64,000 bases of DNA. Origin: a virus (Duplodnaviria > Caudoviricetes). The notes beneath the pieces are model-generated. The model saw nothing but the letters and a program-made list of their open reading frames with translations, did no database searches and had not been told where the DNA came from. Position 1 is the first letter of the stretch. Every line of letters begins with the position of its first letter. The stretch is taken from positions 8,857 through 72,856 of IMG/VR virus record IMGVR_UViG_3300017432_000006; one strand, 5' to 3'. A program made the position numbers and the translations under genes. Shown piece after piece: positions 1-64,000 of this stretch.

Positions 1-259
1 CATAACCAGCCGTCTTGAGAGGAATACCGAAGTAACCCTTGACGATACCAGACTTAGTAGGGCGACGAGGTTCTACGATACTTTCCTTGGGGAACAGAAT
101 ACTGTCATGATCACCGTTAGTGGATACGACTATGCCGGGGGTGTAGCGGTTGTGGTTCCACTCAGCAATAATGGTAGTTTTGGTGTCACGCACGTTGAAA
201 CTTGTCTTGAGAATGTTCTTGACATTGTTGTACTGATCTGTCGTCAGGTTACCTCTCAT
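1..259 (-). CDS. Minor tail protein, 5' part (runs off the left edge)
   Basis: ATG at 259 overlaps the end of the upstream gene; open frame MRGNLTTDQYNNVKNILKTSF... to the window edge; second gene after the tape measure. Confidence 0.65.
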   Translation of the reverse strand, partial: MRGNLTTDQYNNVKNILKTSFNVRDTKTTIIAEWNHNRYTPGIVVSTNGDHDSILFPKESIVEPRRPTKSGIVKGYFGIPLKTAGY

Positions 260-651
260 ACCTCTACCATTTCCACTGATACGTCCCACCAGTCATATTT
301 ACCCGCGCGCTTGACAAGCGTTGAACTGAAATTGTTCATGTACACGGTGTAGTTTCTGATCTTTCCATCTCCTTCTAGTACCACAAGAGTAAAGACATTA
401 GCGGTGTTGTAAAAGTTCTCCATCTCCCGCGCTCCCCAAAAGTTGTCAACGGTGTGTGCGGCTGTGCCGGGCACGGTTGTCCAACTCAGGGAAAATGTAC
501 GCTTGTCTGCGATCACATACGAGCGCGACGTACCGTCCGCCATACGAGCACGGTTCTCGATACGCTCTACGCTCATCTGCAACTCAGAACGGTTGTGGTC
601 AGTAATCTTATTACCGCTCCACGTCATTAATTGGGGCTTGAGAAACTTCAC
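256..651 (-). CDS. Distal-tail-like minor tail protein
   Basis: 131-aa ORF directly after the tape measure, 4-bp overlap. Confidence 0.65.
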   Translation of the reverse strand: MKFLKPQLMTWSGNKITDHNRSELQMSVERIENRARMADGTSRSYVIADKRTFSLSWTTVPGTAAHTVDNFWGAREMENFYNTANVFTLVVLEGDGKIRNYTVYMNNFSSTLVKRAGKYDWWDVSVEMVEV

Positions 652-3600
652 TTAATCACTCTCTTTCTTCCTGTCTTCTTGTCCTTCTCATCAATAGCAC
701 TCCACACGGCTCTCTTGATATCAATTGTATCATTAACCTTGTCATTGAAGTTAAGGTTGAACGTGTAGTTATTGTTCATGTTGCCGCTTTGTAGTTCTCC
801 AATACCTTCCTTCAACCCGCGTGACAGTGGTGCAGTAAGAACAGTTTCGTTCTTGTGCAAGTTGGCTAGTGTGTTGTCGTACTTGATATCTCCACCCACA
901 CGTAGACCAGGAATGTGCTTGTTCGGGTTAACCCATTCTGGTAGACCCAACTGGTAGTGAAGGTGGTTACCTGTAGATGAACCAGTCGTACCTACGTAAC
1001 CAATTCTCTGCCCGCCGGTTACCTGCTGACCTGCTGTAACAAGAGGACGTGAATTCATGTGGGCATAACCAGTCTTTACGTTGTTACCGTGATCGATAAG
1101 TACGTAGTTACCGTAAGAACCGGCCCAACCAGCCTGTGCTACTCTACCTGGCTTGGATGCGTAGATTGGCTTTCCACCGTTAGCAGAGAAGTCCATACCG
1201 TTGTGCAGTTTCATTCTTCCTGTGATCGGGTGCTGACGCATACCGAATGGAGATGACAACTTCTTGTAGTTACTTCTACCACCAAGAGGGTGATTCCAAC
1301 CACCGGCGGCTACGGTAGACTGTGCTCCGGTACCCGTCTCAGGTAAAATCGACAACTTGGAACCATTCAAAATAGCAACGGCTTCATCTTCCCACTTAGC
1401 ATAAGCGTTAGGGAAGCCTGATCTTTGTACGGCCTGGGCAGCGTCCGTCAAGGCCATTGAGTTGCGCCCCTTAACCTTTAGCAGACCCTCGAAGAACTTA
1501 CCCGCTGAGTACTCGGGGTCCATGATTTGTTCGATTGTTCCCCAGCCCTGTGATGTACGCTGCTGGAACAGACCAACTGAGTCACGGTCACCGTAGTTCA
1601 AGTTATTAAGACCTGACTCCTGCATGGCAGTCATAAGACCAATGATGAGGTCTCTCTCGCTAGCACCCATACTACGACCGACGTTCATGATTGTTGCGGC
1701 GTTCTGTAGTTGCGTTGCACTAAAGTTGGTACCACCGTACTTACCTGCGGCAGCCGCTGAGTAACCAGAATCCATTGCGCTCATCGTACCGACGATTTGT
1801 GCAATTCTACCTGCTGCTGATGCAAACACACTTCGGGCTACAGACTTGGCAATTGAGTTGCCAATGGCAGCGGCGATAAAACCTGCTCCCATTCCACCCA
1901 TGTCAGGTCCACCCATAGCATCAGAGCCAGAAAGGTCCATTGGCTGTCCGCCGTTGTTGATAGCATTTAGCAAACCTCTGTTCTTACGGCTAGCCCTTGA
2001 GTTAATGACGTATTCGTCCTTCTTGATGACCGCCATTGTCTCTGATGGGTACAATGATGAACTGCGAGGGACGCCGGTACGATCCTTTTGACTGAATCCC
2101 GGGCTTCCTCCGATGTGGTAAGCATGAAGTCCACCCTCTCGGTTACCAGCAGCACTGGCATCCTTGTAAGCCTTAAGCACGGCTGTTACAGTCGAGTCAA
2201 CTCCCTTATTGGTACCACCTGGGAAGTTACCTGTCTTCAACCATTCAACCAACTGGTCACCAGAAAGGTTGTAGGCGCTACCCATCTCGGTTGCAATGTC
2301 TTGACCGATCTTCTTCCAGTCGATTTCATCTTGTAGTGCCGCAGCAGCAGTCGCTACGTTGGTCTCAAGAGCAGTACCGACATAAGCACCCCACGCATCA
2401 CCCTGCAACTTAAGACCGTTTCCGTATCTCTCGTATGCTTCCTGTACCTTAACAATGTGATCGGCAAGTTCCTCGCGGGTACGTGGTGTAGCAGCCTTAA
2501 GTGTTTCTAGTTGTGCTGCAAGCATTCTTGAGTTGTTATCGAACTCAGCCTGCTTTGACTTAACGCTAGCATCAAGGTCAGCCTTCAACTTGTCTTGGTT
2601 GTTCTGGTGAGACAGAGCATTGTTCTGCTTCTGGTTCTCCAAAGCCTTGAGATTACTGTCCTGACGTGACTTAAGTGCCTTTGCGTCTCCCTGCTGACGA
2701 TCCTTGAGTCTAGTTGCCTCAAGTTCCTGCTGCTTCTTGAGGTTAGCCATAGCGGCTTCCTGCTCAAGATTAAGGTTCTTGATACGGGCTTCCTTCTCAG
2801 CCTCCATCGTCTTGATGCGGATATCTCTTTGCTCTTCCGCCAACTTGGTAGCGGCAGACTTCTGGTCTTCAAGTTTCTTGACCTCACCGGTCATCTTCTC
2901 TCTTAGAGCAGTTGAGGCATCACCAGATACAGCCGCCTGGTCGTCAATACTCCATTGCTGCTGAGTTGCGGCGGCATCGTTTTGAATCTTAGCGGCTTCA
3001 TCCAGGTTACCCCCGGCCAGTGCTGCATTAAAATCGACAGTCTGGTTGAACATTGCGGCAAGACGCTCGATACGACGACGCTCTGCCTCAAAGATTTCCT
3101 GACGACGATCCTCCGCACGCTCTTCGGCTTCGATAGAATCCTGAATCTTCTTAATTCGTGCATCGTAGGCTGCCTCTTGTGCTTCGATCTGACGGTTGAG
3201 TGTGTCTGTTGTCTTCTCAATAGCAGCATCGTACTTGGCTTCCTCGTTCTCGATGCGAGTTTCCCAGGCAGTCTCAGCGTTATCGGCATTGCGCTGCCAC
3301 AGTTCGTTGAAACGCTTTGTCTCGGCTTCCTGACGTGTGTTAAGTGCTTCGTCTTCGGCAGCATGAGTGTCCTGAATTGCGTCGCGCTTTGCGTCGTAAC
3401 GGTCAGCGTCAGCATCAGCACGAGCCTTCATCTTGTCTAGTTCGGCCTCACCGTTTGCACGCATGGCGTCCAGTTGAGCAGTGTTACTTTGTTGTAGTAG
3501 CCTGTCAGCCTCTTCGTAAATGCTGCTCATGGTGCCAGACATTGCAGACTTGAGCGTGTTCGTCAAATCGTCGGCTGTCATAGCCACTTCTTCCATAGCC

Positions 3601-6600
3601 TCAGCCTGGTCTTCTAGTTCCTGGGTAGCCCCGCCGGTAGCGGTGCTGAACCCCTGCTGTAGACTTGTTGCTTGTCCTAGACCAGCAAGCATACGGAAGT
3701 TGTTAAGAATTTGCAGTTTCTCAGCCGCGTCCATCTTCTGATACTCTTCGTTATTCTTACGAAGGTGAGTGTTGTAGCGAGCGCGTGCTTCGCCCAGGCT
3801 GACGATTGGTGCTACGCCGATAGCCTTGAGTACTTGGTTAAGGTTCTCGTACTCGTCCGCACTTTCCTTGGTCTTGTCATTACCAAGGGCGATGGTTCTA
3901 ATGATTTCCTTTTGTACGTCATCGAACTGTAGCACTTCGTCACCCGCGCCTTCGTAGACACGACGTAGGTCATCGATATTGGCAACTCCTTCAAGTTGCG
4001 CACTTGTGCTGTTCTTGACCTTGTTCATCTGCTCTGTCAAGTCCTGAACGCTGTTGATACCTAGAGCCTTGAACTCTTCCGAGTACTGCTTTTGTAGTCT
4101 GTCGAACATCGGCTGGCTCTGTGTCGCAACGCTTTCGACAAGTACTGTCGCGGCCTTGCTTCTCTCAATATCTGTAGCAGCAGCACCGAAGGCTTGGTTG
4201 AACATCGTTCCAACCTTACCGCCCTCTTCCTTGGCATCGTTAGACGCTTGGCTGTCGCCGCCAAACATTCTTTCCATCCAACCCTTGTTGTCAACCTTTT
4301 CCATTCCGGTACGAAGAGCCTCAGCCATCTGCTCCCCGCGCGCTTCAAGTACGGCGTCTTCTGACTCAAAGTTGATTCTTGCGGTAACGTCGAGAACCAT
4401 GTTGTCCAGGGTGTCACCTGTAAAACCGGCGGCGTACAGTGCTGTGCGTACGGCGTTTGAAGCGTCGCTTGCGCTACCACCTGCGGCCAGGGTTGCTAGG
4501 GCAAACTGAATTGCTAGGTTAGTCTGCTCTAGTTCGCCATTAGCGGCCTTGATGGAATCGTACCAAGCCTTAGTCTCATCGTTGGTTTCCTGCATAGCCT
4601 TAACTCTTTGTTCGTCAAGTGATACGCTGTTGACCGGCTTACCCTCTTCGTCTACCTGAGCAGGGTTATAAGTGAATTCGAGTACCTGAGAGATACCCTC
4701 GCCTGCGTTGCCCATGAGTTCGGCATTCTTACGACCTTCGTTGAGGTTGTTGTCAATAGCCTTTGTCGCAGCAACGATTGCCGTGAAGATACCAACGGCA
4801 ATACCAAGTGGTCCTAGTAGACGGCCTACACTTAGTAGTAGTCCACCTGCTCCTCTTGCTGCACCTCCTACGACATTCTTCAAAGCCCCGGCGCTTCTGA
4901 CGTTTGCAAGCATTGCCTTACCACTAGCCAGGCTGCTTAGTGCGAACAACTTGGCTCCGGCACCAGCGGCCTTGATAACAAGTACTAGTTTTGCCCAGGC
5001 AGCGTTAGGTACGAGCGCACCAAGTAGACCAACAGTCATGAGAATGTTGGTCACATTGTCGAATGTCTCGCTCGATGAACCGCTCATCGTATTGAATGCA
5101 AGCGCAACTAGTCCTGCGTTTGCCACGATACCAGGAAGTGCTCTGGCGATCTTGCCTGTAGCACCTGCTGTTTCAGCCGCGCCTTCTGCGGCTTGCTGGT
5201 TGACAACTGCGTGTCGTCCCTGCATGTAGTTACCGGTCAGCGGTGTGTTCGCCTCTGGCACAGAACCTGGAATTGGTGCGATGTGTCTACCGTTTGGTAG
5301 TCCACCCATCTGACGAGAAAGCAAACCTAGTGTTACGGCTAGTCTTTCAGCAGAAGTCGTTTCTCCGTCGAAAGCGGCCTTTGCTCTCAACGCGGCAATT
5401 TCTGCTGCACGCTGCTCGGGGGTCAGCACCTTGAATCTCAAAGCCAGTTGTGCAAGACCGGTTCCTGCCTTGATGACAGAACCAGTAAGGTTAGCGACTA
5501 CACCAACGAGCATCAGCACGACACCGGCTAGTGCTGCACCACCGGCAGCAACAAGGGCAAACGTCTTAACGCCTTCTGGTAATGCGTTGAATGAGTCTAC
5601 CAGTCCACTGATGAAGTTGACGATTGGCACGACTGCTCTCAGGACCGGCTCTCCTAGTTGTGCTAGGTTAGCGTAAAGTGTCTGCACAGCGATCTGGAAC
5701 TGACCAGAAAGGCTGTCTTGGATAGCCTGGATTTCTGTGTCGGCTGTTTGTGCCCACTCAGTAGTTGATTGCTTTGCTACGTCCATGGCGCGGGCTGTCT
5801 GTGAGGTCTGGTCTCCAACCCCGGCCATAGCATCACCAATACCACCAAGGGCAGCGTTTAGTCGGTTGAACTGATAAGTACCGAACAGTCTGGCGATTGC
5901 CTGCTGACGCTGTAGTGGATCAAGGTCCTTCATCTCCGTAGAAAGTCTTTGGAGAACCTTGAACAAGTTACCGCCCTCGTCCTCAACGATCTTCACCACG
6001 TCGATCTTGTACTTATCGAACTCAGCGATAGCAGCGCGGGTAGGGTTAAGGATTCTTGTTGTAGCAGACTTTAGAGCGTTAGCACCTTCGGCAGCGTCAA
6101 CACCCTTTTCTCTCATCGCTACGAGTAGGACGGTCATTTCTTCAACTGTTACTCCAAGACCCGCCAGCGCGCTTGCAGCACGCGGGGTGGCAGCGGCAAT
6201 GTCCTGAATGCTCAGTGACGTTGCGTTTTCTACCGAGTTCATAAAGTTGAACTTCTCGGTCATCTGATCAGCAGAAAGCCCGAATGCGTTTTGCAAGGCA
6301 ATAGCAGTTTGTAGGGCGTCGTTACGATCAAGTTCACCAAGAGTAGCAATACGTGTTACTTCCGCAGTTGTCTTGATAAGGTCTTGTCCAGTAAGACCGG
6401 TCTGCGCTAGGTCAGCCTGCGTCTCTAGGGTATCCTTGATGCTGGCACCGTACTCCTTAGCCATGACCGTTGCATTACGTGTAGAGTCCTCACGCAACTG
6501 GTTAAGTTCCTTGGTCTTGGCGATCTGAGCGTCAGCCTGTGTCATGTAGTCGTAATTAGCAGTGTCGTAAACCTTCTGGATACGAGTCATCTGCTTGTCT

Positions 6601-7232
6601 ACCTGATATGCTGCGGCTGCCGCTCCGACTCCGAGCATAGCAATAGGCATACCCACACCAACGGTGATCTGACGACCGGCCCATTGTGTGTTCTTACCCC
6701 AATTGACTGTCTGGTGTGCTACTGAGGAAAGTAGTTGGTTGTAGTAACCAAGTTCCTGACGCATCCCGCGTAGGTTCTCGATATTACCGGCGGGGACGAG
6801 CAAGTCCATTCTAGACTTACCTGTTGTCTGGTTAGAGAAGGATGAACCAAGAGCGTTCTGTAGTGCTACCTGCTCCTTCATAGAAGCAACTAGTAGTTTA
6901 CGCTGTCCCCAGGCTTCACGTAGGCCAACCTTCTGCTTGGCAAGGGCATTGTTGAATGCCTCGGTACCAGAAACAACCTTCATCTCCGCTACCTGATATA
7001 CACCACTTGCCTGAGCAGCGAGGTTGAATGCCTTACGTCTTTCCTGTAGTTCCTTGATAGCCTGAGCATATTGACCGGTAGGCAGCATCGTGCCGTCGGC
7101 AAGGATATCGTTGCGTGCCGCTCTCTTGGCGATATCGTCAAGTTGAGCAAACTGTGCTTGCAGTCTCTTGATCCCCGCGCTTACGTCACGGAAATCAGAG
7201 GTTCCGGTAAACCTTACGCCTACGTTCTCTAT
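648..7232 (-). CDS. Tape measure protein with C-terminal lysozyme/transglycosylase-like and M23 peptidase domains; probable AUA start at 7232
   Basis: Over 2100 aa, Ala/Gly-rich TMP core; GLFQQR..GWG motif; M23 motifs HNGMDF, GYAHM, HLHY; frame open 48 codons upstream of ATG 7088 to an ATA preceded by AAGGGA. Confidence 0.93.
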   Translation of the reverse strand: MENVGVRFTGTSDFRDVSAGIKRLQAQFAQLDDIAKRAARNDILADGTMLPTGQYAQAIKELQERRKAFNLAAQASGVYQVAEMKVVSGTEAFNNALAKQKVGLREAWGQRKLLVASMKEQVALQNALGSSFSNQTTGKSRMDLLVPAGNIENLRGMRQELGYYNQLLSSVAHQTVNWGKNTQWAGRQITVGVGMPIAMLGVGAAAAAYQVDKQMTRIQKVYDTANYDYMTQADAQIAKTKELNQLREDSTRNATVMAKEYGASIKDTLETQADLAQTGLTGQDLIKTTAEVTRIATLGELDRNDALQTAIALQNAFGLSADQMTEKFNFMNSVENATSLSIQDIAAATPRAASALAGLGVTVEEMTVLLVAMREKGVDAAEGANALKSATTRILNPTRAAIAEFDKYKIDVVKIVEDEGGNLFKVLQRLSTEMKDLDPLQRQQAIARLFGTYQFNRLNAALGGIGDAMAGVGDQTSQTARAMDVAKQSTTEWAQTADTEIQAIQDSLSGQFQIAVQTLYANLAQLGEPVLRAVVPIVNFISGLVDSFNALPEGVKTFALVAAGGAALAGVVLMLVGVVANLTGSVIKAGTGLAQLALRFKVLTPEQRAAEIAALRAKAAFDGETTSAERLAVTLGLLSRQMGGLPNGRHIAPIPGSVPEANTPLTGNYMQGRHAVVNQQAAEGAAETAGATGKIARALPGIVANAGLVALAFNTMSGSSSETFDNVTNILMTVGLLGALVPNAAWAKLVLVIKAAGAGAKLFALSSLASGKAMLANVRSAGALKNVVGGAARGAGGLLLSVGRLLGPLGIAVGIFTAIVAATKAIDNNLNEGRKNAELMGNAGEGISQVLEFTYNPAQVDEEGKPVNSVSLDEQRVKAMQETNDETKAWYDSIKAANGELEQTNLAIQFALATLAAGGSASDASNAVRTALYAAGFTGDTLDNMVLDVTARINFESEDAVLEARGEQMAEALRTGMEKVDNKGWMERMFGGDSQASNDAKEEGGKVGTMFNQAFGAAATDIERSKAATVLVESVATQSQPMFDRLQKQYSEEFKALGINSVQDLTEQMNKVKNSTSAQLEGVANIDDLRRVYEGAGDEVLQFDDVQKEIIRTIALGNDKTKESADEYENLNQVLKAIGVAPIVSLGEARARYNTHLRKNNEEYQKMDAAEKLQILNNFRMLAGLGQATSLQQGFSTATGGATQELEDQAEAMEEVAMTADDLTNTLKSAMSGTMSSIYEEADRLLQQSNTAQLDAMRANGEAELDKMKARADADADRYDAKRDAIQDTHAAEDEALNTRQEAETKRFNELWQRNADNAETAWETRIENEEAKYDAAIEKTTDTLNRQIEAQEAAYDARIKKIQDSIEAEERAEDRRQEIFEAERRRIERLAAMFNQTVDFNAALAGGNLDEAAKIQNDAAATQQQWSIDDQAAVSGDASTALREKMTGEVKKLEDQKSAATKLAEEQRDIRIKTMEAEKEARIKNLNLEQEAAMANLKKQQELEATRLKDRQQGDAKALKSRQDSNLKALENQKQNNALSHQNNQDKLKADLDASVKSKQAEFDNNSRMLAAQLETLKAATPRTREELADHIVKVQEAYERYGNGLKLQGDAWGAYVGTALETNVATAAAALQDEIDWKKIGQDIATEMGSAYNLSGDQLVEWLKTGNFPGGTNKGVDSTVTAVLKAYKDASAAGNREGGLHAYHIGGSPGFSQKDRTGVPRSSSLYPSETMAVIKKDEYVINSRASRKNRGLLNAINNGGQPMDLSGSDAMGGPDMGGMGAGFIAAAIGNSIAKSVARSVFASAAGRIAQIVGTMSAMDSGYSAAAAGKYGGTNFSATQLQNAATIMNVGRSMGASERDLIIGLMTAMQESGLNNLNYGDRDSVGLFQQRTSQGWGTIEQIMDPEYSAGKFFEGLLKVKGRNSMALTDAAQAVQRSGFPNAYAKWEDEAVAILNGSKLSILPETGTGAQSTVAAGGWNHPLGGRSNYKKLSSPFGMRQHPITGRMKLHNGMDFSANGGKPIYASKPGRVAQAGWAGSYGNYVLIDHGNNVKTGYAHMNSRPLVTAGQQVTGGQRIGYVGTTGSSTGNHLHYQLGLPEWVNPNKHIPGLRVGGDIKYDNTLANLHKNETVLTAPLSRGLKEGIGELQSGNMNNNYTFNLNFNDKVNDTIDIKRAVWSAIDEKDKKTGRKRVIK

Positions 7233-7251
7233 GTCAGTTCAGTCCCTTAGT

Positions 7252-7940
7252 TTATTCTTCTACGATTTCAATTCCGATATCAGCGAAGAAGTCTTGTCCT
7301 TCTACCTTACCGTTGATCTTTTCAAGTTTGGCTTCTGCTCGCTTCTTGACCGCCGCGACTCTTGCCTTTTCTTCTTCTGCGCGTAGGTCTACTCCGTGAG
7401 CAATCCATGCTTGAGTGTATGTTCTTTCTTTTTCAATTTTTGCTTGTGCTTCTAGAATCAGTTGTAACTCAAAGATCGAGATTTCTTCTTCTAGTTGTTC
7501 GAAGTTTCGCCAGGCTCCGATGAGGTAGGCTGCTCCTTCAAGTTCTGCGAGGTTTCGGTCCCACTCTCTTGGGTCGCTGTTACTGCCGTCAGAATCCTCG
7601 CCATCTCCTCCGGGTCCATCTGCGCTACTGCTTCCTGCATTTTTTTTAGATCGATCCCCGTGCAGACCGCGAGTACCTTGTAGATCGTCTCTGTATCGAG
7701 AACTGCATCAAACTCGTAACCCTCGGGCCAGTCCTTCTTGAGAACCTTGAGGCAGTACACGCACAGTTCGTACAACTGCTCTTCTGTGTCATCACCGTCG
7801 GTGTCCAGCGTTGAGTTGTCCATAATGTCCAGCATCTTCTTATTGGCGATGCGGTAGTACTTGATCGGTGTCGGACGGAGGTTGACTACCGTTCCGTCGA
7901 ATAGTTCAATTGGTTCTACTGTGTATACTGTTGCTGCCAT
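7252..7940 (-). CDS. Tail assembly chaperone G-T fusion (predicted -1 frameshift)
   Basis: The -1 frame is open from ~7710 to TAA 7252, has no start codon of its own and encodes a T-like domain (WDRNLAELEG..W.NFEQLEEEIS...AHGVDL); A8 run at 7640-7647. Confidence 0.65.
7491..7940 (-). CDS. Tail assembly chaperone G
   Basis: 149-aa acidic ORF between major tail and tape measure. Confidence 0.8.
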   Translation of the reverse strand: MAATVYTVEPIELFDGTVVNLRPTPIKYYRIANKKMLDIMDNSTLDTDGDDTEEQLYELCVYCLKVLKKDWPEGYEFDAVLDTETIYKVLAVCTGIDLKKMQEAVAQMDPEEMARILTAVTATQESGTETSQNLKEQPTSSEPGETSNN

Positions 7941-8009
7941 GTTTTTCTCTCTTTCTGTTGTTAGTATATGATAACATTTCTAGTGGAAACTTCAAAGTGT
8001 CCTGAGACG

Positions 8010-8049
8010 CAACAAACCGCCCCAGGGACTTCCTGAGGCGGGTGTTGTT
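8010..8049 (-). terminator. Intrinsic terminator after the major tail gene
   Basis: GC-rich hairpin followed by a U-rich run on the minus strand. Confidence 0.6.
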
Positions 8050-8067
8050 CTAACTAAGTGTTGCTGG

Positions 8068-8718
8068 TCAGGCTCCTGTTCCTGAGAACGTTGAGGCTGA
8101 TGTTACTGCTCTGTCGATAACGCGACCATATGGAGCACCGGATGCTGCTGCATTTGGAAGAACACGGAAAGAAACAGGAAGACCTGTTACTTCTGTACGA
8201 CGGAGTGCGTGGCTTGAAGATTCTGTCTGAATCGCACGACGTAGGTGGTAGACTCTTTCTCTACGACCGGTTACGCGAGGGGCCTTACCCACGAAAAGAA
8301 TTCCTCTTTCCACAGGGTCGTCACCAAGGGAACCACCAGTCATATCAAGAGTTGATACGGCTGTCGCTCCTGATCCAGTTGTAGTAAGTGTACCGTTCTG
8401 CTGACCCCAAACAACTACTAGGTTCTCAAGTGTCGCTTCTGCGAGTGTAGTGTTAACTGTCACTCTCATTGACTGCTTGAACACGCGAGCGGAGTCTAGA
8501 AGTTGGTCAACTTCTACGTCACCAAAGTCTGGTTCGTAAGAAACTTCAACACCTTCCATTGTGAAACCGACGTTGCGGAAATCTGCGGCTGGGGGTGCTT
8601 CGGTAGGTGTTGCCTTGCTCAAAGCGGTGTCCCAGGCTGTACCTGCTCCACTTTCTGAATCCACAGTAGTTAGCCACACTTGAGCGGCTCCTACGAGAAT
8701 GTTACGGCTTTCTGCCAT
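8068..8718 (-). CDS. Major tail (tube) protein
   Basis: 216 aa; VGFTMEGVEVSYEPDF..VEVDQLLD and TTLAEATLENL tail-tube pattern; strong RBS; followed by a terminator. Confidence 0.85.
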   Translation of the reverse strand: MAESRNILVGAAQVWLTTVDSESGAGTAWDTALSKATPTEAPPAADFRNVGFTMEGVEVSYEPDFGDVEVDQLLDSARVFKQSMRVTVNTTLAEATLENLVVVWGQQNGTLTTTGSGATAVSTLDMTGGSLGDDPVERGILFVGKAPRVTGRRERVYHLRRAIQTESSSHALRRTEVTGLPVSFRVLPNAAASGAPYGRVIDRAVTSASTFSGTGA

Positions 8719-8809
8719 TTGATTTGTTCACCATCTTTCCTTTTCAAAATTTTTGCTGGCTAGGCGGTCTATCTTCTCACTTGCTAGTATAGGTTAGATT
8801 TTTTTGAAA

Positions 8810-9265
8810 TCAAAACTCTTTGTAGCCAACTCGAAGAGTTATTGTTATACTAGCCCTTCCTCCCTGTTCGGAGGCTGGTTCTATACCCGACGCATTGTAT
8901 ATACTAATGTAGTCGTAGTCATAATTCTTGAATCCCGCGACCGGGCTGGCATCGACAAATCTGTTGACACGGGCTGCCGCTTCGTTGTAGTCCTTGAAGT
9001 TCTTGGTCAGAATTTTAGTTACACGTCTGAGCACTTCGTCATCCTTCGAGAAAATCGTATAGACGATGTTGTCATCACGCTTGAAGTAGTTCTCGGTAAT
9101 GGTGTTGAGCACCCATGAGTAGATGATGACCGGGCGGGTTTCTGTACGTACCATTTCTGCCCACTGCTGAGTGGGTGCGATGATTACCGATAGTGGCTCT
9201 GCGTCCAGTAGTGACTTAAAATAGTTGTTCACCGGGTCACAGAAATTGATGTGATCAGTAGCCAT
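8810..9265 (-). CDS. Tail terminator-like protein
   Basis: Start better placed at ATG 9265 (RBS GGAGG); immediately upstream of the major tail gene. Confidence 0.6.
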   Translation of the reverse strand: MATDHINFCDPVNNYFKSLLDAEPLSVIIAPTQQWAEMVRTETRPVIIYSWVLNTITENYFKRDDNIVYTIFSKDDEVLRRVTKILTKNFKDYNEAAARVNRFVDASPVAGFKNYDYDYISIYNASGIEPASEQGGRASITITLRVGYKEF

Positions 9266-10088
9266 ACAGTAACATCCTCCTCTTGGCAGCGTCATCGATG
9301 AAACGCCCGCGCTTTCTCTCCATGTCAATCTTAGCCTGCTTGCGTGCTTTTTCAAACTCTTTGCGCGCATTCGATGAACGCCAGAGTGTGAAGTTCTTCT
9401 TTGCTGCTTGTGTAGTTGCTCTCTTGATACCGTCTACACTTGCTACTTGCTTAGACATTAGGTCGTCTAGACCCTGACGCTTGAACTCCACCGCGCCGCC
9501 CGATGCCCACCACATCAAGAATCGTGAAGTGAACTGCTTTTCGCTCTTACCCTTACCGGCGATGAATCTACTTGGCTTGGTTGTAGCAAAGAACTGTCCG
9601 TCTCTGACATAGGCTAGTTGGTCAGTGAGTTGCGGTCTAACAACTACTGGCATGGCATATTCGAATACCGGCGCCTTCCATGTGAAGACGTGAACACCCT
9701 CGTTGACGTGATACGGTGGGGTAGTCAGGATAGGGTTGACTGGCATCGGTACTGTCGATGGTAGGAAGGTGAAACCAGCAATTTTGTTACGCCCGCGCCC
9801 GACCAAGGTGTGAACCCACAATCTCGACAGAGGGTCACCGATGGTGTCTCCTCCACGGAATGTCGATGGGGCTTCGTAGACGTGGTGCAGTTGGCCCTTA
9901 TTTGTCTTTGCCTCAGCGTCGATTGCCAGGTTGAATGAGTCTGCCAATCTGGCGTGAATCACGTTTACGGCTGTACCGAGGAACAGGTCAGTCTTGACGC
10001 TCTCTTCGATACCCTTGACATAACCAGCGTATGCATAAGACCCGGCTAACCCGGGTGTGATCTGAAACCCCTTCCTCTTGCTAGCCAC
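9255..10088 (-). CDS. Neck/tail-completion protein (putative)
   Basis: 277-aa basic ORF within the head-tail joining gene order. Confidence 0.5.
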   Translation of the reverse strand: MASKRKGFQITPGLAGSYAYAGYVKGIEESVKTDLFLGTAVNVIHARLADSFNLAIDAEAKTNKGQLHHVYEAPSTFRGGDTIGDPLSRLWVHTLVGRGRNKIAGFTFLPSTVPMPVNPILTTPPYHVNEGVHVFTWKAPVFEYAMPVVVRPQLTDQLAYVRDGQFFATTKPSRFIAGKGKSEKQFTSRFLMWWASGGAVEFKRQGLDDLMSKQVASVDGIKRATTQAAKKNFTLWRSSNARKEFEKARKQAKIDMERKRGRFIDDAAKRRMLLYGY

Positions 10089-10554
10089 TTTGTACTTCCG
10101 ATCTTCTAAGCACTACGTATTTTTCTACTACTGCCTTGAACGGGCCAAGCACAGGTGTTACGCTGACCACTGAGTACACGGTAGCAACATTGTTGCTTTC
10201 CTCTTCGACCCATGCGATCTTTCCTGTCGAGTCCTTGATATTGGTGATTCTGTCATTAGTGTCGATCTTGGTCTCGGGTCCACAACGCATTTCCAAGAAC
10301 TCATTGATGCTCAGAGCAATGTCTGCTGTTGAGATGTTGTCCTGAGAAGACTTGTAGGTCGAGCTGCTGAATGTGTTGACAGAGCAGTCGATGATTCTTG
10401 ATGGCTCCATTGCTGATGTGGTATTGTCTCCATCTGCTGTCCATGAGTTAGTAACGGCAAAGGTGACGGGATCGATTACTTGGTGTACCGGCGCTTCCTT
10501 CTTTGTCAGTACTGTTGCTTTCATAGAATACTGCGCGCTTGTCAAACATCTCAT
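10081..10554 (-). CDS. Head-to-tail stopper (putative)
   Basis: 157-aa beta-rich ORF following the adaptor. Confidence 0.55.
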   Translation of the reverse strand: MRCLTSAQYSMKATVLTKKEAPVHQVIDPVTFAVTNSWTADGDNTTSAMEPSRIIDCSVNTFSSSTYKSSQDNISTADIALSINEFLEMRCGPETKIDTNDRITNIKDSTGKIAWVEEESNNVATVYSVVSVTPVLGPFKAVVEKYVVLRRSEVQSG

Positions 10555-11417
10555 ACAATACCGGCGCCGATCTTTCGGTATTTGTCAAGCAACTGATCGA
10601 CAATCACATTTCCCGTGCCCTGGAACGCTAGCGCGTTGAGACCTAGGGTAGTTCTGTCGTAACTGACATTCTCGAAGTAGCGTTCTCTGTATACTGAGTC
10701 ATTGCATGAGTAGTCATTGATCAACAAACGTGCTGCCTCTTGTACGTCGGCGGGAATGTGTGTGTATCCCCACTCTCCGTAGATTCTGTAAAGACCGTCA
10801 GGCTGGAATGAGTATCTGTAGTTAGGTGTTCTAATGACACCGCCGACTACCATCTGATTCAAGTATTCCTCGGGTGGTGCTTGCTTCAAGGTCATATATG
10901 AAACGGTAGGTAATTGAATGTAGTTGCCACCAACTGTGATCGTAGCATCGCTTACCCACATACCCGGCGTCTCTGGGTCGATACTGATGAGTGGTGAGCC
11001 AAGCGCCATGCGTGAACCATTAATTGCCTTGCCCTCTCGGACCTCCTTGAACAAACCGAACTTCTGGCCTGTGTAGGACTCGATGACAAGTCTTACTTGG
11101 TTCTCGATAGTCTGTAGTTCATTGTCACTCTTGATATCGGTGAAGTAGGTCTTGATCACACTGAGAGGCACCAAGGGGGTAAACACATCAACAGAGTTCT
11201 TGGTTGTGAACCCGCCCGGTCCTGTCCACACGAAGAAGACCTTACCGTCGTACTTGGTTTCGCTGTAGTTCAACTTAACCGAATATCTACCGGCAACCGG
11301 TGTAACGTTCTGTACCTTTCTTAGTTCTTTGCCATCACGCTGAATGCTGACAGACAAAGGACCCGGGTGTGGGTGCTGGAACACGAAATCTGAGTTAGTA
11401 TCTCTGTAAATAATCAT
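10551..11417 (-). CDS. Head-to-tail adaptor
   Basis: C-terminal GEWGY..IPADVQEAARLLI...VDQLLDKY pattern typical of adaptors. Confidence 0.7.
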   Translation of the reverse strand: MIIYRDTNSDFVFQHPHPGPLSVSIQRDGKELRKVQNVTPVAGRYSVKLNYSETKYDGKVFFVWTGPGGFTTKNSVDVFTPLVPLSVIKTYFTDIKSDNELQTIENQVRLVIESYTGQKFGLFKEVREGKAINGSRMALGSPLISIDPETPGMWVSDATITVGGNYIQLPTVSYMTLKQAPPEEYLNQMVVGGVIRTPNYRYSFQPDGLYRIYGEWGYTHIPADVQEAARLLINDYSCNDSVYRERYFENVSYDRTTLGLNALAFQGTGNVIVDQLLDKYRKIGAGIV

Positions 11418-11433
11418 TTGACCTCATTATACC

Positions 11434-14400
11434 TTATGGTGCCGGAGTTCCGAACTTGTCAACTGCCCAAGTTCTAATAGCGTTTCTATCTGTCTGTGAC
11501 AACTTACCCTGGTGAATTGCCAATGCTCCAAGTCGGAACTGCTGACCGTCCTTAGGTCCACCGTCGAACCAACGAGCACCTAGAAGGATTCTATCAAGGA
11601 ATAGTGTTCCTGTGTTAGTAGGATTGGTTGCGGAAGTTGTCAACTGCACACCGTCTACATATACAACCGGCGCAGCAGCGTCTACAGAAAGAACAACTTG
11701 CACAACTGAGTATGTGTCAAGTGCTCTAGAGAAACCTGTGTATGAACCACCGGTCTGCGGTGCTCCACTTACAGTAATCGACTGTAGCGCGGTTTCTCCT
11801 GTTGCTGCTGGACCACCAATTGCCCACTGACCAACTGTCTTATCATAGTCGTTTGCTGTGCTTGGTGTAGCAGAAATGTAACCTGATCTTAGTGCTGTTA
11901 CCAAGAATCTCTGAGCCATGACCATGCTAACAGTGATTGAAGACTGACCCGCGATTCCGGTCTGTTCGATCAATGCTCTTCCGTTGAGGAATTCGGCAAC
12001 CTTTCTTCCGTTAGCAAGAGTTCTGGCAATTGGACGCTCAGAGTCTGTGCTCCAAGCAAAGACCTTTCCTGTCTTCTGGTCTGTCAAATCAGTAATTCTC
12101 AAACTGTCCGCCGCACCTGTGTCGTTGGCATCAACGAACATCAAGGTGTTTGCAGAAGTAACAGGTAGACCAGAGTAAAGGTTTAGCACTGTTGCTGCGG
12201 TTGACGAGAAGTTACCCGCTGCGTCGTATGCTGCTACAGTCACGTCGTAGACACTTGTTGAATTCAGGTTTGAGTATGTGTAGGAAGTACCAGAAGTTAC
12301 TTCGTTGGTCACGACGTTACCGCTCTGTCGTGAAGTACGAACAACTCTATATCCTGTAACACCTACTGCATCTGTGCTCGCCGTCCACGTCACAGTACCG
12401 CCCGTGTCACTTGTTCTTTGAGCAGTAACGTTAGTTGGAATTGTCGGTGCTGTAGTATCACCTGCGGCTGCAAGAGTGACAGAAACTCTTGACCCCTCGT
12501 TACCCGCCGCGTCCGCTGCGGCAACTTGGTAGACGTAAGAAGCAGAGTTTGTCAGCGATGAATCATTGTAACTAGTTGAAGTCACTGTGTTGACCAATGT
12601 AGGAGTTGTGTTACCTGCACCACGGTAAATTCTGTACTCAGTCACACCTACGTTGTCAGTTGCAGCAGTCCAGTTCAAGGTTGCAGAACTGGCAGAGTTT
12701 CTTGTAACTCTGAGATTGGTAACTGCGCTTGGTGCGCTGGTGTCAGCGCCGGACGAACTTGTTGATGTAGTAATTCCGAGTACACCACGGTCAACAACGG
12801 TAGTTGTTCCGAATGTCGAAACAAGAGCCTCACCGTTCCAACCTGTAGGCATTCCTGAAAGGCTTCCTGGCACGCTGTTGTTGATGTTAATTTCTCTGTA
12901 CAGTTTCTTGGTTGTCTTACCTGATGAAGACTTGGTGCTCAGAGTGATGATAGCCTTGCCGTTAGTGAATCTTGTAGTATCGACGTTATCCAAGAACCCG
13001 CGTCCGGCCACGTCAAGTGAAGACTTGGCAACGGTACCGAGTAGTGTGTTTCCGATGCTGACTTGCACACCATCTGCGTGAATACCTGTAACGTGTCCTG
13101 CGTAGAAGCAGATCGCCATGGTGTTTCTGTACTGATCAGTTGATCCAAGTGTTTGAACACCACTTGAGTTCTTTGGGTATCCTGTCAGTGTACCTGATAC
13201 TGTGGCCTTTCTTCCTGGGGTTAGGAATACCAGTGTAGGTGGTGTCGTATCGGCACCCGCTGTTTCTGATCTAACCGCGCCTGGCGTGAAACTGATTCTT
13301 GAAAGGTTGTTACCGCCGAACCAGTTCGAGTTACCCGGTCCACCGACAGCCTGTGCGTCTCTAATAGTAATCTCAAGGACACCGCCGGAACCACCGACAC
13401 CACGAACTACGTTTCTGTTCGGGTTGGCGTCTTCGATCAAGATTGATTCGATCTTACCGATGACGCTTTCTGTTGTTGTTCCGTTGTTTAGGAAGAGTGA
13501 TCCGTGGTCCTGCTCAGACCAGTTGCATCCCTTTAGGTGTACTCTCTGTGCTAGTGCGTTATAGATACCCTTGTAAGGTGTTGAGCCGGATGCTTCTCTG
13601 TCCCACAGCAAACCGCCCGCTGCGCTACCTTCGACGTACAGTTGGTCCCAATAAATGTCAGAGTTGCAGATCGTCACCGCGCCTCTACCGTGACCTGTTG
13701 TTTGTACGCGGTGTCTGATGTAGGCAATACGCTTTGAGTCAGATGCGTCAGATTCACCATTGTAACGAACCGGTGCGATACCGTCGTCACCACTGCGCTG
13801 AGATGTGCAGTCAGTGTAAAGGATATCTTCACAACCGTTGGCTGCGTGGAATGCGTCAGCCCATGTTTCAGTCGATGTGCAACGGTTGTACCATACACGG
13901 TGAGCGCGGTAGGCAAAGAAGCCCGCTGCGCGAGCGCCAATACCATAAACGTCTTGAATCATGATATCGCTGGTGTAAGGGTCACACAGAATCATTGTGT
14001 TACCCTGCTGGTTAAGACCTGTACGGCCAACGGCTCCTAGTGTTTCCAGTACCGCTGGGTAGTTCCTGCTGGCTGCTCTAATACGAATACCACTGGCAGA
14101 CCCGGCCTCTGTTGAGTTGTTACCGAGAATACGGATTGCGTGGTTGCTCATTAGACCTGTGTTTGAGTCTGCGTGAGAGAACTGAATTACACCAGATGCA
14201 GAAGTTGTACCAATGACAATTTCGATGTTCTTACATGAAGGTGGAATGTCAAGGTTCAAAGCAGTCGCTTGGTTGACGCCCGTGATGATGATTCTGTCGT
14301 TCTGCTGCCATGTACCAGAGTAACCGTTTCTGTTACCAAAGTAACCCATCCAACGCCTCTCGAAATCAGTACCCGCCGCCACGGTTCCCGTGTAAACAGG

Positions 14401-14778
14401 AAGGTCGTTGAGGATAATTGTACGAGTCGGCGTTCTGACCGGCTGGTCTCCCTGATTGGTGATAGGGTCGAAGGCAGCACCAAACATATCCTTGTAACTT
14501 GTAGTGAAGGTCTGTCGGGCGCTCAGTGTCTTTGTACCAATCGCCTGTGGGAAATCTGTGTTCTCAGTACCGCCAGAAGGAGGAGGAGTGTTATTGACAA
14601 TAAAGGTTCTAGTTACAGAAGAGGTCACACCCTGATCCGTCGTCACTTCTGCGCGAAGTGTCAGTGTGCCGTTTGCCATCGATGAAGTATCAATTGACTT
14701 GGACCAGTTGTTTCCTGACAGGGTGGCGTCACCCAGGCTTGTTGAGCCGTTGTAAATAGTTACCTTTTGAATTGCCAT
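11434..14778 (-). CDS. Large virion-associated protein: Ig-like + right-handed beta-helix + two FN3 + LamG-like domain
   Basis: 1114 aa; WADAFH/GDDGIA beta-helix motifs; two DT.AP..P...W.A.TD.VGVT.Y FN3 repeats. Confidence 0.75.
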   Translation of the reverse strand: MAIQKVTIYNGSTSLGDATLSGNNWSKSIDTSSMANGTLTLRAEVTTDQGVTSSVTRTFIVNNTPPPSGGTENTDFPQAIGTKTLSARQTFTTSYKDMFGAAFDPITNQGDQPVRTPTRTIILNDLPVYTGTVAAGTDFERRWMGYFGNRNGYSGTWQQNDRIIITGVNQATALNLDIPPSCKNIEIVIGTTSASGVIQFSHADSNTGLMSNHAIRILGNNSTEAGSASGIRIRAASRNYPAVLETLGAVGRTGLNQQGNTMILCDPYTSDIMIQDVYGIGARAAGFFAYRAHRVWYNRCTSTETWADAFHAANGCEDILYTDCTSQRSGDDGIAPVRYNGESDASDSKRIAYIRHRVQTTGHGRGAVTICNSDIYWDQLYVEGSAAGGLLWDREASGSTPYKGIYNALAQRVHLKGCNWSEQDHGSLFLNNGTTTESVIGKIESILIEDANPNRNVVRGVGGSGGVLEITIRDAQAVGGPGNSNWFGGNNLSRISFTPGAVRSETAGADTTPPTLVFLTPGRKATVSGTLTGYPKNSSGVQTLGSTDQYRNTMAICFYAGHVTGIHADGVQVSIGNTLLGTVAKSSLDVAGRGFLDNVDTTRFTNGKAIITLSTKSSSGKTTKKLYREININNSVPGSLSGMPTGWNGEALVSTFGTTTVVDRGVLGITTSTSSSGADTSAPSAVTNLRVTRNSASSATLNWTAATDNVGVTEYRIYRGAGNTTPTLVNTVTSTSYNDSSLTNSASYVYQVAAADAAGNEGSRVSVTLAAAGDTTAPTIPTNVTAQRTSDTGGTVTWTASTDAVGVTGYRVVRTSRQSGNVVTNEVTSGTSYTYSNLNSTSVYDVTVAAYDAAGNFSSTAATVLNLYSGLPVTSANTLMFVDANDTGAADSLRITDLTDQKTGKVFAWSTDSERPIARTLANGRKVAEFLNGRALIEQTGIAGQSSITVSMVMAQRFLVTALRSGYISATPSTANDYDKTVGQWAIGGPAATGETALQSITVSGAPQTGGSYTGFSRALDTYSVVQVVLSVDAAAPVVYVDGVQLTTSATNPTNTGTLFLDRILLGARWFDGGPKDGQQFRLGALAIHQGKLSQTDRNAIRTWAVDKFGTPAP

Positions 14779-14812
14779 GTTATCTCCATATTACGGTATA
14801 AGTTAGTATAAA

Positions 14813-16045
14813 TCAATCTGACGCAGTACCAGTGACGGTGATTGTTCCTGAAACATCTGCGCCACTGGCAGGGCTGACGAATGCGACAACGGGTTCTCCG
14901 TCGCTCGCTGTTCCTTCTAGTACGAAGTTGTCTACTACTGTCGCGCCAGAGGCAGGACTTGTAATAGTGACTGTTGCTGTAGCAGGTGCTTGTCCCTGAC
15001 CAATCTCAATTGTGTTTGCCGCACTAACAAGTTTTGTGCCTCTTCTGGTGAATTTCTCAAAGAACTTCACCTGCCCCCCGCGCTTGATCACGAACTTGTT
15101 AGGCAGAATTGTCATGACAACTTCATCAAATCCACTCACATCTTCGTTGTCCGAAGCCGAGAACCGGAATGTTGCCAGGGTTTGAGACCCTAGTGGTGGT
15201 ACGGTGACGATCAGACTGTTGCCACTCGTTGTAGTTGACAATGTTGGGCCTGATGTTTGAGACCATGACGTTGCCTTATAAGGCGTTACCCCGCCCGTGA
15301 CTGTTGCTGTCAGTGTGACCTTTGAGTAAGGTGCTGCTGTCACGTCCGCGCTCGCGCTCACCAAAATTGGTGATGCTGCGTTCTGGTGGTTAATCGCAAT
15401 TGTCGTTGTGTAGTGAGTGAACTTCTCTTGTGTATCAGTAACGACGTTACCTGTTTGTGTGCTACCACTGGCATTGCTGACTTGCTTTGTGGCTAGGTGA
15501 ACGTACGAGTTAACGGCGTCTGTCTGTGCCGACCCCGCGCTGATCTGTGTTGTCCATGATGATCCGCTGTTGAATGTTCTCAAATACGGAACTACGTTGG
15601 AAAAAGCATTCATAACTGACATGAGTAGTACGTTGCTTGAGTTGATGCCGATGTTCGGGTGAATAGACGTCAATACGCCGTTACCGTTGGATACTCTTTC
15701 TGTGATGACAGACACCGGATTTGCTGCGTTGCGGTAGACGACGTAGGCGATCTGCATTCTTCTGTTCGCCCCGGCGTTGCTTGTCACACTGACACTTGCT
15801 GTAAGGTCAGCAGACGTTAGTCGCTTCCAACCAACATACGCTGCATCAGAACCGCCCGACGTAGTTCTAATCTCTGTGAGGTCAGACAAGTTGACGATTG
15901 GTAGACCGCTTCTTTCTTGTGAAGCAGCGACAATGATCAAGTCTCCTACTTGCCCCCCGACAGAGCCGGGGGTGTTCTGCGCTGCCAAAGCAGTAACAGA
16001 AGCAGTGCTTGACGCACCGACAGACTTACCAACTATTGTAGGCAT
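14813..16045 (-). CDS. Virion-associated protein with PKD/Ig-like modules
   Basis: 410 aa; WSQTSGP PKD-like motif; two ITSP.SGA Ig-like starts. Confidence 0.6.
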   Translation of the reverse strand: MPTIVGKSVGASSTASVTALAAQNTPGSVGGQVGDLIIVAASQERSGLPIVNLSDLTEIRTTSGGSDAAYVGWKRLTSADLTASVSVTSNAGANRRMQIAYVVYRNAANPVSVITERVSNGNGVLTSIHPNIGINSSNVLLMSVMNAFSNVVPYLRTFNSGSSWTTQISAGSAQTDAVNSYVHLATKQVSNASGSTQTGNVVTDTQEKFTHYTTTIAINHQNAASPILVSASADVTAAPYSKVTLTATVTGGVTPYKATSWSQTSGPTLSTTTSGNSLIVTVPPLGSQTLATFRFSASDNEDVSGFDEVVMTILPNKFVIKRGGQVKFFEKFTRRGTKLVSAANTIEIGQGQAPATATVTITSPASGATVVDNFVLEGTASDGEPVVAFVSPASGADVSGTITVTGTASD

Positions 16046-17070
16046 TAGTTTCTCACCAGCAATACTTCGGAACCGTCTTCGATGTAGGTGTTTCTGTCCG
16101 CTGTACCTGCACCGACATTGACGACTGCCGTTGAGTTGAAGTTAAGTGACAATGGTGCTCCCGCTTGCATGAGTCTTGCGTCCTTGGCGAACTTGTTTCT
16201 TAGGAATACTCCTAGATCAAACCCGGCCAGTCTCGAACTACCAGCATTCACACCAATGTCTCCTCCACGAAGGAAGTTGTCAGTGAATGTGATACCGCTG
16301 GTTGGGCCTACTCCGTTATTATTGTTGACCATCAATACGGAAAGTGCGTGATCGTTGTTTCGTGATGCGTACTGATCAGTGATGTATTGCGCTCTACCGT
16401 CACCGAAGTTACGGTTAAGGTAAGCGTCTAGTCTGTTTCCGATGATCACTGCGCCGGTACCACCTTGAATTTGAATTGCGTCATTGTGTGTACCGTCGGT
16501 GTGAATTCCATCGTCGTTCAACCAGTAAACCATCTTGTCTACCCATGAACCAAGAATGTTGACGTTGAGTGGTCCACCTGGGTTTGATGTATTGAATACT
16601 CCGAATCCGTCCGTGGTGTTTCTGGTAATAACGCGCTTGGCTGTGTAGTCGTGACCTGTGATACCGTTCCACTTGTAGTGAGGTACCTGAGGTTGTAATA
16701 GGCAGTCTTCGATAACACAATTTACTGCCGCCGCGTTGGTTGACATTACCAAACCACGCTCACTGCTCGGTGCTGTTGTCGTACCGCGCACGATGCAGTT
16801 CTTGAGTTTGATGTTCGCTGCCTGGAAGTCTACTGTTCCATAGATATCAAGGTTCTCAAGCACGGTCCCCGGCGTTGTCAAAAAGTAGTTTCTTGACACC
16901 ACAGTACGAGCAACGTCGGAAAGTGGACCTGAGTTTGTGTTGTCCGGCTGGTACTGACCAATCGTCAGTAGTTCACGACGGTTGTAATCTGTATTGGCTA
17001 CGTTGATCGAAGGGTAACCATATCGCTTGAGAATACTTCTTGATTCTCTGAGTGTGTACCTGTCGATCAA
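16045..17070 (-). CDS. Beta-helix (pectin-lyase-like) protein
   Basis: 341 aa; TH.DAIQIQGG motif; Asn-rich repeats. Confidence 0.6.
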   Translation of the reverse strand: MIDRYTLRESRSILKRYGYPSINVANTDYNRRELLTIGQYQPDNTNSGPLSDVARTVVSRNYFLTTPGTVLENLDIYGTVDFQAANIKLKNCIVRGTTTAPSSERGLVMSTNAAAVNCVIEDCLLQPQVPHYKWNGITGHDYTAKRVITRNTTDGFGVFNTSNPGGPLNVNILGSWVDKMVYWLNDDGIHTDGTHNDAIQIQGGTGAVIIGNRLDAYLNRNFGDGRAQYITDQYASRNNDHALSVLMVNNNNGVGPTSGITFTDNFLRGGDIGVNAGSSRLAGFDLGVFLRNKFAKDARLMQAGAPLSLNFNSTAVVNVGAGTADRNTYIEDGSEVLLVRN

Positions 17071-18311
17071 GATTCTCTATCCCACTCGTCTCCGTCAAGC
17101 ATCCATGAAAGAGGAGGCTGAGTTCCGTCAAGCGCACCCGGCCCCTTCGCAATGATGGTAATGTCAGTTCTGTTAGTTGGACGGGAACTAGGCCATGAGT
17201 TTGCAGCGCCGTAACTTGACTTGTAGTAATCAACAACAACGGTGGCTCCCAGCACGACACGCTCAATGTTCATCACGCCAGACGTAATGTCTGTTGCTGA
17301 GTGAGTGTGCGTTGTGCTAGCCTTGCCGCTAAGAGCAGTCTGAGTAGCAGACGAAATAGGCTTGTTAACGTCGGATGTGTTATCCGCGTTTCCAAGACCG
17401 ACGTGTGCCTTCGTCACACCACTAACAGTACCGGTAAATGTTGGGCTTGCTGTATTGGCCTTAAGATTGATCGATGCTGTCAAGTCTGACTTGTCAGTTG
17501 CATATGTTGAAGTTTGCACTCTTGAGTCAAGGGCTGCTTGTAGTCCTGTAATGTCAGAGATAGCCAATGACACGTCACCTGATGTTGGTGCCTTACCGTT
17601 AACTGTTCTCAGTAGTGCGCTATAGGTAATAGTGTCGTTGGCATCGTCATAAGACACTTGAATACCCGGTCCTGCTACCGTTGCAGAACCAATCACGTCT
17701 CTTACGGTTTCAGCGTCAGTTACTCCTCCGCTCCCTCCGCCGCCGGTAACTGTTAATGTCAACTTACCATTTGGGTCGTCGTAGGAGAATACAGCGCCAG
17801 AACCTGCGACAAGCATTCCTGCTACGGTGTCTTGAACTGCTTCTACGAAGTCAGAAATTGTTGTAGAAGTTTGTGTTCCGGTGTGGTTTCCACGAAGTCT
17901 AGCAGCGTCGATGGCTGACTGCTGCGCTGATGAAACAGGCTTTGCAGAGTCAGCGGTGTTATCGACGTTTCCTAGTCCTACGTGCGCCTTGGTAACACCC
18001 GAGACCGTTCCAGTAAATGTAGGATTGGCCTTGGGTGCTAGTGTGGCAATTGTTGTCAGTACAGAGTCTACGCTTGCCTTCGTGGCTTTCGTGTTACCGC
18101 GTTTCGTCCATGTGGACGTTCCAGTCTTTTCGTAGGTGTCGTCGGTTGCAGTATCAAGATACCAGTCGTTGACAAACCCCAATGCAGATGATGGAACGCC
18201 GGAACCACTACGATACGTGAATCCAGTTCCACCGCCAGAGCCGCCGGGACCGACTGGTCCTTGAACGCCTGGGACCTTAACTAGAACTACTGTTGGTTTC
18301 AAAAAAGCCAT
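17067..18311 (-). CDS. Fiber-like protein with repeated shaft motifs
   Basis: Two VTKAHVGLGN.DNT.D..KP.S.A repeats; N-terminal VKVPGVQGP.G.GG. Confidence 0.7.
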   Translation of the reverse strand: MAFLKPTVVLVKVPGVQGPVGPGGSGGGTGFTYRSGSGVPSSALGFVNDWYLDTATDDTYEKTGTSTWTKRGNTKATKASVDSVLTTIATLAPKANPTFTGTVSGVTKAHVGLGNVDNTADSAKPVSSAQQSAIDAARLRGNHTGTQTSTTISDFVEAVQDTVAGMLVAGSGAVFSYDDPNGKLTLTVTGGGGSGGVTDAETVRDVIGSATVAGPGIQVSYDDANDTITYSALLRTVNGKAPTSGDVSLAISDITGLQAALDSRVQTSTYATDKSDLTASINLKANTASPTFTGTVSGVTKAHVGLGNADNTSDVNKPISSATQTALSGKASTTHTHSATDITSGVMNIERVVLGATVVVDYYKSSYGAANSWPSSRPTNRTDITIIAKGPGALDGTQPPLSWMLDGDEWDRES

Positions 18312-18367
18312 GAAAACTCCTATTATTTATTTGTTCAATAGTAACATCGGATTGGTTGATTCCCAAA

Positions 18368-19339
18368 TCATTCTTTGACGTAGAGGCGAACTTCATTCCA
18401 ACCGAAAGGCACTTGTGACGGAGCACCGGCTGTAGATGCTTGAGCCGCTACACTGACGTTAATGTAATCCGGTGCGCTGACCAGACCATTGGCGTCCGTG
18501 GCAACTACACCAAATGTCAGTACGCTTCCTGTTGTCTGGCTGGGCGCCGTGAATGTGACGTTGGCGCCATTGGTGGATGACAGCGTTACCGTTGGTCCTG
18601 CTGTCTGTGACCACGTATATGAAACCGGCGCTGTTCCTCCGGTTGACATGGCAGAAAGAGTTACCGTGCTGGCGGCATTGACAGATTGGTCTACACCCGC
18701 GCTGACAATCGGCGGAACCGGGTATGGTCCTAATGATGCGGTGTCGGACCAGCCGATTGCATCGAAGTCCAGTGAACCACTAATTGCAGCACCGTTGAAC
18801 AGACCGTGTCTAACCTGATCGATCGATCCCACGGTTCCGTTGTATGTCTTTGTTTCCAGCGCAGTTGTTGAGTCACCCTGATATACCGAAAGCGTTGCGC
18901 TGCTGGCCGTTGTTGCTACTTCGATTCTGTAAATGGAGTTAGCGACGTAGGCGCTCGCACCAAGGAAAATTCTCTGAGTACCGCCGATCAGCATGTCTAG
19001 TTGTCCGCTGGTGTTGAATCGTACTTCCCAAACCGTAGTACCGGCGCTGGTGCCACGAATGAGTCTCTGGTTGAACGGAATGTTGGTCGAAGTGATTGGG
19101 AACTTACGATATGCCGAAGCCCAATGCGTCGTTCCGCTGACGTTCCACCCGACATATGATTCTGTCGATGAGGTCAATGTCGCTGTCGCTCCACGAATAC
19201 CCACCATCGCTGCTGTACTTTGTGCTACGATTTGACCCGACACAACATCAAAAGCGTCTCCCGAGGCTCCGCCCGAGTTTCCGGTTGTGACTGTTGTTCC
19301 TGAAGTAATGCCTTCGAAACTGTTTCTCTTAGTTGTCAT
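18368..19339 (-). CDS. Lectin-like + PKD domain virion protein
   Basis: 323 aa; AGVDQSV....VTL...YTWSQTAGP PKD/REJ motif. Confidence 0.6.
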   Translation of the reverse strand: MTTKRNSFEGITSGTTVTTGNSGGASGDAFDVVSGQIVAQSTAAMVGIRGATATLTSSTESYVGWNVSGTTHWASAYRKFPITSTNIPFNQRLIRGTSAGTTVWEVRFNTSGQLDMLIGGTQRIFLGASAYVANSIYRIEVATTASSATLSVYQGDSTTALETKTYNGTVGSIDQVRHGLFNGAAISGSLDFDAIGWSDTASLGPYPVPPIVSAGVDQSVNAASTVTLSAMSTGGTAPVSYTWSQTAGPTVTLSSTNGANVTFTAPSQTTGSVLTFGVVATDANGLVSAPDYINVSVAAQASTAGAPSQVPFGWNEVRLYVKE

Positions 19340-20895
19340 AGAAATGTAAGCCCCTGTACGTTAGATTCTTCCCAAGTGTATTTGTCTGCCACCGAACCCG
19401 CGCTTGTCACCTTTTGACCATTAACGTAAACGTTGTCGAAAGTCACATTGCTCAAAGGCTTGTTGGCACTACCACCTTGCAAATGAATTGGGAAAACACC
19501 TGACGTGTTGATCTTCACTCTTCTATAGGTGATATTTGAAATGGCGCATCGCGCCTCTTCGGTTGTTGCGTTTGGATAACTGCTGTAGTCGCTAGTATAG
19601 AATGAACCCACCCAAATACTGAATTGTCCATTGACCACGTCTTCGACCACCACGTCTTCGTAAAGAACATTGGACAGCGGCAGGCGGTCAACCAGGTGGA
19701 TACCGAGAGCAGCCATTCGGTAATTGATGTTCGGGTCTCTGAACTTTACAACGGTGTGCTTCTTGTACGAAATGTCACCCAACTTGGTCGGGGTTCTGTT
19801 GGTAAATGGTGTACCGTCAACCTTGGTCGTAAAGTTCTCATAACCAATTTCTGAACCATTACCACCCGGCCCGTTGATGAAAAAGCAATTGCTGTAGTTG
19901 ATCTGCTCCGTACTGCCGGACCAACCATTTGGCGATGACGCTCCATTGCCCTGCTTGAAGTTCTTAATTGCTGATGCATCGTCGTGAGAGCGAATGAAAA
20001 CCTTGTCGAAGTTGACGTACGAACTTCCCATAATGTCGATACCGTCAGGGGTGTCTCCTGCTCGGTTGCGCCATGAGAACATCTTGACACCGTTGAGGTT
20101 GATGTTCAAGGATTCGGCCAGGATAACTCCCCAATGGGTTACTGACAGCATCGTCAAGCCGGAAATGGTTGCTGAGTTGACGTTGTTGACCATCATTGGT
20201 CGTCCCCAGCGTGATTCTGTTGTTCCGAGAATGTCCTGGTTGTTGCCCTGTGGGCTGCTGTCAACAATACCGTTACCCGACACTCTGATGTTGGTGTTGG
20301 CGTAACTTGCTCCGTCGGTCGGCACGGGGGCTCCGACGTTTATGTGACCCACAAAGTATGCTCCACCATCAAAGTACACCGACTGGTTAGAGTTAAGTGT
20401 TAGTGTTTGATTAGTGAGTGCTGTTCCATTGGGGAGAGTTCCACCATAGAACCCCGGCCCGTAGTAATATGTGACGTCACCAACCGCAGGCTTGGGCTCA
20501 AGGGCATTGGCGAACAGGTAAAGACCCTCTCGCTTGTTACCATTCACCCATACCACATAGTTGCCCGGCTCTTCGATCTGAAACGAGATTGTTCTGTTGT
20601 TGACTTCGTAAGCGACATTCTTCTCGCTCGGCATAATCTTGACTTCATTGACAGCCACGTCGTTGGTTACTCTGACAACAACGTGACCATCTTTGAATGC
20701 GAAGTTCGTGAAGTACCCTGAGTTGAAACTTTCTCCACTTTCTACCGGCGTTCCGTAGACAACGGAGTTATTATTGTTCACCGTGACAGAGAATTTGGTT
20801 GATGCTGCGGGTGCGCCGGAAGGTCTGGCGTACGTCTCAACAACGCCCTCGGGAGTATTGTCTACCCATCTGTGGAAAAGTCTCGTTCTCGACAT
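19336..20895 (-). CDS. Glycoside hydrolase/depolymerase, GH28/GH49-like beta-helix
   Basis: 519 aa; TPDGIDI and SHDDASAIK match the GH28-type DG/DD acid motifs. Confidence 0.7.
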   Translation of the reverse strand: MSRTRLFHRWVDNTPEGVVETYARPSGAPAASTKFSVTVNNNNSVVYGTPVESGESFNSGYFTNFAFKDGHVVVRVTNDVAVNEVKIMPSEKNVAYEVNNRTISFQIEEPGNYVVWVNGNKREGLYLFANALEPKPAVGDVTYYYGPGFYGGTLPNGTALTNQTLTLNSNQSVYFDGGAYFVGHINVGAPVPTDGASYANTNIRVSGNGIVDSSPQGNNQDILGTTESRWGRPMMVNNVNSATISGLTMLSVTHWGVILAESLNINLNGVKMFSWRNRAGDTPDGIDIMGSSYVNFDKVFIRSHDDASAIKNFKQGNGASSPNGWSGSTEQINYSNCFFINGPGGNGSEIGYENFTTKVDGTPFTNRTPTKLGDISYKKHTVVKFRDPNINYRMAALGIHLVDRLPLSNVLYEDVVVEDVVNGQFSIWVGSFYTSDYSSYPNATTEEARCAISNITYRRVKINTSGVFPIHLQGGSANKPLSNVTFDNVYVNGQKVTSAGSVADKYTWEESNVQGLTFL

Positions 20896-21137
20896 TATGA
20901 ACCATGAACCTTAACTGCCACTAGTTTTGCCCCGGCAGGAGCAGCGGCAAGGGCAGCCGCTAGGTCATTATCGGTATATGTTGTAGGCAGCACGTACACA
21001 AGGTCATTATGAAGCGCGTCAACGTTCTGACGAGTTTCTGTCAATGATTCTGACATTGAGTTATGATCAGCAGCAGGATTACCCGAACCCTGAACGCGAC
21101 CAAGCCCCGGCACCGCTTTGAGCCAATTGAAGGCCAT
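20895..21137 (-). CDS. Small virion-associated hypothetical protein
   Basis: 80-aa ORF coupled to its neighbours. Confidence 0.6.
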   Translation of the reverse strand: MAFNWLKAVPGLGRVQGSGNPAADHNSMSESLTETRQNVDALHNDLVYVLPTTYTDNDLAAALAAAPAGAKLVAVKVHGS

Positions 21138-21147
21138 TTAGTTCTCC

Positions 21148-22338
21148 TTAGTATGTTGCAGAATATGTTGCTGAGTATCCACCCGCCGGAGGCGAGTAAA
21201 CTGCTCTTCTCATTGTATTACCAAGTGCAAAAACAACGTTTCCTCTTGCTGTAGGACCCACGATAAAGTGTACTGTTGAAGTATTGTTTGTTGTGTCTCT
21301 GAAAATTTCAATCCATTCCGCGCCCTTACCTAGCGGGTTCACAAGAATGAGTGCTTGCACTTGCGCTGACGCGCCCTGAGTAGTCAAGAACATCGGTGCT
21401 GTCGAAAGGTGCTTCGACTTGAATGCGCAGTAAGCGATGCCCTGGGCTCCGGTGTTACCGGCCCATACTGCACCAAGACGAGAACCACCTTGCTTTCGGT
21501 ATCCCTCACGTAGTAGTGTCTTTGTTGAATACGGAACACCGTCGGGTGCAAGTACGATTGCCTCTTCTGTCAAAGCGATAGTTGTTGACTGGAAAGTACC
21601 GGCTCCTGTCCATTCTGTAGGAACAGTGAATGAGTCCCACGTCAAACCATGGTCGTCTGAGTACATCACCAGAGACTTATTAGAAGCAAGGTGACCACTG
21701 GCGTCTCCGTAGGTAAACCAAATTCTGTCCCACTTCTTGTCGTATGCTACTGCGTGACAGTGAAGGTTGACAACCCCTGGGAACATTACAGTAAGGTCTA
21801 GGATGACTCTCCATGTATTACCCGCGTCTTCTGACCAATACACTCTCGTTGCCTTGGCTGATTGATCTGTTCCTGAATCTGTTTGTACACCGTATTCGCA
21901 TGTCACGATATAGTTTTCTGCGTGGCAGAACTGATTCATTCCCCATACTGATCTGATGTACCCGGCCTGTGTCTGAAACACGTTTGTCCATGTGGCGGTT
22001 GCCGGATTTGGTGACCAGTTAGTGCTCTTGTACAAATAACCCGGACTTGCTGTACCACCCTGACAAACAACAATGACTTCACCGTTGTCGAGGAACGTCA
22101 TTCCTTCAATGTTGAAGGCAAACGTGTTAACTGTCGTCCAGTTATCACCGTCGTCAACACTCTGGTAAAGTGTCTTCTGGTTGTCGGGGTTAGTCGTGAT
22201 GCCTCGGGCGTAAATCTTTGTTGCGTCAGGAGACATACCGATAAGACGGTAGTTGGTTGACAATGTTGTCACTTCCGTCAAATAAGTATTTGTAAACCTT
22301 ACCGGAATAGATGCTGGGTCAATTGTCTGTACTGTCAT
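21148..22338 (-). CDS. Beta-propeller (BNR/Asp-box, sialidase-like) protein
   Basis: Asp-box repeats SVDDGDNW, SEDAGNTW, SDDHGLTW. Confidence 0.7.
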   Translation of the reverse strand: MTVQTIDPASIPVRFTNTYLTEVTTLSTNYRLIGMSPDATKIYARGITTNPDNQKTLYQSVDDGDNWTTVNTFAFNIEGMTFLDNGEVIVVCQGGTASPGYLYKSTNWSPNPATATWTNVFQTQAGYIRSVWGMNQFCHAENYIVTCEYGVQTDSGTDQSAKATRVYWSEDAGNTWRVILDLTVMFPGVVNLHCHAVAYDKKWDRIWFTYGDASGHLASNKSLVMYSDDHGLTWDSFTVPTEWTGAGTFQSTTIALTEEAIVLAPDGVPYSTKTLLREGYRKQGGSRLGAVWAGNTGAQGIAYCAFKSKHLSTAPMFLTTQGASAQVQALILVNPLGKGAEWIEIFRDTTNNTSTVHFIVGPTARGNVVFALGNTMRRAVYSPPAGGYSATYSATY

Positions 22339-22760
22339 ACTGTAATCTCCGTATATACCATAATCGTTACTGCTCCCGACACTGCCTGCCCCGTAGGTGT
22401 TCGGGCATAAATCTTCTGTGTATTACCTGACGTATCGACAAACTGAGAACCGGCGGGTACCGTTGTCCATGTTGAAGGATAGTTACCGTTGGCATTTGTC
22501 GTATTGATGTAGGCGACCTGAATGTCTCTACCCTGTGTGTCAGGGTTTACGACTACCAACTTGGTACGCTTCTGTTCAACATATCTGATGACCGGCGGGT
22601 TTGCGTCATTCTTAGCCACCATTTTGTTGTACGAGTAGATAGTCGTCGGCAAAGGATTTGCTTTGAGGTCTCTCCACGTTCTGAATCTAACAGCAGAATC
22701 ATTGACAGACGCTGCGATTAGAGCGAGTTCTGCGTTAAGTTCTGCTTGACTCTTAGGCAC
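22335..22760 (-). CDS. Hypothetical virion-associated protein
   Basis: ORF 22335..22778; GTG 22760 gives a short overlap with the upstream stop. Confidence 0.55.
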   Translation of the reverse strand: MPKSQAELNAELALIAASVNDSAVRFRTWRDLKANPLPTTIYSYNKMVAKNDANPPVIRYVEQKRTKLVVVNPDTQGRDIQVAYINTTNANGNYPSTWTTVPAGSQFVDTSGNTQKIYARTPTGQAVSGAVTIMVYTEITV

Positions 22761-23607
22761 TTGTTGCACCATCCACATATGTCTTGAGGAAATCGGCCAT
22801 GACCTTTGCTTGCGCTACTGTCTGCTCTAGTTGTGCAAGACTTCTTGGGTAAGCATAATTAGGTACTAGTGGTAGCGTTCCCATAACCGGTAGGTTTACC
22901 GTTGTCCCCCCGCCGCCCGTGTTCGCTGCGGCTGATGTACGAAGTGCCACAGGGAAACCGGCACCTGACGCCGCCGGTACAGACGAGAACATATCCTTAA
23001 TCGCTACAGACGAAGCGGTAGCAACTGTCTGCTGCACAACTGTCAAGTTCGAATCAGAACCACCGGTTGCTGTGCTGACAGTTCCAGCAACAGTCATACC
23101 AGAAGGCGCATTGAATCCACCCGGCGCACCACCTGTTGTGTTCGATGCAGCAATACCGATGTAAAGGTCGTCCGCATAACTTGTTGTAATTGCAGACAGT
23201 CTGACGCGAGGACCCGTTGTTGATGTAATTGCTACACCACTGTCGATCAGTGTTGCGTATGTTCCTGCTACGTCCAGTGTGGAACTTGCGATGTTAGATG
23301 TTCTGAATGACAATCCTAGGTGTCTTCCCGAAGCACCCCCGGCCCACGTCCATGACGTAGGCGCAGAAGCGGGTACTGTGTACTTCCATACCGACAACAG
23401 ACCTGTTGTTGAATCAGCGGGTGCGCTGACAACAGTCCAGTCCGTAGGTGTTGTTGTGTATTGTGCTGTTCCTAGTCTGTGGTAGATAAATGCAAGAAGA
23501 ACATCTCCCTCTACCGCGTTCGCAGGCTTGTTGAGAACTAATGAGGTACCGGAAGCCGAAACTCCCGTACCCACGTTTCCCGTACCTGTCAGAAGTGCTC
23601 CGGCCAT
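22753..23607 (-). CDS. Ser/Thr/Ala-rich virion-associated beta protein
   Basis: 284 aa; KPANAVEGDVLLAFI motif similar to the GDLIIVAA motif of 14813..16045. Confidence 0.55.
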   Translation of the reverse strand: MAGALLTGTGNVGTGVSASGTSLVLNKPANAVEGDVLLAFIYHRLGTAQYTTTPTDWTVVSAPADSTTGLLSVWKYTVPASAPTSWTWAGGASGRHLGLSFRTSNIASSTLDVAGTYATLIDSGVAITSTTGPRVRLSAITTSYADDLYIGIAASNTTGGAPGGFNAPSGMTVAGTVSTATGGSDSNLTVVQQTVATASSVAIKDMFSSVPAASGAGFPVALRTSAAANTGGGGTTVNLPVMGTLPLVPNYAYPRSLAQLEQTVAQAKVMADFLKTYVDGATSA

Positions 23608-25415
23608 TACGCCACCACCTGTAGAATTGCTCTAGAGTCGTTGTTGATTACTTGGTTGGTGTTAGCCACACCAACCACGGCAGGATCGTTGAATCTGTCA
23701 TAGGTGTTAAGTCCTAGTGCCACCGCGCGTGTACCCACAGAAGAACCAACGTGAATTACCGGCTGGTCTGCTGCGTAGTTTGTCTGGTAGCGTGTGAACT
23801 TGTTGCCTTGAATGAGCAACTGGCTACCGCCGGTGATCATCAGGAATCCCTTGTCGCTCGCTGTAGGTGCGTTCATACCGCCCTTGAATGACATATTGCT
23901 AATGACGTGTCCAGTACCACCAGAAATCAACATCATCTTACCGTTGAATCGTGATGAGTCCTGAGCGTCAAGCGCAAGCATATCGAATGTCGAGTTGTAT
24001 CCACCTTCAATGGTTAGTCCCCATCCAACAGTACGGGCAGTGATCATGCACTTACCGATTGTTGACTTGGACAACATCGAACGCATAAACGGCGTTGCTG
24101 TCTGTGTCGATGTTGATGAAGCAGCGAATGAATAACCGTCGTGACCGAAGACTGTTGTCTCTGATCCACCGAGGAAGATCGCTGTATCACCAATTGCCTG
24201 GAAGTGGGAAACACCGGTAGCGAATGAGCAGCCTGTGGTGTAACCGTGCCATACAGTGCTAAAGTTCTTCCAGCCTGAGTCCTTGAACTCACAGTACCAT
24301 AGTGTCTTACCGGCAATGTCAGAACCGCTCATGTTGTTTCTTGGCATCCAGTTAGTAGAAGAGCCGCCCTGCCATTGAATGTTATTCATGGTAATGTCTC
24401 TTGGCGAACCGTCGGAAGGATATGACTGACTTGTCTGTCCGTCTGCCGGGAATGCCAGTGCATTTGAACCTGATCCACCTTGCCAGTTCCAAATAGTACC
24501 ACGCTGGAACTCTCTGGAAGGACCCTCGCGGCCTAGGATCGTAGCACCACTGTACAGCGAAACGGGTACGGTTGTGTTGATCTGTCGGGCTGGTAGTCTA
24601 ACTGCTCTTGATGGTCCGCCGTTGTGATCACGAAGGTATGCATTAAGTGCTGTCACGCGAGCGTTGTCATCAGAACCGAAGTCATCGAATGATCTTTCAC
24701 CGACGCTCATCAGAATGCTGTTAACGTCTACTGTTGTGCTACCGCTTGATGCTGGTAGTTGTGCTGCCGGTACCTTACCGTCAACAAGATCAGCCTTAAG
24801 GGCTAGTGCTGTTGACGTAGCCGCTGAAATAGGCTTCGCTGAGTCACTGGTGTTATCCACGTTACCTAGACCAACGTCACCCTTGACAAGACTTACTGAT
24901 CCTGTCTTACCCGCTACTGATGTTACGTCAGCAGTCAAGGTAATTGTGTCCCCTGCGTCGTCGGCAGTAACGGTAAGGCCGACCCCTCTCAAGGCGGTAG
25001 CAATACTGTCTCTTACTACCTCTGGGTCTGTTGTCCCGCCACTTGCTGTTACTGTTGCAGAAAGTGTGTTCGATGCGTCGTTGTAGTTCCAGGTAATACC
25101 TGTGTGGCTACCACTGGTAATCAAAGACGCTACCGCGTCCTGCACGGCTTCTGTTAAATCTGTTACCTGTGCAGAAGTGTGAGTGTGGCCGGACAGTGCG
25201 AGTGTCGGACCTCTCTTAGTCCATACGTTTGAGACCTTTTCGTACCAGTCTCCGCTTACTGTATCTCTGTACCAATTACCATTTGCTCCCAGACCGTTTG
25301 CTGGCACGCCGCTTCCAGAAAGAGTTGTTGTCCCCCCGCCGGTTCCCCCTGAGCCTGCTGGTCCCTGCATACCAGGAATCTTGATAATAAGTACGTCTGT
25401 GTTTAGCAGTACCAT
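23607..25415 (-). CDS. Fiber/tailspike-like protein with C-terminal beta-helix
   Basis: 602 aa; N-terminal ~200 aa paralogous to 17067..18311; DDFGSDDNARVTALN..RAVRLP tailspike-type entry. Confidence 0.7.
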   Translation of the reverse strand: MVLLNTDVLIIKIPGMQGPAGSGGTGGGTTTLSGSGVPANGLGANGNWYRDTVSGDWYEKVSNVWTKRGPTLALSGHTHTSAQVTDLTEAVQDAVASLITSGSHTGITWNYNDASNTLSATVTASGGTTDPEVVRDSIATALRGVGLTVTADDAGDTITLTADVTSVAGKTGSVSLVKGDVGLGNVDNTSDSAKPISAATSTALALKADLVDGKVPAAQLPASSGSTTVDVNSILMSVGERSFDDFGSDDNARVTALNAYLRDHNGGPSRAVRLPARQINTTVPVSLYSGATILGREGPSREFQRGTIWNWQGGSGSNALAFPADGQTSQSYPSDGSPRDITMNNIQWQGGSSTNWMPRNNMSGSDIAGKTLWYCEFKDSGWKNFSTVWHGYTTGCSFATGVSHFQAIGDTAIFLGGSETTVFGHDGYSFAASSTSTQTATPFMRSMLSKSTIGKCMITARTVGWGLTIEGGYNSTFDMLALDAQDSSRFNGKMMLISGGTGHVISNMSFKGGMNAPTASDKGFLMITGGSQLLIQGNKFTRYQTNYAADQPVIHVGSSVGTRAVALGLNTYDRFNDPAVVGVANTNQVINNDSRAILQVVA

Positions 25416-25696
25416 TATGCTCCTATCGTAATAATTCCGTTATTTAGAATTGACTCAGTGTTGTTGATGACAACCGCTATCTTGTAGAAGAGTCTGTCGT
25501 AAGGGATAGCGAGGGTTGCGGCTGTGTCTAGTTCAAGAACAGCCTTCAATCCGTCAAAGGGCAGTTCTGCCTTTTGTACGTCATTGCCGTACTCTAGATA
25601 AATGAAGACTTTGGCATCTTGACGGAACACGGGTCTGCCGTTGCTGTCAATGAAGTTGATTTCTTCTCTAAAGTGCTGACCACGGGTGATGTGCAT
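25415..25696 (-). CDS. Small Ig-like structural protein
   Basis: 93 aa; resembles the adjacent ORF (I.RG..F...I.F.D). Confidence 0.5.
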   Translation of the reverse strand: MHITRGQHFREEINFIDSNGRPVFRQDAKVFIYLEYGNDVQKAELPFDGLKAVLELDTAATLAIPYDRLFYKIAVVINNTESILNNGIITIGA

Positions 25697-26085
25697 TACT
25701 GGTTAGTCACCTGCGATAGAATCTGTACGTCACCCGTAAGGAACGTTCTTGAATCGCCGTTCACATTGGCGATCTGCAAGTCATAGATGTAGAAGTCTTC
25801 GGTCAATGTTCTTGACTGAGATGAAGGAATGTAAATCCTGATGTGGTTAGCCCCATCAAGCAACTTGACTTCTGTAAAAATAGTTATGCCTGTCTCTTGC
25901 TCGTATGAAGTCTTGAACTCCATGCTCGGGGTATACCCCGTTAGGTCAATGGTACCGGCGTCGTCTCTGAGTTCGATAAATGCCTCGAAGTAGTCGCCTC
26001 GGTACAACTTAATGTCGAAGTTGGACGGCATGTTGCCAGAACCAATTGTGTCTTCTGCCGGTTGACCCGGAAATACAATGTCCAT
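25696..26085 (-). CDS. BppU-N-like/Ig-like structural protein
   Basis: IKLYRGD.F...DLTGY...YIYDLQI.....RTFLTG pattern. Confidence 0.55.
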   Translation of the reverse strand: MDIVFPGQPAEDTIGSGNMPSNFDIKLYRGDYFEAFIELRDDAGTIDLTGYTPSMEFKTSYEQETGITIFTEVKLLDGANHIRIYIPSSQSRTLTEDFYIYDLQIANVNGDSRTFLTGDVQILSQVTNQ

Positions 26086-26286
26086 ATTCTCTCCTTTGCT
26101 TTAGTTCATTATATGGTTGATACCAGCGATTTCAAAACCCCGCCGCCGGAACTTTACCACTTTTACCGGAGAATTGAACAATTACCTTGTTGTCTTCCAA
26201 TGACGTACTACTGTGAGTGACCAGTATCACTTTCCGATACTTTGGTGGTACTACAATCGTGATACTGGTCACCCTAGTAGGAAACA

Positions 26287-26712
26287 TCAACTGTAGAAGT
26301 CCGCTGCTTCTTTTGGTGATGCCACTCTAAACCCGCCGACGTTCTCTATCAAGTGATCCGCCAACTTCGTGTCTACCAACTGGAAGGGGTTACTTCTCTC
26401 AAAGCGTAGCCCCTCTGTCTCATATGATGGGTTCTTACGTGTCATCACGATAAGAGTCTTTGTTGGTACTGCTGGTACTTCTGTGAATGGGTCTGCTACT
26501 CCCGCGACAACCGCCGGGTGGCTTGCTGATACCTGACTCGCTGCTACTTGTACGTCCTCTTCGGGCTCAGGCTGCTTAATATCACTATCGGTGATTCCGT
26601 CTTCTCTCAGTGCCTCGATGAGCGCGACCTTAGAGTCGTTGTACTTCGTCTCTACTCCGTAATGCTTCGCCATCTCGAACAGCGCCTTACGGTCCAAATC
26701 TTCTAGTCTCAT
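26287..26712 (-). CDS. Capsid-associated protein with N-terminal Rho-N/HeH-like helical domain
   Basis: LEDLDRKALFEMAKHYGV...SKVALIEAL; directly after the major capsid gene. Confidence 0.55.
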   Translation of the reverse strand: MRLEDLDRKALFEMAKHYGVETKYNDSKVALIEALREDGITDSDIKQPEPEEDVQVAASQVSASHPAVVAGVADPFTEVPAVPTKTLIVMTRKNPSYETEGLRFERSNPFQLVDTKLADHLIENVGGFRVASPKEAADFYS

Positions 26713-26760
26713 AGTTGTATATCCTTTCGTTTCATTTATTGTATCAGAGTGACCTAGAGA

Positions 26761-26797
26761 AACAAATAACCCCCGGCCTAAGCCGGGGGCATTTGTT
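26761..26797 (-). terminator. Intrinsic terminator after the major capsid gene
   Basis: CCCCCGGC/GCCGGGGG stem followed by a U-rich tail. Confidence 0.75.
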
Positions 26798-26814
26798 GGT
26801 TGGTTCGACTAAGA

Positions 26815-27846
26815 TCAGTCAGCCAACTTGAGGTTTGTTGTCACAACGAAGGCATCTGTGTTCTCGACGCCTACGCCAACGCGGGTGAAGACTGTGAACT
26901 CAGTTGTGTCCTTCTTTGGACGGAACTCGCGGAAGACCTGAATCTCGCGCTTAACAGCCCAGATAAGGTTCTTAGGGTCTGTTAGCCATACGTCGGCGTG
27001 CTGTTCACCAGTCGCACCGCTGTATGTTCCAGTTCTGAACTCATCGAACTTAGGTACTTCCTGTAGAGGAATTCCGAATGCCTGACCAGTCGTGTAACCG
27101 GCTGGACCCTGCGTACGGACTGGACCGTTAGCGATGATACCGTTTCCAACAGCCTCAATGTAGTTTCCAGAAGTACCGTCAGCCAGGCTGAATAGGTAGT
27201 CCTGAATTACACCGGAACCTGTGAGGAATCGTAGAGCCGGACGCTGCTGCATGAACTTACGAGGCATCTTCTTAAGGGCTCTGTTGAACAGTGCTCTGTT
27301 GATACCCTGTCCACCGTGGTCAAGAACGTGGGCTGCTCCTTCTTCGTTACCTTCAAGAGCAATCTTTCTCCAGCCGTCGAATACACGAAGTAGTGGGTCT
27401 GTTGAAGCCTTGTCACCGTTAATAGCAAGGTCCTCAAGGTCGTTACCGGCCTGAGTCGCCATTAGACGTGCAATGTGGTCTTCAAGAGCCTCTCCTTCGA
27501 TGTTATCTTCCAGTGACTCGGTTGAGATTTCCCAATCGAGACGTAGTTTCTTCGTTGTCAATGACAACTTGGAGAAGATGACACCCTGGTTCTCACCTGT
27601 GTCAACGGCTTCGGTAGCACCACGTAGTAGTCGCTGACCAACACCGATCTTGTCGATTTCTACTTCATTGGCCGTCATACGGATCGTACGAACCTGACTT
27701 CCAAGAACTGTAGCATCCCACATGTAGTCGATGAATCGGTCTGACTGTGCTGCGTTTAGTAGGCCGGACCCGGCGGGGTTACCAATCTCGGTAGAGACGA
27801 TAACCTTTTCAAGTAGTTCTTCTTTGTTATCCACTGTAAATTTCAC
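26815..27846 (-). CDS. Major capsid protein (HK97 fold)
   Basis: 343 aa; GLLNAAQSDRFIDYM..L.TKKLRL.WEISTESLEDNIEG; follows protease/scaffold; strong terminator. Confidence 0.9.
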   Translation of the reverse strand: MKFTVDNKEELLEKVIVSTEIGNPAGSGLLNAAQSDRFIDYMWDATVLGSQVRTIRMTANEVEIDKIGVGQRLLRGATEAVDTGENQGVIFSKLSLTTKKLRLDWEISTESLEDNIEGEALEDHIARLMATQAGNDLEDLAINGDKASTDPLLRVFDGWRKIALEGNEEGAAHVLDHGGQGINRALFNRALKKMPRKFMQQRPALRFLTGSGVIQDYLFSLADGTSGNYIEAVGNGIIANGPVRTQGPAGYTTGQAFGIPLQEVPKFDEFRTGTYSGATGEQHADVWLTDPKNLIWAVKREIQVFREFRPKKDTTEFTVFTRVGVGVENTDAFVVTTNLKLAD

Positions 27847-27892
27847 TTCCTTTCAATTCTATAGTTTAGTTTGGTATTGCTAAAGGACTGAC

Positions 27893-29236
27893 TCAGAGGT
27901 TGTCCACTGAGAAGATTGAGCCGCCCCATGTACCGCCACTACTCTTAGTGATGGTATTTTCACTTGCTGATCCGCCAAGATCGCCAGATTTCTTAGATGC
28001 AGTTGTCTTTGCAACCTGACCAAGACTCTTTTCTACAGTCTCGACCTTGCCTGACAACTCATCAAACTTCTTTCTAAGACCCTCGCCGTCGGCGCGTAGT
28101 TCATTGAACTTCGTCTCGAAAGCGTCTACAGTCTTAGCAAACTTGTCTTCTAGACCCTCTAGGGCTTCCTTGTGCTCGCGCTGGCCCTTTTCAAGAGTCT
28201 CTTTAATCTTGTCCTGAAACTCGGAAATTGTCTTGACAATCTCATCGTCGGTAGTGTCCTTGTCCTCGTCCTCAGCCTTGTCCTCATCTGACTTCTCGTC
28301 AGTTGTCTCTTCTGCTGGCTCCGTTGACTCTGCACCTGCTGGAACGTCTACGATCTGGTCGTCGCTCTCAGTCTTGGTTGCTTCCTCTACCGGAAGGTCT
28401 TCGGCTGACGCACTGTCAACAGTTGCGTTGACCTCTTCATTGTCGCCGTGGTGTAGTTCTTCGTTATCTGCCACTTCGTTTCCTCCTTCCTCGGAATCCT
28501 TGAATGACTTGACGATCTGACGAACCTTGGCGACGTTTTCTTCGTCCCCGGCGGTCTCAAACCAGCCAATATTTTCCATTGGACGTGAGCAGATAGTACA
28601 GTCTGTCTTCTCCAATGTAGTCTTAATGGCAACTCCATCTGTCTTGCAGTACAGGACGTTGCGAATATCGATGTTAACGATTTCTCCCTCAACAACTGTG
28701 TTGTCAGAACCAGCAACCTTTTGAATGCTGAATACGTTGGCTAGTTGGTTGGCTCCCGCGTCACAAAGACTTAGTTCTGTGAGGTCATACTTAGTGATGA
28801 CTCTTACCTGATGTGCCTTACCATCTGCTGACTTGCGGATTTCTGACTTGGACTCCTTGACGCTACCGCCGATGCTGAAAGCCTGTAGGGTTCCGTCAAT
28901 GACCTTTTCCCATACCAAAGGAGAACCCTTTGAAATGTAAGCGTCAACGTAGATACCGCGATATACCTTGTCATCGTCGGCTGAGTAGTATTCTTCTTCT
29001 CTGTGGTTGAGCACCTTACCAATAGCGATATTGGTGTGTGACTCACGAAGGTTGAATCGTGACTTGTCAAAAGCCTCCTTAGAAGCCTCCGCCGTCACTA
29101 CGTCACCCTGGGTATCAACATTGTCCAATGTTGCGAAACCAGATACGATGCGCTTATCTTCGTTTACCTTGGCAAACGGCACTGTCAGTTGCAGTGCAGG
29201 TCCGGCTACATCGAAGTGAGTCTTCTTAATCTCCAT
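27893..29236 (-). CDS. Capsid maturation protease fused to scaffold
   Basis: N-terminal RIVSGFAT..VD.QGD..LRE.H..AFSIGG..ELSL.D protease pattern; acidic/coiled-coil C-terminal half. Confidence 0.8.
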   Translation of the reverse strand: MEIKKTHFDVAGPALQLTVPFAKVNEDKRIVSGFATLDNVDTQGDVVTAEASKEAFDKSRFNLRESHTNIAIGKVLNHREEEYYSADDDKVYRGIYVDAYISKGSPLVWEKVIDGTLQAFSIGGSVKESKSEIRKSADGKAHQVRVITKYDLTELSLCDAGANQLANVFSIQKVAGSDNTVVEGEIVNIDIRNVLYCKTDGVAIKTTLEKTDCTICSRPMENIGWFETAGDEENVAKVRQIVKSFKDSEEGGNEVADNEELHHGDNEEVNATVDSASAEDLPVEEATKTESDDQIVDVPAGAESTEPAEETTDEKSDEDKAEDEDKDTTDDEIVKTISEFQDKIKETLEKGQREHKEALEGLEDKFAKTVDAFETKFNELRADGEGLRKKFDELSGKVETVEKSLGQVAKTTASKKSGDLGGSASENTITKSSGGTWGGSIFSVDNL

Positions 29237-29283
29237 GTGATAAATCGTAACACTGTGTTTTCGAAAAGCAAAAAACTTTTCTT

Positions 29284-30855
29284 TTACGCAGTTGTACGTC
29301 CTTCTCCCTGTGTATTTCTCGCTTCGCCTGTCGAGTCAGTTCTGTTTGCCGCTCTTGTGGTGTCTCTTTCACGCGAGTTGGTTGCTTCTGCCTTCATATC
29401 TGCCTGTTGCTGACCAGAAAGAATAATCGGGTCATCCCCGCCCTCGCGGGCAGGAAGTCCTTGCTTCGCGCGAACTTCATTCGGTACATACACACCTGTT
29501 GCAAGATATGTTTGGTCGATTGCTGCACGCTGCTGTTCGTCAGATAGACTCATCTCGATCAACTTGAATCTCAATGCTTCTGTTTTCTCTGCGACCAGTT
29601 TGTTGATCTTCTTCTCGATGATCAGTTGCTCAGGCTCCACGACCTGTGTAGAGAATGTCTTATCGGCATCACGCGCTGCGGCTAGTCCCATACCTTCTGC
29701 TGCTGAGACCTTGCTGATAGGTACACGGTTAGCAGTCAAGATATCGCTGATGTTTGCCTTGCGGTAATCACCGAAAGATGAATCTTGGGTCCCGGCCTCT
29801 ACCGGCTTCATCTCAAATGAGACCTTACGCTCATTAGTGTCTGCTGGGAGCGGGATATAAATGGTTCTGTGGTTCTTACCCTTGACACCTTCAAAGAACT
29901 CGATAAGACTGTTCTCTGATGCAGACGACATGTTTCCACCTTTGACGATGATGACGTAACGGGGGACTGCCTTGTTCTCGAAGTAGTCTAGGTTGTAGAT
30001 ATTGGCAAATCTGTTACCAGCAACCGCCGGTAGCGCAGAGATGATATCTGGTACACCGTAGTAACCCGATGTAGGGCTGTACTTCTTGAAGTGCATTATT
30101 TCGTTAGGCTCTTCATCACCTACGGGGTTGTCTGTGTCAAGGTCTCCGAAGTTGCGGAAGAATACTGCCTTGTTAGAAACCATCTGTACGAAACCGTCGC
30201 GCTCCTTGCGAAGACGAATCGTAGTTGCAGGAATGTGACCGATGTATCCAATCTCACCAAAGACTGTACGACCAATTTCCAGGTAACCGTTACCTGTTGC
30301 TTCGTAGTCAGTGATGACCTTCATCAAAGTCTCTGTGATAGTATCGTCCTGGTTGCAGGAATCGATCCAATCGTAGATATCGTTCTTGTGACGCTCTAGG
30401 TTACGACGAATAGAGTTGACTCTATCTGGTCCCGTCGCTCTGTCTACCTTCTGACGTGTCTTGTGGCTTTCTACAAAGTCAAAGCCTAGTCCTACGATGT
30501 GAGAGACCTTTGTCTTGACCGCCGCGTAGTGTGTGGGGTCTTCGATGTACAGACGTGCCAGGTAGTCCATATTGAATCCCGGCTGGACGATACCCAATAG
30601 GTTATAAGCGCCTACGTCGTCCCACTCTACTCTTGTCGAACGGGCTCCCTCATATCCTTCCGCGCGCTTCTCAATTCTTGAAGCACGCTTCTTGACACTT
30701 GGCTTGAGTCCCGCGATCTTGGTGATATCGACGTCGAATGTGTCTTGAGGGGTAACGGGTAGGTTACGCGAACTGCCCAACCTTACGTTAATCTCTTTCT
30801 CAACTAGTTCTGCTCGGGCACGCTGACGTGTTCCCGCTACCTTTGGCTCATTCAT
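29284..30855 (-). CDS. Portal protein
   Basis: 523 aa; DYEATGNGYLEI, EIMHFKKYSP...YYGVPDII, VPNEVR portal motifs. Confidence 0.9.
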   Translation of the reverse strand: MNEPKVAGTRQRARAELVEKEINVRLGSSRNLPVTPQDTFDVDITKIAGLKPSVKKRASRIEKRAEGYEGARSTRVEWDDVGAYNLLGIVQPGFNMDYLARLYIEDPTHYAAVKTKVSHIVGLGFDFVESHKTRQKVDRATGPDRVNSIRRNLERHKNDIYDWIDSCNQDDTITETLMKVITDYEATGNGYLEIGRTVFGEIGYIGHIPATTIRLRKERDGFVQMVSNKAVFFRNFGDLDTDNPVGDEEPNEIMHFKKYSPTSGYYGVPDIISALPAVAGNRFANIYNLDYFENKAVPRYVIIVKGGNMSSASENSLIEFFEGVKGKNHRTIYIPLPADTNERKVSFEMKPVEAGTQDSSFGDYRKANISDILTANRVPISKVSAAEGMGLAAARDADKTFSTQVVEPEQLIIEKKINKLVAEKTEALRFKLIEMSLSDEQQRAAIDQTYLATGVYVPNEVRAKQGLPAREGGDDPIILSGQQQADMKAEATNSRERDTTRAANRTDSTGEARNTQGEGRTTA

Positions 30856-31184
30856 CAGTCGTCCTTGAATTCCTTCTTAAATCTGTATTCGTCAATCATG
30901 TTACCGAGGTCGTAAGGGTCTGGTACGTGACCTGCTGCCTCACGTTCCTTTTGGTATTCGTACTCTGCCTTTGACACAGGACGCTGACCTGATCTAAATT
31001 CTGCCTGCCCGCCCGGTACACCGTGGGCCCTGGCGGCGGCTGCTAGTGCAGCGATCTTAGATTGGTCACCCTTCTTCGATTGAATCATCATGTAATTGTA
31101 GTCGGCGTCGGTGACGTACTTCCCGTCATCTGTTCTCCATACGTAAACACCGTACTCAATATCATCTACTTGTTGGATTTTCAT
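30855..31184 (-). CDS. Conserved hypothetical protein upstream of portal
   Basis: 109-aa ORF with 1-bp overlap. Confidence 0.65.
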   Translation of the reverse strand: MKIQQVDDIEYGVYVWRTDDGKYVTDADYNYMMIQSKKGDQSKIAALAAAARAHGVPGGQAEFRSGQRPVSKAEYEYQKEREAAGHVPDPYDLGNMIDEYRFKKEFKDD

Positions 31185-31208
31185 ATTGATATTATGACAC
31201 AGTGTCTA

Positions 31209-32621
31209 TCAAACTGCAAAAACTGTCCAGTTGTGTCCGTAAACAGATGCGATTGAGTCAAAAATGTCCACCTGCTGTCCTTCATCGGCAACAATTGATC
31301 TAACAAAGAAGTTATTGTACAAATCAGTGGCGTTCGGTGCGTAGTCGAACAACGAGAAAAGACCCACACCACCCTTGACTCTGGTAGTTCCGTTCTTTCC
31401 AATATCCAAGGTCTTCTGTGTTTCGTTAAGAACCTTGACGACGTGAATCCACTTGTCCGTGTCATAGGAAGCGTCAAACGATCTTTGCACCCCATTGATG
31501 TATGTGGTACCAGCATACTGATCTAGGAATGACAAGTCTGAGCCGTCGTGCTTGACCCACATCTGGTATGCCTTTATCACTTGATCTTCTTCGCTGGGAA
31601 TCGTCACGGTACCCGCGCCGATCAATCCTGTATTACTCTCAGCCTTACGAGGGTAGAAGTATTCACCTAGCGCAGAGTTAGTGTCCACTGCTAGATCATT
31701 GATGTATGTTCTGTTGTAGATGTTGATTGTCAAGTCATCTAGGTATCCCGGTGTTCCTTGAGTAAAGACAACTCTAACCTGTAATTCTACAGATAGTTGA
31801 ATGGGCTCATCTTGAACTAGGTTAACCCACGTCGATCCTGATAGACGCTGCACGTAGATACCGCTACCGGAAAAACTGACGGTGGCTGTGTACTCGTCTG
31901 TTTGTGGAAGATAGGAGACCTGCCACGAACCGCCCTGTGCTATACCGTCTATATAGTTAGAAGACACAGTGCTATCGACTACGACGTTGTTCTCTAGCCC
32001 CGGCCAGCCCATATCTCGGTAACTCAGGTAGTTCACCGGTGTCGTCTGGTACTTGTTTAATTCGTAAGAAGTACCGTCAACCGACTGAAAGACATTCTCC
32101 TCTACAACTCCCAGACCGTAGTGTCTCAAAATGGTATCTCCGTCCAGAGAGTAGTGATATGCCGCAAAGGCAGAGCCAAACACTCTTGATGACGTAGACG
32201 AAGAGGAAAGGTTAGACACCTTGCGTACCGCGCCGGGTTCAAATGTCAAAGCACCCACACGCTCGCCATTGAGATATAGGGTTGCTTCACCAGGACTGTA
32301 TGTGGCTACGGCATGGTAGATTCTCTGAGTGTAGGGCACGCTGACCGCGTTACCATCGACGGAGAAAGTGATTGAGTTTTGATCCACAAAAAGACCAGTC
32401 GTATCATCGAAAGCAAGTATGCTGTTCTTAGCCTTGATCGATACCGGGTAGAACCATGCCTCTAGCGAGAATGACTTGGTTGGGACATACGTGTTGAATG
32501 CGTATGTCTGTGCGCTGAGTTTGAATGACTTACCGTCGCTCGCCAGAATGTGTGTGTTCTTGGTGTCGGCGGGAGAGTAGAAAAATGCCGGACTATCCTT
32601 TTCGATGTAATATCTGTACAT
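31209..32621 (-). CDS. LamG/concanavalin-like domain protein (minor virion protein)
   Basis: FSLEAWF..HAVATY....LYLNGE LamG motifs. Confidence 0.7.
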   Translation of the reverse strand: MYRYYIEKDSPAFFYSPADTKNTHILASDGKSFKLSAQTYAFNTYVPTKSFSLEAWFYPVSIKAKNSILAFDDTTGLFVDQNSITFSVDGNAVSVPYTQRIYHAVATYSPGEATLYLNGERVGALTFEPGAVRKVSNLSSSSTSSRVFGSAFAAYHYSLDGDTILRHYGLGVVEENVFQSVDGTSYELNKYQTTPVNYLSYRDMGWPGLENNVVVDSTVSSNYIDGIAQGGSWQVSYLPQTDEYTATVSFSGSGIYVQRLSGSTWVNLVQDEPIQLSVELQVRVVFTQGTPGYLDDLTINIYNRTYINDLAVDTNSALGEYFYPRKAESNTGLIGAGTVTIPSEEDQVIKAYQMWVKHDGSDLSFLDQYAGTTYINGVQRSFDASYDTDKWIHVVKVLNETQKTLDIGKNGTTRVKGGVGLFSLFDYAPNATDLYNNFFVRSIVADEGQQVDIFDSIASVYGHNWTVFAV

Positions 32622-32646
32622 CTTCCGATTTTACCATAGATACCAC

Positions 32647-32771
32647 AAAAGCCCCGCCGAAGCGGGGCTGATGCAGGTAATATAAAACCATCCTAAAGCG
32701 CGCTAATCCATCTGACAAGAATGGCCCAGCGAAGTCTCAGACGCTCTCACTAACTGCGTTCCGAATGACTT
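32647..32771 (-). ncRNA. Candidate ~125-nt small RNA with its own promoter and terminator
   Basis: TGGACT-17-TACAAT at 32806-32778; no ORF; nested helices; ends in a GCCCCGC/GCGGGGC-UUUU terminator. Confidence 0.45.
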
Positions 32772-33306
32772 AGTTATATTGTACCTCACTTGATAGGGAA
32801 AGTCCAGACAGGTAATCAGCCAGACGACGAAGAGTATCTGGATTATCTTTTATTCTTCCTAGCGTTGAGTTACAAGATTGACAGAGTAAACCTCTAACAC
32901 ATTTTCCGCAAGACCTAGACTTCTCGGGACAACAGTTATGATCGTGGTCTACTACCAAAGGTGAGTCATCGCTACCTAGGTTCAGGCACCCGGCACATTT
33001 GCCGTCCTGATCTTTCAGTAATTTCAAGTATTGATCGTAGGTAATCTTGTAATTTCTTAAGTAGTAGGCGTTTTTACCTTCGATGGTTCGATGGTAATTA
33101 TAACCCTTTTTTATTTGCGCTTTACGAACATCAGGACGCTTATATCTTTCTCGTTCGTATTCATTAATACAAATTCTACAAGATGGAGTACGTCCTTGCT
33201 TACAATTCTTATTAATTCTAAACTCTTCTAGAGTCTTAGTTTTCTTACACTTTGAACAAGTTTTCATGTTGGGCTCTAACGTAAAATCCCCGAACAGGGA
33301 GCCCAA
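32770..33306 (-). CDS. Endonuclease VII-type HNH (homing) endonuclease with N-terminal Zn finger
   Basis: QDGKCAGC..VVDHDH.CC....CGKCVRGLLCQSCN.TLG..KDN; N-terminal C..C..C..C. Confidence 0.9.
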   Translation of the reverse strand: MGSLFGDFTLEPNMKTCSKCKKTKTLEEFRINKNCKQGRTPSCRICINEYERERYKRPDVRKAQIKKGYNYHRTIEGKNAYYLRNYKITYDQYLKLLKDQDGKCAGCLNLGSDDSPLVVDHDHNCCPEKSRSCGKCVRGLLCQSCNSTLGRIKDNPDTLRRLADYLSGLSLSSEVQYN

Positions 33307-33381
33307 CTCACCTGTTCGGGGAAGTGTAATTTACAGTCAAATTGTTGGGCTCATTGCTGTATAAGCCAATGATACCACAAA

Positions 33382-34506
33382 TTACTTAATAGGCAGTAGC
33401 CACGCTGCATTCCACGTCTGCTCGCCCAAAAGGCCATTGACCTTGAGACCGGCTAGTTTCTGGAAGTAGCGGACGATACGGTCTGTGTCAGGTCCGAATG
33501 AACCATCAACGTCTAGACCGTAACCGCGCTCTACCATCTGACGCTGCCACTTAGCGATACCAGAAGAGTTGTCACCCTTCTTGAAATACCCGCGACCCTT
33601 AGTCCATCTGGCAGAAGCCGGAACTGTGAGCGCAGGCTTTGGTGCTACAGGCTTCGGCTTGTTCGCTTCTGCCTTTGCTGCGGCTGCTGCCTTATCGGCA
33701 CGCCACTTGACCCAACGACCGTAGTGCTGCCACGTCACTCTTTCGACAACACCCGTTACGGGTACTCCTACCTTCTGCTGTACGACCTTTACTGCATCTG
33801 CTGTCTTGGGACCGTAGAAGCCATCAGCCTTGACCCCGGCCCATCCCTGAATTGCAACAACGTCAGGGCCTCCTAGTTGTGGAACAGTAACCTTTAGTTC
33901 ACGCTCTCCAACGCGGTATGTCTTCTCGGGCTTTGCTACAATTCCGCCCTTGCGAAGTGTTGAAGGATGATCAAGGAATCCCTGTACTGTCGAGCGGAAC
34001 TGATTCATGTTGATACCGGCTGGGTCGATCTTACGACCGCGAGGAACACAAATCTCCTTGTGCGCGCCGACTCTGCTGCTGTTGCGTCTGATGTACTTTA
34101 GCACAGCGGCGGTGCCGCGAGCATATGAATCAAGTTGTGCTGCTGTCCAGTCCTTACCGTTACCCACTGATTCGGCTTCTACACCGATGAATGAGCCATT
34201 AAGATTACTGAATCCTGCCCAACTTGAAGTACCGGCGTGGTTGGAACGACCTGCGGCAATAACATACCATGTACCGTCGCGGCCTAGACCTAGTTGTGAC
34301 AACGGACCGGAAAGTCCTGCACGCCCGTTCTTGACTACGTTCAATGATGGGTAGTTACCTGTCTTGGCACCTACCGTGTGGTGAGGGGTGATTCCCTCTA
34401 CTGCGTTCATGCCGCGCGTACCGCGAGTCTTCCAGCCACTAACCTCAACTACCGGATAGCCTGTTTCTCTCAGTGCGTCAGCAAGCCATGTTGCCCAAAC
34501 TGCCAT
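33382..34506 (-). CDS. Endolysin: N-acetylmuramoyl-L-alanine amidase plus peptidoglycan-binding domains
   Basis: HHT..NHAG..IGVEAE..HKE..KIDP Amidase_2 motifs; two DG.(Y/F)GP.T PG-binding-1 repeats. Confidence 0.92.
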   Translation of the reverse strand: MAVWATWLADALRETGYPVVEVSGWKTRGTRGMNAVEGITPHHTVGAKTGNYPSLNVVKNGRAGLSGPLSQLGLGRDGTWYVIAAGRSNHAGTSSWAGFSNLNGSFIGVEAESVGNGKDWTAAQLDSYARGTAAVLKYIRRNSSRVGAHKEICVPRGRKIDPAGINMNQFRSTVQGFLDHPSTLRKGGIVAKPEKTYRVGERELKVTVPQLGGPDVVAIQGWAGVKADGFYGPKTADAVKVVQQKVGVPVTGVVERVTWQHYGRWVKWRADKAAAAAKAEANKPKPVAPKPALTVPASARWTKGRGYFKKGDNSSGIAKWQRQMVERGYGLDVDGSFGPDTDRIVRYFQKLAGLKVNGLLGEQTWNAAWLLPIK

Positions 34507-34757
34507 TAGTCTTCCTCATCCTCCTCAGGGTGGTCGAGTAGATACTGGTCTCTACCGGCATCCCAATTCTCGGCCTCATAATCTTCTACTGTCTTCTCGG
34601 GGTTGTAACTTACTGTGAGTTCCCCGCTCTCAAATAGTTCTTGTAGTTCTGCGTCTGTTGTTGGCTGCGCGCCGTCGAATGCTGCGTCTCGCTTGTCCTC
34701 AAAAGGAGTCTTGCGGAACTTGCTCACGACCTTACCAATGCTGTTTGCGTTGATCAT
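34506..34757 (-). CDS. Small acidic hypothetical protein
   Basis: 83 aa; RBS AAGGAG; no transmembrane segment, so not a holin. Confidence 0.65.
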   Translation of the reverse strand: MINANSIGKVVSKFRKTPFEDKRDAAFDGAQPTTDAELQELFESGELTVSYNPEKTVEDYEAENWDAGRDQYLLDHPEEDEED

Positions 34758-34788
34758 TTCACTCTCCTTAAGTTATGAGTATAACACC

Positions 34789-34817
34789 AAACCCCCCGAA
34801 CCCAAAGGGCCGGGGGG
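34789..34817 (-). terminator. Terminator after the RNR operon
   Basis: C6/G6 stem followed by UUU on the minus strand. Confidence 0.55.
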
Positions 34818-34829
34818 TAGGTAAGAGTG

Positions 34830-34916
34830 TCAGCCCTCGCAGGCTACACACTCAGGGTTGTCTAGTTTGCACTGAGGAATAACTTCCCAATCATCATCGT
34901 CCCATGAAATATCCAT
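34830..34916 (-). CDS. 28-aa NrdA C-terminal redox-tail peptide (MDISWDDDDWEVIPQCKLDNPECVACEG)
   Basis: In frame with nrdA, two codons after its TGA; own RBS AAGGAG; ends in the C..DNPECVACEG motif typical of class I NrdA tails; absent from the ORF track. Confidence 0.75.
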   Translation of the reverse strand: MDISWDDDDWEVIPQCKLDNPECVACEG

Positions 34917-34919
34917 TTG

Positions 34920-36608
34920 TCAGTTCTCCTTTCTTCTTGCTTTACTGGCTTGCACGCCCGCCTTGGAGCGGAAGTAATATAGTGCCTTGACATAAGGGTC
35001 AAGCATTGCCTGCTTGTGAACATCGCTGATCTTAGCAGGAGATTCCTTGGCATCGAAGAACAGGTTTAGTGACTGCCCCTGATCGATGTACTGCTGTCTG
35101 TCCGAAGCCTGCTGTACGACGTGAACTTGGTCAATCTCGTAAGCAGTCTTGAATACGTCCTTCTCATGACCAGTTAGCCAGTCAACGTCTTGCACAGAAC
35201 CGTTGTTGTCGATGATGTGATCAACAATCTCTGGTGTGTAGACGTTTCTCTCCTTCATGATCTTGAGAAGGGTGGGGTTGACTCTGAAAATCTCCCCCGC
35301 CGCGCTTGACTGGTTCCAAGCGTTAGCAACGATAGGCTCAATGCCCTGCGACACCCCGCCGACGAGCAGCGCGGTTGACATTGTAGGTGCAATTGCCATT
35401 AGGTGCGTGTTGCGCCTGCCGTCAGCCCACTCAGGAGCACCGGCAAGATCGGCCATTGCAGTGCTTGCAATCTCGGCCTCTCTTCTAATGTGATTGAACG
35501 CTTCCTTGTTAAAGATGTAGGCATCCTCAGAATCAAAAGGAATCATGTTGTCCTGTAAGTATGTGTGGTAGCCCATAACACCGAGACCTAGCGCGCGGGA
35601 CTTCTCTGTGAATCGAACCGCGTTCTCTGTTCCCTTAATACCCTTTGCTGCACGGACGAATGCCTCGGCTACACAATCAAGAAACACGGTAGCGTCCTTA
35701 ACGGCAGATGTGTCCTCCCAATCATCGTAGTGAGCCAAGTTCATCGAACTCAGGACACAGGTGAATGAGTGGTCAGCGTCAGAGTGAAGTGTAATCTCTG
35801 AGCACAGGTTACTTGCCTTGACGCTGAGACCGTTCTTGGCATATGACTCAGGGTTGAGTCTATTCACCTTGTCTACGAAGAACATGTATCCTTTACCAGT
35901 AATTGCTCTGGTCTTGAGGATAGCCTTGTAACGACGAACTGCCTCTTGGTCCCCGGCCTTCAACTTATTGATGAAGTCATCGGTGATGTTCCATCCAACG
36001 TTGAGACCATCAGGATTATTGCGAAGGTAGGTCACAATTTCGTCAAAGTCTGCGTGATCTGCTTCGATGTAACCCGCCCATGCTCCTCTACGTGTCGAAC
36101 CCTGAGATGTGTCGTCCATATCCTGAACAAATCCCTTGATGACTGGCATCGGGCCTGCGGCCTTGCCGTTGTCAGAGAACTTTGAACCACGGGGACGGAT
36201 ATCACCAAGGTATGATGACGTTCCGAAACCGTGCTTTGTCAGAACTGCTGACTCTAGACGGCTAGAGTAGAATCCGTAGATAGAATCTACGACATAGTTT
36301 CCTGTACAACTGACAGGAAGTCCACGGGTAGTTCCCAGGTTTGCAAGAACCGGGGTAGAAGGTGAAAGCCAACCCTTCCAGATAAGATCGAAGAAAGTGT
36401 TCTCCCAATCATTCCATCCGTAGAGTTCGGTAGCAATGTCACCGGCTGTCTTGGCGATCTTTTTGTAACGGTCCTTTAGGCTTTGTCCTGGCTCTGCGTA
36501 CTTGAGCATGAACATCTGGTAACCGCCGGTTGTGTACCAACCAGGGACCTCGCCCTTGGCTTGTAATTCCTTTCGCTCATTGGCGAACTTTTCATAGATT
36601 GAAGTCAT
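34920..36608 (-). CDS. nrdA: Ribonucleotide reductase class I alpha subunit (no ATP cone, no C-terminal Cys pair)
   Basis: PVSC, SNLCSEI, AIAPT and LYYFRS motifs. Confidence 0.95.
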   Translation of the reverse strand: MTSIYEKFANERKELQAKGEVPGWYTTGGYQMFMLKYAEPGQSLKDRYKKIAKTAGDIATELYGWNDWENTFFDLIWKGWLSPSTPVLANLGTTRGLPVSCTGNYVVDSIYGFYSSRLESAVLTKHGFGTSSYLGDIRPRGSKFSDNGKAAGPMPVIKGFVQDMDDTSQGSTRRGAWAGYIEADHADFDEIVTYLRNNPDGLNVGWNITDDFINKLKAGDQEAVRRYKAILKTRAITGKGYMFFVDKVNRLNPESYAKNGLSVKASNLCSEITLHSDADHSFTCVLSSMNLAHYDDWEDTSAVKDATVFLDCVAEAFVRAAKGIKGTENAVRFTEKSRALGLGVMGYHTYLQDNMIPFDSEDAYIFNKEAFNHIRREAEIASTAMADLAGAPEWADGRRNTHLMAIAPTMSTALLVGGVSQGIEPIVANAWNQSSAAGEIFRVNPTLLKIMKERNVYTPEIVDHIIDNNGSVQDVDWLTGHEKDVFKTAYEIDQVHVVQQASDRQQYIDQGQSLNLFFDAKESPAKISDVHKQAMLDPYVKALYYFRSKAGVQASKARRKEN

Positions 36609-36714
36609 GTTCGTGGTCTACCTCCGTCAACGTCTTGTATGAAATGATGTACTCGCCCGCGCACACGAGGCAAGTTGCATTCTTGTCTGTGATCAACCAA
36701 TTGCCAATACCCAT
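36592..36714 (-). CDS. 40-aa hypothetical protein with CxxC/HxH
   Basis: TGATG coupling to nrdB; MGIGNWLITDKNATCLVCAGEY...DHEHDFNL. Confidence 0.45.
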   Translation of the reverse strand: MGIGNWLITDKNATCLVCAGEYIISYKTLTEVDHEHDFNL

Positions 36715-37691
36715 CAGAAATCAAACCCATCTTCATCGAAGTTTCTGTTGTACTCGTTCTGAGTACCGTTGAAGAAGTCACCGAACTGCTGTGCGTTGAT
36801 TCCTCGGTAGAACCACTCAGCAATAGGGTTATCGCCAATTTCGTAGCGAGGCTTGAAATCAAGGTACTCGTAGCACAGGTTAAGACGTGACTTGACGAAA
36901 GTAGTCAACTGATCGAAGTCGATACCCTCGATTTCACCCTTCTCGAAGATCATCTCAATGATGCGGGTTTCGTGCTCTAGGATGTGGTCTGCTGCCTCAT
37001 CGATTCTTGTCTTAAGGGCATCTAGTCTTCCCTGGCCCGCGCCTTCCTCGTCTCTCAACTGACGGAAAAGCCATGCTCCTAGTTCGTGGTGAAGGGACTC
37101 GTCTCTAACACTAAAGTTGATTCCTCTTACCACGGTGTTGAGCAGGTTCTTACCGCCGGACTGGAAGTGCTTGAGGAATGCGAATGACGAATACAGAACC
37201 GCGCCCTCTAGCATGGAGAACACAGCAATGGCAAAGAGAAGGTCGTCGTCTTCTGCTGCGTCCTCCACGAACTGCATACGTGCTGCCAGAGTCTCATCAT
37301 TCTTGTAAGAATTAAAGAACTCGTCATTGGCTAGCAGCATCGCCTCATTGATCTTGTTGTAGAAAGGTGCGTGTACTGCCAGTTCGATAGCATTGATCAA
37401 AGCACCAGCCTGCTGAATCTCAGGACGAGGGAATGCCTTGACCACTCGGTCTCCCCAATAACTTGATCCTACTTCTAGTTCGTACAACACGAAAAGTTTA
37501 AGTACGACTACAACCGCCTCATACTCTGCGGGAGTCATGTTTGCTCTGAGGTCTTGAATGTCTTTCTCTACGTTAATCTCTTCCGGTGTCCAGAAGATGC
37601 TTCTCTGCTGCTCGATCTTCTCAAGCACGAACGGGTAATCGAATGTATACGTTGACTTGGGGGTTCTGATCTGTGGTAGTGTGTCCGTCAT
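36714..37691 (-). CDS. nrdB: Ribonucleotide reductase class I beta subunit
   Basis: FWTPEEI, ELAVHAPFY, LEGAVLYSSF and RDESLH diiron motifs. Confidence 0.95.
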   Translation of the reverse strand: MTDTLPQIRTPKSTYTFDYPFVLEKIEQQRSIFWTPEEINVEKDIQDLRANMTPAEYEAVVVVLKLFVLYELEVGSSYWGDRVVKAFPRPEIQQAGALINAIELAVHAPFYNKINEAMLLANDEFFNSYKNDETLAARMQFVEDAAEDDDLLFAIAVFSMLEGAVLYSSFAFLKHFQSGGKNLLNTVVRGINFSVRDESLHHELGAWLFRQLRDEEGAGQGRLDALKTRIDEAADHILEHETRIIEMIFEKGEIEGIDFDQLTTFVKSRLNLCYEYLDFKPRYEIGDNPIAEWFYRGINAQQFGDFFNGTQNEYNRNFDEDGFDF

Positions 37692-37766
37692 TTTATCTCC
37701 TTACTGATAAAAAATGACCCCCTCCCTGGGGGTCCCTGTGATATTTGGTTGTACTATCGTAGCACA

Positions 37767-38720
37767 TCAAATCCGGTCGAAAAGTTGTTGGAACTGCTTG
37801 CGAGTCAGTTCCTGCCAATTGTATTTGCGTTGTGCCGCAACACTTTTCGCAAATGCCAGGCTTGCGTATCTTTTATAATGCACCCGAGAAAGTTCGAACT
37901 TTTTTACCAGATCATCAAAATCTGGTTCGTACATCTTGCCCGGGTGGGTATCTTCCCACGGACTGTCACGAAGAGTAGTTTTCACTAACAGATCGTCAAT
38001 CAGGTGGTCCTCGTAGGGTGCCCAGCCAGACGTACAAATCTGTGGCATTCCTGTGAATACGCCTTGAAGACCCGGAATACCGAAACCCTCGCCCCATGTC
38101 GAGTTGACGAAGACGTGGTGCTTGCGGTACATGTAGGCTAGTTCATTCTCGTTAACCATCTGCTTGATCACCTTGACGTTGGACGGTAGGGTGTTAGGCA
38201 GTAGTGGACGGTGAATCGACTTGAAGGTCAGGCTTACTTCGTTACTGTCCTTGAAGACTTGGTTGAAGGCTTCTAGAGCAATACCCGCGCCCTTCCTGAC
38301 AGCCGCGCCGTCCATATGAAGGTAGCGTAGCACATCTTGTGGTCGACGCTTCTCGGCGTACCAGATATTGCCGTCCACGCCATGCTCGTAAACATAAATT
38401 GGCTTGGTGGTCCACGGTCTCATCCACTCTGCCAGGCGGGGCGAGGTTACCCATAATTCGTCCACCTGCTTGAAACAGTCGATCCAGTTATCTCTAGGTA
38501 GTGTGGACTCCCATGCCATATAACCGACCTTGTAGGATTTTTCTGACGACCACTCCCAACTATCGGGGTGACCGAAGGCCAGTTCTACCGGGGCGCCAGG
38601 GTCTCTGAAAGGAACCTTGTATCCATTAGCCTGTAATGATGTGACGATGTTGAACCCGGCCTCACCGAATCCTGTACCGCGAATTGCCATGTCTGGTGGC
38701 ATTGAGAAGGAAATTATCAT
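37767..38720 (-). CDS. Glycosyltransferase family 4 (GT-B)
   Basis: RKGA and STWGEGFGIPGL GT4 motifs. Confidence 0.88.
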   Translation of the reverse strand: MIISFSMPPDMAIRGTGFGEAGFNIVTSLQANGYKVPFRDPGAPVELAFGHPDSWEWSSEKSYKVGYMAWESTLPRDNWIDCFKQVDELWVTSPRLAEWMRPWTTKPIYVYEHGVDGNIWYAEKRRPQDVLRYLHMDGAAVRKGAGIALEAFNQVFKDSNEVSLTFKSIHRPLLPNTLPSNVKVIKQMVNENELAYMYRKHHVFVNSTWGEGFGIPGLQGVFTGMPQICTSGWAPYEDHLIDDLLVKTTLRDSPWEDTHPGKMYEPDFDDLVKKFELSRVHYKRYASLAFAKSVAAQRKYNWQELTRKQFQQLFDRI

Positions 38721-38732
38721 CCTCCTAGTCTA

Positions 38733-39092
38733 TCACTGACCTCGGAACTGCGCTGTCACCTTAATTCCCGTGGCTGCCAGGTTGAGTGCGAGCACACCGA
38801 GGTTGACGGTAATTTGTCTGACGTCCACACTTGCTGATTTCTTATCACTGGCAAATACAAGATTCTGGAATTGGTAGGCTGCTGTTCCCCATGCTTGAAA
38901 CGACGAAGCATCGAAGTAAATTTCTTTGAAGATCGGACTGCCGTCCGCCTTGACCAGCGGGAAAACACACTTACCGCTTGAGTTGACCAATGTGCTTGCA
39001 TAGGCGATGGTCAGTGACGGCATCAGTGCTCCGTTGACATACACGGTTGACTTGAGGTCTTTCTCGTCGTACAGCGTCAGGTGCTTAGGCAT
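38733..39092 (-). CDS. Hypothetical protein
   Basis: 119-aa ORF coupled to its neighbours. Confidence 0.65.
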   Translation of the reverse strand: MPKHLTLYDEKDLKSTVYVNGALMPSLTIAYASTLVNSSGKCVFPLVKADGSPIFKEIYFDASSFQAWGTAAYQFQNLVFASDKKSASVDVRQITVNLGVLALNLAATGIKVTAQFRGQ

Positions 39093-39684
39093 TGTATTCC
39101 TCCGTGATGACTACTCCCGCGTCATCGATGCGTAGTTTCCATCTCTTGTTCGTGCTATCGGTGATGATGACAGAATTCACTGTCTCCCCGCGCGCGGCCT
39201 TGGTGGCGATGGTATCCTGCAAGGTCTTAAGTCCCGCTGCGTAGTCGGTGGCACTGATCATCGAAGTCATATCGCTTTTCAGTGCGTAGTTACCTACTGG
39301 TTGCTTGGTCTCAAGCACACTGGCAACGTTTTGTACTTCTGTCTTGGTGGCGAAGTTACCCTTTGGCTGCTTTGCATCAATTGCTGAGTTAAGGGAACTG
39401 ACTGCTGCTGTGAGTTCTTGGGTACTGACCATGTTGGTCATATCGGTAGGCTTCAAATACGTACCCGCCGGTTGCTTCTTGCCAATCTCGGTTTGAAGAT
39501 CACCAACCATACCGTTCACTTGGTCGGCTGTGGCGTAGTCACCCTTGTCCTGCTTGCTGGCGATCATACCTTTGATCTTGGCAATCTCGGACTCTAGTTG
39601 GCTGTTGTCAGGCGCGGGGGCAGTGCTGTTGTTGTTACCACCTTGACCCGGGCCACGTACGTTATCTGCTTGTCCTAACTTCAT
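39085..39684 (-). CDS. Fiber-like coiled-coil protein with KQ..G.YA repeats
   Basis: Four KQ(D/P)..G.(Y/F) repeats; C-terminal DSTNKRWKLRIDD.G. Confidence 0.6.
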   Translation of the reverse strand: MKLGQADNVRGPGQGGNNNSTAPAPDNSQLESEIAKIKGMIASKQDKGDYATADQVNGMVGDLQTEIGKKQPAGTYLKPTDMTNMVSTQELTAAVSSLNSAIDAKQPKGNFATKTEVQNVASVLETKQPVGNYALKSDMTSMISATDYAAGLKTLQDTIATKAARGETVNSVIITDSTNKRWKLRIDDAGVVITEEYNA

Positions 39685-39711
39685 AACTCAACTCCCCCAA
39701 GTTTTGTCGAT

Positions 39712-39847
39712 ATTGTACCGCGACCTTTTTCTGCATTCAACTTTGACTTGATTGACGGGTGTGCTATAGTTGTTATTAGTTAGGCAGTAAATCACTGCTT
39801 CGGGTTGGCAAGCCCATCTTGACTAGACTCTCGTGAAGTAGTATACT
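39712..39847. promoter_or_regulatory. Divergent promoter cluster: one leftward, two rightward
   Basis: Minus: TTGAAT-17-TACAAT (39740-39712); plus: TTGACT-16-TATAGT (39743-39770) and TTGACT-17-TATACT (39819-39847). Confidence 0.75.
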
Positions 39848-39852
39848 TACTA

Positions 39853-39931
39853 CTATACAGATGACCCCCACCGGGTCCTATGAATGTTTCCGAGAGTCCG
39901 TTCATAGGGTTGCCCCCGGTGGGGGTTTTTT
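39853..39931 (+). ncRNA. Candidate ~80-nt hairpin sRNA/attenuator
   Basis: Starts just after TATACT; 11-bp plus 8-bp stems; ends in T6. Confidence 0.5.
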
Positions 39932-39939
39932 ATTTGCCT

Positions 39940-40335
39940 GGCTGGTCCGACAAGGATTGTCTGATTCAGTTCCAGCAGACTTGTCGGTGGACGAACACCT
40001 GTATTCGCAAAGGCGCGGGGTCAGTAGTCCGGGTAACTTAAAACCCTTGACAGCCAATGTCTCAATATATGGAATGAGACGTAAGGTAAGGCGCGGTTAA
40101 AGCCTTAGACTTCGAAGAACCAACAATAACAGCAGGGCTCAATGTTGTTGGACATAGGACGCAATCCCTTCTGAGATTTCAAATGACCCTGTTAGCATCT
40201 TAGTCACTGCTAACCACTAGACCGAAGGGTTGCATACTAAGTTCCCCCGCCCTCCCGGACCTAAAGACCCGGGTACTATGTCACTGGTAGCCGACTGTTG
40301 AGACGTGATCTTAGTTCTTCAACAGCAGGGGGGAA
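39940..40335 (+). ncRNA. Candidate large structured non-coding RNA
   Basis: No credible ORF; at least seven 5-8-bp helices readable by eye. Confidence 0.45.
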
Positions 40336-40361
40336 TAGAAATCTATCTAATTGGAGTAAAC

Positions 40362-40589
40362 ATGACTAAGAAAAAACAAAAAGTATGGTGGCTCAAGGGA
40401 CCAGGACAAGTAACTCTGTGCAAAGAAAGAACAACATGCTTTAGAAATAACGAAATCTTAGAGCCTGGCTCTAAGATTGGAATTCTACACAAGAAAAAGT
40501 TCTGTCTTAGTTGTTATATCAAGGTAAAAGCCATTCTTAACAGAGAAGTGAACGCGATGAAGCACCCTTATGGAAGGATGACTCAGTGA
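40362..40589 (+). CDS. Small basic Cys-containing protein
   Basis: RBS GGAG before ATG 40362; C..C motifs. Confidence 0.6.
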   Translation: MTKKKQKVWWLKGPGQVTLCKERTTCFRNNEILEPGSKIGILHKKKFCLSCYIKVKAILNREVNAMKHPYGRMTQ

Positions 40590-40644
40590 CTTGCCGGGGC
40601 CGGTGGTCTGTGGTAGGGTTGGTGTCCCTACAGATGGAGACACG

Positions 40645-40830
40645 ATGGAACCTATAGAGATGTACCTTGACGAAGATATGAGTGTCGGGGTAGGAGATAA
40701 GGAATTTTTGTTCTTCGTCGCTAATAAAGAGAATGACCACTCAGGCGAAGAAATCATTGTAGAAAAGAGCCGGTGGGAAGGTCTAGGTTCCCCTAAGAAG
40801 ATTAGAGTTGTTTGGGAGCCAGTATTATGA
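40645..40830 (+). CDS. Hypothetical protein
   Basis: RBS GGAG before ATG 40645; ATGA coupling to the next gene. Confidence 0.6.
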   Translation: MEPIEMYLDEDMSVGVGDKEFLFFVANKENDHSGEEIIVEKSRWEGLGSPKKIRVVWEPVL

Positions 40831-41129
40831 TGACACGTAAAGGCATTATTATGAGGCTAGACGAAGGTCAACTAGAAAGAGACCGGCGTCGCTATGTTTT
40901 AGAGGGAGACCCCACCGACGTCTCTTTCAAAGACGATGTTCAACTCAGTACTCTTAATTTCGAATATGATGACTGGTTGCACATGGGAAAGCCCCGTACT
41001 GTTACCGTCCATGTCTACCCCGGCGACCTTACAGATGGACGGCGGGACACCTTAGAACGTGTATATCGTGACTCTAAAGAAGACATGCTACTAGCAGCAA
41101 GAAAGTTGGAAGACAGCGATGAAGAATGA
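40827..41129 (+). CDS. Hypothetical protein
   Basis: Coupled ORF; shares a K.Y.....D.....F.......GKP/P(K/R)...V pattern with the preceding ORF. Confidence 0.6.
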   Translation: MMTRKGIIMRLDEGQLERDRRRYVLEGDPTDVSFKDDVQLSTLNFEYDDWLHMGKPRTVTVHVYPGDLTDGRRDTLERVYRDSKEDMLLAARKLEDSDEE

Positions 41130-41391
41130 AATAGTCAGTGAGATTTTGACTGATGCTTACTCCTTAACGCTCGATGAGCAGATGAAGATTTTTGAGGACT
41201 CCCAGGTAAAGCCGGGGATTGAAGAAGTACTGTCAGATGATGACACTGTCGATGAATCTCCCGACGCTGCAATTGTGGCTATGGGTTTTCTCAAGGCTAT
41301 CTATCTCATGGAGAGGTTTTACGCTGACAGAAAGCAGTTAGTCAGTCGTATCGAAGAACTGGAACACCGAATTGAAGGTTTAGAGAAGTGA
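41119..41391 (+). CDS. Hypothetical protein
   Basis: 90-aa ORF in the coupled series. Confidence 0.65.
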   Translation: MKNEIVSEILTDAYSLTLDEQMKIFEDSQVKPGIEEVLSDDDTVDESPDAAIVAMGFLKAIYLMERFYADRKQLVSRIEELEHRIEGLEK

Positions 41392-41645
41392 ACGATCAAT
41401 TACCAAATTTCACTACCCTTAAGGTAGATGATGTAAAGAAGGACGTCAATAGTTTTGATGTTCAAGACCATCTAGATGGTATCAGGGAGTCTAATATTCT
41501 TAAAGAATACGAGGAAGTTCTTAACGACCCCGCCGGGCGGGCTGAACTATCGATTGATGAACTTACCTTGGTGTTCGGTGTCTACAAGTTGGCACTGTTG
41601 CTTGAAAGAGTAGAAAATGAGTGGGAGCCTCGAAGTAATGCCTGA
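41388..41645 (+). CDS. Hypothetical protein
   Basis: 85-aa ORF with GTGA overlap. Confidence 0.65.
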   Translation: MNDQLPNFTTLKVDDVKKDVNSFDVQDHLDGIRESNILKEYEEVLNDPAGRAELSIDELTLVFGVYKLALLLERVENEWEPRSNA

Positions 41646-41685
41646 GGACGGGGTGGTAACTAAAAAGAAAGAAGAAGTGGTTTAG

Positions 41686-41991
41686 ATGACTCATAAGATT
41701 ACCTTAACCAAGGTACAGGTCCTAGATGATCGCCGCTACTACAAGGACCCGGCCACGGGTTATCAGTTATCGGTAAAAGAGCAAGACGCTCAAAGACTAA
41801 ACTTGGGAGACGAATGGTCAGTACATGCTATCTACAAGAAGTTCCTCAGTGAGCGGGTTCTAGAAGTGCCGGTTGCTGTTGCTACTCTGCCCTTTGACCC
41901 TGATGAAAAAGAACAGGCTTGGGAGACTATGCGGCTGATGAATGATAGTCTTGATAACGCTTACGAAGATTGGTTGGCATCAGATGGCTGA
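41686..41991 (+). CDS. Hypothetical protein
   Basis: 101-aa ORF. Confidence 0.65.
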   Translation: MTHKITLTKVQVLDDRRYYKDPATGYQLSVKEQDAQRLNLGDEWSVHAIYKKFLSERVLEVPVAVATLPFDPDEKEQAWETMRLMNDSLDNAYEDWLASDG

Positions 41992-42136
41992 CTTAGTTAA
42001 AGGCTATATCATAGGGGTGTCCAATGAAAACATCATCATCGTTACCCCCGACCGTCAAAGATTTTCCAAGCCGGTAGAAGAGTGGGCACAACTTGCCGCC
42101 GAACACGAAGACAGAATAAGAGGGTATATTGACTGA
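41984..42136 (+). CDS. Hypothetical protein
   Basis: ATG 41984 overlaps the upstream stop. Confidence 0.55.
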   Translation: MADLVKGYIIGVSNENIIIVTPDRQRFSKPVEEWAQLAAEHEDRIRGYID

Positions 42137-42368
42137 ATTAGAGCCCAGCATCATCTACACCACACCCGGCGGGGGTAGGGTGAGTTTTTCCAAGCACGGT
42201 GATCTTGCTATTCATACAGATAAGGGCTTTAAGTCTTTGCCTTTGTTGTTCTGGGAAATGGCCTACGACAGTTTCTTTCCTTCTCTAATAGAACAAATAG
42301 AACACATTAACAACCAGATCGCCAGTAACCCAGAACTATTAAAAGAATTAGGAATAAATAATGACTGA
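42129..42368 (+). CDS. Hypothetical protein
   Basis: 79-aa ORF, TTG start, RBS GAGGG. Confidence 0.55.
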   Translation: MTELEPSIIYTTPGGGRVSFSKHGDLAIHTDKGFKSLPLLFWEMAYDSFFPSLIEQIEHINNQIASNPELLKELGINND

Positions 42369-43074
42369 ACTACCAGCCGGTTATATCCGGGTATTAGATG
42401 ATAAGGGCTATGTAGGTCTTAAGGATCACATGGGAACAGACCTCAGCACCACCCGCGCCGCCCGGGTGAGTTACAACAAAGATTCAGAAGAGTGGAACGG
42501 CAAGGAAGAGCGTTTGCTCAACTTCCTGATTCGTGAGGGTCATACGTCAACCCTGCGCCATGCCACGCTGTCATTTGAGGTTTACGCCCCGATGATGGTC
42601 AAGAATCAGTGGATAAAGCACGCTATTGGGTCGTCTCATCTTGAAGACGGTTTGGCTTGGAATGAGTCCAGTCGCCGGTACGTCACAGAAGAGCCGGAAT
42701 TTTACGTTCCCGCCGGTACTGACTGGCGTAGCAAGCCTGCTAACTCAAAGCAAGGCAGCGGCGGGGTTCTACTAGAAAGCATGGGCGGGGTCTTTACAGA
42801 AGACCTCCATCAGACTATTACTCTCAGTGTTAAACTTTACGAGGAAGCAATGGCTAACGGTGTGGCACCAGAGCAAGCCAGGCTTTTTCTCCCGGCCTAC
42901 GCAATGTATATACGATGGATTTGGACTACCTCATTAGCGGGGGTCCTGTCTTTTCTTGAGCAGCGTCTAGCCAGTGACTCACAGTTCGAGATTCAAGAGT
43001 TTGCCAAGGCCGTAGAAATCATCACAGCAGACAAGTTCCCCAACACAGTAAAGGTTTGGAAGGATCATCGATGA
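42361..43074 (+). CDS. thyX: FAD-dependent thymidylate synthase
   Basis: RAARVSY, GHTSTLRH, NESSRRY and EQARLFLP ThyX motifs. Confidence 0.93.
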   Translation: MTELPAGYIRVLDDKGYVGLKDHMGTDLSTTRAARVSYNKDSEEWNGKEERLLNFLIREGHTSTLRHATLSFEVYAPMMVKNQWIKHAIGSSHLEDGLAWNESSRRYVTEEPEFYVPAGTDWRSKPANSKQGSGGVLLESMGGVFTEDLHQTITLSVKLYEEAMANGVAPEQARLFLPAYAMYIRWIWTTSLAGVLSFLEQRLASDSQFEIQEFAKAVEIITADKFPNTVKVWKDHR

Positions 43075-43232
43075 GTTTCATGTACAAGAGTATTAAGAAC
43101 CCAACTGTTTTGTTTGGAAAGAACAGCGAAGTCATTGCTGTCTTCACAAGTGAGGCCCATTTGGATGAAGCCCTAGAAGCGAACAGGCTTGCCGAAGAGA
43201 TGCTTATTGCTTGGAGTAAGGGTGTGGAATGA
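43071..43232 (+). CDS. Hypothetical protein (53 aa)
   Basis: ATGA overlaps on both sides. Confidence 0.55.
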   Translation: MSFMYKSIKNPTVLFGKNSEVIAVFTSEAHLDEALEANRLAEEMLIAWSKGVE

Positions 43233-43417
43233 ACATCGATCTTCCTGATGACTTGTTAGAACTAGTATGTCAATTCATGAACGAACCCGCCGCTTCTGAT
43301 TGGTGTGTCGGTAATAATGCTTTTCTCGGTACTCGCCCGGTTGATGCGTGGAAACTAGGATACAAAGCAGAAGTTGAAGGTGCCCTACATGGTTGGGCCG
43401 ACGGGTCGTTTGCATAA
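43229..43417 (+). CDS. Stand-alone Xre/MbcA/ParS antitoxin C-terminal (DUF2384-like) domain
   Basis: A..W....N..L...P.D......V...L.....G.FA pattern. Confidence 0.6.
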   Translation: MNIDLPDDLLELVCQFMNEPAASDWCVGNNAFLGTRPVDAWKLGYKAEVEGALHGWADGSFA

Positions 43418-43575
43418 TGATACTTCTCAATCCCCGCTGCCCGTCCAAGATTGACCACATTCACTGGACCTTCACTTGCCAACTAGTGCCCAACCATGGT
43501 AAGTTTCATTTCTGGAACAGTGAGGAAAGATATGTCAGATGGGATGAGAACAGGGTGGTAGACTCAAGACTATGA
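43417..43575 (+). CDS. Small Cys/His-rich hypothetical protein
   Basis: TAATG coupling. Confidence 0.5.
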   Translation: MILLNPRCPSKIDHIHWTFTCQLVPNHGKFHFWNSEERYVRWDENRVVDSRL

Positions 43576-43718
43576 CGAAATTTTGTTATTGGGTGCGCCG
43601 GTTGATCTGCAATACAACCGGCCACCGCTCAATTGTGACGTTGGTGACTATCGAGAGGTCAACTGACGAGTTTATTCGCATTAAGAAGTGTCTTTTTTGC
43701 GGTAAGAGGACCAAGTGA
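43572..43718 (+). CDS. Small Zn-ribbon-like protein (48 aa)
   Basis: C...GH...CLFCG; coupled on both sides. Confidence 0.5.
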   Translation: MTKFCYWVRRLICNTTGHRSIVTLVTIERSTDEFIRIKKCLFCGKRTK

Positions 43719-44089
43719 TCACTCATACTCAGATAGATCACTTGAATAGACGTTTAAGACAGGTCTATGCAGCCGATACAGCCCAGCCTTTTGACGGAAA
43801 GTGGTCCAAGGGCAACCCCACCAAGGGGCATTGCGCGGTTGTGTCTATGATCTTGACCGATTTATTGCCTGATTCTATGATCATGACCTGTCGAGTCAAA
43901 GACGGTGACCAATCTATCAAGCACTACTACGTGGATTGGGCAGGATTTAACATAGATTTAACTTTTGACCAGTTCTCGCCCGGCTCAGTGGTGTATAGTA
44001 GAAGACAGGCAGACCTCGGAGAGTACTATTTCACAGATACCTTCGAGAAGTACCTGCTACTGAGCGAGAGAGTTGATGAAGTAAAGTGA
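43715..44089 (+). CDS. YunG-like protein (Cys-His-Asp triad, papain/transglutaminase-like)
   Basis: W...NP..GHCAVVS, HYY and DLT.DQF pattern. Confidence 0.6.
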   Translation: MITHTQIDHLNRRLRQVYAADTAQPFDGKWSKGNPTKGHCAVVSMILTDLLPDSMIMTCRVKDGDQSIKHYYVDWAGFNIDLTFDQFSPGSVVYSRRQADLGEYYFTDTFEKYLLLSERVDEVK

Positions 44090-44277
44090 CCGAAGAGCAA
44101 GCAGAACGCATTCTTGCGGCCTTGAGCGCCAATGTCATTGCGACACACCGGGTTTACGACGTATTGCTTCTCCTGCTGGACGAAGAGGACCGGAAACTCA
44201 TTCAGGCAGATCATGCCGAGGGCCGGTTGCTCGGACCGACTATCAGATTTGCAGGAGAAGAAGATGACAATACGTGA
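44086..44277 (+). CDS. Hypothetical protein
   Basis: 63-aa coupled ORF. Confidence 0.6.
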   Translation: MTEEQAERILAALSANVIATHRVYDVLLLLLDEEDRKLIQADHAEGRLLGPTIRFAGEEDDNT

Positions 44278-44401
44278 TGACAAGCAACTAGACTGGACCA
44301 AGCAGCAAATGGTTTTCGCCAACCTGCGTGGTGATGACGAACTGTGGCAGCAATACTACGTCGCAGTTTGTGAGTACGAAGAAAGGATTATTGTTGTCTG
44401 A
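44264..44401 (+). CDS. Hypothetical protein
   Basis: RBS AGGAG before ATG 44264. Confidence 0.55.
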   Translation: MTIRDDKQLDWTKQQMVFANLRGDDELWQQYYVAVCEYEERIIVV

Positions 44402-44618
44402 TCTGACCGACAGACTGGACCAGATGGGTATTAACTCAGAACTGGATGAGGGCGAACTGATTTCTGACGCTATTGTCGTCATGAAGGTGATCACTGCCGA
44501 AGGCGAGCCCTATGTATTTGTGACAAGCAGCGACGGTCTTGATTGGATTACCGCGATTGGGATGATGGACGTTGCCGGTGATCAAATTGCCGGGGGTACT
44601 GAGACAACGGAGGACTAA
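44394..44618 (+). CDS. Hypothetical acidic protein
   Basis: RBS GAAAGG before TTG; common actinophage ELISDAIVVMKV..W....GM pattern. Confidence 0.6.
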   Translation: MSDLTDRLDQMGINSELDEGELISDAIVVMKVITAEGEPYVFVTSSDGLDWITAIGMMDVAGDQIAGGTETTED

Positions 44619-44785
44619 TGATCAGCAAAGAAACTCTAGAAGAGATTCGTAATGTCAAGTCTAAATTGGTCTACATCTCAGATGGTACCCGTGCTGGTGA
44701 TAGGCTTTTGAATGTTCTAAAGAACCACGACCTTATGCTTAGGGAATTGGAAGATATTTATGACAGAACCCAAGATTTGGACTGA
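44618..44785 (+). CDS. Hypothetical protein (55 aa)
   Basis: RBS GGAGG; TAATG coupling. Confidence 0.55.
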   Translation: MISKETLEEIRNVKSKLVYISDGTRAGDRLLNVLKNHDLMLRELEDIYDRTQDLD

Positions 44786-44902
44786 AACACTCAAAGCCAC
44801 CCGCCGCCGGTGGTTCCTCAACAATTACGAATTCAACGACATAACATGGGAGAAATTCAATGCTCAAGAAGATGAAGACTTTTCTGATCAGCATGGTCAA
44901 CT

Positions 44903-45166
44903 ATGAGTGACACCCCAATTTACGACGAAGTTGTGGCAAAGAAGGCGGGCGATAGTTTTATTGAAGCCATGCTGGACTCTTACCTTTCTTTGAAAGGGGA
45001 GGCAGGTGTTCTTAGGCGGAGTTTGAACAAGGACCCAGTCTTGATTCAGCAGTATCAAGTCAATGAACTTAAGTCCCGCCGCCGTTACGACTACGACTAC
45101 CACCGCGATTTTAAGCGCGAGTACGGTCGCAAGGTCTACAAGTCTGTGGTAGACTGGAAGGTATGA
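44903..45166 (+). CDS. Hypothetical protein
   Basis: 87-aa ORF. Confidence 0.6.
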   Translation: MSDTPIYDEVVAKKAGDSFIEAMLDSYLSLKGEAGVLRRSLNKDPVLIQQYQVNELKSRRRYDYDYHRDFKREYGRKVYKSVVDWKV

Positions 45167-45513
45167 GTTACAAATTCGAAGAAGGCGAGCAGGTGTTCGT
45201 CACTGTCGGTGATTACAACGGCACGCAGGGAATCGTCTGCGCCCGCGACGGTGGTTACGAGGTCCAACTTTACAACGCAGAGAACGTCAAAACCACGTTT
45301 AGCGCAGACCAACTAAAGTCAGTGTGGCCCGACACAGAGTTAGGACAAAAGCAGCGCCAGGCGGCATTGCTGATGTACCAGTCATCGAAGATCACAGAGT
45401 CACTACCTAAGGCAGAAAATGATAAGATCAAAACAGCGGTTGCCACCGCGAGAGACGAAGGAGTCTCCGAAGAAATCCTTCTCAAAATTGTTAAGGAAGC
45501 CTACGAGGGGTAA
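45163..45513 (+). CDS. Hypothetical protein with KOW/SH3-like N terminus
   Basis: FEEGEQVFVTVGDYNGTQGIV. Confidence 0.6.
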   Translation: MSYKFEEGEQVFVTVGDYNGTQGIVCARDGGYEVQLYNAENVKTTFSADQLKSVWPDTELGQKQRQAALLMYQSSKITESLPKAENDKIKTAVATARDEGVSEEILLKIVKEAYEG

Positions 45514-45696
45514 GACTCAAGAGTACGACAAAGACGGAAACGTCACAGAAAGACCATCAACCCTACGCGAAGTCGTAGGGTTTACTCTTTGTACCGTACT
45601 GGACAGTGTTCCCACGGTTTACCAAGGAGATGCCGGTCTACACATGGGCCGGGGACATTGGGGATGCCGCCACCAAATAGGCAGCAGAATAGCAGG

Positions 45697-46116
45697 ATGG
45701 AACTAATGTTAGTAGACTACGCAAAGCAGGAACTAGAACTGGCTGGGCTGTTCGACAAGGACAGCGACTACGACGGTGAACTAGGTAAGGCAGCACTAGA
45801 ACTGGTGGAGAAGTTCGCTGATCAAAACCACAGTGGTTTCAGTGCAAGCATGGTGACGCAGATCGTTACCAAATTGATGCAGTACCAGCCCCTTACCCCG
45901 CTTACCGGCGAGGACGATGAGTGGATGGACGTAGACGGCCAGGGGCTTTATCATAACAAGCGTTGTTCCAGTGTCTTCAAGCAAGGTGACCGCGCTTACA
46001 ACATCGATGGCCGGGTTTTCAGGGATAAGGACGGGTATACCTATACCAGTAAGGACAGTTGGGTAGACATTACCTTCCCCTATACTCCGACCAAGGAGAT
46101 TGTAGACGTTGACTAA
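45697..46116 (+). CDS. Conserved phage hypothetical protein
   Basis: YAKQELELAG..HSGFSA..PLTPLTGEDDEW..HNKRCS.VFK pattern, widespread in phages. Confidence 0.7.
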   Translation: MELMLVDYAKQELELAGLFDKDSDYDGELGKAALELVEKFADQNHSGFSASMVTQIVTKLMQYQPLTPLTGEDDEWMDVDGQGLYHNKRCSSVFKQGDRAYNIDGRVFRDKDGYTYTSKDSWVDITFPYTPTKEIVDVD

Positions 46117-46657
46117 TTCATACGACTACCCGGACGTCTACAAAGACCTAGGCGTCACCATCAAAGACCTCGGTTGCGTAATGCTAGAGGTGGATAACAT
46201 TGAACTACCTGATCTTGACTGGTACTACTCGGAAAACCCGGATTTTTGGTGGATCAAGGGGCCGGTCGGGTCCAAGGGCGCTCACTGCACGTTGCTCTAC
46301 GGTTTGATGGAGCCTGCCTATACGTGGTCCGAGCACTGTGATAGAATGCTTGATGGATGGACCCCAGAGCCCCTAGAGATTAGGGACGTGTCCTATTTCC
46401 CCGCGCGAGGCCCGCTCGCGGGCGAGTACTACTGCCTTATTGGTAAGGTCAAGGTCACTGAGAATTTGCTAGAAGGCCACAACCGCCTTGAACTACTGCC
46501 ACATATCAATACTTTCGACTACCAGCCTCACGTCACACTTGGGTATATCAAGGCAACTGACGGAGAGCCGGGGGATTCATTGAGAAAACTCTCTCATATC
46601 GCCGGTAGAGAACTACCAGTAACCAACATCTCATACGGAGACAAGAAACTAGTATGA
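46109..46657 (+). CDS. 2H phosphoesterase, Acb1/T4 gp57B-like
   Basis: Two HxT motifs: HCTLLY and PHVTLGY. Confidence 0.8.
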   Translation: MTNSYDYPDVYKDLGVTIKDLGCVMLEVDNIELPDLDWYYSENPDFWWIKGPVGSKGAHCTLLYGLMEPAYTWSEHCDRMLDGWTPEPLEIRDVSYFPARGPLAGEYYCLIGKVKVTENLLEGHNRLELLPHINTFDYQPHVTLGYIKATDGEPGDSLRKLSHIAGRELPVTNISYGDKKLV

Positions 46658-46941
46658 CTGAACCATCCTTGCACAATGAAGACCCCAGCGTGGTCGAGAT
46701 AGAAGATCGCTATTACCTCGTCACCACACAAGACGATTTTAACAATGCCTTGAGAAAGGAGATTCGCCGGGCGGTAGACGAAGGTCGTCTACGTCCAGAA
46801 GACAAAGAAGATCACATCCAAATCGAATTACTGAGATTCATCGACGCCGGGATCACACCATCAGATAAGGTGCTGGCAACGCTTGTTGATTTCAACACAC
46901 TTCCTTTGGAGAAGAATGCTGCACACGACACTCAAGATTAA
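46654..46941 (+). CDS. Hypothetical protein
   Basis: 95-aa coupled ORF. Confidence 0.6.
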   Translation: MTEPSLHNEDPSVVEIEDRYYLVTTQDDFNNALRKEIRRAVDEGRLRPEDKEDHIQIELLRFIDAGITPSDKVLATLVDFNTLPLEKNAAHDTQD

Positions 46942-47137
46942 CAGTAACGCTATCGCGTCTTTTACAGCAGTTAGAATCACCAACACCCACGCTCCCGTCA
47001 TCGACCCTGACGACGTGAGTACGTACAAGGTAGAGTTCTTTGACCCGGGCGCTGGGGAAATCAAGGGAGAAGTGCAGCACCGTTACGGAGACGGTGGTTG
47101 GAAACTACTACAGAAAGCAATAGAGGAACTACTGTAA
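46916..47137 (+). CDS. Hypothetical protein
   Basis: RBS GGAG before ATG 46916; H.YGDG..L..KA pattern. Confidence 0.55.
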   Translation: MLHTTLKINSNAIASFTAVRITNTHAPVIDPDDVSTYKVEFFDPGAGEIKGEVQHRYGDGGWKLLQKAIEELL

Positions 47138-47406
47138 TGCCTAAGCACACATATACAGAACTTGTAGCCGCCGGTGCGCCGGAACTACCATTTCAGCACT
47201 ACTACGAGGTATCTCGACTGATTGACCCGGACCTGCCGGACTACCAAGTTATTATCTACAACAACGACCTGTATAAAGCATCTTCGCTACCTTTCGGGCA
47301 CTTGAGCATGGAAAAAGTTGTTATCGCTTGCGCACAGGCTCATCGTTACATGTTGGCGGATATAAAGAAGCGACGAGGAGAATCCGAATGGCTGGGCCGG
47401 TACTGA
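47137..47406 (+). CDS. Hypothetical protein
   Basis: TAATG coupling; RBS GAGG. Confidence 0.6.
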   Translation: MPKHTYTELVAAGAPELPFQHYYEVSRLIDPDLPDYQVIIYNNDLYKASSLPFGHLSMEKVVIACAQAHRYMLADIKKRRGESEWLGRY

Positions 47407-47561
47407 TCGAGTGGGACATATACGAGTACCAGCCGGGTTGTTGGATTGCTTTTGCCTGGATAGGTCATGGTCTACAAGCAACAGTGATGGGCCGCAACCG
47501 TCCGATCTTCGACATTAGAGTAAGACTATGGAACATTTACCTGCATTGGAAGAATCGATGA
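47388..47561 (+). CDS. Hypothetical protein
   Basis: RBS GAGGAG before ATG 47388. Confidence 0.5.
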   Translation: MAGPVLIEWDIYEYQPGCWIAFAWIGHGLQATVMGRNRPIFDIRVRLWNIYLHWKNR

Positions 47562-47746
47562 AAAAGAAGTTTGACGCAAAAGAAGTTCTTCACGCGATGG
47601 TCATTCTTTCAACCATAAACCCATCTGTGGACAAGACCCTTTTTTCAAAGGCAGAGATTAAGGTTTGGAACAAGTTGCATTCAGTAGGTGCGCGCGGTGG
47701 GGAGTTCGTTGCGGACGAGCACACCGTTGTCACGTATGAAGACTGA
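47558..47746 (+). CDS. Hypothetical protein
   Basis: ATGA coupling. Confidence 0.55.
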   Translation: MKKKFDAKEVLHAMVILSTINPSVDKTLFSKAEIKVWNKLHSVGARGGEFVADEHTVVTYED

Positions 47747-47960
47747 GTGCTTGACGTGTGACACACACGGGCCGGAAGAGTCGAAGACATTGGCGCAGTT
47801 CCTAGAACTACACCGTGCCATGCACGACATTTTTAGAGAAGTAATTAGACCAGTAGAGAGGTTAGTAGAATGGCTATCAGCACAACACAGACTTTCCCCC
47901 AGAACAGTTACGAACTTAGATTTTACGGAAAGACGAAGCAAGAAGTCATCAACGAGTTGA
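47736..47960 (+). CDS. Hypothetical protein with CxxC..H
   Basis: ECLTCDTHG; 3' part overlaps the next gene. Confidence 0.45.
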   Translation: MKTECLTCDTHGPEESKTLAQFLELHRAMHDIFREVIRPVERLVEWLSAQHRLSPRTVTNLDFTERRSKKSSTS

Positions 47961-48133
47961 ACAAATACCTCACAGAGACACCACGAATCGTTCAGTGGGT
48001 GCCAAGAGAACTACAGAAAATAGACCTTGGAAGCAATTTTGTTGTATCCGACGAGTACAATCTTGCTGTAGATTTCGTCAGAGTAAGTAACGTGGTTCGT
48101 AACGCGGACGGAACCGCCGGGTTGCAAGAGTGA
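47870..48133 (+). CDS. Hypothetical protein
   Basis: 87 aa; RBS GAGG. Confidence 0.6.
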   Translation: MAISTTQTFPQNSYELRFYGKTKQEVINELNKYLTETPRIVQWVPRELQKIDLGSNFVVSDEYNLAVDFVRVSNVVRNADGTAGLQE

Positions 48134-48480
48134 ACGACAGACAACTATTAGTACTGGCACTTAACCAGTTAGAAAATCTTGTCGCTATTCATAACTCAGT
48201 CGAGTTCGATGACCAAGTAGACATTGATTTGCAGGCAAAGGCAGTTAAGACGTTTACGGCATATGTCGAGAACGTACGCGCCGCGGCGGGATTGTGTGTA
48301 ACAGGGTGCGATGATGATTGTGAGTCCCTATGTCACGAAGAGCACGAAATCGCTGGGATCGCCCATAAGACAGTAGCAGCAACAATGAGACTAGTAAACA
48401 TTAACGACGAAGGCCAGTACAACTCTACTATCGAGAATCAGTTGAGAACGCTAGAAGAACTGCTGGCTAACCTACTCTAA
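48130..48480 (+). CDS. Hypothetical protein, last plus-strand gene of the block
   Basis: 116 aa; C..C...C..LCH motif. Confidence 0.6.
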   Translation: MNDRQLLVLALNQLENLVAIHNSVEFDDQVDIDLQAKAVKTFTAYVENVRAAAGLCVTGCDDDCESLCHEEHEIAGIAHKTVAATMRLVNINDEGQYNSTIENQLRTLEELLANLL

Positions 48481-48631
48481 CCGGGGCTTCGTTACCAATT
48501 TGTTACCTAATTTGCAGATTCAAAATTTTAGTATGCGGGAATTACTAACGGATGGTGTCTGGAAAGCATAAAAGGCATTTCCAATTAGTGCGCACATAAG
48601 AGCAGTTTTAATTCATGCTCAGGAATTGTTT

Positions 48632-48793
48632 TCAGTTGATTCGCGCCCCCGGAAGAAAGTCATTCATTCCGAAAGTAGAAACCCAACCATCCTCCATCGT
48701 GAATGTGATTGTCTCACCATCAAAAGAAACAACGGCCTGAGTAACCTTGAATCCGCTGATGATATCACCAACGAGAATCTGCGAAGCCTTCAT
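48632..48793 (-). CDS. Small beta-barrel-like early protein (53 aa)
   Basis: MKASQILVGDII...; RBS AAAGGA. Confidence 0.6.
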   Translation of the reverse strand: MKASQILVGDIISGFKVTQAVVSFDGETITFTMEDGWVSTFGMNDFLPGARIN

Positions 48794-48860
48794 TTCAATT
48801 CCTTTGTTCGATGGGGAGGGGTGGGAAGTTTAAAGACATTCCCAGGTCTTAGAACTTAGA

Positions 48861-49094
48861 TCAGAGGAACTTGCCGGAAGCGGTGAGAAGCATTCCGCAA
48901 GAAACGCACTTGTGAGCCCCAACAGAAGCCTTGAAGTGCATATCCCCACCACACTTACAGGTCTCCGTACCGTGCTCACCAGAGCGCGTGTACTCGTCAC
49001 GGATAGCGGCCACCTCATAGCCGTGCTCATCCGTACCCGCGTAGGTGGTGTGGGCGCGAGCAACAGCGGCGGCGAACCAGGGGTTGTGCTTCAT
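48861..49094 (-). CDS. Zn-ribbon early protein
   Basis: CKCGG...CVSCG; first gene after promoter 49166. Confidence 0.7.
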   Translation of the reverse strand: MKHNPWFAAAVARAHTTYAGTDEHGYEVAAIRDEYTRSGEHGTETCKCGGDMHFKASVGAHKCVSCGMLLTASGKFL

Positions 49095-49138
49095 GACTGC
49101 CTCTCCGTTGGGGGACCCTCCCCCTTCCTTGTGCCTTA

Positions 49139-49166
49139 AGTCTATGGCATACAGGCACAGTGTCAA
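49139..49166 (-). promoter_or_regulatory. Early promoter TTGACA-16-TAGACT with tandem ARG-like boxes at 49189-49222
   Basis: Consensus hexamers; conserved leader to GGAGAGG-ATG. Confidence 0.8.
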
Positions 49167-49231
49167 GCCCAAACAGCAAAATCCCCAATGAATTTTCATG
49201 CATGGGTGTGCATGATCATGCAGTGTCCGTA

Positions 49232-49362
49232 ATGTCCGATTTGTCCCTTTTGCCCTAGAGTGACTGCTGGCACTTTCAGAATGTCCGTTTTGTCCCTGCC
49301 AGGGTCAATGTCCGATTTGTCCCCCGCCCCATGGGCGGTATCCCATATGTCCGTTTTGTCCT
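49232..49362 (+). repeat. Four iterons ATGTCCGWTTTGTCC
   Basis: Copies start at 49232, 49281, 49308 and 49347. Confidence 0.85.
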
Positions 49363-49470
49363 AGGTTGTACTGATATATCCTGACATATCGTGATTTGGC
49401 CCTGTTGTCCCTTTACCACAAAGGCCGGGGATGGTGAGGGTAGTTTAGCCACATACCCTAGGTGGTAGTA

Positions 49471-49611
49471 TCACAGATTCCAGATAGATTCGATTGTCTC
49501 TAGCGTAGCCTCATAAGCCTCAGCCTCTTTGATGTTTCCTTCCTCCCGGCATTCCTCAGCACACTCAGAAATCATCTTGTGAAGCCGGTTAGCCTTTTCG
49601 TCAAAAGCCAT
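49471..49611 (-). CDS. Small acidic early protein (46 aa)
   Basis: Flanked by two pseudoknot elements; RBS AGGA. Confidence 0.6.
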   Translation of the reverse strand: MAFDEKANRLHKMISECAEECREEGNIKEAEAYEATLETIESIWNL

Positions 49612-49681
49612 TGTTTGTCCTGTCTGTGAGAAAGGGCGGGGGATTGGTGGGCAGTTTTACTACTTACCCAGGTAGTCCTAA

Positions 49682-49855
49682 CTAGGAAGCGATACGGACG
49701 ATGCGACGGCGGGTGATCTGGAACTTAGAGATGCAGTTATCACCAGTAAGGGTAATCACCTTCCCCGTCTCCATGGAACGTGCCTCACCGTAACCCAGGA
49801 ATTCGAAGTGCTCGCCATTGGTGTAACGGATGAGGACGGTACCGACGGTCTTCAT
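49682..49855 (-). CDS. Early protein (57 aa)
   Basis: First gene after promoter 49928. Confidence 0.65.
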   Translation of the reverse strand: MKTVGTVLIRYTNGEHFEFLGYGEARSMETGKVITLTGDNCISKFQITRRRIVRIAS

Positions 49856-49898
49856 GATTCCCTCTCCGGTTGGGGTCTTTCCCCTCCCTGTAAGCACC

Positions 49899-49928
49899 AT
49901 GGTAGTAGGGGTTGGGGGAGTCTGTCTA
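49899..49928 (-). promoter_or_regulatory. Early promoter TAGACA-18-TACCAT with a TGTAC direct repeat at 49948-49964
   Basis: Hexamers plus conserved leader. Confidence 0.7.
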
Positions 49929-50049
49929 CTCGAAACGGCAAGATTTTTGTACTGACTTTTGTACCGGGTCACCGCCCGCAGGGTGGTTGCGTGTTCAACC
50001 AAATGTGTTGTGTGAGAATGGTTTTCAGCAATAGTGGAAACGGCGGGTG

Positions 50050-50202
50050 TTAGTCAGGGTTAGTCATATCCCTAATGTAGTAACTAACAGAGGTGTATTC
50101 CCTAGACAAAGAATTGCGGTACTCAATTGCAGCGGCATGTGTATCGAATGGTCCATACACATCAGCAGGGTATCCATAAATGGTAGCGACAATGCAGCAC
50201 AT
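50050..50202 (-). CDS. Early protein (50 aa, YGPF motif)
   Basis: RBS AAAGGA; MCCIVATIYGYPADVYGPFDTHAAA. Confidence 0.55.
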   Translation of the reverse strand: MCCIVATIYGYPADVYGPFDTHAAAIEYRNSLSREYTSVSYYIRDMTNPD

Positions 50203-50404
50203 GCGGTAAATCCTTTCGTTTTGTGGGGTATTTGCGGAATTAATTGCGGAAAATGGCCGAATTTGCGGAAAAAGGGGCGCTATATGTAAAAAACCAATGC
50301 CTAAAAATCGGCTGTCACAGAATTTTTGTTCAACAATTCATTTTTGTCACATGAATGCTAACCTTGTTCATCTACACGTTCGGTGCGCTATATCTTCGAC
50401 CTTT

Positions 50405-51072
50405 TCAGTAAACCGTCCGGTAGTCCGTTATCTCTATCACTGTGGTATGTACTTCAATAGGATCGCTAGGGGTTGCTATCTCTTCCCGCGTCTCCCGCGC
50501 CGCCTGTAATGTTGGGTATTGCTGCCCACCGAACCAAATGCTTTCTTGTCTCACTGTGGGACGTTTGCTGTAAGTGCTTTCTATCTCATTCATCAAACCC
50601 CGCCCGTCCGGCTGTAGTCGAATAGCGCCTTCTCTAGATACTTACACATATCACGATACTCAATTAAGTTCTTTCGTGCTTCGTAAAAGGTGTGTAGTGC
50701 AAAATACTCTGAATCATTGTTAATAAGGCTTGCCACTTCAACCCCGCGCCTTTTCTACATTGACACCAGTAACAATGAATCCGTAGGCAATGTTCTCCCG
50801 AGTCTCAATCTCTTCAACATTCATTTCAACCCCGCGCCTCATCGTAGTTGTCAATAGCCGTAGCGACCATCATTCGCATATCCCGCACATCATCCCGGCG
50901 CATTCCGTCAAGCATTCCGAGGAACATCTTTGCAGCGTCATACTCAGCGTCATTGTTGATGAATGCCCTAGGCTGATAAACCATCTTAACCCCGCCGATT
51001 CTTGAGAATGTCCCTAATGTCAAGCAATAGCCAACAGATAACCACTAGCAGAAAGAAGATACCAACGTCCAT
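50405..51072 (-). other. Chain of five translationally coupled mini-ORFs (50986-51072, 50826-50984, 50738-50824, 50593-50736, 50405-50593)
   Basis: Each start is preceded by GCGGGGTT; lengths 28, 52, 28, 47 and 62 aa. Confidence 0.65.
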
Positions 51073-51144
51073 CCTAACCCCGCCTTTTCGTTGTTGTGCG
51101 CTATTGGTGTGGGCCTTTTACCGACAATGCCCAGGTCTATTCAC

Positions 51145-51306
51145 TTACTTGTCCCAACGAATGTTCGTCTTAACCCATTCACGCATTCCCTCGTCACCCT
51201 CAGAAAGCATCTTCTCATAAAGGTCAATCATTGCGGCCTGATAGCCATTCATGTGCCACTTTGTCTGAGTAGTACCATTGGGGGCGTAAGCGGGAACAAC
51301 GCGCAT
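51145..51306 (-). CDS. Early protein (53 aa)
   Basis: Between two pseudoknot elements; RBS AAAAGG. Confidence 0.6.
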   Translation of the reverse strand: MRVVPAYAPNGTTQTKWHMNGYQAAMIDLYEKMLSEGDEGMREWVKTNIRWDK

Positions 51307-51384
51307 TGTTTCGGCCTTTTCTGTGAATGGTGCCGGGGTTTTGGTGGGGCCTTTTAGAATGTCATGCCCAGGACATTTGCTGAA

Positions 51385-51549
51385 TCAGTAAACAGTGACG
51401 AACAAATCACGCTGACGGTGAATCCGCTGAGTCTTTCCGTCAGCCGCAACAAAGAGGATCGTAACAAAGTCACTGTAACGGTGCGCGGCGGTCACCGTAC
51501 CCTCATCGATGACGTCCCCGGCCTCAAGGTCCCAAACGATCTTCTTCAT
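51385..51549 (-). CDS. Small beta-barrel-like early protein (54 aa)
   Basis: First gene after promoter 51623; paralog of 54443..54622. Confidence 0.7.
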   Translation of the reverse strand: MKKIVWDLEAGDVIDEGTVTAAHRYSDFVTILFVAADGKTQRIHRQRDLFVTVY

Positions 51550-51595
51550 GATTCCCTCTCCGTCCGGGGGACGTTCCCCCTTCCTTGTAAGACCT

Positions 51596-51623
51596 AGCGT
51601 ACACCATCTAGGGGCGTGGTCAA
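51596..51623 (-). promoter_or_regulatory. Early promoter TTGACC-16-TACGCT with a perfect CRP-type site at 51644-51659
   Basis: TGTGA-CGTGCA-TCACA. Confidence 0.75.
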
Positions 51624-51659
51624 CCCCAAACCGCGCGGGTCAGTGTGACGTGCATCACA

Positions 51660-51806
51660 TCACGGACGGTCAACGAACCTAACCGTAAATTCCTCCGTAT
51701 CATTAGACTTACTGACATTCTCATAAGCATCATCAATGTCGTCAAAGGGCCCGGTAATTCCGAGAATAAAAGCGTTCTTTGCGTCCTGCTTAACGATAAC
51801 GTACAT
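51660..51806 (-). CDS. Early protein (48 aa, GPF motif)
   Basis: RBS GAGGG. Confidence 0.55.
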   Translation of the reverse strand: MYVIVKQDAKNAFILGITGPFDDIDDAYENVSKSNDTEEFTVRFVDRP

Positions 51807-51814
51807 TCTACTAA

Positions 51815-52027
51815 TCACTCACCCTCACGATAGACAATGGTGTCGGAAGTGTCATACTCGGGAACACGAACAGGATTCATCCAAATGCTGCGTCGAACGT
51901 CAGCATTCCTTGACAGCAATTCATCACGCAATCCCCGCCGGGCGGCAATCAAAGGGCCTACACAATCGCGCGGGACTCGAACGTGCCAGATACCAAAACC
52001 GTTAGCCCAGGTGGTAACCATCGTCAT
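51815..52027 (-). CDS. Early protein (70 aa)
   Basis: RBS AGGA after a pseudoknot element. Confidence 0.65.
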   Translation of the reverse strand: MTMVTTWANGFGIWHVRVPRDCVGPLIAARRGLRDELLSRNADVRRSIWMNPVRVPEYDTSDTIVYREGE

Positions 52028-52092
52028 TCCTGCTTTCTTTGTAGGTAATGGTGGGGCCTTTTACAGACATGCCCGGGTCTATTGTTCGGATA

Positions 52093-52398
52093 TCACATAA
52101 AACGCATCATTGCACGGTCAAGACGAGCCATCTTCTCATCGAAAGACAGTTCGACACTGGCAAGAATCATTGCGCGATAACGGGCGCCGATCTTTCGGTT
52201 GGTCTCCCGCGCGTCCCGCGCCGCCCACTCAGCCTGCCGCGCGCTAGCCACCGTGGCGCACGTTCCAGCGTGGTCCCCACGGCTGTAGTAACCAGAAGCG
52301 TACTCAGCGGAGAGGTTAACCGTAGCACCGAAGCACGTTCCGACCATGGTGCCACACTCAGCGCACGCCCGGACACTGTGAACACGATTCGTCGCCAT
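52093..52398 (-). CDS. Early protein with CxxC (101 aa)
   Basis: First gene after promoter 52469; RBS GGAGGGAG. Confidence 0.7.
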   Translation of the reverse strand: MATNRVHSVRACAECGTMVGTCFGATVNLSAEYASGYYSRGDHAGTCATVASARQAEWAARDARETNRKIGARYRAMILASVELSFDEKMARLDRAMMRFM

Positions 52399-52439
52399 GG
52401 TGCTCCCTCCCGGTAGGGTCCCTCCCTGCCGTTGGGTCA

Positions 52440-52469
52440 AGTATAGGCACGGCAGGGAGGGGCGGTCAA
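52440..52469 (-). promoter_or_regulatory. Early promoter TTGACC-18-TATACT with a GTGA-N7-TCAC site at 52492-52506
   Basis: Near-consensus hexamers. Confidence 0.8.
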
Positions 52470-52502
52470 CCCGAACGAACAACTACTTTGGGTGACTGCC
52501 GA

Positions 52503-52862
52503 TCACTCAAAGTCAAACGAGGGACGACGAATGCTGTAACCGGCAATTCGGTAATCGGGAAGCCCGGCAATCTGAGAAAGCACAGAATCAACCTCGAAAA
52601 CATCGAGCCAACCGATAACATCACCAGTGACCGGGGTTCCATAGGTAATGTCACCATCCTCATTCAGAACAGCAATCTCCCAAAGACCATCCCGACCACC
52701 ATAACTACCAGAGTGAGAAATGATAGAAGCGGCAAAACCGTTCTCAAAAAGAATGACAATTCGCTTACTGTTGGGAATGCCGTCAATAGCGCCCGCCTCA
52801 ATCACAACACCATTGTTGTGAAGGGTAAGCATGTTTCCGGTGATGGTGGCGAGAGCAGACAT
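52503..52862 (-). CDS. Conserved phage protein (119 aa)
   Basis: FENG..ASII....SYGG..GLWEIAVL......Y.TP.T.DV.GWL pattern, common in diverse phages. Confidence 0.7.
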   Translation of the reverse strand: MSALATITGNMLTLHNNGVVIEAGAIDGIPNSKRIVILFENGFAASIISHSGSYGGRDGLWEIAVLNEDGDITYGTPVTGDVIGWLDVFEVDSVLSQIAGLPDYRIAGYSIRRPSFDFE

Positions 52863-52927
52863 TGTTTTTCCTTTCCAAGAATGGCCGGGGGATTGGGCCT
52901 TTTTGTATCTTGCCCAGGATATTTAGA

Positions 52928-53065
52928 TCAGTAGCAGTGAATGCACTCGTGATCGGGGTTACCAATCGCGGCAATGCAATCCATCATCCCGAAGAAGTCA
53001 TCAGCGTGCTCATCCTCGGGACCGAACTTTGCCGGGTCATCCTCGAAGTCAAAGTCAAAAGCCAT
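52928..53065 (-). CDS. Very acidic Cys/His-containing early peptide (45 aa)
   Basis: First gene after promoter 53141. Confidence 0.65.
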   Translation of the reverse strand: MAFDFDFEDDPAKFGPEDEHADDFFGMMDCIAAIGNPDHECIHCY

Positions 53066-53111
53066 GATTTCCTCTCCGGTCCGGGGGTCCGTCCCCCTTC
53101 CTTGTGTCTTT

Positions 53112-53141
53112 AGAGTAAGCCATGGGGAGGGGTAGGTGCAA
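53112..53141 (-). promoter_or_regulatory. Early promoter TTGCAC-18-TACTCT with tandem ARG-like boxes at 53165-53198
   Basis: Hexamers plus conserved leader. Confidence 0.7.
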
Positions 53142-53245
53142 GCCGAAACCGAAGATTTTTCCCATGAATTTTCATGCATGGTGGCGCATGATCATGCATG
53201 GGCCGGGGAGGTTAGGCAGTTTATTCACATACCTAGGTGAGAATG

Positions 53246-53668
53246 TCACCCAAAGAAATCCGGCAGGGCAACCGGGTCATTCATGGTGCCATTCTTGAAG
53301 TTGTAAAGCACCCAAGCCGTGCGACCATTCCCGTCAGTGAACGGGTGAATCCAAAGAAACTCCTTAATCCATTCATCGACAGTAAGGTCATTGCCATGCA
53401 CGATAAGGCCAGAAACAAGCCGAACAACATCAGCGGCATTTGCAGCCGTACCACCATTGGCAAAGGTAACCGGCGTCTTTCGGTAAACCCCGCCATTGTC
53501 CGGCTCAACAATACCGGCAAGAATAGCGATGCTGCCCATCGTGATATCGGCGGGAGAAAGCGAAGAAGCGTACTCGTAACCCCGAATCAGTGTCCAAAGG
53601 CGCTCAATTCCAACGTGCTGCCGCTCGCACTCAATAGCAGCCGCAGAAGCAATCGCGTGAATGTTCAT
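53246..53668 (-). CDS. Fic/Doc family protein
   Basis: HPFTDGNGRTA Fic signature; YR...V.F flap motif. Confidence 0.9.
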   Translation of the reverse strand: MNIHAIASAAAIECERQHVGIERLWTLIRGYEYASSLSPADITMGSIAILAGIVEPDNGGVYRKTPVTFANGGTAANAADVVRLVSGLIVHGNDLTVDEWIKEFLWIHPFTDGNGRTAWVLYNFKNGTMNDPVALPDFFG

Positions 53669-53736
53669 CGAATTCTCTTTCTGTCGTTTTCGGGAATGGG
53701 TGTGGGCCTTTTAACATCATGCCCAGGATGTTTGAA

Positions 53737-53880
53737 TCAAGCCATAGAACGGAAGTCAACCATGTGGGTAAGATTTCCATTCTGAATCTTGCACCAGCCA
53801 AAAACAAATTCAATGACAGTACCGGTGCGAGTCATTCCCGAAAGGTCGCGCCCGACGATCTTGTCACCAATGTTCGGCAT
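53737..53880 (-). CDS. Small SH3/KOW-like early protein (47 aa)
   Basis: First gene after promoter 53954. Confidence 0.65.
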   Translation of the reverse strand: MPNIGDKIVGRDLSGMTRTGTVIEFVFGWCKIQNGNLTHMVDFRSMA

Positions 53881-53925
53881 GATTTCCTCTCCGGGGGAAG
53901 GTCCCTCCCTCCCCCTGCAAGCACA

Positions 53926-53954
53926 AGGGTAACGGTCTGGGGGAGGGTTGTCTA
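53926..53954 (-). promoter_or_regulatory. Early promoter TAGACA-17-TACCCT with tandem ARG-like boxes at 53977-54010
   Basis: Hexamers plus conserved leader. Confidence 0.7.
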
Positions 53955-54035
53955 CTCGAACGGCAACTTTTTCCCATGAATTTTCATGCACGACCATGCA
54001 TGATCATGCGCGACGCTGAGTGTCTTTGATCCTCG

Positions 54036-54221
54036 TTACTTCTTCCTGTAAGACGCGCGAATGATGACGATAGCGGCAACAATACCGATAACGAGATTGA
54101 CACCAATAGGCATCATGACAACCGCCGGGGATAGGGTGAACATCGTCAGAATACCGGCAATGATCATACCAGCGAAAACATAGCACCCAACAATAATGAT
54201 ACCGGCGGCTGTATTGCTCAT
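54036..54221 (-). CDS. Two-TM membrane protein (61 aa)
   Basis: Hydrophobic; start at ATG 54221, just after the upstream stop. Confidence 0.6.
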   Translation of the reverse strand: MSNTAAGIIIVGCYVFAGMIIAGILTMFTLSPAVVMMPIGVNLVIGIVAAIVIIRASYRKK

Positions 54222-54225
54222 TGTA

Positions 54226-54378
54226 TTAAACCCAATCGCTAACGGTGCGGGAAACCTTGACGTAGGAATAGTTGCCCATTCCAGCATACTGATTGACGTA
54301 GTAATCAGCCTGTGACTCGTCAAGACAAGGAAGAATGCTGTCGCCATTGATTCGCTTAACGCCCCACTCAGTACGCAT
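54226..54378 (-). CDS. Early protein (50 aa)
   Basis: RBS AGAGGA after a pseudoknot element. Confidence 0.6.
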   Translation of the reverse strand: MRTEWGVKRINGDSILPCLDESQADYYVNQYAGMGNYSYVKVSRTVSDWV

Positions 54379-54442
54379 GATTCCTCTTTCTGTTGTTGTT
54401 CAAGAATGGTGGGCAGTTTCTATTCATGCCCAGGAATAGAAA

Positions 54443-54622
54443 TCAGGAATTTCCCATTTCGAAAACCGTCAGCATCACATCCCGAAGAAAGCACTCACGA
54501 CCGTTAACACCATCATTGGTGAAACGAACATCAACAAACTCACTGTATCGGTAAACAGCGGTAACGGTACCGTATCCCATGACAACATCACCGATAGTCA
54601 GAGACTGTGCATCCTTGAACAT
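54443..54622 (-). CDS. Small beta-barrel-like early protein (59 aa)
   Basis: L.IGDV....GTVTAV.RYS.FV; paralog of 51385..51549. Confidence 0.7.
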   Translation of the reverse strand: MFKDAQSLTIGDVVMGYGTVTAVYRYSEFVDVRFTNDGVNGRECFLRDVMLTVFEMGNS

Positions 54623-54663
54623 GATTTCCTTTCCTGGCCGGGTCCCTCCCTGCCGATGTGATA

Positions 54664-54693
54664 AACCTATGCCCTGCCCGCTAGGTCTGTCAA
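54664..54693 (-). promoter_or_regulatory. Early promoter TTGACA-18-TAGGTT with a TGTAC direct repeat at 54713-54728
   Basis: Hexamers plus conserved leader. Confidence 0.75.
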
Positions 54694-54749
54694 CCCGAAA
54701 CCCAAGAAACTTTGTACCAATTTTGTACCAACCAAAAATCCATCCTACG

Positions 54750-54784
54750 GGCCGGTAGGCTGAGTGTGTACCTACCTACCGGCC
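54750..54784 (-). terminator. Hairpin/terminator after gene 54799..55197
   Basis: GGCCGGTAGG/CCTACCGGCC 10-bp stem. Confidence 0.55.
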
Positions 54785-54798
54785 TGTTCCTGGGACCC

Positions 54799-55197
54799 TC
54801 AGAGAGCGGCTACAGCGTGCCTAGCGCGTGCCTCATCAATGGGCAGGGGATAACCCGAGGAAGTACGGGAAAGGAAATCATCGGAACCCTTATCATAAGG
54901 CGTCAGCATATCGGCATCAAGAGCAAACAGATATGCCAGGAAGAATCCCCAAGAATCATAGGTGGCAGCATAGTCAAGGGAATAGCGGTCAACATTCTTT
55001 GCAGTACCGGCATTAACGCGCCTCTTTGAATGGGTCCCGTCACCGATCAACTTAACGGTAATGCCATTCTTGCGCTTAGTGCTACCGTGCCAATCGAAAT
55101 CATCAAGAATGACCTTACCGTGCCCGGCATTTCGCGCAGCATACTCAGTAGCAGAAACAATATCCTTGTAACCGATAACGTCAGAGTGAATACGCAT
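54799..55197 (-). CDS. Conserved hypothetical protein (132 aa)
   Basis: HGSTKR...AATYDSWG.FLA.LF..D pattern. Confidence 0.7.
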   Translation of the reverse strand: MRIHSDVIGYKDIVSATEYAARNAGHGKVILDDFDWHGSTKRKNGITVKLIGDGTHSKRRVNAGTAKNVDRYSLDYAATYDSWGFFLAYLFALDADMLTPYDKGSDDFLSRTSSGYPLPIDEARARHAVAAL

Positions 55198-55199
55198 GA

Positions 55200-55490
55200 T
55201 TACCTCTTAATCTTAGTCGCGGGAAGATTGAAGGGAATTGCTTCGATAAACCAATCACGATCAAAGCCGTAACCATCCTGCGCGTCGCAGAAAGCCTTAC
55301 CGTCCGCCCAATTGTCGAAGATAGCAACAACGTTAGGCGTACTATGCCAGGAATCGGCATTGCAATACTTCACCGCCCAAATGGTGTTTGTAAAGTCACC
55401 AATGGAAACAATGCTACTCATATCAATCCTCCCAATGCCCATCCATTGCATTGTCAACAATGGCATACTCTGAATTGTAGTGAATGTCAT
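55200..55490 (-). CDS. Hypothetical protein (96 aa; true start may be internal)
   Basis: ORF in series. Confidence 0.55.
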   Translation of the reverse strand: MTFTTIQSMPLLTMQWMGIGRIDMSSIVSIGDFTNTIWAVKYCNADSWHSTPNVVAIFDNWADGKAFCDAQDGYGFDRDWFIEAIPFNLPATKIKR

Positions 55491-55561
55491 GACTAGGCGC
55501 GGAAATCTCGCACGGGAAACGCTCGGGGGAATCGCGGAACCACATCACCGAATTACACACA

Positions 55562-55735
55562 TCAAACCTCTCGAATACGCATACGGTTGGCGTAGTTTGG
55601 CTGATTCTCTCGATACTCAGCAAAAGCAATCTCAGCGTCTTTGCGAGTATCCTTTGCCGGGCCGATAGGAAGCCATACCTGTGTCATTCTCGCGCCGCTA
55701 AACGGGTTGATCTTCTTAACCTCAACAACAAACAT
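55562..55735 (-). CDS. Early protein (57 aa)
   Basis: RBS GAGAGG. Confidence 0.55.
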   Translation of the reverse strand: MFVVEVKKINPFSGARMTQVWLPIGPAKDTRKDAEIAFAEYRENQPNYANRMRIREV

Positions 55736-55909
55736 GGGAATTCCTCTCAGAAAGCCGGGGGACGCTCTAGCGAAGAAACATACATCATATCGAAGGAAGG
55801 CGCCTTTGCCTTTGCCTTGAACATTCGCCGGAAGAAAGCCACGGGAATTCTCCTAATGTATTGCGAGGAATGGGAGGGTTAGTTTTACATCATAACCCAG
55901 GATGAGATA

Positions 55910-56053
55910 TCAGAAACGCTCGCGGCTGATAACCCGGTCGTCCTTGTCAAGAACGATGCGAACATTGTAGAGAAAGACGCCGTAAGGGTCAAGGATACGG
56001 TAAATGGGAAAACCGTTGTCATCGAAACCCATAAAACGCTCGCGGTTGTCCAT
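55910..56053 (-). CDS. Early protein (47 aa)
   Basis: First gene after promoter 56125; RBS GAAAGG. Confidence 0.6.
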   Translation of the reverse strand: MDNRERFMGFDDNGFPIYRILDPYGVFLYNVRIVLDKDDRVISRERF

Positions 56054-56096
56054 GGGTTCCTTTCTCGGGAAGGTCCGTCCCTCCCTGACAAGACCT

Positions 56097-56125
56097 AGTT
56101 AATCACCATCCGGCCCGCCCGTCAA
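56097..56125 (-). promoter_or_regulatory. Early promoter TTGACG-17-TTAACT with a CRP-like site at 56146-56161
   Basis: TGTGG-N6-TCACA. Confidence 0.65.
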
Positions 56126-56295
56126 GCCGAATCGGCGGGGTTGTGTGTGGTGTGCGTCACACTACGCAGAGTAACCGCCGGATACCGATTCTAGAAACCA
56201 CCCAACGGTGCTATTTCTAGAATCGGCCCGGAATTAGCGAGGATTGAACCAACAAATCCAAAGAACAACCAACAGGACAACTACAGGAATGCCAT

Positions 56296-56469
56296 TCATC
56301 GTCCGCGCCGAATGTCATTGAAGAAACGAGCCGTACCAGCGAAACTACCACCAGTCATGCAATACGCCGCCCAAATCTCGGAATTGGGAATGAAGTTGTC
56401 GGGGTTGAAGGGGTTACCAATGTCACTCCCGAAACGAACAGCATCGGCAATCATCGAAGTAGTGATCAT
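56296..56469 (-). CDS. Early protein (57 aa)
   Basis: First gene after promoter 56609 and the three-way-junction leader. Confidence 0.6.
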   Translation of the reverse strand: MITTSMIADAVRFGSDIGNPFNPDNFIPNSEIWAAYCMTGGSFAGTARFFNDIRRGR

Positions 56470-56502
56470 GATTTCTCTTTCTCGGGATGGAATGGTGCGG
56501 GA

Positions 56503-56575
56503 TTGTCAGGAAGCCGTTAACAGACCACAGACATTCGTTAAGGGATTTTTTGGTATCTCCCTCACTTCCTGACAA
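56503..56575 (-). ncRNA. Three-way-junction 5' leader RNA, copy A
   Basis: 11-bp P1 UUGUCAGGAAG/CUUCCUGACAA; homologous to 59817-59908 and 60754-60824. Confidence 0.65.
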
Positions 56576-56580
56576 GAAGA

Positions 56581-56609
56581 ACACTACGGGACCGCGCACC
56601 CAGAGTCAA
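56581..56609 (-). promoter_or_regulatory. Early promoter TTGACT-17-TAGTGT with a TGTAC direct repeat at 56618-56634
   Basis: Near-consensus hexamers. Confidence 0.8.
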
Positions 56610-56846
56610 GCCAGTTCTGTACCAACTTTTGTACCAAATTTTTTCAGCGTCTCCCGCGCCCAACCCCTCCCCCGGTACCCACCTACCCTGCCCTTCCTGG
56701 CAGGCTCTCAGTGTGCCCTACAGGCTCCCTAGCCTAGAAGTCTGATGGTGTGTAGTGGTCCGGGCCGGGGCAAGGAATGTCCGTCAAATCAAAGTCATAG
56801 TCTCTACAATGACAACAGATACCATCGGGTGTAAAGGAATGTCCCA

Positions 56847-57008
56847 TCAGAATTCCACCGCGATATCGAAATTCTCGCCCTCACTGGAAAGCCCGGCGTC
56901 AAATGCCGCACGAACAGCAGCGGCAATCATATTCGGAATGTCAACGTCAGCCATTTCAGCGCAATTGATGGAAAGATCACCGGCGTCATTGCGAACGGTA
57001 ATAAGCAT
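56847..57008 (-). CDS. Early protein (53 aa)
   Basis: TGATG coupling on both sides. Confidence 0.55.
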   Translation of the reverse strand: MLITVRNDAGDLSINCAEMADVDIPNMIAAAVRAAFDAGLSSEGENFDIAVEF

Positions 57009-57262
57009 CAGAAAAGGTTCCCATCCTGAGGAATAGCGGTGAAGAAATCAAAGGCAACAGCCTCGAACAAAGCATCACGCGCGGTTAGCGTAGTGTCCTC
57101 GTAGAACATATCCTGCGCGCGCGGGCAAATTACATCATACATGTAGCCATATGTCGCGGTATCCCAATAGGGACCGTCCGTACGCTCGAAAGCATAAAAG
57201 TAAACCGCCTCTCCCTCAAACCTCTCGGAATTGATTTGCTCGTCACGAATAGGATTGGTCAT
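57008..57262 (-). CDS. Acidic hypothetical protein (84 aa)
   Basis: RBS AGGAAG. Confidence 0.6.
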   Translation of the reverse strand: MTNPIRDEQINSERFEGEAVYFYAFERTDGPYWDTATYGYMYDVICPRAQDMFYEDTTLTARDALFEAVAFDFFTAIPQDGNLF

Positions 57263-57268
57263 TGCTAC

Positions 57269-57418
57269 TCACTTCCTGCGCTTGTAGTAATCGGGATCGC
57301 CGGTAATATAGGTGCCAGTGTGAATGATGATCTGTCCGTTAGCGTCAGTCACCTTAATGTGGTCGGGAAGCATCTTGTCTAGAACACGAATCATCTTGAC
57401 AGTGAATAGTGGTCGCAT
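57269..57418 (-). CDS. Early protein (49 aa)
   Basis: Open frame filling the gap between neighbours. Confidence 0.5.
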   Translation of the reverse strand: MRPLFTVKMIRVLDKMLPDHIKVTDANGQIIIHTGTYITGDPDYYKRRK

Positions 57419-57494
57419 AAGCATTCCCAATGGGTCGGGCGGGGGACACTAACTATCGCATCCCCCGCCATTGGTTGTCAACCCAGGAATGTAT

Positions 57495-57782
57495 TCAGTA
57501 AATCTTTCCCTGATGCTTAGAAGTAGTAACCGAATACTTTACAGGCGGCTTAACCTCAGTACCATCAGAAAGCACCCAAGCAATCGGCGTGCCGTAAGAG
57601 AGAACAGTGTAAACAATGTCATTTCGCTGCGCCCGGTACTGAGTAGCGTACTCACTAGGCATACGCCCGGAATCCCAATAGGCACCAGCCATAGCAGAAA
57701 GCGCACCGTGCGTGTCGAAAGGAATTCGCTTACGCCAGGAATCGGTAACATCAAAGGAGCGGGAGGAAATCTTAGCAGCCAT
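57495..57782 (-). CDS. Conserved phage protein (95 aa)
   Basis: Y.V.SYGTPIAW......KYS.TTSKHQ pattern; RBS AAAGGA. Confidence 0.7.
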   Translation of the reverse strand: MAAKISSRSFDVTDSWRKRIPFDTHGALSAMAGAYWDSGRMPSEYATQYRAQRNDIVYTVLSYGTPIAWVLSDGTEVKPPVKYSVTTSKHQGKIY

Positions 57783-57850
57783 TGTCGTTATCCTTTGTGA
57801 GTGATTGGTGCGGGATGATGTGTCAAGCGTATGTGTTGCGGCACTACTTG

Positions 57851-58144
57851 TCAAGCCGAGACGTTATCGGAAATCCACTCAGAACGAACATCGGAATCGT
57901 CGGAATTGTAAATGTCAAAGGGCATTTCTACCTCAGTGAAATTACCGTCAGTGTAATCGCTAAACCCCACCCGATAAGCAATAGGGTCCATTTCCTCAAG
58001 CACCCGCGCGGGATCAAAAGAACAGCCCGCGACATTGACCATCGGATAACACTCATTCAGCATATCCCGGTAAAGGTCATCCATTTCATCCTGAGTGTAA
58101 ACCGTATCATCGGTGACATAAACGGTGATGGTGCCGGAAGCCAT
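57851..58144 (-). CDS. Acidic conserved phage protein (97 aa)
   Basis: ML.ECYP.V.VAG..F..A.VL.E.DP.AY pattern. Confidence 0.7.
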   Translation of the reverse strand: MASGTITVYVTDDTVYTQDEMDDLYRDMLNECYPMVNVAGCSFDPARVLEEMDPIAYRVGFSDYTDGNFTEVEMPFDIYNSDDSDVRSEWISDNVSA

Positions 58145-58205
58145 TGCGATATCCTTTGTTCGGTTCGGGATGATGGTAAGAGTCTAGCCTATAGAACCGC
58201 GCGGG

Positions 58206-58487
58206 TCAAATCGTGGGGGAAATCCAGAAATGGTACCCACCAGCAGTCTCGGAAAACTCATTTGCATTCCCGATATTGTGCAGGGCAGTGTGAATGTCAA
58301 GCCAAATCTCGTCAGAAGTGATATCCATTCCATCATTCCAGCGAGGGTCACTGTCATTCTGAGAATCACCATCCCAGAAGTGATCAACAATACCAACGAG
58401 ATGTGCCACGGCATCCTCGAAAGAATCGAAAGTCTCCGGGTCATTCTCAGGAAGATAACCGGGCATGTTGTAACCGGCAGTGAACAT
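58206..58487 (-). CDS. Acidic hypothetical protein (93 aa)
   Basis: RBS AAGGAG before ATG 58487; AG.NMPGYLPE. Confidence 0.65.
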   Translation of the reverse strand: MFTAGYNMPGYLPENDPETFDSFEDAVAHLVGIVDHFWDGDSQNDSDPRWNDGMDITSDEIWLDIHTALHNIGNANEFSETAGGYHFWISPTI

Positions 58488-58780
58488 ATCAATTCTCCTT
58501 GAATGGGGACGGACGGTTAGCCAATTGACGGAACCGATAGGTGCGCGGGTGAATGATTCGGTTAAACAATCTCCTAAGCATTGACTTCCAATCGTCGGGG
58601 GATAATGCATTGTGAATGTGGTCCGTCCGGTTGATTCCGGTTCTTTGGGATTTGATAGTCCCAATGTGTTATCCGCTTATCGCGGGAATACACCAACGGA
58701 TACTAAGCCAGTGACAACCGAAACCGATTGTCGTTATTACTGGCTAGGCAGTTTGAATTCCTACCCAGGAATTGAAGGAA

Positions 58781-59026
58781 TCAGGCTTCCCTCTGCGCCC
58801 GGCGCCATGCCATAAAAGCATCACTCTCCCCATTAGCGATAATCTCGTCAATAAGAGCGTTAATCCGCTCCTTATCCTTTCGCATAGCCTTATCGCGGGA
58901 AACCTCCTCCCACACAGACATTCCGCAAAGACGGAAAGTGAGACAAAGAGCGTGAGAATCGTAAGACTGCTCCAACTTAGCCATACGCTCGAAACGGGCA
59001 ACACTCTCAGCCTTGAAGTCAGTCAT
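58781..59026 (-). CDS. Early protein (81 aa)
   Basis: First gene after promoter 59098. Confidence 0.65.
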   Translation of the reverse strand: MTDFKAESVARFERMAKLEQSYDSHALCLTFRLCGMSVWEEVSRDKAMRKDKERINALIDEIIANGESDAFMAWRRAQREA

Positions 59027-59069
59027 GATTCCCTCTCTCGGGCCGGTATCTCCTGCCCTTGTGACTACA

Positions 59070-59098
59070 ACTATACGCACGGGACGGGGGAGCGTCAA
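59070..59098 (-). promoter_or_regulatory. Early promoter TTGACG-17-TATAGT with a GTGA-N7-GCAC site at 59131-59145
   Basis: Near-consensus hexamers. Confidence 0.8.
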
Positions 59099-59381
59099 GC
59101 CGAAACCCAAGTTTTTTCTGACTACTTTGCGTGACCATGTTGCACGCTCAACTACTTGTCTCGTCACTGAGAGTAACCGTTGAAAGATATCCAGCCATAT
59201 ATGGGTGTGGGTATTCACCACATATGGCTAGGTAACCCCCAACGGGGGAGCATACATTACCCAGGAAGTATGCTAGTTCCATTCCCGCGAATTTGCCGTC
59301 CGATAGATAGGCTCTCAGGAAACGATTCGATGGGATTTGGTATTGCGTCCGCGTGTTAGGTATGCGCGGCCCACCATTGAA

Positions 59382-59726
59382 TCACTCAGCCGCGACCAGC
59401 GCAGGGTTAGCCTGAGCGTACTCGGTAACCGTACCGGTCGCAACCGCCAGGAGAGCAGCGTCCGCGATCTTGCCACGCGCGCCCACCTTAGCGCCAGCGT
59501 CCCGAAGAGCCTGCCGCGCGTCGTCAAGGTTGACCTTGACCGGACGACGCTGACCCTTGACCTTGACGTCAACGGTGGGGATGTGCTCGCCAGCGACGTA
59601 CCGGCGGTCAGCAGGCTTGCCCTTGTTAAAGGCAGCGATGACCTCAGCGGAGAACTTGCCGCGGGTGCCGACGGCCATACCAGCGGCGGCGGCGAAGGAA
59701 CGAACAGCAGCGGGGGAAGCAGACAT
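59382..59726 (-). CDS. lsr2: Lsr2-like protein with two tandem DNA-binding domains
   Basis: VRSFA...G.AVGTRGKF and ARQAL...G.KVGARGKI AT-hook-like RGK motifs. Confidence 0.75.
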   Translation of the reverse strand: MSASPAAVRSFAAAAGMAVGTRGKFSAEVIAAFNKGKPADRRYVAGEHIPTVDVKVKGQRRPVKVNLDDARQALRDAGAKVGARGKIADAALLAVATGTVTEYAQANPALVAAE

Positions 59727-59816
59727 AATCGGTGATCCATTCTGTGTGTGTGGTCGGAAGACTTTTGCAACCGATCCGGTGGTGATGGGTGAAACTCTAC
59801 AACCTGTGGAGCCTGT

Positions 59817-59908
59817 CTGTCAACCCGTAACCCCGGCCCGTTATCGGCCCGTTCATGATCGCTAGCAGGTTTTGGACTATCCTGCCGACCGGGGTTCCTT
59901 GCTGACAA
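59817..59908 (-). ncRNA. Three-way-junction 5' leader RNA, copy B (lsr2 leader)
   Basis: P1 AACCCCGG/CCGGGGUU, P2 GCAGG/CCUGC; same loop and junction motifs as copies A and C. Confidence 0.6.
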
Positions 59909-59913
59909 GAAGA

Positions 59914-59942
59914 ACATTACAGGTGCCGCTAGGTCCGGTCAA
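59914..59942 (-). promoter_or_regulatory. Early promoter TTGACC-17-TAATGT with GTAAC-N6-GTAAC at 59963-59978
   Basis: Near-consensus hexamers. Confidence 0.8.
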
Positions 59943-60034
59943 CCCCAAACACCAAGATTTTGGTAACGGTTGTGTAACGGTCTTGTGTCGTACAGGTGTT
60001 CGATGATTCAAAGTTAAACTACCTGTAAATACAG

Positions 60035-60062
60035 AAATCCCCCGGCAAAAGGCCGGGGGAAT
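60035..60062 (-). terminator. Intrinsic terminator
   Basis: TCCCCCGGC/GCCGGGGGA stem followed by UUU. Confidence 0.7.
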
Positions 60063-60068
60063 CCGTAA

Positions 60069-60245
60069 TCAAACCTCGTTATCCCTTTCAATCCAGTAGT
60101 GAGTATGGGCAACGGCTTCCCGATTAGCCATTCCTTCAAGGGAATAACCGAAAAGCGGACCGCATATCTTACAGGTAAGGAACCACCCATCTAATGCGCC
60201 GGGGCCACTAGCCTTTGTCGGCTTAACATCGACAGTGTGAAGCAA
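60069..60245 (-). CDS. Zn-finger-like early protein (58 aa)
   Basis: RBS AGGAG, TTG start; CKICG...H.H. Confidence 0.55.
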   Translation of the reverse strand: MLHTVDVKPTKASGPGALDGWFLTCKICGPLFGYSLEGMANREAVAHTHYWIERDNEV

Positions 60246-60354
60246 TGTATTCTCCTAAATGATTGATGAATGGGTGGCGGGATTTCATACCCGCTATCTC
60301 TGTGATTCGATCACAGTAAGTTTGTGAAGCATTCGACTCTACCCATTGTGGTAT

Positions 60355-60486
60355 TTAGTTGTCGCGCTTCCATTCACGCTTTTCTTTTGCCTTTTGCGCG
60401 CGCTTTGCCTTTTCGGTCCACCGCTTTGTTACCGGTTTGTCGTGACAAGCGCCGATCTTTGCGCCTAGGCTGTTCATCATTCGCAT
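60355..60486 (-). CDS. Small Lys/Arg-rich protein (43 aa)
   Basis: ..KRWTEKAKRAQKAKEKREWKRDN; paralog-like to 60554..60718. Confidence 0.6.
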   Translation of the reverse strand: MRMMNSLGAKIGACHDKPVTKRWTEKAKRAQKAKEKREWKRDN

Positions 60487-60553
60487 AACGGTATTGTATC
60501 CTAACCGTAGAGGGAATGGGAGGGTAGTTTATTGTCATACCCTAGGACAAAGA

Positions 60554-60718
60554 TTAGTGAATCTCCTTCTTCCACGCACGGTTCTCCCGCGTGCGAGCAA
60601 TTCGCTTGTGCTTCTTCCTGTCCTTCATGGAAAAGCAGCAGTCACAAGCGCGCTTCTTCCCGAAGTGAGCGTGCTCGGAAACCAAAACAGCGTGACGCAT
60701 CATGCGAGCCATAGCCAT
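60554..60718 (-). CDS. Small Lys/Arg-rich protein with CDCC (54 aa)
   Basis: RBS GAGGA; ..KDRKKHKRIARTRENRAWKKEIH. Confidence 0.65.
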   Translation of the reverse strand: MAMARMMRHAVLVSEHAHFGKKRACDCCFSMKDRKKHKRIARTRENRAWKKEIH

Positions 60719-60753
60719 TCCTCACTGTCGGGGGATGATGCCTAACCGTAGCG

Positions 60754-60824
60754 TGTCGGGAGCCGTTATCGGACCGTAGGTGATCGTTAAGGGGTTTTTT
60801 GGTCTGTCCCCTCACTCCCTGACA
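60754..60824 (-). ncRNA. Three-way-junction 5' leader RNA, copy C
   Basis: Close homolog of 56503-56575 with compensatory changes. Confidence 0.65.
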
Positions 60825-60830
60825 AGGAAA

Positions 60831-60859
60831 AACTTACAGGGTCCCGCGCCCGTGGTCAA
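60831..60859 (-). promoter_or_regulatory. Early promoter TTGACC-17-TAAGTT with GTAAC-N6-GTAAC (60869-60884) and two DnaA-like boxes (60889-60908)
   Basis: Near-consensus hexamers; TTCTCCACA and TTTTCCACA. Confidence 0.8.
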
Positions 60860-60918
60860 GCCCAAACGGTAACGAACAGGTAACGAAGTTCTCCACAGGT
60901 TTTCCACAGGTAGTGAAC

Positions 60919-60951
60919 AAAAGAAATCCCCTAGCAGTATCACTAGGGGAT
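60919..60951 (-). terminator. Intrinsic terminator
   Basis: ATCCCCTAG/CTAGGGGAT stem followed by UUCUUUU. Confidence 0.75.
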
Positions 60952-60962
60952 AACGGTAATTC

Positions 60963-61247
60963 TTAGTGCCAATGGCACTTATCAGGACAATTGCCATTCC
61001 AGATATCGACACCAGCCTCAATTCGGAATTCGGTATCCTGAATCACGCAGGGAAAGTTCGTGCCGTTGTTGGGGGAAAGGAAAAGAATTGCCTCCGTAAT
61101 CTCCTTAGCCATAGTGGGATAAGACTCAGCAAGCATTTGAAGGAATTCACAGCACTCATCAAAAGAAAGGCCAATCTTGTGATCGACGTAGTGCTTCCCG
61201 AAAGAGCCAGGAATACGGTAGTAAATACCGGCAGCAAACATCGTCAT
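60963..61247 (-). CDS. Early protein (94 aa)
   Basis: First gene after promoter 61318. Confidence 0.7.
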   Translation of the reverse strand: MTMFAAGIYYRIPGSFGKHYVDHKIGLSFDECCEFLQMLAESYPTMAKEITEAILFLSPNNGTNFPCVIQDTEFRIEAGVDIWNGNCPDKCHWH

Positions 61248-61289
61248 GATTTCCTCTCCCGCCCCGGTCCGTCCGGCGCCGATGAGTCA

Positions 61290-61318
61290 AAGGTAAGGGA
61301 TGGGGGAGCCAGTGTCAA
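61290..61318 (-). promoter_or_regulatory. Early promoter TTGACA-17-TACCTT with a perfect CRP-type site at 61329-61344
   Basis: TGTGA-CGTACA-TCACA. Confidence 0.8.
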
Positions 61319-61379
61319 GCCGAACCGATGTGACGTACATCACACCTGTAGGGGTTGCACCATGGGTTGCCATGCTGTA

Positions 61380-61710
61380 GAGTCGTGCCAACGACAACAG
61401 CACAGAGCACAACGACCGAACCGCCCGAACAGGGCAAATCGGACATTCGGTACAAACCGGGACGGGACGGGCGAACAGCCCAAAACGGACATGCGGGACA
61501 AACCACGCAAACCGGGACGGACGGGGCAAAACGGACATTCCGGGCAAACCGGGGCAAACCCGGACGGGCCGGGCGAACCGGACAAGCCGGGCGCAGAAAC
61601 ATGCTTTTACGAAACCTCGCCTTTACGAAGCGGGACTTTTTCATGGCATTACGAAACCTTTACGATGCTCACCATTTTCATGGGAAAATATAACGATTAC
61701 GTAACCTCAC
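61380..61710. repeat. Repeat-rich non-coding segment: inverted copies of the 49.2-kb iteron plus TTACG(A/T) repeats
   Basis: CAAAWCGGACAT cores within 61432-61446, 61479-61492 and 61524-61538; TTACG repeats across 61606-61710. Confidence 0.75.
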
Positions 61711-61767
61711 GCAAAAGCGTGGGGATTTTTGTGTTGTTTTCGACCTTGAATATGTTATACTTGATGT

Positions 61768-62406
61768 ATGAACAAACAACATAGACTTTATAACAAAGAC
61801 ACAGACGCCATGACTGCATTCTGTATGCTATGTCAAGATACAGTTACGATGCACTACAACAAGCCCAACGACGCATACTACTGTATTAATCGAGTGAGGG
61901 CTTCCGCAGAAAAAGAAAAGGTTCAAGCAAGAGCAAGGTACCACGCCAAAGAAGACACCGGTAAGAAAAAGCATCACAAAATTAGTGAGTTTAGAAGGCA
62001 TAAGGGAAAGGGCTACTGTCTTTCTTGCCGTAAAGAAGTGCAAGTCATTCTTAAGGACGAAAAACTACTTTGTATCAACTACTTTAAGACTGAGCAAGAC
62101 AGAAAGCAGGCATCCCGAAAGCGCGACCAAAATCAAATCAACACTATCAATGCACGACGCAAGGGTGTCAACGTAGACGATTACGATACCACTTACAAAG
62201 ACCTCTTTACGAAGCAGGACGGTGGTTGTGCTATCTGTGGTGCAAAGGAAGTAGCATTGGTTATGGACCACAATCATACTACCGGCGCTGTGCGCGGTTT
62301 GTTATGCCGTCAACACAACGTCGGTTTGGGAATGTTTCAAGACAACCCTGACACACTAGCCAAAGCCATTGAATACCTTACCTCGTTACTGCCCGAACAA
62401 GAGTAA
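61768..62406 (+). CDS. Endonuclease VII-type HNH endonuclease with N-terminal Cys-rich repeats
   Basis: QDGGCAICG..MDHNH.TGAVRGLLC..HN.GLG.FQDN; near-leaderless start after TATACT. Confidence 0.88.
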   Translation: MNKQHRLYNKDTDAMTAFCMLCQDTVTMHYNKPNDAYYCINRVRASAEKEKVQARARYHAKEDTGKKKHHKISEFRRHKGKGYCLSCRKEVQVILKDEKLLCINYFKTEQDRKQASRKRDQNQINTINARRKGVNVDDYDTTYKDLFTKQDGGCAICGAKEVALVMDHNHTTGAVRGLLCRQHNVGLGMFQDNPDTLAKAIEYLTSLLPEQE

Positions 62407-62554
62407 GCACTACGTAGACCACGAAGGCTACTGCAACAGTCAGCATACACCACTGAGCAAGGGTGAGTGTAGCAAAGAACTTGATGATCCACATGACGAA
62501 GAGGATAGCGGCGAGACCACCAATCAGTCCCGCCGCTCCACCTAAGAAGTTCAT
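62378..62554 (-). CDS. Two-TM membrane protein (58 aa)
   Basis: TAATG coupling; hydrophobic. Confidence 0.6.
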   Translation of the reverse strand: MNFLGGAAGLIGGLAAILFVMWIIKFFATLTLAQWCMLTVAVAFVVYVVLTLVRAVTR

Positions 62555-62832
62555 TACGAGACTCTATCATATTCGTTGAGGTAGCCACGAACAAGACTGT
62601 AACCCTGTCGCATTCCTACAGAACTACCCCTTGCTGCTGCAAGATACCCAGCCAGGTAGTCAGCATTATGGCTATCGTGAATGTCAATGCAAGACCTTAC
62701 GGCCTGAACCTTATCACCTAGACGGTCATATTCGGCAGGGTTGTGCTTGAAACCCTCTTGAATATCTTGAAGACTTAGTAGCGCACCATCAAGACGCTTA
62801 CCGAACTCATCTGCATCAAAGGGAATCTTCAT
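62554..62832 (-). CDS. Hypothetical protein (92 aa)
   Basis: TGATG coupling. Confidence 0.65.
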   Translation of the reverse strand: MKIPFDADEFGKRLDGALLSLQDIQEGFKHNPAEYDRLGDKVQAVRSCIDIHDSHNADYLAGYLAAARGSSVGMRQGYSLVRGYLNEYDRVS

Positions 62833-62984
62833 CAGTTGTCCTTGGTCTTGTAGAGAAGGAAGACACCGTAACCGGCGCCAAGCAAAGCGAAGTACATGCT
62901 ATTGGAAAGAAGGACAGCGGTCACCATGATTGCCGCAGCAACAATGAGCGGGGAATCCTTGAAGAACTGCTCTCGGGTAATCAT
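62832..62984 (-). CDS. Two-TM membrane protein (50 aa)
   Basis: TAATG coupling; hydrophobic. Confidence 0.6.
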   Translation of the reverse strand: MITREQFFKDSPLIVAAAIMVTAVLLSNSMYFALLGAGYGVFLLYKTKDN

Positions 62985-63205
62985 TACGAAACCTTCCTAG
63001 GAACCTTGGAGGAAATCTTACCTGGCACTCCGCGCTTAACCCATCCAGTGTGACCACCACAACGGTACAGGTAGTTGCCAGCAGCATTGATCACAGCGTT
63101 GTGAGCGGTGTTGCGGCAGCAATCTGACATAGCAATGCCATCTGGCCGCATAGGGTAAGAGCACTGGACATACAGATCATCCACAGGAATCATTTCAATG
63201 GTCAT
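62984..63205 (-). CDS. Cys/His-rich Zn-binding protein (73 aa)
   Basis: C......CC..A......C.GH pattern. Confidence 0.65.
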   Translation of the reverse strand: MTIEMIPVDDLYVQCSYPMRPDGIAMSDCCRNTAHNAVINAAGNYLYRCGGHTGWVKRGVPGKISSKVPRKVS

Positions 63206-63206
63206 A

Positions 63207-63356
63207 TCAACTCACCACCATCATCGTAATGTCGAATACCATACCGGCATCGATCTTGGACATAAAGGAACTTACGGTACCACCAACAAAACCGCCGACG
63301 ATCATCTTGGCCCGGCCCCGGCGGGGCGGGGTGCAGTTGCAGTCCGTGTGCGTCAT
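63207..63356 (-). CDS. Hypothetical protein (49 aa)
   Basis: Fills the gap; RBS AGGT. Confidence 0.45.
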   Translation of the reverse strand: MTHTDCNCTPPRRGRAKMIVGGFVGGTVSSFMSKIDAGMVFDITMMVVS

Positions 63357-63365
63357 GGGTACAAC

Positions 63366-63716
63366 CTACCGCATCAGTGCGGGGTTGTCAACCTGTCGGA
63401 ACCATCGGGGCTCAGTATCCTGCGGCATGTGAACGTCAGCCACCATCGGGATAACCTTGTCCCTGCGAGGACGCATATCAAGAACACCGACAGTGTTATT
63501 AAGAAACGCATGGAGGTCTCGTCGGTTGGCGGTGCGGTCGTAATCGTAGTACTCCTTACGCCACATGAAGGAAGCAACCTTCTTATCAAGCCACTTGGCG
63601 CGGGACTGCATGATCATGACGGTCTTCTCACGACCATAGGTATCAGGCTTGTGGCTAACCTTGTAGTAGTAGCCCTCAGGCAGCGGGTGAAGGTCCAGAA
63701 TCTCTCGGATGTTCAT
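63366..63716 (-). CDS. Hypothetical protein (116 aa), leaderless
   Basis: ATG 6 nt after the -10 hexamer. Confidence 0.7.
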   Translation of the reverse strand: MNIREILDLHPLPEGYYYKVSHKPDTYGREKTVMIMQSRAKWLDKKVASFMWRKEYYDYDRTANRRDLHAFLNNTVGVLDMRPRRDKVIPMVADVHMPQDTEPRWFRQVDNPALMR

Positions 63717-63722
63717 GTGAGT

Positions 63723-63751
63723 AACCTATCCTATGAGTGGCGGGTTGTCAA
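63723..63751 (-). promoter_or_regulatory. Promoter TTGACA-17-TAGGTT for a leaderless transcript
   Basis: Near-consensus hexamers directly before ATG 63716. Confidence 0.75.
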
Positions 63752-63999
63752 GCGATGTAGCGGTCGAAGGTCATCACGCCTTCACGAATGTTCTTCACTG
63801 TCTGAACCTCCCTGGCGTCCTTACGATTGCACTCTACACAGCGGAAGATGGGCTTACGTCCCTTCCCCTGGCTGTACTCTCGGTGCTCCCCGGTTTGCCC
63901 GCAGCGTGCGTGGTAGCGGGTCTCAGTGCGAGTGTTGACGAACTTCCTAGCACCGCCAACACCCCGTCGGACTGGCTGGTACTGGTAGAACCCACCAGG
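63748..63999 (-). CDS. Hypothetical basic Zn-finger-like protein, 3' part
   Basis: Open frame from the right edge; H..CG...CVEC. Confidence 0.55.
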   Translation of the reverse strand, partial: PGGFYQYQPVRRGVGGARKFVNTRTETRYHARCGQTGEHREYSQGKGRKPIFRCVECNRKDAREVQTVKNIREGVMTFDRYIA

Positions 64000-64000
64000 A

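Follow-up and report, generated by a model that had tools for sequence, protein, structure and literature searches.

The window analysed here is a 64,000-nt stretch of the 72.8-kb record of an uncultured actinophage, whose ribonucleotide reductase is closest to that of Rhodococcus phage Trina. Its minus strand carries three early transcripts, each of which, judging by predicted start sites, opens with a related structured RNA element that makes up about its first 70 nt (copies c1, c2, and c3). Copy c3 (60753–60825, minus strand; 73 nt; covariance model score, 90.7 bits) precedes an operon (60069–60718, minus strand) encoding two paralogous, very basic peptides of 54 and 43 amino acids (60718–60554 and 60486–60355) and a 58-aa ORF (60245–60069). 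Intrinsic terminators on the same strand lie immediately upstream of the c3 promoter (60926–60951) and at the end of the c3 operon, immediately upstream of promoter A of c2 (60038–60060). Copy c2 (core, 59899–59828, minus strand; 73.5 bits) lies upstream of a minus-strand gene (59382–59726) for a 114-aa Lsr2-like protein with an Lsr2 DNA-binding domain (Pfam PF23359, E = 6e-11; PHROG category, Lsr2-like). Copy c1 (56503–56575, minus strand; 73 nt; 87.8 bits; fold z-score −2.8) is followed by a 57-aa ORF with no family match (56296–56469, minus strand). A search of IMG/VR with the Lsr2-like protein gave no matches, while the basic peptide retrieved no candidate from a set of 5.8 billion proteins and a single insignificant match, to QueH, from a PDB sequence search. 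In contig L134, from a related phage, orthologous basic peptides again sit behind an orthologous element.

A regular-expression scan of the minus strand for sigma70-type promoters (TTGAC-N17-TAnnnT) found −35 boxes at 56609, 59942, and 60859, where a preliminary description of this DNA had placed three promoters. The c1 promoter (56581–56609) consists of TTGACT (56609–56604), a 17-nt spacer, and TAGTGT (56586–56581), predicting a transcript start at about G56573; promoter A of c2 (59914–59942) reads TTGACC and TAATGT, and the c3 promoter (60831–60859) TTGACC and TAAGTT. Relative to the predicted starts, c1 to c3 begin 0–4 nt downstream. More generally, assuming initiation 7–8 nt past the −10 box, the closing helix P1 or an outer extension of it begins 0–4 nt after the expected start in all seven sequences of the element that we compiled (see below). 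Such an extra outer stem, pairing the extreme 5′ end, occurs in c2 and in the homologues from contigs L005 and L006; in the minimum free energy fold of c2 it reads UGUCA/UGACA, extends the element to 59818–59909 (minus strand), and joins the 5′ end by base pairing to the −35 sequence of promoter B. This last promoter (59794–59823, minus strand; TTGACA-N18-TAGAGT) lies between element c2 and lsr2 and is kept in L005, L006, and L134/L141. Since a complete promoter B separates element and gene in all four phages, many of the transcripts that reach lsr2 are expected to start past the element, and the earlier proposal that it controls lsr2 is doubtful. Not every early promoter is so equipped: a fourth one (56081–56125, minus strand; −35 box at 56125) has the start box of the others (CTTGTCAGG, CTTGTCAGGGAG) but only a short hairpin leader and no element. 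The remaining early leaders of the phage contain just a small hairpin some 8–9 nt in.

Scanning the 72.8-kb record with a covariance model of the three copies returned c1, c2, and c3 as the only elements, all on the minus strand, with E-values of 1e-16 to 1e-21 that follow by construction; the best non-copy match had E > 3. The model built from the three copies detected homologues at L134:273–345 (E = 1e-12; a contig new to the model), L006:236–309 (E = 7e-9), and L005:354–431 (E = 7e-5), the latter two again sequences that the model had not seen, and a model rebuilt from six sequences detected L134:1129–1195 (E = 1e-4), outside its training set. These are syntenic metagenome contigs of related phages, and the homologues preserve the fold by compensatory changes. 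The element behaves as a cassette, preceding unrelated genes and even another promoter. Among the sequencing runs listed as containing this DNA, none is an RNA run. Contigs from DNA sequencing run X3 were 90–96% similar across all three copies, and a look-up of 90%-identity clusters yielded nothing beyond this phage itself (L147, L148) and a chimeric 794-nt contig (L149). Model scans detected no copy in the whole record of phage Trina or in relatives fetched through proteins, including more distant ones; megablast and blastn searches with 56300–61200 gave no match among GenBank phages. In IMG/VR, two motif patterns had no matches, and two looser patterns checked with the model had chance matches only, all without P2. 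The element is absent from each of three more distant Lsr2-like loci (L144–L146); in L144 the tandem-promoter slot before the Lsr2-like gene is kept but occupied by a different structured RNA. Within Trina, the relatives, and the IMG/VR pattern matches checked, the distribution is extremely narrow, amounting to a few phage contigs.

A three-way junction and a loop-loop pseudoknot make up the fold. P1 (5–11 bp) is connected by J1/2 (1–3 nt) to P2 (4–5 bp), which bears an A-rich loop of 11–13 nt; J2/3 ends in (A)ACG (UAACG in c1 and c3) and leads into P3, a 3–4-bp helix in which AUC of box A pairs with GAU of box B around a 12-nt loop; and J3/1 (AACG) runs into the 3′ strand of P1. The P3 loop pairs with the P2 loop over 4–5 bp. 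Read together, the junction strands are G(A), UAACG, and AACG, the latter two nearly invariant; about 11 junction nucleotides are near-invariant, and conservation across the seven sequences is concentrated at unpaired positions. The alignment of c1 to c3 shows an invariant CCAAAA loop, TA(A/G)CGA, and G(A/T)TAACGG. In c1 (this and the following on the minus strand), P1 comprises 56575–56565 and 56513–56503, P2 56562–56558 and 56545–56541, and the pseudoknot 56555–56551 (loop strand) and 56527–56523, with junction plus box A at 56540–56528 and box B at 56522–56514. In c2, the inner P1 is AACCCCGGU/GCCGGGGUU and P2 is GCAGG/CCUGC; the pseudoknot pairs 59877–59873 with 59851–59847, and box B spans 59846–59838. 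In c3, the corresponding segments are 60825–60815 and 60762–60753 (P1), 60812–60808 and 60794–60790 (P2), 60804–60800 and 60776–60772 (pseudoknot), and 60771–60763 (box B). The P2-loop pairings first proposed for the three copies (ACCA/UGGU, GUCC/GGGC, and GACC/GGUC) are present as described. The register originally suggested for P3, UAACGA...UAA (UUAAC/GUUAA), works in c1 alone and scores 0.70 vs 0.86 for AUC/GAU, and we replaced it accordingly.

Covariation was assessed on seven sequences (c1, c2, c3, two from L134, and one each from L006 and L005), representing about four closely related phages. In the model-made alignment of these sequences, P1 and P2 have been rewritten almost fully yet remain paired (87.4% of cells vs 58.5 ± 4 in shuffles), 13 of 15 pairs have changed in both partners, and none of 500 shuffles reaches the covariation score of 0.79 (vs 0.26). 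In a curated alignment, itself fitted to the model, swapping 3′ strands between sequences reached the observed pairing in 0 of 2000 trials for P1 and for P2 and in 4 of 2000 for the pseudoknot; sliding the partner by 1–3 columns collapsed every helix, and an unbiased scan of all 4-bp helices gave its top ranks to P1, P2, the pseudoknot, and AUC/GAU. Compensatory variants of the pseudoknot include GACC/GGUC, GUCC/GGGC, and GCAC/GUGC, with only 3 bp in L005, and P3 shows a single compensatory change, in c1. Moreover, seven G·U pairs in P1 suit the transcribed strand only (58 of 63 vs 52 of 63 on the opposite strand). The fold itself is thus very probably genuine and constitutes a previously undescribed cis-encoded structured RNA; the three-way junction with pseudoknot noticed initially at the 5′ end of early transcripts is real and conserved.

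It is also unclassified. Rfam searches gave no match at gathering score over the whole window and, at E ≤ 10, nothing but noise in the element regions and homologous contigs, with no riboswitch, ribozyme, or xrRNA family; this agrees with the first assessment, which set the element apart from purine riboswitches, xrRNAs, and the hammerhead, twister, and pistol ribozymes. A SAM/SAH riboswitch match (RF01727; E = 2.6) was rejected: it covers 14 nt of the variable P1 strand, is confined to c1, and scores 17 bits against a cut-off of 40. We likewise rejected a NusB/E boxA-like reading of CCCUUAACGA, the left half of which is the variable P2 strand, and the hammerhead, twister, pistol, and hatchet ribozymes, whose cores (e.g., CUGAUGA...GAAA) differ from the junctions G(A), UAACG, and AACG.

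What might such a leader do? The leaders of c1, c3, and L134e1 run directly into the gene. In folding predictions for these three the element is an independent domain, and the accessibility of the Shine-Dalgarno sequence is unchanged with or without P1; neither a terminator after P1 nor a platform sequestering the Shine-Dalgarno sequence is evident. Bacterial mRNAs are known to be stabilised by stems that begin no more than about 4 nt from the 5′ end. Our leading interpretation, to which we assign a probability of roughly 35%, is that the element sequesters the 5′ end and stabilises early mRNAs. It would fold by itself once transcribed, locking the 5′-terminal nucleotides into P1 and leaving no single-stranded entry for 5′-end-dependent RNases (RNase J, RNase E, RppH), so that selected early transcripts would live longer; the conserved junction and loop-loop contact would create a compact core that is hard to unwind, and closure of P1 could hinge on a bound factor. 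Against stabilisation counts that a plain hairpin would suffice for 5′-end protection, and the near-invariant junction and conserved tertiary contact suggest that a specific partner is recognised, be it a ligand, a protein, or RNA polymerase.

Recognition of the polymerase is the basis of an alternative that we consider unlikely: the nascent element could bind RNA polymerase, alone or with the basic peptides encoded 3′ of c3, and render it resistant to pausing and termination in the terminator-punctuated early module. HK022 put binds the polymerase unaided, and lambda N acts together with nut. Size, sequence-related copies, and placement match HK022 putL/putR, action at a distance would account for the absent local platform and for a cassette placed before any gene or promoter, and strong intrinsic terminators flank the units (60951–60926, 60060–60038). 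Behind the c3-type element, the window and L134 alike encode two paralogous, very basic peptides; however, the peptides, whose C-termini may resemble the lambda N arginine-rich motif, have no detectable similarity to any solved N/Nun peptide or any family, and the fold is unlike both put, with its two stems and triplex, and boxB hairpins. Furthermore, each unit has its own promoter, and with terminators that look like insulators, read-through is not obviously needed.

The junction may instead bind a metabolite or second messenger, making the element a phage-specific aptamer (an orphan riboswitch) or else a small self-cleaving ribozyme, with P1 stability, mRNA decay, or Rho termination as the output. 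This, too, we regard as improbable. A three-way junction with L2-L3 pairing, variable helices, and near-invariant junctions is typical of aptamers, the purine class among them, and the concentration of conservation in unpaired positions points the same way, but neither a terminator nor an alternative fold sequestering the Shine-Dalgarno sequence is evident, a promoter parts element from gene in the lsr2 copies, and the extremely narrow distribution (none in Trina, distant relatives, or the IMG/VR pattern matches checked) and lack of Rfam riboswitch or ribozyme matches at E ≤ 10, bar the chance c1 SAM/SAH match, speak against it.

Less probable still, the element could be made for its own sake: three strong early promoters would then supply a stable 5′ fragment with a role in trans, such as decoying a host RNA-binding or defence protein. 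At the lsr2 locus, promoter A seemingly serves mainly to make the element RNA, since promoter B follows at once, and the distant relative L144 keeps the tandem-promoter slot with another structured RNA; yet behind the element there is neither a terminator nor any recognisable site of processing, and c1 and c3 continue straight into coding leaders. Finally, we consider it very improbable that the fold is incidental and that TAACG-type sites past the start, together with inverted CGTTAC boxes upstream of −35, are DNA operators for a host or phage regulator: CGTTAC (in transcript orientation; the inverse of TAACG) is indeed present in two copies, spaced by 11 bp, ahead of the promoters of c2 and c3, with CCGTTATC at the same place in L006 and TCGTTACC at the lsr2-side promoter of L134, and the window contains more TAACGG than expected (45 vs 24), but operators conserve sequence, whereas P1 and P2 differ from copy to copy while staying complementary, the pseudoknot covaries, the G·U pairs of P1 suit the transcribed strand only, and c1, L005, and L134e1 lack upstream boxes.

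To our knowledge, very little is known about transcription control in the first minutes of infection by large lytic actinophages. Here, a compact fold supported by covariation marks some of the early promoters, among them the ones serving an Lsr2-like nucleoid protein and two tiny basic peptides, and offers a small, readily mutated handle on RNA-based early-gene control in actinobacteria, be it by 5′-end protection, polymerase modification, or ligand sensing. Tentatively, we put forward the possibility that it represents a hitherto unknown class of functional RNAs placed close to actinophage promoters: either put-like, reprogramming the host RNA polymerase with or without the adjacent peptides rich in arginine and lysine, or an aptamer or ribozyme confined to phages. 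In both cases the conserved three-way-junction core would bind one particular partner and decide what becomes of the earliest transcripts. If put-like, it would extend RNA-only antitermination past the lambdoid coliphages; if a stabiliser, it could be used as it stands to engineer expression in Rhodococcus or Mycobacterium.

Several known systems share features with the element. xrRNAs ring an upstream single strand through their pseudoknot; the element shares with them a compact junction-plus-pseudoknot fold, but flaviviral and plant-virus xrRNAs form this ring around the 5′ strand, whereas the pseudoknot here joins L2 to L3. The purine riboswitch (RF00167) is built on the same P1-P2-P3 three-way junction, at about 70 nt, with tertiary pairing of L2 and L3 and conservation along the junction strands; unlike it, the element gives no cmscan match at E ≤ 10, has a short P3 and no expression platform, and was found in a few phage contigs only. 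As with lambda nut and N, a leader RNA is repeated in early operons, and behind one copy the leading gene codes for a small, very basic protein; the element differs in having no boxA/boxB architecture, its P2 loop measuring 11–13 nt in place of a GNRA-like pentaloop, and homology of the peptides to N is not detectable. Like HK022 putL and putR, the element is about 70 nt long, is present in at least two related copies per phage right after early promoters, and does without a local expression platform; in putL, structure begins at nucleotide 3 of the transcript, and put forms two stem-loops with a short (stem-I) triplex in a V shape (PMC9378689), found in lambdoid coliphages, in contrast to a three-way junction with pseudoknot in an actinophage lineage. 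Finally, 5′ stem-loops of the ompA/aprE type and the early-RNA stabiliser of phage SP82 sequester the extreme 5′ end, as the element would given its predicted start sites, but stabilisers of this classical sort amount to a plain hairpin or a ribosome-binding site; for the more elaborate architecture seen here, a precedent is the viral xrRNA, a compact three-way-junction/pseudoknot RNA that is able to stop bacterial RNase J1 mechanically (PMC5760640).

Three promoters on the minus strand (–35 boxes at 56609, 59942, and 60859) are each followed by a related leader of ~70 nt (c1, 56503–56575; c2, 59828–59899, with an outer stem to 59818–59909; c3, 60753–60825), bearing out the preliminary description, and a covariance model built from these copies recovered them alone within the 72.8-kb record. 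All three carry the start box CTTGTCAG 7–8 nt 3′ of the –10 box. Since a fourth promoter (56125) has the same box without the element—its leader being merely a short hairpin—the box is a promoter or initiation feature, not part of the RNA motif. The remaining early leaders measure 35–45 nt, with a small GC hairpin adjoining the SD, and the element looks like a cassette placed between start site and ordinary leader.

Relatives are rare. A set of 5.8 billion proteins holds just two that are closely related to the Lsr2-like protein encoded downstream of c2 (lsr2, 59382–59726). Both of their metagenome contigs (L005 and L006) show the order found in the window, namely promoter A, element, promoter B (59794–59823 in the window), and lsr2. 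The covariance model, to which both contigs were unseen, detected the element in each (L006:236–309, E = 7e-9; L005:354–431, E = 7e-5). With a pattern derived from promoter B, we fetched two more contigs, L134 and L141, from JGI metagenomes. L134 is syntenic with 60.9–59.8 kb of the window and comprises a terminator, a promoter, a c3-type element (273–345, E = 1e-12), a pair of basic peptides, additional genes, a terminator, promoter A, a c2-type element (1129–1195; recovered at E = 1e-4 by a model rebuilt from six sequences), and promoter B. This brings the total to seven distinct element sequences from about four phages. Covariance-model scanning did not find the element in Rhodococcus phage Trina, nor was it found in phages at a greater distance that have Lsr2-like or DUF8033 genes or in IMG/VR contigs matching partial patterns. 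A contig of a more distant phage (L144:300–535) keeps the tandem promoters before its Lsr2-like gene and holds a different structured RNA, of ~110 nt and two long hairpins, in the slot between them.

P1 and P2 vary in sequence between copies (P1 5′ strands, one per copy: GUCAGGAAG, GUCAGGGAG, AUCGGCAG, AACCCCGGU, GGGACCGGG, UCGAAAGC, GGGAG; P2 5′ strands: AGGGA, AGGGG, AGGGC, GCAGG, CCGGA, GCCGG, CCGG), yet within every copy the two strands of each helix, compared segment by segment, remain complementary. In a model-made alignment, paired cells amounted to 87.4% (58.5% in shuffles), both sides had changed in 13 of 15 pairs, the covariation score was 0.79 versus 0.26 (0/500 shuffles), and pairing collapsed in slid-partner controls. 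An exhaustive 4-bp helix scan of a curated alignment—built with the three-way-junction/pseudoknot model in mind, from few and related sequences—ranked P1 and P2 first, followed by a helix between the P2 loop and the bases immediately preceding box B, and then by the AUC of box A paired with the GAU of box B. The loop–loop helix reads GACC/GGUC (c3, c3-type L134 copy), ACCA/UGGU (c1), GUCC/GGGC (c2, L006), GCAC/GUGC (c2-type L134 copy), and only GCA/UGC in L005; two positions changed on both sides while the geometry stayed fixed (2–3 nt 3′ of P2, 9–10 nt 5′ of the P1 3′ strand), and the observed pairing was reached in 4/2000 strand-swap trials. P3 is near-invariant, with c1 alone differing in both boxes; this compensatory change to AAU/GUU, a single event (87/2000), is why c1 reads ACGAAUG and GUUAACGG. 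An extra P1 pair joins the first junction nucleotide to the last of box B (U·G in five copies, C–G in c2) and, being G·U in the c2-type L134 copy, explains the odd GGAUAACGU there. Seven P1 G·U pairs are compatible with the transcribed strand only. Near-invariant unpaired nucleotides comprise J2/3, which ends in ACG in 7/7 copies (UAACG in c1, c3, and the c3-type L134 copy), J3/1 (AACG), J1/2 (G or GA), and, in the P2 loop, the A-rich 3′ half. Covariation and the helix scan support the three-way junction and loop–loop pseudoknot originally proposed; the P3 register drawn at that time gives way to AUC/GAU. Judged by sequence comparison, P1 and P2 are well, the pseudoknot reasonably, and P3 weakly supported.

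In Rfam, no family matched at the gathering score or E ≤ 10. The junctions lack a hammerhead core, the pseudoknot topology differs from that of xrRNAs, and a 14-nt SAM/SAH riboswitch match within the variable P1 strand of c1 is due to chance. The element is a real, unclassified, and narrowly distributed structured leader RNA.

Its host contig, 72.8 kb of which the window covers 64 kb, is ~55% complete (CheckV), with ~50% GC and no tRNAs found; its DNA had no GenBank phage match, and the ribonucleotide reductases nearest to its own come from Rhodococcus phages Trina and NiceHouse (71–73% amino-acid identity). An independent ENA assembly of the same phage (53.7 kb) shares the contig end at ~64000 (L147:1), which suggests a physical genome end or terminal-repeat border lying upstream, by ~3 kb, of the first promoter that carries the element. 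Because two independent assemblies stop there, the small-gene module on the minus strand (48.6–61.3 kb) probably lies within a few kb of such an end or border. The sigma70-type promoters that serve the module number at least 13 and follow the pattern (T)TTSGGSTTGAC-N17-TAnnnT. On the 5′ side of their –35 boxes (49100–61350, minus strand), early promoters bear differing repeats phased at ~11 bp: TTGGTAC (×2) at promoters 54693 and 56609, GTAACG (×2) at 59942 and 60859, TGTGA-N6-TCACA palindromes at 51623 and 61318, and a DnaA-box-like pair (TGTGGAAAA/TGTGGAGAA, ~60880–60905) kept upstream of the lsr2-side promoter in L134 (1040–1075). Between 48800 and 60550 (minus strand), several repeat families recur along this module: D4, D5, and D14 are CCUGGGUA…AAACUNCCC hairpins 3′ of stop codons, and D1 is a ribosome-binding/start consensus, GGAGAGGNAAUCAUGA.

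An invariant 27-nt block, GGTGGGCCGCGCATACCTAACACGCGG, with a CCGCG/CGCGG stem and an 11-nt loop, lies 3′ of the lsr2-like stop codon—immediately adjoining it in L005 as in the window, and ~80 nt further on in L006—despite the Lsr2 proteins of these three phages being merely 57–68% identical. Exact copies also occur in two IMG/VR phages that are unrelated and whose GC contents are very different, each copy sitting 10–15 nt 5′ of an ATG within a short spacer; the positions of the block are window 59349–59375 (minus strand), L005:~856–882, L006:~793–819, L155:978–1004, and L156:192–218 (minus strand). A search of 185,579 prokaryote genomes did not find the block, and Rfam gave no match for it. 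The 350-nt non-coding stretch after lsr2 (59027–59381, minus strand) shares more conserved structured pieces with L005 and L006, among them GCUCCCCCGUUGGGGGUUACCUAGC and CCUAGCCAUAUGUGG…CCAUAUAUGGCUGG, the latter a long hairpin, and may be a non-coding RNA or 3′ UTR element. The c3 operon encodes two paralogous, extremely basic peptides of 54 and 43 aa (60355–60718, minus strand; L134:383–680), both with an N-terminal (A)RMM motif and a C-terminal EN/EK, two residues, and WK(K/R)(E/D); the first also has HxH…CxCC. Both are kept in L134 and the C-terminus also in L006; neither Pfam nor PDB gave a match, and the one weak PHROG match has no function assigned there.

No terminator was found 3′ of P1; in the three leaders running into a gene, computed folding predicts an insulated domain and an SD equally open with or without P1; and at the lsr2 loci the element and the gene have a complete promoter between them. 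Together, this argues that the element would act independently of downstream sequence. The most consistent additional feature, given the predicted starts, is that the first nucleotides of the transcript are always paired: P1 begins 0–1 nt from the start in c1, c3, and both L134 copies, and in c2, L005, and L006 the 5′ end pairs with sequence adjoining promoter B by way of an additional outer stem (UGUCA/UGACA or AAGC/GCUU). We therefore favor, with a probability of roughly one in three, a 5′-end-sequestering leader that would resist decay by holding its first nucleotides in P1 or the outer stem. As a hairpin alone would suffice for such protection, the conserved core probably recognizes something.

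The basic peptides encoded directly 3′ of the c3-type copy and the strong terminators around the units would also fit a put/nut-like RNA with RNA polymerase as its target, a reading we hold to be rather unlikely; an orphan aptamer or ribozyme is a similarly tentative proposal, and a trans-acting RNA product seems more doubtful still. That the copies are purely DNA operators is contradicted by the covariation and highly improbable; inverted CGTTAC boxes lie upstream of 3/7 element promoters, and there may be some dual use, with DNA boxes beside the RNA fold.

Being small and modular, the element merits bench testing. Structured promoter-proximal leader RNAs are already known as a kind, of which this is a further one, and in size, copy number, and position the put RNAs would be its closest functional analogues (PMC9378689).
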